From IMG/VR virus record IMGVR_UViG_3300037427_003924: a DNA stretch of 20,000 nucleotides. The stretch is one strand, 5' to 3'. Positions 1 to 20,000 of the stretch are shown here, piece by piece (positions within the stretch are counted from its first letter, which is position 1; each line of letters begins with the position of its first letter). The notes below the pieces were generated by a model. It saw only the letters and a program-made list of their open reading frames with translations, did no database searches and was not told where the DNA came from. Origin of the DNA: an uncultured virus (IMG/VR IMGVR_UViG_3300037427_003924). Lineage: Duplodnaviria; Heunggongvirae; Uroviricota; Caudoviricetes. The position numbers and the translations under genes are program-made.

Positions 1-143
1 TTGGAGGTTTTATACTCCCACTGTTGAGTTGGGTCCCAAGAAACGATTAACGGGCTGGATGTAGCACCTGTGCCGAGTACTACGGTAGTGGTCAGTAATA
101 CACCAATTGCGAACGACTTCCAATCAAGTATTTTAAGTTTCAT
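1..143 (-). CDS. Secreted hypothetical protein, 5' part only (runs off the window)
   Basis: Not in the ORF track. ATG at 143 gives MKLKILDWKSFAIGVLLTTTVVLGTGATSSPLIVSWDPTQQWEYKTS..., a signal-peptide-like N-terminus, directly downstream of 166..681. Confidence 0.7.
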   Translation of the reverse strand, partial: MKLKILDWKSFAIGVLLTTTVVLGTGATSSPLIVSWDPTQQWEYKTS

Positions 144-165
144 ATTTGTTTATATTGTATATAGC

Positions 166-681
166 TTATTCTCCCGGTTTGTTTCCATCGATGACCTTAT
201 CTCTTTTGTTAGCGAATTCTTTTTTTATCTCAGCGATACGTTGACGAATTTCTGCGCGATGTTTTTTTGCATTTTCAGCCCATTCCTTATGGGTCGCTTT
301 CATCTGATCCCTCAATGCAGCTTTTTGATCATCCGTAGCATCTTTAAACTTGGATTTATCAAAATTGCCTTTCATTTTTTTTGAAGCTTCTGAAAAACTC
401 TTCCTAAGCTCTTTTATCTTTTCGTCATCACGGACAAGCTTCCCGAATGCTCGACCCTTATGGTTAACTTTTTGACCTTTCTTTTTTGCGTTCCCGCGGT
501 GCTTTTTACGCTTATCAAAGGCAGCCTTGAGGCGCTCTTTAATCTTTTCTCGGTCAATCTTCTTTTCAGGGCGAGGTTTATCGGCCTTCCCCTTCTTCTT
601 GTCGGGTCCAGCTTCTGCCGTGGATAACACTGATGCCATTATAGCCACCAATCCGTATTTGAAGATATTTTTAATCATCAT
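166..681 (-). CDS. Secreted Lys/Arg-rich helical protein
   Basis: Signal peptide (KYGLVAIMASVLSTAEA) followed by a highly charged helical body; sigma54-type promoter immediately upstream. Confidence 0.85.
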   Translation of the reverse strand: MMIKNIFKYGLVAIMASVLSTAEAGPDKKKGKADKPRPEKKIDREKIKERLKAAFDKRKKHRGNAKKKGQKVNHKGRAFGKLVRDDEKIKELRKSFSEASKKMKGNFDKSKFKDATDDQKAALRDQMKATHKEWAENAKKHRAEIRQRIAEIKKEFANKRDKVIDGNKPGE

Positions 682-695
682 GGTACTTTTTATTA

Positions 696-712
696 TGCAG
701 GATTTATGCCAA
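696..712 (-). promoter_or_regulatory. Sigma54 (RpoN)-type -24/-12 promoter
   Basis: Minus strand TTGGCATAAATCCTGCA has GG-N10-GC; predicted start near 685, just ahead of the ATG at 681. Confidence 0.65.
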
Positions 713-812
713 AGTGAAAATGATTTTTTAAAGGGGTTTATTTATAGAGCTTTTAAGTCATTGGGTCTTATTGCTCATTTTCCCAAAAACAGTTGGGTAT
801 TATTCCCTATGA

Positions 813-818
813 GTGTAA
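813..818 (+). promoter_or_regulatory. Putative late promoter motif GTGTAA
   Basis: GTGTAA 9 nt before ATG 828; the same motif precedes starts 1710, 1779 and 4542. Confidence 0.5.
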
Positions 819-827
819 CTAAAGTAT

Positions 828-1052
828 ATGAAACAAGCTTACAAGAAAAAATGGATATGTGGTGGAGTGATAGTAGTTATAGCTGCGGGCCTTGTCTTCC
901 TACTCGGTCACAAGAAAGAAGAGATAACCTCTACAGTGCAGGATAAGATCACAGAAAAGGCCACTGAAGCCATTGTTGATAAAGCAGTAGACAAAGTTGC
1001 GGATAAAGCAAAAGAAAAGCTTACAGATGAGATTTCTAAGATATTACCGTGA
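828..1052 (+). CDS. Small single-pass membrane protein
   Basis: N-terminal hydrophobic helix, then charged repeats (VDKAVDKVADKA). Confidence 0.8.
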   Translation: MKQAYKKKWICGGVIVVIAAGLVFLLGHKKEEITSTVQDKITEKATEAIVDKAVDKVADKAKEKLTDEISKILP

Positions 1053-1399
1053 ACAGATTTCATCTGTACGTTACAGAGTTAAGAAAAAGGAAATTCACTA
1101 ATGTCACTAAACTAGCGTCTTACTTAAAAGTCTCTTGTCAAATGTGGCGCAAGGTAGAGCGAGGAATAAACCCTCCCCCGCGAAAATCTCTATTGAGGAC
1201 CTTTTGCCTTGTGGTTTCTGCAAAAGAATATGAACAAAATCAACTTTATCAATTAGCTAGGCGGTGGGAGCCTCATCCTGACACTAACTCCTTGAATCAT
1301 AATCTTTACCACCATGGATTAAAAGAGGATTGGACCCAAGCCATCTTAGAAGAAAATACCCCAGACTATACCCATAGATACTGGAAACCTGTACTTTAA
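1049..1399 (+). CDS. XRE-like helix-turn-helix protein
   Basis: ELRKRK..VTKLASYLKVSCQMWRKVERGINPPP fits an XRE/Cro HTH pattern; GTGA overlap with the upstream stop. Confidence 0.7.
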   Translation: MNRFHLYVTELRKRKFTNVTKLASYLKVSCQMWRKVERGINPPPRKSLLRTFCLVVSAKEYEQNQLYQLARRWEPHPDTNSLNHNLYHHGLKEDWTQAILEENTPDYTHRYWKPVL

Positions 1400-1710
1400 T
1401 AGATTCGACTAAGAACGTCGTTAATGTTATCAAAAGATATTCGGTCTATCCGGACGGATGGAGCTCTTACCCTAGTATTAGCTATTCTCAAACCAAAGAC
1501 GTCATCAGCAGGACAAACCATGTCTTCCACAAAATCCCACAATCCCGTGTGCTTGGCCCATTTATAATAGAGATCAATATTCCTCTCCTCCGCTTCTAAG
1601 AGTATTTGACGTTCTTGTTTCAGAATCCTCAAATAAAGACACACTCCCCGAATGGCCAATGATTCACTTGGAGGTTCTACGATTCCCTCGTAGAAAATTA
1701 AAGCATTCAC
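1396..1710 (-). CDS. Hypothetical protein
   Basis: 104-aa ORF with GTG start 9 nt after GTGTAA (1720-1725, minus). Confidence 0.75.
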   Translation of the reverse strand: MNALIFYEGIVEPPSESLAIRGVCLYLRILKQERQILLEAEERNIDLYYKWAKHTGLWDFVEDMVCPADDVFGLRIANTRVRAPSVRIDRISFDNINDVLSRIY

Positions 1711-1778
1711 GCTTATAGCTTACACTTATTAGGGTTTAATTGGACCATTTCCCAAAAACCCCGTGTAATACATCTTAA

Positions 1779-2141
1779 ATGTCAAAAGAGACTAAAGAAA
1801 AAATAAGTTTTGCAGATTTGGATACTTTTCTTAAAATAGCTCCCGTGATAGGCTTAGCTCTCCTGACATATCTTCAGACTCTATTCCCTAGTAAAGCTGA
1901 ATTTGATAAACTGGAACAGCACTTAATTAAGATGGATAAGAAGATTACGGAGATGACCGTTCTCCAGCAAGCTATTAGCAGCAACACTACAGACCTTCGG
2001 AGAGTCGCCGAAAGGATTCGGCTCCTAGAACTGGAGGTAGCAAAACACAACGCTCAAAGCTCTGCTAAAGTGGGAAAAAACAATTCCCGCACTGTCGCGG
2101 CTAAAAAAAATACCAACGCCTCGGGGGGGAGTAGGAACTAA
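1779..2141 (+). CDS. Membrane-anchored coiled-coil protein
   Basis: One hydrophobic segment (FLKIAPVIGLALLTYLQTLF), then a coiled coil; GTGTAA at 1763-1768. Confidence 0.8.
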   Translation: MSKETKEKISFADLDTFLKIAPVIGLALLTYLQTLFPSKAEFDKLEQHLIKMDKKITEMTVLQQAISSNTTDLRRVAERIRLLELEVAKHNAQSSAKVGKNNSRTVAAKKNTNASGGSRN

Positions 2142-2452
2142 TGAAGTGGATTCTCCCTTTCTTATTTACTTTAGGTTTAAACGCCGAACCAAACTTTGAT
2201 CCAGACGTAGAAGTCAAAATAAAAGGTCTAGTATGCGCCAGTTGCGCTATAGGGGTAAAAAAAGGTTTAGATAAAACTAAACTAGTTAAAAAAGTTAAAT
2301 TTGATACCAGTAAACAATTATGTATAATAGAATACATAAGCATAGAGATCCATCCTAGCCAAATTAATCAAATTGTTAAAGACGCAGGATATCAAGTAAC
2401 CTCTATTAAATGGCTTAAAGATAAAAAGCCAAATAGATATAATAAACCATGA
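2141..2452 (+). CDS. Exported heavy-metal-associated (HMA, MerP/CopZ-like) domain protein
   Basis: Signal peptide plus IKGLVCASCAIGVKKGL (GxxCxxC) and C-terminal IVKDAGY typical of HMA domains. Confidence 0.85.
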   Translation: MKWILPFLFTLGLNAEPNFDPDVEVKIKGLVCASCAIGVKKGLDKTKLVKKVKFDTSKQLCIIEYISIEIHPSQINQIVKDAGYQVTSIKWLKDKKPNRYNKP

Positions 2453-2961
2453 TGAAAAATATAATCCTATTAACAGCGACAATTCTCTTATTCACAGGAT
2501 GCACTTGGACTTTCGTTGGTAACGAAAGGTCTGACGATATAAAATTAAAAACCGACCCAGCCAAGTTTACACTGACAGTAATAAACCATACTGACTCTGC
2601 TATGAAATGGGAACAGACTTGGGCTATGACTGGTCCCGATTCTGGAATAGTAGCAGCGGGAGAAACTGTAGCCTTATCGTCCAATGAAACGGGAGGGGAT
2701 GTAATCACCATTACTCCGGTGCCACCCAAATCAGTTAAGAAACCAAACCCTCAAAATGGAAAGTTCCAAATGACTTATGGTTGGGATGGTCATATAGCCC
2801 GTGTCTATGCCGACAATGTTAAAAACGTGGGTAGTCCAACAAAAGATGTTCATTACCCCGGATGTAATTGGATCTACGCAACTAAATGGCTAAAACCTTC
2901 AGGCGTCCAAACAAACGCGAGTAATACCGTTACATTCACCACAAAACCTTTCTCTGAGTAA
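2449..2961 (+). CDS. Putative lipoprotein, beta-rich
   Basis: Lipobox LFTG-C after a hydrophobic leader; overlaps the upstream stop. Confidence 0.8.
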   Translation: MMKNIILLTATILLFTGCTWTFVGNERSDDIKLKTDPAKFTLTVINHTDSAMKWEQTWAMTGPDSGIVAAGETVALSSNETGGDVITITPVPPKSVKKPNPQNGKFQMTYGWDGHIARVYADNVKNVGSPTKDVHYPGCNWIYATKWLKPSGVQTNASNTVTFTTKPFSE

Positions 2962-2980
2962 AAGAGCTAGATATTTAAAG

Positions 2981-3019
2981 GAAAACCCCCCGTCAATTAA
3001 GACGAGGGGTTCTTTTTTT
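2981..3019. terminator. Intrinsic terminator between convergent genes
   Basis: Imperfect stem aacccc(c)cgtc/gacgaggggtt followed by a T-run. Confidence 0.75.
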
Positions 3020-3041
3020 ATAAACTACTAGAAATTAGCAA

Positions 3042-3338
3042 TTATTTAGTTTCAATAGTAAGTCCACCAGTATGGTGAAGTACGAAGTTGGAAATCCACG
3101 CATAAACTGCGCCTCCTACCCAACCACCTATGCCAAATGCTGCAATGCTCCCCAAATCTGCGGATACTGCCCCACTAATCTTTTCGATACCACCATCAAC
3201 ATCACCTAATGCTCCTGCGCCAATTAAGGCTAATACAGGAAGCACTACGCCCTTGATAGCGCCAGTAGCTACGCCCAGCAAACCTAAAAAGTTAGCTGCA
3301 GAACGTATATGTATTTTTGTAATCTTCATATTCTTCAT
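3042..3338 (-). CDS. Two-helix membrane protein (DUF3566-like)
   Basis: ITKIHIRSAA..hydrophobic..WISNFVLHHTGGLTIE pattern recalled from DUF3566-type proteins. Confidence 0.6.
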   Translation of the reverse strand: MKNMKITKIHIRSAANFLGLLGVATGAIKGVVLPVLALIGAGALGDVDGGIEKISGAVSADLGSIAAFGIGGWVGGAVYAWISNFVLHHTGGLTIETK

Positions 3339-3472
3339 AACAAAACACCGAGCGCAAAAAACTTAGCGAACGGTTAATAACTTTACACCTCCTAGTTCCT
3401 TTTGGGTATAAGGTAGATAAAAAAATCGCAGCCTCCCGGAAGAGACTGCGACTAAAGGAACTTTTAAGATAA

Positions 3473-3655
3473 TTACTCTGAAGTACCAGCTCCGACGTTT
3501 CCGCCGCTAGTGCCAGCACCTACGTTAGCTTTTGGGGCTGGAGTCGGTGCAGGGGTCGGTGCAGGAGCAGACGTTCCTGCTCCAACGTTTCCCGTACCGA
3601 CGTTGCCAGTGTCATCGTAACCGCGAGATCCTGTTCTATTATTGTATTTGCTCAT
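3473..3655 (-). CDS. Small low-complexity repeat peptide
   Basis: Three NVGAGTS repeats with a PAPTPAPTPAP linker; upstream SD AGGAG. Confidence 0.65.
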   Translation of the reverse strand: MSKYNNRTGSRGYDDTGNVGTGNVGAGTSAPAPTPAPTPAPKANVGAGTSGGNVGAGTSE

Positions 3656-3673
3656 TATTTTTTTTCTCCTAAA

Positions 3674-4108
3674 TTAGTCTGGATAAACCTGACCAGTGAC
3701 TACTGCGCCCGAAAAAGCGGGAACACAAACCAAAGCCCATGCCTCGGCGCCATTCCTTATGTCAGAGCTGTTGGCCATCCATCCGGATACGCTATTCTCT
3801 GTCCAACTCCAGTTAGCAGGCAAATCTGGACCAACTCTCTTGGTTCCTGTAACTACACCACTAACTCCAGTTAAATCCATGTAAGGGTAGTGATCTGTAC
3901 CACTAACCATGCCGCAAGTGTAACTATTCCAGCGTTCAATAGGAGGTGCGCCATTATTGTAGTATTCTACATTATGATAGCCCCAAATATTAACATTAGC
4001 GTTTTGATCAGCTGCGGTTGAGGCAGAGGTGTTAACTTCAACTATACCATAGTCCCAATAACTAAGAGTTGAACCGGCGTCTGTAGTAATTTCTTTATAA
4101 AGTCCCAT
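3674..4108 (-). CDS. Hypothetical protein, paralog of 4111..4542
   Basis: Start revised to ATG 4108 (MGLYKE), which aligns with MGLNLN of the paralog. Confidence 0.85.
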   Translation of the reverse strand: MGLYKEITTDAGSTLSYWDYGIVEVNTSASTAADQNANVNIWGYHNVEYYNNGAPPIERWNSYTCGMVSGTDHYPYMDLTGVSGVVTGTKRVGPDLPANWSWTENSVSGWMANSSDIRNGAEAWALVCVPAFSGAVVTGQVYPD

Positions 4109-4110
4109 GA

Positions 4111-4542
4111 TTATTCTCCTTCTGTCAATGCGTCGGTTGCTCCTGAGAAAAACGGCACACATACTTTAAGCCATGTATATGCCCCACTCCTAATATCATC
4201 ACTTCTCTGCATCCATCCGGATACTCCGTTTTCTAGAGGGTCCCATCCGTCTGGAAGAGGTACCTCTCGTTCTGACCCAGTCACTACGCCGGAAACTCCG
4301 GTTAAATCGTGATAAGGGTAAAAATCTGTTCCACTAGCATATGTACAGTTGTACATGTTACCATCCACGGAAGGAGCCCCGGCATTTCGGTAAGCTTCGC
4401 TTGTAAACCCTAAAGTGTTTACGTTGGCCATGTATTGAGAGGATTCAGGGTCCGTGCCCTGAAACCAGTCTTCTACCCGACTTATTTTCCAGTAGTTGGC
4501 TGCTTGTCCATCTGGCTTGGTATAATTTAAGTTAAGACCCAT
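4111..4542 (-). CDS. Hypothetical protein, paralog of 3674..4108 (possibly tail-associated)
   Basis: Shares SGTDxYPYxDLTGVSGVVTG, ENxVSGWM, DIRxGA and VCVPxFSGA; GTGTAA at 4554-4559. Confidence 0.85.
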   Translation of the reverse strand: MGLNLNYTKPDGQAANYWKISRVEDWFQGTDPESSQYMANVNTLGFTSEAYRNAGAPSVDGNMYNCTYASGTDFYPYHDLTGVSGVVTGSEREVPLPDGWDPLENGVSGWMQRSDDIRSGAYTWLKVCVPFFSGATDALTEGE

Positions 4543-4587
4543 GTTAGTAAATATTACACATTAAAAATTAAAAATACTATTTTTTTT

Positions 4588-4857
4588 TCAAAAAGGACTC
4601 TTGTTATGAGAGCTTTCGGCGCTGGATGGTTTATTCTTGCCATAATAAGACTTTTTGTAGGTTTTGACTTTGTCTGGATTGCTTTTTTGCCATTCCGTCA
4701 CCTTTTCAATGATTTTGTTTTTGTTTTTTTCGTAGTATTTCTTCGCGGTCTGGTTATCACATTCTTTACAATAATACTTCAACCCATCCTTGGTACTACT
4801 TTGCTTTCTAAAAGCTCCAAGAGCTTTTGCCTCTTTGCATTTGGTACATATTTTCAT
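4588..4857 (-). CDS. Zn-binding protein resembling the N-terminal domain of phage HNH endonucleases
   Basis: MKICTKCK..F..DGL...CKEC plus a basic helix; no HNH motif; start revised to 4857. Confidence 0.7.
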   Translation of the reverse strand: MKICTKCKEAKALGAFRKQSSTKDGLKYYCKECDNQTAKKYYEKNKNKIIEKVTEWQKSNPDKVKTYKKSYYGKNKPSSAESSHNKSPF

Positions 4858-5127
4858 TATGAAGCATTGTATAGTTCTAGCGCCGATTATTCTAAAAGTA
4901 TTTTTGAAAAATATACTTGGATAGACGTTCACGGTATTTTTGAAAATATAGGAAAAAAAGGCTCGTGGAAAATGAAATTTAACACCCCCCGCTCGCTCTG
5001 ACTCTGAAACAGGATTTCCCTTTTAGAAAAGGGGGGCTTTCCCTAGTTGAGGGAAGAGGCACAGGGAAGGACTCAGGAGGTTGGAGGTGGGTGGGGACTC
5101 AGAGGGTAGGGGACTCAGAGGGCTGGG

Positions 5128-5457
5128 CTAGCCAACCCTCCCATCCGCACAGGTCTCGCACACTGGCACGGCCTTGTGTTCCTCGTCGTGGTTCACTACG
5201 CAGCTCTCCAATGGGAACCAACCGCCGCAGCAAAAACACTTGGCGACATCCTCAGCGATAAACACTTGGTCGCTCAACCCTACTGAAACATTGTCGCCGA
5301 GTATGATAAACTCCTTTGGCACGTCAGCCCATCCAATGTCACCATCCCAGCTCATAGGAATATCATCATCCTCTAGCTTGGGCGGTGCGCCATAGGGGAA
5401 ATTGTTAGCTCCCTGCAGGTGGTTGGCTGTGTTATCTGTCATTGCGTGAAATCTCAT
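5128..5457 (-). CDS. Acidic protein with C-terminal Zn ribbon
   Basis: CFCC and CETC pairs; start taken at MRF (5457), just after the upstream stop. Confidence 0.7.
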   Translation of the reverse strand: MRFHAMTDNTANHLQGANNFPYGAPPKLEDDDIPMSWDGDIGWADVPKEFIILGDNVSVGLSDQVFIAEDVAKCFCCGGWFPLESCVVNHDEEHKAVPVCETCADGRVG

Positions 5458-5458
5458 T

Positions 5459-5734
5459 TTAGTAGTTGTCTTTGTGGAATCTGCCCTTTGGTGTCCTGTC
5501 TTCAAAACACTTTTCAATCTCAACAACTCGGTGAATGTCGCCGTTGGTCGTTGTGCTGTTAACCGCTTCCGCGTGGTACTGGTCGATCATCTCCTGCTCG
5601 GTTGTGCCTAGCGGGTAGGTGTTACCAAGTACGCTGTTGACGCTTGCGAGGTAGTGGTTGCCCGTGTAGTTCGGGTTGCGCTCCACCTTGAATGTGACGT
5701 TTAAGAAGTTTATGTATTCTGTTGTATCTCTCAT
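5459..5734 (-). CDS. Early hypothetical protein (near-leaderless)
   Basis: TTGCAA(5768-73)-17-TATACT(5745-50)-10 nt-ATGAGAGAT; start revised to 5734. Confidence 0.85.
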   Translation of the reverse strand: MRDTTEYINFLNVTFKVERNPNYTGNHYLASVNSVLGNTYPLGTTEQEMIDQYHAEAVNSTTTNGDIHRVVEIEKCFEDRTPKGRFHKDNY

Positions 5735-5759
5735 AACTGGGAATAGTATAGCTAAAGAC

Positions 5760-5885
5760 TCATAACTTTGCAAGCTTTTTCTTTAACTTTCTTACCTTTT
5801 TTTTCTGACGTTTAATCTCTTGCTGGAGTGATAGGATGACTGGACAATCTCCACTAAACCTACCCTTGTGATCGACATCAAGCAT
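5760..5885 (-). CDS. Small basic peptide (41 aa)
   Basis: MLDVDHKGRFSGDCPVILSLQQEIKRQKKKVRKLKKKLAKL; start overlaps the end of 5878..6105; not in the ORF track. Confidence 0.45.
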   Translation of the reverse strand: MLDVDHKGRFSGDCPVILSLQQEIKRQKKKVRKLKKKLAKL

Positions 5886-6105
5886 CGATCCCCGCCTTGT
5901 CCTCGAGCCACTCAAGTGACTCGCTGAATTCAATCTCGGTGAGTTTGTTCTGGATCTCGGTCAGCTTCTTCTCGGCAATAGCGATCCGCTCTTGGATAGC
6001 TTCCTTGCTTACAAAGGTATCGGCTGCCAATACTTGCAACGCTCCGCGAATGCTCGCGATCTCGCCGCCCTGCTCTCTGATGTGTGCTTGTGTTGTTTCT
6101 CTCAT
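5878..6105 (-). CDS. Early coiled-coil hypothetical protein (near-leaderless)
   Basis: TTGACA(6139-44)-17-TACTAT(6116-21)-10 nt-ATGAGAGAA. Confidence 0.85.
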   Translation of the reverse strand: MRETTQAHIREQGGEIASIRGALQVLAADTFVSKEAIQERIAIAEKKLTEIQNKLTEIEFSESLEWLEDKAGIDA

Positions 6106-6140
6106 AACTTGGTTAATAGTATCAGTTTAATCGGTTGGTG

Positions 6141-6293
6141 TCAACCCTTTTTATTGGCTTTTATTCTAGCGTTAGCCAGTGCATTCAGTGGTGTGTAACC
6201 GTTCCATTCGTCCAGACTGATCTCCTTGACTGTCCGTACTCCATTGACCCAAGGCCCCATGACCTTAACCGTCTTGATGTTCTTATCTCTCAT
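6141..6293 (-). CDS. Early small protein, 50 aa (near-leaderless)
   Basis: TTGCAA(6327-32)-17-CATACT(6304-09)-10 nt-ATGAGAGAT; MRDKNIKTVKVMGPWVNGVRTVKEISLDEWNGYTPLNALANARIKANKKG; not in the ORF track. Confidence 0.8.
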   Translation of the reverse strand: MRDKNIKTVKVMGPWVNGVRTVKEISLDEWNGYTPLNALANARIKANKKG

Positions 6294-6350
6294 AACTGGA
6301 AATAGTATGCCTTAAATCTCAGTTGATTGCAAGCCCTAACTCAAACTTTT

Positions 6351-6515
6351 TTACCATGATCCATCCTTGCGTAAACCGCTCGGAATAGCTGGCCCTACGT
6401 AGCTGTTACCATGACGAAGCTTAGGCTTCCAGTGTTTAACCTTCCCGCGCACTGGGGGGATTGATCCCCCCTTCATTGCACGCTTGGCTGCCTTGCTTAG
6501 TTTTTGATACTTCAT
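6351..6515 (-). CDS. Small basic protein, 54 aa
   Basis: ATGA overlap with the stop of 6512..7567; SD GGGAGG; MKYQKLSKAAKRAMKGGSIPPVRGKVKHWKPKLRHGNSYVGPAIPSGLRKDGSW. Confidence 0.65.
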   Translation of the reverse strand: MKYQKLSKAAKRAMKGGSIPPVRGKVKHWKPKLRHGNSYVGPAIPSGLRKDGSW

Positions 6516-7567
6516 AACCTGCCTCCCTTCTTGGCTGCTCTGGTAGCCCTAGCCAATCGGCCAGCCCAGTTAATGCCGCCATCCTTCTTGACAGGCATCG
6601 CACCTATTAGGTCAGGTCGATCCTCCATCAAGTACGCAGTACGATCAGCGTCAGTAGACCAACCGTAAGCAACCTCCTCCAGATACCTACTGTCCTCCTC
6701 ACTCAACTTCGCAGCCCTCTTGACTACTCGGCTTATGCTGTTAGCTTCGGTCTTCTTGACGTAGTCCGTGCTAATGGCTGGCGTAATGTCAGCCAACTTT
6801 CCGTAAGTAGTGGCTAAAGTCTGAAAAGAAAAGCCAAAAGTCATCATAGGTGCGCCTGAACCATAATAGGTGTGCTGGCTAACTAACTGGACGTTTTTTA
6901 GCCTAGCCTTGCGTAGTATTCGCCGGAAGTCCTTGATGGTCTGCTCGGTCTTGCTTACCGCATCACTCATCGCAGCTTTAGTGAAGTACTGCCTCATCTT
7001 CTGTCGCCAATTAGCGTCGAAGGTGAAGTAAATCAAGCCTGACCCGTTTAAGGTACGAGTGAACACTTGCACCGCTTCCCTAACCTTGGCTGTTGGTGAT
7101 CCACAGAAATCGAGCCATACGAAATCGGCATCGAATTCCCCGCCTCGCCCTGTTTCCTTGAGTTTGGGGCCAATGGGCATCTTGGCGTACTTGTTGCACA
7201 TTAGCTCATTGACATCACCTAGGACGTAATCAGTCTGCACTGTTACGCCGTTAATGTCTCTGGAATCCGCAACGAACTCCCCTTGACGCTTCACTCCGCT
7301 TCTGTCGCCTACTGGCACGGGTGAATCATTGAACACTTTGCGGTCATGCTCGACCACAATGTTAAGCACTCGGTTGGTGCGAGCCGCCTTTGCTGAATGT
7401 ACGGGCGTTTCCTCAAATGAGTTGGTGATACCAGCCAAGCTCACCGTGCGCACGGCAGTAGGTTTAACCTTGACCATGAACTGGGCCACTTGCTGGTTGA
7501 TGCTGGCGCGAACTACGCGCTTGTTGGCTTCCCGTAGGAACTTCTTCGTTTGTGCTGATCTACTCAT
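6512..7567 (-). CDS. Putative SAM-dependent methyltransferase-fold protein
   Basis: Strand motifs in class I MTase order: VSLAG, NIVVEHD, VLGDV, DFVWLDFCG, GLIYFTF. Function is inferred. Confidence 0.55.
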   Translation of the reverse strand: MSRSAQTKKFLREANKRVVRASINQQVAQFMVKVKPTAVRTVSLAGITNSFEETPVHSAKAARTNRVLNIVVEHDRKVFNDSPVPVGDRSGVKRQGEFVADSRDINGVTVQTDYVLGDVNELMCNKYAKMPIGPKLKETGRGGEFDADFVWLDFCGSPTAKVREAVQVFTRTLNGSGLIYFTFDANWRQKMRQYFTKAAMSDAVSKTEQTIKDFRRILRKARLKNVQLVSQHTYYGSGAPMMTFGFSFQTLATTYGKLADITPAISTDYVKKTEANSISRVVKRAAKLSEEDSRYLEEVAYGWSTDADRTAYLMEDRPDLIGAMPVKKDGGINWAGRLARATRAAKKGGRL

Positions 7568-7616
7568 AACAATGTTGCTTTCGCTTCCTTTAACTTACTT
7601 GAATTGGATTAAAACG

Positions 7617-7868
7617 TCAATCATAAAAATAATTTTTATGAATTTTTTCGACACAGCCTTGGTTGTCGGCATTAAGGGGATCAGCGGGATTGATCCCTAA
7701 ACTCCTTGCTACACGCATTCTTGCGCTTGATGAAGGCATCTTTCTTTCCTCGATAGCGTGATTAATGAAGGTGCTGCGGAGGGCTCCCTTAATCTGCCTA
7801 CTCTGCTCCCTTGCTCGTTGTGCAAGCGGTATGTTCCGTTTTTTTCCTTTCCTGCTTTTCTTTCTCAT
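7617..7868 (-). CDS. Early basic protein (near-leaderless)
   Basis: TTGCAA(7903-08)-18-TAGTAT(7879-84)-10 nt-ATGAGA. Confidence 0.8.
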   Translation of the reverse strand: MRKKSRKGKKRNIPLAQRAREQSRQIKGALRSTFINHAIEERKMPSSSARMRVARSLGINPADPLNADNQGCVEKIHKNYFYD

Positions 7869-8000
7869 AACGAAGATGATACTACCCTAAAAACTGATAA
7901 GATTGCAACCCCTAAATGCAAAAAAAATATTTTTTTTTATATTCTTAAAATTTACTCCATGGCATAAGCCTTGCTACTTAAAATTCCAAGCCTTACTACC

Positions 8001-8029
8001 ATTGTACCTCATCCAGCCGCCAAAGTCAA
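8001..8029 (-). promoter_or_regulatory. Sigma70 promoter with no adjacent start codon
   Basis: TTGACT(8024-29)-17-TACAAT(8001-06). Confidence 0.6.
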
Positions 8030-8076
8030 GCGTAAAAATGTTTTTTTCTTAAAAAAGTTTTTTTATTATTCTATGT

Positions 8077-8157
8077 CGTAAGTCATTGACTATCAGGCAC
8101 TTAGGGCCGCGGGGGAGGGCGCCGAAGGCGTAAGTCGTTGATACTCAGTAGGTTACG
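8077..8157. repeat. 81-bp paired-palindrome element, copy 1
   Basis: cgtaagtcattgactatcaggcacttagg + 23-bp GC spacer + cgtaagtcgttgatactcagtaggttacg. Confidence 0.95.
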
Positions 8158-8281
8158 TTTCTGAAAGGCTGTTTTCTGTGCAGGTCTCGTGCCAACTCTC
8201 ATAAAAAATAAAAATAAAAAAAATGAAAAAACTCACACTTTAGGCTTGTAATTTTCTGTGGTTTTGCTATAATTTTTTCAG

Positions 8282-8506
8282 ATGAGAGAGATGAAATACG
8301 AGTCAGACATCCTGACAAACCAGTGGAAAGAGTTCTTCAACGAGGTCGCAGCGAAATGCGAATACTGGGAACTAGGTTTCGGCGATATCAACGCCGACAA
8401 GGAAAGCGAAATAGTTCGCGAATGCTTTGTGGATAAATACACTGTACAGCACACGGTGGACGCATGGCACGAATACGTGGTAGAGGAAATGGTCGACAGC
8501 CTGTAA
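8282..8506 (+). CDS. Early acidic hypothetical protein (near-leaderless)
   Basis: TTGTAA(8246-51)-16-TATAAT(8268-73, extended -10)-8 nt-ATGAGAGAG. Confidence 0.85.
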   Translation: MREMKYESDILTNQWKEFFNEVAAKCEYWELGFGDINADKESEIVRECFVDKYTVQHTVDAWHEYVVEEMVDSL

Positions 8507-8552
8507 AAAGGTGTTGACTTCGTTAAATAAATAACCTATAATATTTTTTGTT

Positions 8553-8765
8553 ATGAGAAAGTTTGTAATTACTTATCGGCCAGATGTCCACGAAGGGCAT
8601 CGGAATCTAGAAGGGGATCTCCACGCTTATGTCGTCGAGGTCGAGGAACAGTTCGCTAACAGCGAAGAAAAGGACAACTGTGCTGGCATCACCGCCAAGT
8701 GCGTTGAGAGTGGAATGTGGAAACGATTCCGCTGGGATAGGATCACCAACATGGCCGCGGCCTAG
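8553..8765 (+). CDS. Early small protein, possible WYL/SH3-like fold
   Basis: TTGACT(8514-19)-17-TATAAT(8537-42)-10 nt-ATG; ITY...C..SGMWKRFRWDRI resembles the WYL C-terminal motif. Confidence 0.75.
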   Translation: MRKFVITYRPDVHEGHRNLEGDLHAYVVEVEEQFANSEEKDNCAGITAKCVESGMWKRFRWDRITNMAAA

Positions 8766-8813
8766 GTGATTGAGCTTGACCTTCAGTTAAAATCTGATAT
8801 AATTATTCCTGTT

Positions 8814-9101
8814 ATGAGAGACCATTTAATAAAAACCGTAATCGTTCGCGAAGATAAAAATAATAATTGGCATATAATCGCCAAGCGCGGAGAAAGAGTT
8901 CTAGAAGAAACAAGGCCAGAGCCGAATTTCACTAAGGTAATGGAAAGAGCGCGGTTTGATCACTGCCTCTTTGATGACGAGCCAACGCAGCCAACAATTG
9001 AACGCTTCGACGATTCTAATACAGTCGAGAAAGGTTTGACTAGATTAGGCCAATGGCTCGAGAAGTGTTTCGATAAAATGGCAAATAAAGTGACTTTTTA
9101 A
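8814..9101 (+). CDS. Early hypothetical protein (near-leaderless)
   Basis: TTGACC(8776-81)-16-TATAAT(8798-8803)-10 nt-ATGAGAGAC; start revised to 8814. Confidence 0.85.
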   Translation: MRDHLIKTVIVREDKNNNWHIIAKRGERVLEETRPEPNFTKVMERARFDHCLFDDEPTQPTIERFDDSNTVEKGLTRLGQWLEKCFDKMANKVTF

Positions 9102-9140
9102 GTTGACAAATCTAAAAATTCTGATATACTAATTTCCGTT

Positions 9141-9377
9141 ATGAGGGATAGAAGAAAGAAAGCAGCAGAGGTAATCGACTTAACCCGTTTAGATATGGCC
9201 GGAGTCGAGGGTACATTGAAGTTCATTAGCGAAAGCAATGGGGATATCCAAGAGTTAAAAGAGATGGTTAACTCACAAAGGTTAATTCTTCAGAATCTAC
9301 GCAAAGGCTTAAACAAGCCAATGTTTCAAGACGGATTCGCTTCACCCCTAGGATTTGACTTACAAGACGAAGCATGA
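9141..9377 (+). CDS. Early hypothetical protein (near-leaderless)
   Basis: TTGACA(9103-08)-16-TATACT(9125-30)-10 nt-ATGAGGGAT. Confidence 0.85.
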   Translation: MRDRRKKAAEVIDLTRLDMAGVEGTLKFISESNGDIQELKEMVNSQRLILQNLRKGLNKPMFQDGFASPLGFDLQDEA

Positions 9378-9886
9378 AAAAAATAAAATGGTTAATCAAC
9401 GATCTCGGTCTAAACGAACTCAACGCATGGTGGCGGTTGGTCTGGACGGCAGCCCTAATGGCTTTGGCTCTTGAGACAGTTAGCGCACACACTCACACAA
9501 ATGCAAAACTTACCCGTGAAACAAAAATCATTGCTATCACTATACTTGCAGAGGCCAGAGGTGAAAAACAAAGCGGAATGTACGCGGTGGGTGCTGTCAT
9601 TGCTCAACGAGCATTTGAAAGAAAACAAACGCCCACAGAGGTATGCCTTAAAAAATGGCAGTTTAGTTGTTGGAACGGCAAAAGATTAAAAGACCTTGAG
9701 CATTTGTTAAAAGTCCCGCAAGCAAAGTATGCGCTGGCATTGGCTAAAAACATCAAACTTTTAAGTCGTGACTACGTTGGCTATGCTAATCACTACCACG
9801 CGACTTGGATGAAAAAGCTACCTTACTGGGCTAAAGGTCAAAAGCCTGTCAAGGTTATAGGCCAACACGCATTTTACAAACTATGA
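9374..9886 (+). CDS. SleB/CwlJ-like cell wall hydrolase (Hydrolase_2 family) with N-terminal membrane anchor
   Basis: TILAEARGE, AVGAVIAQR, WQFSCWN, ANHYHA, PYWAK and IGQHAFYK motifs. Confidence 0.92.
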   Translation: MKKIKWLINDLGLNELNAWWRLVWTAALMALALETVSAHTHTNAKLTRETKIIAITILAEARGEKQSGMYAVGAVIAQRAFERKQTPTEVCLKKWQFSCWNGKRLKDLEHLLKVPQAKYALALAKNIKLLSRDYVGYANHYHATWMKKLPYWAKGQKPVKVIGQHAFYKL

Positions 9887-10119
9887 AAAACGAAAAACGG
9901 CACATAGGCGATATCGGACATATGCCATTAGGAGGACAAGAAGCCTACCAAGAAATGTTTTATTCTGGTGCTAGCTGCGGCCTCGTGCGACGGAGCGGAC
10001 TAGATTCCAATGGCCGTAAAGACGGATCTCGCAGCAATGTCCATACAGTTTTTGAAAGACCAGCGGGATCGAACAAAACAAAATCAACTAATAGACAAAA
10101 ACCAAAACGAAGGAAATAA
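9883..10119 (+). CDS. Small basic protein, GGQ/basic-tail paralog 1
   Basis: ATGA overlap; C-terminus AGSNKTKSTNRQKPKRRK is shared with the next ORF. Confidence 0.8.
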   Translation: MKNEKRHIGDIGHMPLGGQEAYQEMFYSGASCGLVRRSGLDSNGRKDGSRSNVHTVFERPAGSNKTKSTNRQKPKRRK

Positions 10120-10122
10120 ATC

Positions 10123-10275
10123 ATGTCGAACGAAAACAGAAAAACACACGACACAAACGGCGGCCAAAGAGGTATGCACTTACGCGAAATGACCGCAGGC
10201 AAAGTGCTAATCAATAAAGCTGGTTCCAACAAGACGAACGCAACCAATCGCCAGAAACCGAAACGTAGAAAGTAA
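10123..10275 (+). CDS. Small basic protein, GGQ/basic-tail paralog 2 (50 aa)
   Basis: MSNENRKTHDTNGGQRGMHLREMTAGKVLINKAGSNKTNATNRQKPKRRK; not in the ORF track; SD-like AAGGA; codon-level divergence from paralog 1 supports coding. Confidence 0.8.
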   Translation: MSNENRKTHDTNGGQRGMHLREMTAGKVLINKAGSNKTNATNRQKPKRRK

Positions 10276-10296
10276 ATTTTTCTCATCATAACAACA

Positions 10297-10338
10297 GCCC
10301 CGTCGAGTTCTCTCTCTGCTCGGCGGGGCATTTTTTTT
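10297..10338 (+). terminator. Intrinsic terminator
   Basis: Stem gccccgtcgag/ctcggcggggc followed by T8. Confidence 0.85.
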
Positions 10339-10375
10339 AATGTCAAGCAAAAAAATAAAAAAAGTTTTTTCATGT

Positions 10376-10456
10376 CGTAAGTGACTGACTATCAAGGACT
10401 TAGGGCCGGGCAGCCCTGCGCGCAAGCGCTAAGTCACTAACTATCAATGACTTACG
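10376..10456. repeat. 81-bp paired-palindrome element, copy 2
   Basis: cgtaagtgactgactatcaaggacttagg + 23 bp + gctaagtcactaactatcaatgacttacg. Confidence 0.95.
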
Positions 10457-10573
10457 TTTTCAAAAGTGTCATTCTAGGAGGGATTTCATGCCAAGTGGTG
10501 TAAAAAATAAAAATAAAAAAAGTGATGTTTTAGGGTTGACTTTTTCCTAAAATCTGATAAGATAATTCCTGTT

Positions 10574-10846
10574 ATGAGAGATATGTTTGAAAATATGTAC
10601 AAGGTTCAGATCGCCAACTCTGGTGATGTCGCTGGTTTCCCGCGTTCTCACGATGGTCTTGAAAAGGCTATTATCTTGGCCTCGCGTGAGGGTACTGAGG
10701 TCACCTTTGATGGTGACGTCGTTTGGCCGGAGGAGGAGGCTCCTGACATGGATGAGTCCATGGACGGGGATCATGACTCCGCGATGGCCAGTGCCGGTTT
10801 CGGCACGGATGAGGACTACGGTTGTTTCGGTGGCGACGAGTGGTAA
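10574..10846 (+). CDS. Early very acidic protein (near-leaderless)
   Basis: TTGACT(10536-41)-16-TAAGAT(10558-63)-10 nt-ATGAGAGAT; tail DESMDGDHDSAMASAGFGTDEDYG. Confidence 0.88.
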   Translation: MRDMFENMYKVQIANSGDVAGFPRSHDGLEKAIILASREGTEVTFDGDVVWPEEEAPDMDESMDGDHDSAMASAGFGTDEDYGCFGGDEW

Positions 10847-10912
10847 AAAAAGTAAAAAAAGTGAGATTTAACTGTTGACATTTTTTTAATCTGTGATATA
10901 CTGTTTTCTGTT

Positions 10913-11146
10913 ATGAGAGATATGATAAGTTGTGAAGAGGTTTTCGAGGCGGACGCGAATGCGCGTGCGGAGTTTGAGGCTGTGTGCAGTGCATGGCAGG
11001 ATGAGGCCATCGCCGCGCAGGAGGTCGAGCTTGCGGCGCAAGCGGAACGCGAGGAGCGCGAGCGCGATCTGGCCATGGCCGAGGTCGAGGAGACGTGCTG
11101 GTGCAAGTTTTTCGAGTCGTGCTCCGCATGCTTCGGCAAGGCATAA
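10913..11146 (+). CDS. Early acidic helical protein with Cys-rich tail (near-leaderless)
   Basis: TTGACA(10875-80)-16-TATACT(10897-902)-10 nt-ATGAGAGAT; CWC..CSAC. Confidence 0.85.
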   Translation: MRDMISCEEVFEADANARAEFEAVCSAWQDEAIAAQEVELAAQAEREERERDLAMAEVEETCWCKFFESCSACFGKA

Positions 11147-11164
11147 ACCGTGCCAACCCCTATC

Positions 11165-11192
11165 ACTCACGCTGAAAAGCGTGAGTTTTTTT
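11165..11192 (+). terminator. Intrinsic terminator
   Basis: actcacgct-GAAA-agcgtgagt followed by a T-run. Confidence 0.85.
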
Positions 11193-11207
11193 ACGCCTCT
11201 TTAAAGT

Positions 11208-11288
11208 CGTAAGTCGTTGGGCTGCAAGGACTTAGGGCCGGGGCGGAGGGTCCCAGCGACGTAAGTCGTTGACTATCAGTGGTTTACG
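11208..11288. repeat. 81-bp paired-palindrome element, copy 3
   Basis: cgtaagtcgttgggctgcaaggacttagg + 23 bp + cgtaagtcgttgactatcagtggtttacg. Confidence 0.93.
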
Positions 11289-11458
11289 AGGATAAAATCT
11301 GAAATTGGAGTGACGTAAATTTTTTTCTTTTTGCATTTTTCGCATTGCCCTTTTTCCCAAGAGCCGCATCTCTCAGTTATTTGAGGGTCGCGGCTTTCCT
11401 TTTTAGCAACACGTATTTCGCGCCGTTGGGCTTTGGTTCCACATTCGTAACAGATCAT
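11276..11458 (-). CDS. Small Zn-ribbon protein
   Basis: CYEC and CEKC pairs; stop codon lies within repeat copy 3. Confidence 0.65.
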   Translation of the reverse strand: MICYECGTKAQRREIRVAKKESRDPQITERCGSWEKGQCEKCKKKKIYVTPISDFILVNH

Positions 11459-11505
11459 TATTTGACTGGTTCGTATTTCTTATTTAATAAATTACAAATC
11501 CGAAT

Positions 11506-11679
11506 TTAATCGCCGCTCTTTTTGCCATAATTAAAACTCATTCGATTTTTCTTATTGTTATAGCCTTCTGGTTCCAGCCCGTTCTTCTTGAGCCATTTCT
11601 TGTAACCAGCATCAACTTCTTTGGCTAGGCCCGTTGTGTCGCCGTAACCCCAATCACCTTGTTTTATTATGTCTTGCAT
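11506..11679 (-). CDS. Small protein (57 aa), similar to 15634..15828
   Basis: MQDIIKQGDWGYGDTTGLAKEVDAGYKKWLKKNGLEPEGYNNKKNRMSFNYGKKSGD; starts 2 nt after the upstream stop; not in the ORF track. Confidence 0.7.
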   Translation of the reverse strand: MQDIIKQGDWGYGDTTGLAKEVDAGYKKWLKKNGLEPEGYNNKKNRMSFNYGKKSGD

Positions 11680-11681
11680 TG

Positions 11682-11963
11682 TTATTCCGAAATGGTTTGA
11701 CGAATCTCTTTCATCTTCTTCTTTAGAAAAGAAACAGCCTCACAGTTTTTGGCATTAGTTTGGATGATATGCCCTAGACTGTACTCTATCTTACGCGTGA
11801 AGTCTCTGCGTAACGCATCCAACTTATCTGCATCCGCTCGCTTTATTGCGCGAGTCTTCTTGACCGCTTTCTTCTTTTCGGCCTTTTGTTTTAAATGTTT
11901 TGTCTTCACTTTCTTTTCTTCAAATGCCTCTAGTAACTTTTCGTAATTACTTACTTTATTCAT
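11682..11963 (-). CDS. Lys-rich hypothetical protein
   Basis: Start revised to ATG 11963 (MNKVSNY); the upstream extension lies in the RNA candidate. Confidence 0.75.
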   Translation of the reverse strand: MNKVSNYEKLLEAFEEKKVKTKHLKQKAEKKKAVKKTRAIKRADADKLDALRRDFTRKIEYSLGHIIQTNAKNCEAVSFLKKKMKEIRQTISE

Positions 11964-11976
11964 ACTATTAAAATAA

Positions 11977-12425
11977 GATGGTGGCGGGAGTATTTGTGTA
12001 CCCGCACCTTTTCTGTACCCAAGAAACAAATGTTTCTGATCTACTTACTTCGGACTCACCCGCGATTTTCCTCAACCGATTGGTCTCTGTACTTCTCGCA
12101 GTCGCTGCATTATCCCCGTGGGAGGGATTATTCTGCCACACCGACCTCTCTCCGTCGAGAGAGGAAATTGATAGGTTGCCGCCGCACCACCAGCAGTAAA
12201 ACGGGCGTGAGTTCGTGCCTCACAGGGGTATTTAACTCCGTCAACCTAAATGAATCGCTCTTGAGAAACTTCTCATTCTTAACCGTTTCAAGTCGAGTTA
12301 ACGACTGTCATGCTTTCAACGCGTTTATAGCTCAGAAAGACGTGATTAAGCGCATAGCCCAAGTTTTTTAGTGTTATGAGAGAGTCCTTTTGCAGGACAA
12401 TCTTTAGACTGCTAAACTCAAGAGC
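11977..12425 (-). ncRNA. Large structured ncRNA candidate (GOLLD-like)
   Basis: Gap without a credible ORF; preceded by boxA; long-range helix 12417-12425 with 12257-12265; many local hairpins; co-oriented with a tRNA. Confidence 0.6.
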
Positions 12426-12429
12426 AAAT

Positions 12430-12440
12430 TTTCAAAGAAC
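12430..12440 (-). promoter_or_regulatory. boxA-like antitermination signal
   Basis: GTTCTTTGAAA on the minus strand, as in rRNA leader boxA elements. Confidence 0.55.
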
Positions 12441-12625
12441 CTAAAAATTGTCTGGGGGTGATTAGCATTGTATTCCTACCCTAATCTTTTAAGTCAGCCC
12501 AGCCTGACACACCATAAACATGAAACGATAATATTAAATACAACCTTCGCTGATTAACCTCCACCAGCAGGGATTATCAAATGACAAACAATAATAAACA
12601 TTCCCCGAAGGGAAACTAAAGTATA

Positions 12626-12871
12626 TCAGCAACGGTCTGGCAATGCAACCTTTTTCTTTTCCGTCTCCAGATTCTCAAACTTCTTGTCCATGCCTTCGTC
12701 ATCCCAGTCGAAAGAAAAGTATTCATCAAATACCTTGGAGGCTATCCGTCCCTCTACGCTTTGAGTCGCTGCTTCTTTCAGCATAAACTTCATAGCTTTG
12801 AGTCTTTTCCGCATTTCTTCAGTACCCGCTTTTGTTCGCGGCCTCAACCAATGATCATCCATTTGTTTCAT
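12626..12871 (-). CDS. Hypothetical protein
   Basis: 81 aa; ATGA overlap with the upstream gene. Confidence 0.8.
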   Translation of the reverse strand: MKQMDDHWLRPRTKAGTEEMRKRLKAMKFMLKEAATQSVEGRIASKVFDEYFSFDWDDEGMDKKFENLETEKKKVALPDRC

Positions 12872-13509
12872 ACTTCTAATTTCGCTTCCCTTAACTGCTT
12901 ATGAGTATACCGTAGTCCGGCATTCCATGCAAGCCTTTTCTTCTTCGGTTCGGGAATATAAAAAATATTAAAGTGAGGCCCGATGGCAGTTTTATCCCGA
13001 AGGATTACCCTGCTAGACTTGTAGATAGGCTTCTTGCTTATATCCTCTACAAAAGTCTTATACTTATAAGGATTGTAATATGCACCTTTAAATTCTTCTC
13101 CCGACTCTGGAATGCAATTCTCGCACCAAGAATACTCTCCTTCGTTACGGCAGTTGCAGCCCCAAACCTTTTTCAAGTTACCATCTTCCCCTTTCTCAAA
13201 ACGATAGGCTTGGTGGTCTCCTTCGTTTACCCATGTGCCAATAACATAAGCGTGAACGTTTTTGCGCTTCTCACGGACAACACGTTGACGACCATTCTCG
13301 TTAACGTGAAACTTGGCATTCTTTAGCTCGACTCGGTGACTATGGCAATATAATCTCCCCGTGCTAGTATCAACTACAGAAAGGCAATCCTTCTGAAGAT
13401 TGTAGTAAACTTTCACCCGATCAGGTGCAACAGGGCAACCCATGTAAGTCTTGCGGGTTTCTGCATCGGCCCAGCTAATGAATCCTTTTGGTTCTTCTCT
13501 TTCCCTCAT
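12868..13509 (-). CDS. Conserved phage protein of unknown function (VYxNL / REKRKNVHA / YNPYK family)
   Basis: Motifs recalled from many phage hypothetical proteins; TTGACT(13543-48)-17-TATACT(13520-25)-10 nt-ATGAGGGAA. Confidence 0.85.
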   Translation of the reverse strand: MREREEPKGFISWADAETRKTYMGCPVAPDRVKVYYNLQKDCLSVVDTSTGRLYCHSHRVELKNAKFHVNENGRQRVVREKRKNVHAYVIGTWVNEGDHQAYRFEKGEDGNLKKVWGCNCRNEGEYSWCENCIPESGEEFKGAYYNPYKYKTFVEDISKKPIYKSSRVILRDKTAIGPHFNIFYIPEPKKKRLAWNAGLRYTHKQLREAKLEV

Positions 13510-13571
13510 AACTTCAAATAGTATAAGTTAAATTGTTTCTAGAGTCAACTATAAAAATAACTTTTTTAAAT

Positions 13572-13645
13572 TGGACGCGAGGGAGGGAATCGAACCCTCA
13601 ATTGTTCTTTTGCAGAGAACCGTCTTGCCGTTTGACCACCCCGCG
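13572..13645 (-). tRNA. tRNA-Cys (GCA)
   Basis: Acceptor CGCGGGG/CCTCGCG, anticodon arm GTTCT-CTGCAAA-AGAAC, T arm GAGGG-TTCGATT-CCCTC, discriminator U73, encoded CCA; 74 nt. Confidence 0.96.
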
Positions 13646-13738
13646 ATTGTAAGACCCCTTTCCCTTCTTGGGACGATGCACCCGCTCACCAGTGTTCCAA
13701 CTGACTACTGCTCGGGGCTTTTTAGGTTTCTCACTCAC
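13598..13738 (-). CDS. ArfA-like (alternative ribosome rescue factor A-like) micro-protein overlapping tRNA-Cys
   Basis: MSEKPKKPRAVVSWNTGERVHRPKKGKGSYNRGVVKRQDGSLQKNN; GTG start 8 nt after TTGACA(13769-74)-16-TATTAT(13747-52); not in the ORF track. Confidence 0.65.
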   Translation of the reverse strand: MSEKPKKPRAVVSWNTGERVHRPKKGKGSYNRGVVKRQDGSLQKNN

Positions 13739-13837
13739 AGGTGTTAATAATATCACACTTTACACATATGTCAACAGTAAAAATGTTTTTTTTAGGGGTT
13801 GACAAGTAGACCCTTTTATCCTATACTCATCCCAGTT

Positions 13838-14092
13838 ATGAAACTTAAAGAAATCAAAAACGGATCAATCTACTACAATACCAAGAAGAACCGTGCAGAG
13901 CGGGTAATCTCTAATACTTTTAGCAGTTCGCGAGTTGTGACAGAATTCCACGGTAAGAATCAAAGCGCGGTTGCTACTCGAAACATTCGACTCGCTAACA
14001 GCGTAGAAGTGGAAAAATACCTAGATAGAACAAGGAAAGGTAATCTAATGACTTTTTTCGGAAGACTCTTCTCTCCGAAGAAACTCGCTTGA
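13838..14092 (+). CDS. Early hypothetical protein (near-leaderless)
   Basis: TTGACA(13799-804)-17-TATACT(13822-27)-10 nt-ATG; start revised to 13838. Confidence 0.85.
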   Translation: MKLKEIKNGSIYYNTKKNRAERVISNTFSSSRVVTEFHGKNQSAVATRNIRLANSVEVEKYLDRTRKGNLMTFFGRLFSPKKLA

Positions 14093-14212
14093 AAGTCTTA
14101 GTCATGAGCTTTTAAGCGCCCTACCTTGGGGGTTTGCATTGGTTTTTTTAGCTTTTCCCAATGTTTTACTAAGGTAGGGGGGAATCTCCTGAGTGCTAGT
14201 TTTATTCTAGCC

Positions 14213-14249
14213 CAACCCTCCAGCCAACGCTGGGGGGTTGTTTTCTTTT
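14213..14249 (+). terminator. Intrinsic terminator
   Basis: Stem caaccctccagc/gctggggggttg followed by a T-rich run. Confidence 0.8.
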
Positions 14250-14254
14250 AAAGT

Positions 14255-14335
14255 CCTAAGTCTTTGGTAATCAGTGACTTAGGGGCCGCCGGGACCCCCC
14301 GCGCGACGTAAGTCGTTGGTAATCAGTGACTTACG
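14255..14335. repeat. 81-bp paired-palindrome element, copy 4
   Basis: cctaagtctttggtaatcagtgacttagg + 23 bp + cgtaagtcgttggtaatcagtgacttacg. Confidence 0.95.
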
Positions 14336-14485
14336 TTTCTAAAAGGTCAGTCTTTAGGAAAGAATCGTGCCAACTTCGGGCTAAATAAAAAAATATTTTT
14401 TTTAAAATAATGATGATTTAGGGGTTGACTCTGGATCTTAAATATGAGAAGATATTCGTGTTCTGAGGGAGAACTAAAAAACGTT

Positions 14486-15388
14486 ATGGCTAGAAACACA
14501 AAACCTACAAGTTCCGAATTCGACTACACAGTCGTGCAGGAACCGCTGTTCAACCGTGATGGTAAAGCCGTCAAGGTTGGTAATTCTCCAATTATGGGGA
14601 ATTTTCGCACAGACAACAATGTCTGCTTAGGTACGTCCACTGAGGCGTATGAAATCGTCAATAACGAATCAGTTGTTGAAGTAGTTGAGGATGCCTTTGC
14701 CGGTGCTGGCTTAGGTGACTTCGAGAGAGAAATCGTGGTTGCTCGTGAGGGCGCACGTTTTTATGGAGTCTATGACTTCCCAACGCAGGAACGTCACATC
14801 GCCAACGTCGGTGATGTCGTGTCTCTTCGTTTGACCTTAAACAACTCATTTGATAGGAGTTGTGGTCTCAACTGGGCCGTGGGCATGATGCGTAAGATCT
14901 GCTCGAATGGGATGTGTTCGCTGGTGGCTGACACCAACGTCACCAAAAAGCACAGCGCAAAGCTGGATCTGTCCTTCATTAAGGAAGGAATCGACGCATC
15001 GGTTGAAAAATTCGATGCATCTGTTGAGGCTTTCAAAAACCTCGGCAAGCGTGAGATCACCCAAAAAGAGGGCGGACTCATTCTGGACAACCTCGCCATC
15101 AAAAAGGTGCTTTCCGAGTCTCTTCGGGATTCAATCCAGATGGTCTGGGACTCGCCTACCTTCGCCAAGGAGGATGAAGGTCGCAACCTGTACAACCTGT
15201 ACAACGCGGCCACGGAGCATCTCACGCGTGAGGTGCAGTCAACTCGGTTTGAGTATGCCAATCGAGTCAATCGGGGCGTGCTTACTAATCTGTCACGCGC
15301 AGAGCAGAGCGCCGCTCATTTCGCCAAGCTGACGGCCAAGGTTCCTGAAAAGGAAAAGGTCATCACTGAGGTGACGCTGACGGCCTAA
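14486..15388 (+). CDS. DUF932-family phage/plasmid protein
   Basis: RTD...LG....YEIVNN, LNNSFDRS, MRKICSNG and NLYNLYNAATE motifs; start revised to 14486 (SD-like GAGGGA; promoter TTGACT 14425-30). Confidence 0.88.
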   Translation: MARNTKPTSSEFDYTVVQEPLFNRDGKAVKVGNSPIMGNFRTDNNVCLGTSTEAYEIVNNESVVEVVEDAFAGAGLGDFEREIVVAREGARFYGVYDFPTQERHIANVGDVVSLRLTLNNSFDRSCGLNWAVGMMRKICSNGMCSLVADTNVTKKHSAKLDLSFIKEGIDASVEKFDASVEAFKNLGKREITQKEGGLILDNLAIKKVLSESLRDSIQMVWDSPTFAKEDEGRNLYNLYNAATEHLTREVQSTRFEYANRVNRGVLTNLSRAEQSAAHFAKLTAKVPEKEKVITEVTLTA

Positions 15389-15403
15389 GGGGAACACAAG
15401 CAA

Positions 15404-15434
15404 CCCCCACCCTTCGGGGTGGGGGATTTTTTTT
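15404..15434 (+). terminator. Intrinsic terminator
   Basis: cccccaccc-TTCG-gggtggggg followed by a T-run. Confidence 0.9.
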
Positions 15435-15461
15435 AACTAAAAAGCTTGACAAAAAAAGAGG

Positions 15462-15542
15462 CCTAAGTGACTGACTATCAATGACTTAAGGGCGCCCGGC
15501 CTAGGCTGGCGTGCGTAAGTGCTTGGTACTCAATGACTTACG
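15462..15542. repeat. 81-bp paired-palindrome element, copy 5
   Basis: cctaagtgactgactatcaatgacttaag + 23 bp + cgtaagtgcttggtactcaatgacttacg. Confidence 0.95.
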
Positions 15543-15569
15543 ACTTAGGTTTTTAAAAAACTGAGATTT

Positions 15570-15610
15570 AAGAAAAAGACGCGAGGTCGGTTCGATTCCG
15601 ACTCTCGCGT
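15570..15610 (-). terminator. Probable terminator of the minus-strand operon; hairpin contains a tRNA T-arm
   Basis: acgcgag-gtcgg-ttcgatt-ccgac-t-ctcgcgt, followed on the minus strand by CTTTTTCTT. Confidence 0.55.
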
Positions 15611-15633
15611 ATTATTTATTATTTGTTATTTAA

Positions 15634-15828
15634 TTATTTCTTTTTTCTATTTGCCTCGGAGACAAATTGCTGGTTCATTTTCTTTTTAGGAAATCCTGTC
15701 TTAATGCCTTTTTTCTTTGCCCACTTGGCAAAAGCATCGTCGAATTCTTTTTTCATTCCATTAGCGACGGCATACATACTGTCGAAGGAATCCGCTTGGT
15801 GTGTGTGGTTATTATCTTGTTGAATCAT
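15634..15828 (-). CDS. Small basic protein, similar to 11506..11679
   Basis: KEFDDAFAKWAKKKG motif. Confidence 0.75.
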   Translation of the reverse strand: MIQQDNNHTHQADSFDSMYAVANGMKKEFDDAFAKWAKKKGIKTGFPKKKMNQQFVSEANRKKK

Positions 15829-16234
15829 AATCTGTTAAATTTTCTGCTGTTATCTTTCCTAAAGTATAAAAGTCATATTTATTACCTGTTACTAAAAACG
15901 TCATTGGTTTGAATTCCTCCAGTCTTGATTCTGCATACTCTCTAGCAAAAGGCATGATGCCTCCTTTCTTCCCCTTAAACAATGATAACTTACCTTCAGC
16001 CAGCATTATATTAACGGACATATTAACTAATGACCTTTTTAACTTGGTTTGGCTTGTCCAAAAATATCCCAAGTAAGGTTTAACGTATTCATTAGACCAG
16101 ATTAAGTCTTGGCCCGATGTTGCTGCATGGTTCCAAAAGCCCCAGTAGTGGCGAATAATCTCCTTTTTATTATCACCCCTTATGCCTACCGCTACTTTTT
16201 TCTCTCCGTCTCTCTGTATAACGTATTCTATCAT
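15812..16234 (-). CDS. Hypothetical protein
   Basis: 140-aa ORF with SD-like AGGA, co-oriented with its neighbours. Confidence 0.8.
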   Translation of the reverse strand: MIEYVIQRDGEKKVAVGIRGDNKKEIIRHYWGFWNHAATSGQDLIWSNEYVKPYLGYFWTSQTKLKRSLVNMSVNIMLAEGKLSLFKGKKGGIMPFAREYAESRLEEFKPMTFLVTGNKYDFYTLGKITAENLTDYDSTR

Positions 16235-16303
16235 TTTTCCTGCTCATAAATTAACCAAAAAGCTAATAAGATACCCACCACAAAAACCATTGCTTCCACG
16301 GTA

Positions 16304-17053
16304 TTAAATTTTAACAGTTGCGTTGTAGCCCGTAAAGCCTTTTTTCTTATTAGCTGAGAGAGCCTTGCTTGCATCGCTCCCCGCCGGTTGACTCCCGTGA
16401 ATCACCAAGGCAAAATCATTCGAGCCAGATATTGCCAAGTCGTCCGTGTGGTCAACGTCCAATCCCAAGGCTTCCGCTTCCTCAGTAGAGAAAAACACCT
16501 TTGCGCTTTTCACCATCGTCTGAGGGATTAAGTCATCATACTTTCCACCACGCGAACAGGTAAAGACATAGTTTTTAGGCAAGCCACCATTAACGGCGAT
16601 ATACTCCAGCAAAAACTTGATGCTTTTAGTATAGGAATAAAAAACCACGTTTGGGAATAGTTTGGCCGCTCTCATCCAAGCGTTGAAATATCTCTGACTA
16701 AAAAAGTCTCCACCGATATGCACCCGACAAGTTCCGCCCCGATTCAATCCGGTTTCTTTTATGCTGCCCACTATCAAGTCAACCATCTCCCGAATAGTAC
16801 GACAAGTCTTTAACAAGTCAAAATTACCCCAACGAACCTTACGCACATTAGGACGGCGAGCTTCATCCATTGCCGCATAGCATCGGAAAATCTGACCGTC
16901 AACAGGAGTTTGTTCATCACGAACTTTGCCCGTTTCCTTATCTGCAAAAGTCTTACAGTTTTTAGCTCCGGGGCAAGTATAGCCACTAGGAAGGGAGTAG
17001 TGCCAAATACCTTTCAGCTTGGCGTTTTCAAATGTGAATTTTAGTAGACCCAT
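16304..17053 (-). CDS. GP88-like phage protein (Cys-ligated, radical-SAM-related)
   Basis: SLPSGYTCPGAKNC, CYA, RVHIGGDFFS and FYSYTK motifs; TTGACT(17088-93)-17-TACTAT(17065-70). Confidence 0.75.
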   Translation of the reverse strand: MGLLKFTFENAKLKGIWHYSLPSGYTCPGAKNCKTFADKETGKVRDEQTPVDGQIFRCYAAMDEARRPNVRKVRWGNFDLLKTCRTIREMVDLIVGSIKETGLNRGGTCRVHIGGDFFSQRYFNAWMRAAKLFPNVVFYSYTKSIKFLLEYIAVNGGLPKNYVFTCSRGGKYDDLIPQTMVKSAKVFFSTEEAEALGLDVDHTDDLAISGSNDFALVIHGSQPAGSDASKALSANKKKGFTGYNATVKI

Positions 17054-17108
17054 AACTGAAAAAGATAGTACCTTGTTTACTGGTTCAAGTCAACCATAAA
17101 AATAATTT

Positions 17109-17351
17109 TTATCCGAATAATTTTTCCCACCCTTCGGGACTTGTTCCCGACATAACGAACTCCCGTTGGTCTGCATCTAATGAGCGCAGCGCGTCTTGAA
17201 TAGGGAGGCCTTGGTTCAGGTCGAAAAGCTCGCTGCCATGAATCGTCACCGTGTAAGACTTCCCTGTGACTCGGCATGGCCCCGTGAATGTATACGTTCC
17301 CTTTTCGTGATCCTGAGTATACGTGCAATTAGTGTTAATATATCTTCCCAT
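17109..17351 (-). CDS. Early hypothetical protein (near-leaderless)
   Basis: TTGACA(17385-90)-17-TATACT(17362-67)-10 nt-ATG; IQDAL..L.ADQREFVMSG.SPE.W motif common in phage small proteins. Confidence 0.88.
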   Translation of the reverse strand: MGRYINTNCTYTQDHEKGTYTFTGPCRVTGKSYTVTIHGSELFDLNQGLPIQDALRSLDADQREFVMSGTSPEGWEKLFG

Positions 17352-17440
17352 AACGCCGCTGAGTATATGTTAAAAATGTGTGCCTGTCAACCTAAAAAAT
17401 CATTTTTTTTAATAATTTTTTTTTTATATACTTTTAGATG

Positions 17441-17521
17441 CGTAAGTCGTTGACTATCAAAGAGTTACGACGGCGCCGGGGGGCGCCCCGCCCCTAAGTC
17501 GTTGACTATCAGTGACTTACG
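17441..17521. repeat. 81-bp paired-palindrome element, copy 6 (apparently inverted)
   Basis: cgtaagtcgttgactatcaaagagttacg + 23 bp + cctaagtcgttgactatcagtgacttacg. Confidence 0.95.
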
Positions 17522-17721
17522 ACATTTTTTGGTTCATTTATATACTATGTAAATCTATCACTTAATTAATAAAACTGCATACCTCAGCCTACATTGCCAC
17601 TCTTATTTGTTATTTATTTATTTCGGGTTCATTATTTCGCCTTTATATATTTCGCCTTCTATTATTTGCCTTTTATTTATTTACTATTCATTATTATTTG
17701 ATGATTTAAAAATTTGCCGAC

Positions 17722-17750
17722 AAAAAAACCCCACTCTTTCGAGTGGGGTT
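17722..17750 (-). terminator. Intrinsic terminator
   Basis: On the minus strand, ccccactc-GAAA-gagtgggg followed by T7. Confidence 0.88.
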
Positions 17751-17785
17751 GGTAGTGTTATGAGGACTACTACTGAGGGGGGATT

Positions 17786-17971
17786 CTACTTACGTTTCCG
17801 CTTGGAATACTTCAACGTACTAGCATCTTTATTTGAAGCGGTGAAAGTCGACTTTGCAACCTTCTCCCATTCGCTCCGATGCTGATTAAACTTACGCAAC
17901 TTCTCAACCGAATCCACGCTGAGTGAGTTGCCCTCTTGAGTTACATTAACACGATATGTCGTATTTCTCAT
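17786..17971 (-). CDS. Small basic protein
   Basis: 61 aa, lying between the RuvB-like gene and the terminator. Confidence 0.75.
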   Translation of the reverse strand: MRNTTYRVNVTQEGNSLSVDSVEKLRKFNQHRSEWEKVAKSTFTASNKDASTLKYSKRKRK

Positions 17972-17985
17972 ACATTAATATAGTA

Positions 17986-18963
17986 TTAACTTGACTTACG
18001 TTTTTCTAATAATTGTGGATTTTTCTCAAACATTAGTTTCGCATCATTAGTTAGCTGCCTCCCATGTGCCGTTGCCTCAATGAAGTTTAGCTTTTGCAAG
18101 TAGGTTTCTGCATCAGATTGAATTGCTGCCCTAGTCATCTGGAGTTTGGCGGCGAGGTTGTATAGTCGCACGGTTCCCTCCCGATGTAGAGTACGCAAGT
18201 AACGAAGCTCAGTCTTATTCATGCCATGCGGCATAATGTCCAATATGCGGCAAAGTTCCTTCCAGTCTGATAACTTAAAGGTTTTAGTGTTATTCGCCGC
18301 TACATAAGATTTGATATTAGTTGCCATCTTTTGCGCTGCCCTGCCATTGCCCCGTAATGCTGGTGCGATATGTTTTGATACGATATCACCAGAGAATCTA
18401 ATCTTATCAGTATTAAGCAGAAGTATCTGACCTAATTCATCATAAGAATAATCATCCAAGTCGATACGCTCCATGCGATCAATCAAAGCATGGAATACCT
18501 CTTGTGGCTCAGTAGTTGCAAACAGAAAACTTAATTTTCTGAAATCAATCTCAATGTCCGTCCCTTCATAACTAAAAGTGTTATGGTTATCCTTATTGGG
18601 ATTGGTTATAGTTAATAAAGCCATTGTTACGTCCTTGGGTAACATATGACATTCATCAAATAGAACAGTAGCGTCCTCATTCTGCATATGAGGAATCATT
18701 ATCATCTCAACGAATTGTCTGAGATTTTTAATCGTAGCACAATTTAGCTCAAGGAATTTCTTGGGATTCATTGTGTTTGGCATGATAAGATTCCGAGCAA
18801 ATGCCCTTGCCAACATAGTTTTACCAGCACCTTTAGGTGCTGTGAGCATGATATTAGGGACGATCCCTGTCCTTTCAAACGCTTTGATATAAAACTCAAA
18901 CTTACGCTTGGCAGGGTGCTGCCCGATCACTTGTGGGAATAATGTAGTAGATGTAGTAGTCAT
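17986..18963 (-). CDS. ruvB: RuvB-like AAA+ ATPase (Holliday junction branch migration helicase family)
   Basis: VIGQ, Walker A APKGAGKT, Walker B VLFDECH, sensor FATTE, ALIDR, RGNGR and winged-helix tail ETYLQKLNFIEATAHGRQLT; TTGACT(18997-19002)-17-TAATAT(18974-79). Confidence 0.85.
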   Translation of the reverse strand: MTTTSTTLFPQVIGQHPAKRKFEFYIKAFERTGIVPNIMLTAPKGAGKTMLARAFARNLIMPNTMNPKKFLELNCATIKNLRQFVEMIMIPHMQNEDATVLFDECHMLPKDVTMALLTITNPNKDNHNTFSYEGTDIEIDFRKLSFLFATTEPQEVFHALIDRMERIDLDDYSYDELGQILLLNTDKIRFSGDIVSKHIAPALRGNGRAAQKMATNIKSYVAANNTKTFKLSDWKELCRILDIMPHGMNKTELRYLRTLHREGTVRLYNLAAKLQMTRAAIQSDAETYLQKLNFIEATAHGRQLTNDAKLMFEKNPQLLEKRKSS

Positions 18964-19036
18964 AACAGAGAATATATTAAATCAGTTCGGAATATAAGTC
19001 AACCCCAAAAAAGATTTTTTTTCAATAATTTAATTT

Positions 19037-19318
19037 TTACCAATCTCCTTCGCTGACATTTAACTCAATAGGAGCAGGGGCAATTTCTTCCTTCTTAACA
19101 GAAGTGTCTATCTTCTCCATTACCTTGGGTTCCTCTATCTTCTCAGATTTATCAGTAACCTTGATTGATATTGGTTTTGGTGCTTCAGTAATTCCACTAA
19201 TCATTTTATAGGATTCCATGAATTTCTTTGAAACGTGAATAACAGCATCTTCCTTAAAGTAGGTCATCAAGTCTTTAAGAGATACTCCGATGTAAGTTGA
19301 ATTTCCTTTTTGCTTCAT
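19037..19318 (-). CDS. Early hypothetical protein
   Basis: TTGACT(19354-59)-17-TATACT(19331-36); start revised to 19318 because ATG 19330 abuts the -10 box. Confidence 0.8.
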   Translation of the reverse strand: MKQKGNSTYIGVSLKDLMTYFKEDAVIHVSKKFMESYKMISGITEAPKPISIKVTDKSEKIEEPKVMEKIDTSVKKEEIAPAPIELNVSEGDW

Positions 19319-20000
19319 AAAGCAGTCCATAGTATAAAATTTACGGTTTCGGGAGTCAAGCTAAAATACGATAAAAATTTCAAAAAACCTAAAAATATTT
19401 TTTTTATGGGGTAAAAACATCATTATTTATCATTTGCTTAAAAGTGAGATTTTAATAATTTGAGATTTTAAGGCGGCATAAATTTAATTTTTTCGGCCCA
19501 GCATATTTGGCATTATCTAATTCACAATTAGCTTTCGGTATTTCGGAAAAAGTCATTCACAATTAGCCGTATTTACGAAAATCCCATTCGCAATTTTGTT
19601 TTTTTTGAAATAAAGTTTTTTTTATTCGGCGGGGGGATAGGTTTTTATCATTGAACTTGAACTTAAACTGGTTTTGGTTTTAGTTTGGTTGGTATTTATA
19701 TGTAGTATTAGTATATAGGAAGGAATGAATTAAAAAAGAAGTAAAATATAATTTTGTTCTTTATTTTAATAAATAAAAAAAGAACAGTCCCATTTCGTAC
19801 CGTTCTTTACCTATCTCTACCTATTGTGAGAGTGTTATTTTAACTTCTTTACTATATGTTTTGTAATTTCATCCCAATCTTCTCTCTCATACCTATCATA
19901 CCTCCTATCCCTGACTATCCAGTATATTGCTATTACTATTCCTATTAAGATTTCCACTCTATTACCTCATAACCTTTACCTCTATTGATTGTTTTCTTAT

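Follow-up and report, generated by a model that had tools for sequence, protein, structure and literature searches.

A manA-like RNA core behind a leader of optional cassettes and a boxA-like box in the probable untranslated region of an uncultured phage

The manA RNA, described in 2010, has remained an orphan ever since. The large RNAs ROOL and GOLLD reportedly form multimeric RNA assemblies. Weinberg et al. 2010 (PMC2864571) proposed the manA motif as a riboswitch candidate located in 5' UTRs, and the score given for a cyanophage manA is 100.6 bits (PMC9964418 Table 4). A preprint (10.64898/2026.07.01.735769) reports that canonical manA RNAs assemble in vitro into 60-mers, decamers and octamers via kissing loops; this self-assembly is ligand-free and yields pentamer-based closed oligomers and cages, and the biological role of these in vitro RNA-only cages is not known. 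For the leaders of ribosomal RNA operons, the E. coli rrn boxA-spacer is given as ugcucuuuaacaauuua (PMC2724277 Table 1).

Here, we analyzed a window of 20,000 nt (the whole stretch of DNA under study) from an uncultured phage. A sequence-only reading had pointed out an ORF-free gap of ~650 bp in a minus-strand gene run; it is present, spanning 662 nt without a credible gene between the stop at 12626 of ORF 12626-12871 and the ATG at 11963 of a 93-aa ORF, both on the minus strand. The same reading took the interval for structured non-coding RNA of the minus strand, a view that covariation in relatives supports. On balance, the interval is probably the ~650-nt untranslated part (roughly 12613-11964, minus strand) of one phage transcription unit, a judgment that takes in the functional steps proposed below. 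Its features, in the order of transcription, are as follows.

12620..12648, minus strand: promoter-like site, TTGCAT (12648-12643), 17 nt and TATACT (12625-12620), with the start expected near 12613
12600..12616, minus strand: UUCG-capped hairpin GUUUCCC-UUCG-GGGAAU, then a U-rich run; terminator-like in the scan (-6.5 kcal/mol, z -1.38)
12548..12569, minus strand: hairpin with the conserved loop UGGAGGUUAA and the stem UGCUGG/UCAGCG (-8.4 kcal/mol)
12452..12508, minus strand: H-type pseudoknot, hairpin GUCAG-GCUGGG-CUGAC whose loop CUGGG pairs with a downstream CCCAG
12426..12440, minus strand: boxA-like box and spacer GUUCUUUGAAAAUUU; the boxA word GTTCTTTGAAA is the reverse complement of 12430-12440
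12257..12425, minus strand: V1, a stem-closed 169-nt domain with the closing helix GCUCUUGAG/CUCAAGAGC
12163..12247, minus strand: B1, an 85-nt three-helix domain, ACGG/CCGU around UGUGAG/CUCACG, then CUGCUG-GUGGUG-CGGCGG
11974..12164, minus strand: manA-like core RNA (Rfam manA RF01745, 46.3 bits, E 1.6e-10, model positions 1-192)
11964..11979, minus strand: AUCUUAUUUUAAUAGU, a U-rich tail that separates the closing helix from the start codon
11682..11963, minus strand: gene encoding a lysine-rich helical protein of 93 aa (KTKHLKQKAEKKK...), which is the constant partner downstream of the RNA

The constant unit consists of the promoter, the manA-like core, the U-rich tail and the protein gene, and the pieces of the leader are optional cassettes.

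The core aligned over the full length of the RF01745 model (1-192 of 192), with an E-value of 1.6e-10 in a 1-kb search and of 1.1e-12 in its own record, its 46.3 bits lying below the gathering cut-off of 55.2 bits. Scores in relatives ranged from 38 to 50 bits (27.3 bits for one truncated sequence), and the cut-off was reached by none of the 23 matches in the window and its relatives and by none of four phage records, which marks the core, as judged from its sequence, as a divergent manA subfamily. Sub-threshold manA matches were obtained in 6 of 7 distinct related contigs found via their flanking genes (the seventh, L005, is cut at the contig end) and in 15 of 16 pattern-found loci (E 4.5e-10 to 1.3e-6); the relative L023 gave no manA match at E<=1. 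The core is single-copy in the 28.9-kb record, and two phage genomes, 90% and 100% complete, carry one copy each.

Its parts are a P1 hairpin with a GACG loop, a multi-helix junction closed by the long-range helix GGUG/CACC, P2 with a GAAUAA/UAA internal loop, a P3 domain, P4 and P5, the loops of the last two being complementary. Shared with manA in the cmscan alignments are the GACG loop of P1, GUG.C.GAAUAA, UAA.G and, in the 3' hairpin, GGGUA...UCCC.CC.CC, as is the position of a marine phage RNA directly ahead of a gene, potentially in its 5' UTR. In contrast, the central third of the model aligned poorly, with runs of non-canonical pairs and deletions: the P3 domain and the outer P4 stem of manA were not matched, and this central region is rebuilt in the subfamily, which has its own co-varying P3 and P4 helices. 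The subfamily further differs from manA in its scores (always below 55.2 bits, versus 100.6 in cyanophage manA), in an invariant GAAAAGGUG before P5 that, together with the U-rich tail, offers a terminator-like alternative, in a constant partner gene for a small basic protein where manA has varied metabolic genes, and in its carriers, 144-170-kb phages without psbA (0/2) and without cultured relatives.

When folded as a single sequence, the 482-nt stretch has an unexceptional energy: z is -0.82 for the minus strand, with 22 of 100 shuffles folding as well, and lower, at -1.86, for the plus strand (2/100 shuffles). Structural support is therefore comparative rather than thermodynamic. In an alignment of 89 distinct marine core sequences (A5; 42 pairs in 9 helices), 99.3% of 3738 cells pair, compared to 92.4% in shuffles, and 20 of the 42 pairs are compensatory, compared to at most 5 in any slid control. 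All nine helices hold at least one compensatory pair, with 5 of 8 in P1 and four in the P2 helices, where GAAUAA and AUAA(U/C)G align to the manA consensus. The P4 loop AUUU is complementary to the P5 loop AAAU, with 96.7% of cells pairing and with co-variation (pair 141/179: U-A:81, A-U:8); the Rfam manA consensus loops at these positions, aCUgu and acAgu, are complementary too, and this contact presumably corresponds to the 'pseudoknot?' of the 2010 manA figure legend and to the kissing loops reported for manA. A scan of all column pairs of A5 for further tertiary pairs was swamped by lineage-linked columns, the P4-loop/P5-loop pair being the only clean one. A single 19-nt pattern was used to gather these relatives, whose mean identity is 85%; the covariation thus reflects a narrow clade, in which many compensatory cells are shared by descent and do not represent independent events. 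Pairs 82/91 and 83/90 of A5 fit two haplotypes, which may be chance.

The sequence-only reading had listed several stems, given here in plus-strand letters as read from the sequence:

12145-12152 and 12157-12164, plus-strand letters: cctctctc/gagagagg
12384-12388 and 12394-12398, plus-strand letters: gtcct/aggac
12022-12028 and 12031-12037, plus-strand letters: agaaaca/tgtttct
11984-11988 and 12001-12005, plus-strand letters: gcggg/cccgc
11981-11985 and 12135-12139, plus-strand letters: gtggc/gccac
12257-12265 and 12417-12425: inverted repeat, gctcttgag at the former and GCTCTTGAG as the reverse complement of the latter

All of these and the boxA word were found where they had been placed, and five of the listed helices keep pairing through compensatory changes, namely core P1, the P4 tip, P5, the 9-bp closing helix and gtcct/aggac, which becomes GTCCC/GGGAC in the relative L021. 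For gtggc/gccac, the two strands had been chosen correctly and the register had not: it requires a G at column 31, which is present in just 25 of 89 sequences, whereas the conserved register pairs GGUG (12142-12139) with CACC (11983-11980), and its pair 27/190 is U-A in 85 sequences and C-G in the other four. Comparison of homologs yielded compensatory pairs in each of the core, the pseudoknot, B1 and V1.

At its 3' end, the core has a second pairing option. The local stem GGUGCGGG/CCCGCCACC has an energy of -12.6 kcal/mol (z -2.95; 0/200 shuffles as good), and together with the U-rich tail it looks, in sequence, like an intrinsic terminator, although with a 12-nt loop and, in the window, an interrupted tail (AUCUUAUUUU). 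The terminator scan did not list this hairpin, probably because its loop exceeds the 3-8 nt to which the scan is limited. In 88 of the 89 sequences, 4-8 U occur within the 9 nt after CCRCC, and the local and the long-range pairings are both possible in all 89. Single-sequence minimum-free-energy folding and RNAalifold pick the local hairpin, whereas covariation favors the long-range GGUG/CACC helix.

By tblastn, 74 of 85 distinct loci have a homolog of the 93-aa protein downstream, and four more have one recognizable by eye. These homologs are basic, helical proteins of 71-93 aa, and in 12 relatives their start codon falls 2-8 nt past the modelled RNA end; in the window it falls 11 nt past the Rfam match. 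The window protein matched no Pfam or PHROG family and has no informative name. Its AlphaFold2 model (mean pLDDT 82.6) consists of two helices, 4-69 and 74-92, an architecture that gives meaningless matches in fold searches.

This arrangement could also be that of a classical cis-acting riboswitch, in which the manA-like core would sense a small molecule and control the small protein gene only, by way of the terminator-like or start-codon-proximal 3' end, the upstream cassettes being unrelated leader decoration. The proposal made for manA in the 2010 study (PMC2864571) would agree with this, as would the distance of 2-8 nt between core and start codon in most loci and the presence, in all 89 sequences, of two 3' pairings that exclude each other. 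We nevertheless consider it unlikely: a manA ligand is unreported among the matches listed in the literature, manA self-assembly is described as ligand-free in the preprint (10.64898/2026.07.01.735769), the downstream protein is without a metabolic family, and four distinct loci (L125, L120, L170 and L076) have further non-coding sequence behind the core in place of the protein gene.

Returning to the single transcription unit, the promoter-like site sits within the last codons of the upstream gene, and relatives keep the layout, as TTGACA-N17-TAGACT or TTGCAT-N17-TATACT. Of the 59 related loci for which 600 nt or more of upstream sequence were available, 44 match the promoter pattern, which lies 19 nt ahead of the core in leaderless loci and 166-615 nt ahead where a leader is present. 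The consensus promoter scan did not list the 12620-12648 site because its -35 element matches at just 3 of 6 positions. In the rest of the window, the distance from promoter to gene start is 0-30 nt and Shine-Dalgarno boxes are lacking; a 650-nt leader is therefore exceptional here. The UUCG hairpin is located just past the -10 box in relatives too; it would serve as a terminator for the upstream gene, as a 5' stem-loop for the leader transcript, or as both. Since it looks like a terminator, the leader could be reached only via read-through. Further on, the stem of the hairpin with the UGGAGGUUAA loop reads UGUUAG/CUAACA in relatives, two of its positions changing on both sides (C-G to U-A and G-C to A-U) by reading.

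In nine distinct sequences of the pseudoknot (alignment A3; 19 pairs, 4 helices), 100% of 143 cells pair and five pairs are compensatory, including a pseudoknot pair that is A-U in four and U-A in four; loop 3 holds an optional inner hairpin, GAUUAG..GUA-GGAA-UAC..CUAAUC. Rfam has no match for the pseudoknot. In viral contigs, 10 of 15 matches to its pattern fall at this type of locus and the other five are chance matches in unrelated DNA. A candidate sigma-70 promoter inside it (CTGACT...TACAAT) was rejected, as relatives change TAC to CGC with the base pairs preserved.

The boxA signal that had been read ahead of the RNA proved to be a conserved boxA-like box, which all 31 distinct pseudoknot contexts carry 0-11 nt (or 60-66 nt) past that element. 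It appears as G[TC]TCTTTG in 26 of these, as GCTTTTTGAAAA in four and as GTTCTTTTATATAA in one; the word is found as a single exact copy in the window, and there is only one boxA-like site per contig. The box resembles the boxA form (U/C)GCUCUUUAACAA with an AUU-bearing spacer. A literature search for a Gram-positive-type boxA word found no paper; TGTTCTTTGAAAA is presumably the boxA of Bacillus rrn. Counted with its flanking G's, GUUCUUUGAAAAUUU agrees with the E. coli rrn boxA-spacer at 12 of 17 positions, spacer AUU included (PMC2724277 Table 1), and the corresponding stretch of L021 agrees at 14 of 17. As in rrn leaders (PMC2724277), where boxB precedes boxA, the box is promoter-proximal, follows a folded element and has a long untranslated structured RNA behind it; unlike rrn leaders and lambda nut sites, its neighbor is an H-type pseudoknot and not a simple boxB hairpin.

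V1 contains the gtcct/aggac hairpin and the conserved word GCUAUAAACGCG (12331-12320), and it has 20 distinct homologs of 137-196 nt, in which RNAalifold gave 22 pairs, six of them compensatory (closing-helix pair 2/228: C-G:14, U-A:6; pair 130/207: C-G:9, U-A:9). It is absent in L004/L022 and in L009/L013, and all three matches to its pattern in viral contigs are at this locus. For B1, the six sequences of alignment A4 gave 16 pairs, with 100% of 96 cells pairing and four compensatory pairs; L003/L025 carry other sequence in its place. Pairing of the single strand ACCCC of B1 with the GUGGUG loop was rejected, the registers differing between module types without clean covariation. Neither V1 nor B1 was matched in Rfam.

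Alternatively, one precursor could be cut at AU-rich AAUUUG joints, as in rRNA and tRNA operons, to release the pseudoknot, V1, B1 and the core as individual small RNAs with functions of their own. Every cassette has a closing helix of its own and occurs or is missing independently of the others, the joints repeat (A/C)AAUUUG, a boxA after a promoter is the layout of an rRNA operon, and 1.4 kb upstream there is a tRNA-Cys on the same strand. Contigs from RNA libraries bridge the joints, however, processing sites and discrete RNA ends were not observed, and in viral contigs no cassette turned up outside this locus, so that we rate a multi-RNA precursor as decidedly unlikely. The contigs concerned, from four libraries of three studies, cover 12097-12283, 12121-12271, 12141-12256, 12222-12369, 12360-12510, 12375-12508 and 12560-12710. 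With a depth of 2-4.7, two of the four libraries oligo-dT, DNA carry-over possible and ends and strand unreadable, they are a weak hint of expression of the leader/core region; 11974-12096 is without cover, and the gaps 11500-12096 and 12711-13000 are uninformative at this depth.

Very unlikely, in our view, is a feature at the DNA level, with V1 and its 9-bp terminal inverted repeats as a miniature mobile element or recombination cassette whose helix has no role in RNA. V1 is present or absent between close relatives, and repeated AATTTG words flank it in the manner of a target duplication. Against this, changes in the terminal repeats are compensatory (C-G:14 / U-A:6 and C-G:13 / U-G:5 / U-A:2), two internal helices of V1 co-vary, and V1 always has one orientation and one locus, without dispersed copies in viral contigs (3/3 here).

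The proposal of the sequence-only reading, a single large ornate RNA of ~450 nt representing either a compact variant of GOLLD or a new class, now appears highly improbable. In its favor, the stretch is long, ORF-free, structured and phage-borne, with a tRNA on the same strand, and the helices that had been listed are real. Yet a search of Rfam 15 over 11800-12800 (E<=10) returned six matches with GOLLD, ROOL, tmRNA, RNase P and introns none among them and manA as the sole strong one, nor did GOLLD or ROOL match at gathering score across the window. The 3' sequence that had been likened to GOLLD (GAGTCCGAAGTAAGTAGATC...CCCGCCACC) corresponds to P4/P5 of the manA-like core. Instead of a single class, the flagged span comprises four separately conserved pieces: V1 and B1 are deleted or replaced in close relatives, and in 13 of the 59 loci every upstream cassette is missing and the 190-nt core stands alone behind the promoter. 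The extent had also been set too short, as the untranslated unit probably begins near 12613, ~170 nt upstream of the 5' end then given. What the locus shares with GOLLD and ROOL is being phage-borne on the same strand as a tRNA and, if manA-type RNAs assemble in cells as in vitro, multimeric RNA particles as a common theme; it differs in lacking a covariance-model match, in a conserved unit of 190 nt versus 600-800 nt and in architecture.

A missed protein-coding gene is scarcely credible: a 125-aa plus-strand ORF (11994-12371) exists and the conservation of the DNA keeps antisense frames of 45-110 aa open in relatives, but none of the three ORFs overlapping the gap (the others being 11978-12199, plus strand, 73 aa, and 11968-12141, minus strand, 57 aa) has a Pfam match, variable alignment columns show no codon periodicity or third-position bias (31/29/29 by position mod 3), frame and length vary among relatives, and substitutions preserve base pairs. 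Small leader ORFs (10 aa, ATG at about 12464; 20 aa, TTG start) were likewise rejected, as they are not conserved in relatives.

With regard to the carrier, a blastn search of 11900-12700 and a tblastn search of the 93-aa protein found no match in 50,697 phage records and in the phage records, respectively, and the RuvB-like ATPase had only matches of 24-25% identity, so that neither a cultured relative nor a host can be named. The T4 gp23 family had no match in two related phage genomes, a result made uninformative by control genomes that were likewise negative. A host scan of genome collections gave six pattern matches, one of them a true member by nhmmer (L051, whose 15.8-kb contig was binned with an Enterobacterales MAG); such binning does not count as evidence for the host of a phage contig.

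For the single transcription unit that we favor, the following course can be proposed. A sigma-70-like promoter in the end of the upstream gene would drive the whole unit, whose transcript would present, from its 5' end, the UUCG hairpin, the hairpin with the UGGAGGUUAA loop, the H-type pseudoknot with the boxA-like box, V1 (169 nt), B1 (85 nt), the 190-nt manA-like RNA and, 11 nt on, the start codon of the small basic helical protein. The box would recruit host Nus factors, as in ribosomal RNA operons, and the polymerase could then complete the long structured untranslated RNA without Rho-dependent or hairpin termination. The manA-like core would be the working part, like canonical manA a folded RNA in its own right and possibly a self-assembling oligomer. 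Its CACC 3' strand may pair either with the distant 5' GGUG, giving the manA fold, or with the adjacent GGUG, giving the terminator-like hairpin with its U tail, and this choice would set how much transcription and translation reaches the abutting protein gene.

A more far-reaching version is unlikely: an rRNA-operon-like phage 'RNA operon' with a strong promoter, the pseudoknot with boxA as antitermination signal and a series of exchangeable stem-closed cassettes linked by AAUUUG words, whose terminal manA-type RNA would self-assemble into a multimeric particle during infection. The co-transcribed lysine-rich protein would be the dedicated partner or cargo of this RNA in a small RNA-protein compartment of viral make, and the switch between the long-range GGUG/CACC helix and the local terminator hairpin would couple folding or assembly to protein output.

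The find is less surprising because the core belongs to a known class. By analogy with rRNA leaders, the phage likely borrows the rRNA antitermination system of its host for a non-coding RNA, and the leader adds three covariation-supported RNA elements that are not in Rfam, namely the pseudoknot next to boxA, V1 and B1. The subfamily also offers what canonical manA is without: a single constant genetic partner, the small basic protein 2-8 nt on, together with a defined promoter, a possible built-in switch between fold and terminator, and a natural series of loci with and without the boxA-bearing leader. With these, the role of manA in infection becomes testable with simple constructs.

The minus-strand gene run of the window is interrupted by a gap of 662 nt (11964-12625), extending from the stop of the ORF at 12626-12871 to the ATG at 11963, in which no credible gene was found. 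This was in line with the sequence-only reading, whose words and stems were all recovered where it had placed them. No conserved protein frame was found across the gap: the three overlapping ORFs had no Pfam family, their frame and length differed among relatives, and codon periodicity was not seen in the variable alignment columns (31/29/29). The surrounding genes (Phage_L5_gp82-family, GP88-family, DUF932, RuvB-like ATPase and endolysin-like) are typical phage genes without assigned function. The IMG/VR record holding the window comprises 28,888 nt and is 18% complete (CheckV), while contigs that are near-identical or related to it are as long as 144 kb (90% complete) and 170 kb (100% complete). 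Both large relatives lack psbA, and no close cultured phage was found when the DNA of 11900-12700, the 93-aa protein encoded directly 3' of the gap and the RuvB-like ATPase were compared with phage records. The DNA occurs in marine metagenomes: of the 24 sequencing-run rows listed, 20 contained at least part of the stretch, and these came from 18 studies.

The identity of the 3' part was determined with Rfam covariance models. At gathering thresholds, a tRNA-Cys was the sole match in the window, while at E ≤ 10 six matches were obtained over 11800-12800, of which five were noise (E 1.6 to 9.6). The sixth, to manA RNA (RF01745) at 12162-11974 (minus strand), was strong (46.3 bits, cut-off 55.2, E 1.6e-10) and spanned the full model (positions 1-192 of 192). 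Neither GOLLD nor ROOL was matched in that range at E ≤ 10, and the locus is unlike GOLLD in sequence, size and architecture; the GOLLD resemblance suggested earlier was therefore not borne out. According to PMC2864571, manA occurs in marine metagenomes, T4-like cyanophages and two gamma-proteobacteria and is a cis-regulatory RNA candidate, and Table 4 of PMC9964418 gives 100.6 bits for a cyanophage copy. The core of the locus is evidently related to manA and probably works like it. Since it misses Rfam's curated cut-off and its central region is rebuilt, we filed it as a divergent manA variant and not as a member by the Rfam threshold.

Relatives were collected by two routes. Using two flanking proteins as a lead, we found ten loci on seven other contigs, five of which carried a full-length sub-threshold manA match (38.1-49.7 bits) and a sixth a truncated one, the seventh being cut off at the contig end. 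An invariant 19-nt core word yielded 21 viral loci, at least 119 metagenome stretches and 6 genome stretches. manA was matched by 15 of the 16 viral loci scanned (38.1-49.7 bits); locus L023 gave no match at E ≤ 1. When the 17 sequences collected first were turned into an nhmmer profile, it recognised 116 of 125 new loci, including only one of the six genome-collection matches, so that the other five were regarded as chance. Among the matches listed were 113 full-length core copies, with 89 distinct sequences. One true core copy (L051) comes from a 15.8-kb contig that binning had placed in an uncultured Enterobacterales MAG, and IMG/VR labels one 144-kb relative a 'provirus'; both are possible host leads.

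Folded alone, a 482-nt stretch of the locus had an unremarkable energy (z -0.82 on the minus strand, -1.86 on the plus strand), so that it is sequence comparison, and not energy, that argues for structure. We tested a structure arranged like manA (P1, the long-range closing helix, P2, the P3 domain, P4 and P5) on the alignment of the 89 distinct cores, from which the structure had also been derived. Paired cells amounted to 99.3% of 3738, compared with 92.4% in shuffles and 44-52% with slid partners. Changes on both sides occurred in 20 of 42 pairs (slid controls, 1-5), and each of nine core helices held at least one compensatory pair, although many compensatory cells are inherited in this set, which was gathered by one exact word and averages 85% identity. 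For the core, the proposal of a structured RNA was thus upheld by covariation. The loops of P4 (AUUU) and P5 (AAAU) are complementary and co-change (U-A in 81 sequences, A-U in 8), and the same two loops are complementary in the Rfam manA consensus (aCUgu and acAgu). Canonical manA RNAs are described as assembling in vitro via kissing loops, the products being an icosahedral 60-mer shell as well as decamers and octamers (preprint 10.64898/2026.07.01.735769). The loop complementarity is compatible with such contacts but could equally be intramolecular.

At the 3' end of the core, the strand CACC can pair either with the distant GGUG, giving the manA fold, or with the adjacent invariant GAAAAGGUG. 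The distant closing helix was invariant in the first 17 sequences; in the set of 89, one pair is U-A in 85 and C-G in 4, supporting it by covariation, and in those four the rival local pairing becomes U-G. The local pairing forms a GC-rich hairpin of 9 bp (-12.6 kcal/mol), followed by a U-rich tail; this hairpin is equalled by none of 200 shuffles and picked by both MFE and RNAalifold. Both pairings are feasible in all 89 sequences, and the choice between them may determine how much transcription or translation extends into the adjoining protein gene.

This gene is a near-constant neighbour: by tblastn, the core is followed, in the same orientation, by a homolog of the 93-aa protein in 74 of 85 distinct loci, and among the other 11, four have a protein whose homology is visible by eye (MKTKHAQRKAEKRK...). 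In the 12 relatives inspected, its start codon comes 2-8 nt after the end of the RNA as modelled; in the window it is 11 nt beyond the end of the Rfam match. Neither a Pfam or PHROG family nor an informative database name was found for the protein, which is predicted to form a long helix and, after it, a short one (mean pLDDT 82.6). Three loci (L079, L023, L111) have a different gene after the core, and four distinct metagenome loci (L125, L120, L170, L076) have further non-coding sequence and no small protein gene. That non-coding sequence includes an extra copy of the conserved-loop hairpin word CTGTTAGTGG.

Upstream of the core, the window contains the following elements.

13572-13645, minus strand: tRNA-Cys(GCA), 1.4 kb upstream of the RNA
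12648-12620, minus strand: promoter-like site TTGCAT-N17-TATACT, with the same layout in relatives
12616-12600, minus strand: UUCG hairpin, terminator-like in a scan, just past the -10 box in many relatives
12569-12548, minus strand: conserved-loop hairpin (loop UGGAGGUUAA), stem changes keeping pairing as read by eye
12508-12452, minus strand: H-type pseudoknot, 19 pairs in four helices, 100% paired in 9 distinct sequences
12440-12426, minus strand: boxA-like box
12425-12257, minus strand: V1, closed by the previously noted GCTCTTGAG helix; 20 distinct homologs of 137-196 nt
12247-12163, minus strand: B1, 16 pairs, 100% paired in 6 sequences, 4 compensatory

A census of 59 distinct contexts, each extending 600 nt or more in the upstream direction, showed that the core is the constant unit and the upstream remainder optional. 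The pseudoknot was present in 33, the last B1 hairpin in 37 and the V1 start word in 22, and all upstream elements were missing in 13, so that a single RNA of about 450 nt, as first proposed, was not supported. Where the leader is missing, the end of a same-strand gene lies 4-50 nt 5' of the core and a promoter-like site (TTGACA-N17-TA...T) lies about 19-22 nt before P1. In leader loci, the site (TTGACA-N17-TAGACT or TTGCAT-N17-TATACT) lies 166-615 nt upstream, inside the last codons of the upstream gene. A regular expression found such sites in 44 of the 59 contexts; that of the window has a poor -35 box and did not appear in a consensus scan.

None of the leader elements had an Rfam match, and among viral contigs the pseudoknot and V1 were seen only at the core locus. 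The pseudoknot has five compensatory pairs, among them a pseudoknot pair (A-U in 4, U-A in 4), and lacks its inner hairpin in three relatives. In V1, 6 of 22 predicted pairs, in three helices, are compensatory. The boxA signal of the sequence-only reading is indeed a conserved boxA-like box, found behind the pseudoknot in 31 of 31 distinct contexts at 0-11 nt, or at 60-66 nt with an intervening cassette. It agrees with the E. coli rrn boxA-spacer at 12 of 17 positions, counting the spacer AUU and flanking G's (PMC2724277, Table 1). The word (A/C)AATTTG recurs at every leader-cassette joint (e.g. ~12425-12430 in the window; L023, L021, L028), which may reflect recombination exchanging cassettes at microhomology, or a processing site.

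Relatives differ in their cassettes. L018, L021 and L051 carry an extra stem-closed cassette of ~55 nt between pseudoknot and boxA (GGUCGC...CUAGG..CCUAG...AGGUAGCACCU...GCGACC), absent from the window. In L018, L025 and L028 a shared cassette (…GGGACAGGGAUGGUAAGACAUYUUACGC…) takes the place of most of B1, with the 5' word AGUUGRCG.AGUUAAAUAC and the last hairpin being all that it shares with B1. L025 and L028 also carry the 12-mer GCTATAAACGCG of V1 (12320-12331, minus strand), within a cassette that otherwise differs; we take the 12-mer to be loosely like the T4-type late-promoter word TATAAATA, the consensus fit being inexact. The tRNA-Cys has a near-consensus promoter (TTGACA-16-TATTAT with TG, 13747-13774, minus strand), a second promoter (TTGACT-17-TATACT, 13520-13548, minus strand) precedes the gp82-family gene, and six related loci have a tRNA at a comparable upstream distance.

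Parts of the gap are covered by contigs of four RNA libraries from three studies, and these contigs span the pseudoknot-boxA-V1, V1-B1 and B1-core joints. As their depth is 2-4.7, oligo-dT was used for two libraries, carry-over of DNA is possible, and strand and ends are unreadable, this cover is a weak hint of expression. In one contig (run X16), the UUCG hairpin region and the pseudoknot (12508 to 12600) are linked by 33 other letters that replace 91 nt; it is a relative without the conserved-loop hairpin.

The ORF starts of the window (n=19; e.g. 12868-13509, 9141-9377, 17986-18963) lack Shine-Dalgarno boxes, and several -10-like boxes lie only ~10 nt 5' of the ATG, which suggests leaderless or very-short-leader mRNAs and may hint at the host group. 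Since the other genes start at a distance of only a few to 30 nt from the promoter, the ~650-nt leader is exceptional here, and the RNA is therefore probably made for its own sake. In rRNA operons, a promoter-proximal boxA likewise precedes a long structured untranslated RNA, and Nus factors render the polymerase resistant to Rho and hairpin terminators. The parts of the locus and their conservation are established; by analogy, we infer that its boxA could act on the polymerase in the same way across the leader. A constant small basic protein partner of a manA-like RNA, a terminator-like alternative pairing at the 3' end of the core and a cassette-built leader with a pseudoknot adjoining boxA all appear to be new.

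Follow-up and report, generated by a model that had tools for sequence, protein, structure and literature searches.

The locus described here raises a simple question. When a small open reading frame (ORF) that resembles the ribosome rescue factor ArfA runs in frame into a tRNA gene and meets its only stop codon there, which protein does the phage make: the complete one, which requires ribosomes to read into the tRNA, or a truncated one, encoded by whatever RNase P leaves behind when it cuts the tRNA free? We examined this question in a 20,000-nt stretch of DNA (hereafter, the window) from an IMG/VR record of a marine virus (28,888 nt, approximately 18% complete), together with relatives of the locus from metagenomes and other viral sequences. 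The gene content of the record is of the phage type and includes genes for an endolysin, a clamp-loader-like AAA ATPase, GP88, an L5-gp82-like protein and a DUF932 protein. The window also encodes an unusual phage cargo, a 103-aa ORF with a heavy-metal-associated (HMA) domain (2141-2452, plus strand; E 5.7e-8).

Layout of the locus and its promoters

The ArfA-like ORF is preceded by a sigma-70-type promoter (13747..13774, minus strand), which consists of the -35 hexamer TTGACA (13774-13769), a 16-nt spacer and an extended -10 element, TG-n-TATTAT (hexamer 13752-13747). In a promoter scan, this site matched 11 of the 12 consensus positions, with TG present before the -10 element. The scan detected three promoter-like sites in the region 13300-14200, as opposed to 1.1 +/- 1.1 in shuffled sequences. 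The -35 hexamer is kept as TTGAC(A/T) in 11 of 12 representative relatives, the exception being locus L064, and the -10 hexamer of these relatives comes in two variants, TATTAT/TACTAT and GAGAAT.

The ORF itself (13598..13738, minus strand) is 141 nt long, with 46 codons plus a stop and a 46-aa product; it starts with GTG (13738-13736) and ends with TGA (13600-13598). The ORF listing gives a 52-aa version that starts at an upstream GTG in the same frame (13756), which falls within the promoter. The GTG at 13738 is located only 8 nt past the -10 hexamer, so the mRNA is likely to be leaderless or near-leaderless. The family core, represented by the invariant alignment columns NTGxRVHRPKKGxGSYxR, comprises residues 15-32 (13643..13696, minus strand).

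The gene for tRNA-Cys(GCA), predicted by ARAGORN and Rfam, occupies the 74 nt at 13572..13645 on the same strand. The ORF runs for 31 codons up to AAT (13648-13646), and its next codon, CGC (13645-13643), is made of tRNA bases 1-3. The dual-use stretch (13598..13645, minus strand) consists of tRNA bases 1-48, which also form codons 32-46 (RGVVKRQDGSLQKNN) and the stop; the TGA, the sole stop of the ORF, represents tRNA bases 46-48. As judged from tRNA geometry, RNase P would be expected to cleave between U(-1) at 13646 and C(+1) at 13645 (13645..13646, minus strand), exactly at a codon boundary. A previous sequence-only reading of this DNA had described a strong promoter in front of a near-leaderless 46-codon ORF, a codon boundary at the first tRNA base and an only stop codon inside the tRNA; our analysis bears out this description in full.

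Between the ORF and the tRNA, neither a promoter-like site nor a terminator-like site on the coding strand was found. Likewise, no terminator was detected on the coding (minus) strand within the ORF, as both terminator-like matches of the scan fall on the plus strand. A further promoter (TTGACT, 17-nt spacer, TATACT; 13520..13548, minus strand) would serve the downstream L5-gp82-like gene (12868-13509, minus strand; ATG at 13509; Pfam PF25735, E 1.9e-29), which is syntenic in 47 related loci. No terminator was found between the tRNA-Cys gene and this promoter.

On the other side of the locus, a divergent promoter (13799-13827, plus strand) precedes an ORF that starts with ATG at 13838 and ends at 14092 (plus strand) and for which no family match was found. 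Individual promoters of the form TTGAC(A/T)-17-TATA(A/C)T are found in front of genes throughout this phage group (the window, L003, L004, L006 and L007). The start codons of these genes are located 7-10 nt past the -10 hexamer, often in the context GTTATGA, so many messages of the group are expected to have little or no leader.

The ORF is a gene under purifying selection

A metagenome scan matched 181 stretches, of which 126 encode relatives of the window protein and 80 were kept. Fused forms account for 51 of these loci (L014-L064, including the window's own record); adding the window gives 52 sequences, which reduce to 43 unique ones. All 43 have GTG as the start codon. Variable sites in codons 2-31 are distributed over the three codon positions as 10/5/24, and this pattern moves with the frame in two control frames. 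With pairs restricted to dS > 0.2 (505 of 903), the medians are 0.043 for dN, 0.67 for dS and 0.064 for dN/dS. The ArfA-like ORF is a real gene under strong purifying selection and, because all the sequences compared are fused forms, its protein has been kept under selection since the fusion.

The leader was also considered as a structured RNA. A single-sequence fold pairs it with the acceptor stem of the tRNA (z-score -1.36). This pairing is absent from the consensus fold of 17 relatives and was rejected.

Likeness of the protein to ArfA

The Pfam ArfA profile (PF03889) aligned to residues 18-32 of the window protein with a score of 21.7 bits (E 1.4e-4), below the gathering cut-off of 25.5, and it matched all 11 aligned family members (best E 1.3e-5). 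In a profile-profile comparison, hhalign aligned the family to nine bacterial ArfA sequences with 97.2% probability (E 3.1e-11) over 25 columns (17-41), which cover the C-terminal half. The proposed kinship with ArfA is upheld by the latter comparison but falls short of the Pfam cut-off; we do not assign the window protein to the Pfam ArfA family and, on these profile matches, regard it as ArfA-like in its C-terminal half. Three homolog clusters are named ArfA by JGI, and one homolog cluster, P0011, has PF03889 among its precomputed domains.

When the family profile was searched against PDB, the six best matches were all chains of E. coli ArfA. In the alignment to the full-length chain, ERVHRPKKGKGSYxR corresponds to QRVEKNKKGKGSYMR, residues 27-41 of E. 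coli ArfA; the stretch of E. coli ArfA that had been quoted in the sequence-only reading is present in this alignment. The family core aligns to Q27-R41, that is, to the RF2-recruiting strand and the tail that sits in the mRNA channel. The segment aligned to K33-R41 is invariant as PKKGxGSYxR in the alignment of 11 family members (A1) and as PKKGKGSYxR in a second alignment of 15 sequences that combines phage and bacterial ArfA (A2). The string RPKKGKGSYNR is identical in the bacterial ArfA of Shewanella, Neisseria and Pelagibacteraceae. The ERVH of the family would correspond to QRVE of E. coli ArfA, the RF2-recruiting strand Q27-E30. All A1 members have W or F four residues before the Arg of this strand; the upstream aromatic residue of E. 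coli ArfA is F25.

The N-terminal region is less easily matched. The N-terminal helix of ArfA is described as holding Ala18, a residue needed to activate RF2 (PMC8012679). This helix (residues 15-24) is outside the columns aligned by hhalign. MAFFT sets the family's PRAVV under KALV, and the Ala of PRAVV is not invariant in A1. The family members are only 37-46 residues long. A complex prediction of E. coli RF2 with A1, run without controls, scored 0.00 and has no bearing either way.

Against cultured phages, megablast of the locus gave no match, and neither did tblastn with the 46-aa and 37-aa peptides; the BLAST low-complexity filter may hide the motif in such searches. With a SAR11 ArfA as the query, 13 phage records were matched. 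In Caulobacter phage Cr30, an ArfA-like tblastn match (11148-11258) lies mostly between two annotated coding sequences, and no ArfA-like gene is annotated there.

The window protein most probably works as ArfA does, on ribosomes that have stalled at the 3' end of a broken mRNA during infection.

The tRNA-Cys

The tRNA-Cys(GCA) is the only tRNA that ARAGORN found in the window, and its score against the Rfam tRNA model (RF00005) is 59.9 bits, compared with a gathering score of 29. In the predicted tRNA, C1 pairs with G72, the discriminator base is U73 and the CCA is encoded, the gene ending in ...CTCGCG-T-CCA. U73 is an identity element of tRNA-Cys. Among 17 relatives, compensatory changes were observed at alignment pairs 126-140 (UA to CG, 8 sequences), 148-160 (GC to CG, 8 sequences) and 125-141 (3 sequences), affecting the anticodon stem and the T stem. 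Double changes were seen in 6 of the 37 predicted pairs, with 4 of these located in tRNA stems or involving their flanking pairs. In a 144-kb relative that is 90% complete, tRNA-Cys is the sole tRNA found. By these comparative marks, the tRNA-Cys is functional.

Codon 31 is either AAT (22) or GAT (21) in all 43 unique fused sequences, so the base at position -1 of the tRNA is always T. We considered whether the C1-G72 pair had been selected to encode Arg and rejected this idea. The unlinked tRNA-Cys of a stand-alone relative, L078, shares the acceptor stem. C1-G72 is thus an original feature of this lineage of tRNAs, and the Arg codon did not arise to serve coding. Past this codon, the tRNA-encoded tail of the protein varies non-conservatively among relatives (Gly to Glu, Arg to Trp or Pro, Gly to Asp), and the variants track changes in the tRNA, for example, G5 to A5, which turns Gly into Glu. 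As this variation is non-conservative, the tail shows tRNA constraint and not protein constraint.

In two of the fused relatives, a gene for tRNA-Lys(TTT) is found 3 nt past tRNA-Cys (L053:1108-1259 and L059:505-656), which places the ORF at the head of a two-tRNA transcript.

Distribution and origin of the fusion

The ORF runs into tRNA-Cys in 51 of the 80 kept metagenome loci, one of which is the window's own record, and in two of six IMG/VR loci. In all 51 fused metagenome loci, the tRNA starts 3 nt past the Tyr codon. The remaining 29 metagenome loci have their own stop codon 6-17 codons past Tyr or Phe and no adjacent tRNA in the sequence available, as do the other four IMG/VR loci. In one of these stand-alone loci, L078, a tRNA-Cys gene is located 1,373 nt downstream. 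A wider scan of viral contigs for KKGKGSY matched at least 588 stretches; among the matches listed, 84 were confirmed and 80 were kept. None of these 80 further phage ArfA-like loci, again among the matches listed, has an ORF that ends in a tRNA, all of them having their own stops.

The ORF-tRNA fusion is clade-specific. The expectation that homologs would keep both the fusion and the frame was borne out for the window's clade, with the same junction in 51 of 80 metagenome and two of six IMG/VR loci, but not for the family as a whole, where 29 of 80 metagenome relatives stand alone and stop before, or are unlinked from, any tRNA. In the stand-alone relative L082, a gp82-like gene is located directly downstream of the ArfA-like gene. 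Because of this arrangement, the ancestor was probably an ArfA-like gene with its own stop, followed by gp82. The tail of the ORF was probably later replaced by tRNA-Cys, and a microhomology deletion could account for the exact position of the junction.

Several other arrangements were seen around stand-alone genes. In L071 and L082, the gene is followed by a conserved GC-rich hairpin (CCCTC..CTGCG...CGTGGCGGGGG), with a T run in L082, which is probably a terminator. In L067, L073 and L078, members of a subgroup ending in ...KRTKYK, long AT-rich arrays with a recurring GCGAAATA-like word are found past the gene. An unrelated viral contig (L182:83-443) encodes a different ArfA-like gene between tRNA-Gln and tRNA-Lys; this gene has its own stop codon 8 nt before tRNA-Lys. 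Finally, in seven viral loci (L184, L187, L190, L192, L193, L186 and L151), the ArfA motif (KPKKGKGSYNRK) is located near the N-terminus of much longer proteins, with tails of 108-215 codons that end in a conserved GKGGAPGQWS.RKAQM...AYKKAGGGY region.

Which product is active

The stand-alone relatives allow the residues past Tyr to be compared. This set consists of 88 unique loci, 86 from phage or metagenome contigs and two from bacterial metagenome-assembled genomes (MAGs). Arg is found two residues past Tyr in all 11 sequences of A1, all 15 of A2 and all 88 unique stand-alone loci, in which the tail past Tyr ranges from 5 to 215 residues. In the window protein, this family-invariant Arg is encoded by tRNA bases 1-3 (CGC). 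A message cut by RNase P would encode a 31-aa peptide that ends in ...GSYN, one residue past Tyr, and lacks the invariant Arg. In the PDB alignment, this peptide corresponds to E. coli ArfA(1-40). ArfA cut to 40 residues is reported to have lost rescue activity (review PMC8012679, citing Chadani 2011a), and E. coli ArfA without the last 17-18 of its 72 residues is reported in the same review to retain it (PMC8012679).

A further indication comes from L064, which carries a decayed tRNA, mispaired in three stems. The Rfam tRNA model finds no match there at E <= 0.01, whereas it scores the tRNAs of L053, L078 and L182 at 58-78 bits in the same search. Despite this decay, the L064 ORF reads on for 41 codons and all of its invariant residues are intact. 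Because of the invariance of Arg, the tails of at least 5 residues, the reported inactivity of ArfA(1-40) and the intact ORF of L064, the 46-aa read-through product appears more likely to be the active form. Of the points raised in the sequence-only reading, its caveat that activity may reside in the full-length form has the better support.

That reading also suggested that RNase P could here replace RNase III, or that translation and tRNA maturation may compete. In the first of these models, RNase P would stand in for the RNase III site or terminator of bacterial arfA genes, the 31-aa peptide would be the active product, destroyed by tmRNA tagging unless trans-translation is saturated, and the locus would act as a tmRNA-sensing switch. 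ArfA and BrfA are indeed described as being made from stop-less mRNAs in bacteria (PMC8012679), and the predicted cut falls exactly at a codon boundary, next to a T at position -1 in 43 of 43 unique sequences. Moreover, when terminators are called simply as a hairpin plus a T run, 7 of the 88 unique stand-alone loci, all from phages (L118, L119, L130, L131, L132, L148 and L161), contain an intrinsic terminator that lies within the ORF or overlaps its stop, so stop-less designs do occur among phage copies. However, the end of the terminator hairpin in L130 is 30 nt past the Tyr codon, which still leaves about 10 codons of tail, and the 31-aa product would end one residue past Tyr, as opposed to the minimum of five in relatives, lack the Arg conserved in 88 of 88 and correspond to the reportedly inactive ArfA(1-40) (PMC8012679). 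The ordinary stops of 29 of 80 metagenome relatives and, among the matches listed, of all 80 other phage ArfA-like loci also argue against such a switch, as does the combination of an intact ORF and a decayed tRNA in L064. No terminator inside the ORF was found in the 28 unique stand-alone loci of the window's own subfamily (L004-L095). We consider a working, tmRNA-gated 31-aa product unlikely. The wider proposal that this marine clade has rebuilt the control of ArfA, with RNase P making the message stop-less and output gated either by trans-translation or by a race between the ribosome and RNase P, is in our opinion similarly doubtful.

Bacterial arfA genes are built like the seven terminator-bearing phage genes.

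Proposed mechanism and the remaining alternatives

The reading that we favour, with modest confidence, is that of a small ArfA-like phage gene whose 3' end has been replaced by a functional tRNA-Cys, such that synthesis of the read-through 46-aa protein and maturation of the tRNA are mutually exclusive. What the data show is the geometry of the locus, selection acting on the ORF as well as on the tRNA, and the ArfA homology of the protein's C-terminal half. The other steps are inferred, along the following lines: transcription of ORF and tRNA as one unit, initiation without a leader, translation into the tRNA, cleavage by RNase P, competition between these last two and rescue activity.

One strong promoter would transcribe the ORF together with the tRNA, yielding a leaderless or near-leaderless message with a GUG start. 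The protein would retain the half of ArfA that enters the empty mRNA channel of a stalled ribosome, as well as the RF2-recruiting strand. Only ribosomes that translate 15 codons of the uncut tRNA could produce its complete, 46-aa form; in the tRNA, bases 1-3 would supply the invariant Arg, later bases further basic residues and bases 46-48 the stop. A ribosome reaching the junction ahead of RNase P would unwind the acceptor stem and the D arm, read the 15 codons and terminate at the UGA in the variable-loop/T-stem region, after which the tRNA could still fold and be processed. If RNase P were to cut first, the tRNA would be freed and a stop-less message of 31 codons would be left, with an incomplete, probably inactive product that would be tagged by tmRNA. 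Because the 46-aa protein needs uncut tRNA sequence, protein synthesis and tRNA maturation would exclude each other on any one transcript. RNase P usually acts quickly, and read-through may therefore be infrequent; in E. coli, a leaderless start at a 5'-GUG is inefficient.

Contigs from RNA libraries (four runs), a type of data in which RNA ends and strand are not resolvable, bear on the co-transcription step. The ORF-tRNA junction is spanned by contigs from two studies (X2 record 2 and X3 record 4), which fits an uncut precursor but may also reflect carry-over of DNA. A contig from X1 reaches just 25 nt past the junction into the ORF, and X7 yielded no contig at the locus. In X2, an 81-nt contig covers the tRNA alone at a depth of 11.9, compared with 2.2; it has a relative's sequence, with 6 differences, and is compatible with mature tRNA. 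Two contigs extend beyond the predicted transcription start on its upstream side and may therefore stem from DNA carry-over or from upstream read-through.

A quite unlikely alternative, in our estimate, is that the peptide is no rescue factor at all: its ArfA-type tail would fill empty mRNA channels and block or divert host rescue by tmRNA-SmpB or ArfA, or would mark ribosomes, and the link to the tRNA would be an accident of genome compaction. Such a role would suit an ArfA alignment limited to the ribosome-binding half, an N-terminal region unlike that of bacterial ArfA and an apparent ancestor that, as in L082, was an ArfA-like gene with its own stop directly upstream of gp82. However, the RF2-recruiting strand (ERVH aligned to QRVE) and the upstream aromatic residue are conserved, ArfA forms of about 40 residues with similar N-termini are encoded in Pelagibacteraceae genomes, and nothing in the data points to inhibition specifically. 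It is extremely improbable that the ORF yields no protein and is a leader conserved solely for expression or processing of the tRNA: although it sits wholly in the tRNA leader and is not called as a gene in some records, the dN/dS of 0.064 with variation mostly at third codon positions, the invariant GTG start, the stand-alone homologs with their own promoters and stop codons and a leader that has no convincing conserved RNA structure (z-score -1.36) all contradict this.

Significance of the locus

The gene arrangement is real and unusual; a literature search found no paper on a rescue-factor gene overlapping a tRNA. Phage-borne ArfA genes have so far only been annotated and never studied. With its sigma-70-type promoter, an ORF of 141 nt and a tRNA gene, the locus could be moved into E. 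coli and would represent a compact test system there. Read as proposed above, with a read-through protein and a tRNA competing for one precursor, it bears on the competition between the ribosome and RNase P for a single transcript, on whether one set of bases can double as tRNA and coding sequence in a bacterial-type system and, with family members of only 37-46 residues, on the minimal ArfA. It also suggests that phages may bring along a defence of their own against stalled ribosomes, in some cases located next to tRNA genes as a kit for translation repair.

Comparison with known systems

Small, basic and built around the RVxxxKKGKGSYxR core, the window protein resembles ArfA of E. coli and other proteobacteria (YhdL, PF03889). 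In contrast to ArfA, its N-terminal helix region is unaligned and its Pfam score is below the cut-off; the phage ORF also lacks the RNase III hairpin or terminator and ends inside a tRNA gene. The would-be cut of the phage ORF lies one residue past Tyr, whereas the active truncated E. coli ArfA is described as lacking only the last 17-18 of 72 residues (PMC8012679).

According to GenBank product names, annotated phage ArfA genes occur in cultured phages of Alphaproteobacteria. Those of Pelagibacter phage HTVC027P (gp30), Citromicrobium phage RXM (g10) and Brevundimonas phage Kikimora are, like the fused ORF, small and contain the ArfA motif. Unlike the fused ORF, the annotated genes of cultured phages have their own stops and a different N-terminal subtype, and their identity is annotation-based. 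No tRNA was found within 800 nt of the ArfA-like gene in four cultured-phage regions examined. In the literature on such phages, ArfA is presumed to support translation during infection (PMC12753301, PMC8953757).

BrfA of Bacillus subtilis and ArfT of Francisella are small, release-factor-dependent factors, and BrfA, too, is described as being made from a stop-less mRNA (PMC8012679). However, neither is related in sequence to the phage protein, and both are reported to have evolved independently of ArfA (PMC8012679).

A parallel to the layout itself comes from organelles. Under the tRNA punctuation of mitochondrial transcripts, excision of a tRNA sets the 3' end of the upstream mRNA, possibly without a complete stop codon. 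Excision of tRNA-Cys would likewise define the end of the upstream message in the phage locus. In mitochondria, the stop codon is completed by polyadenylation, whereas the stop of the phage ORF is inside the tRNA, and cleavage would leave a bacterial-type message that is truly stop-less.
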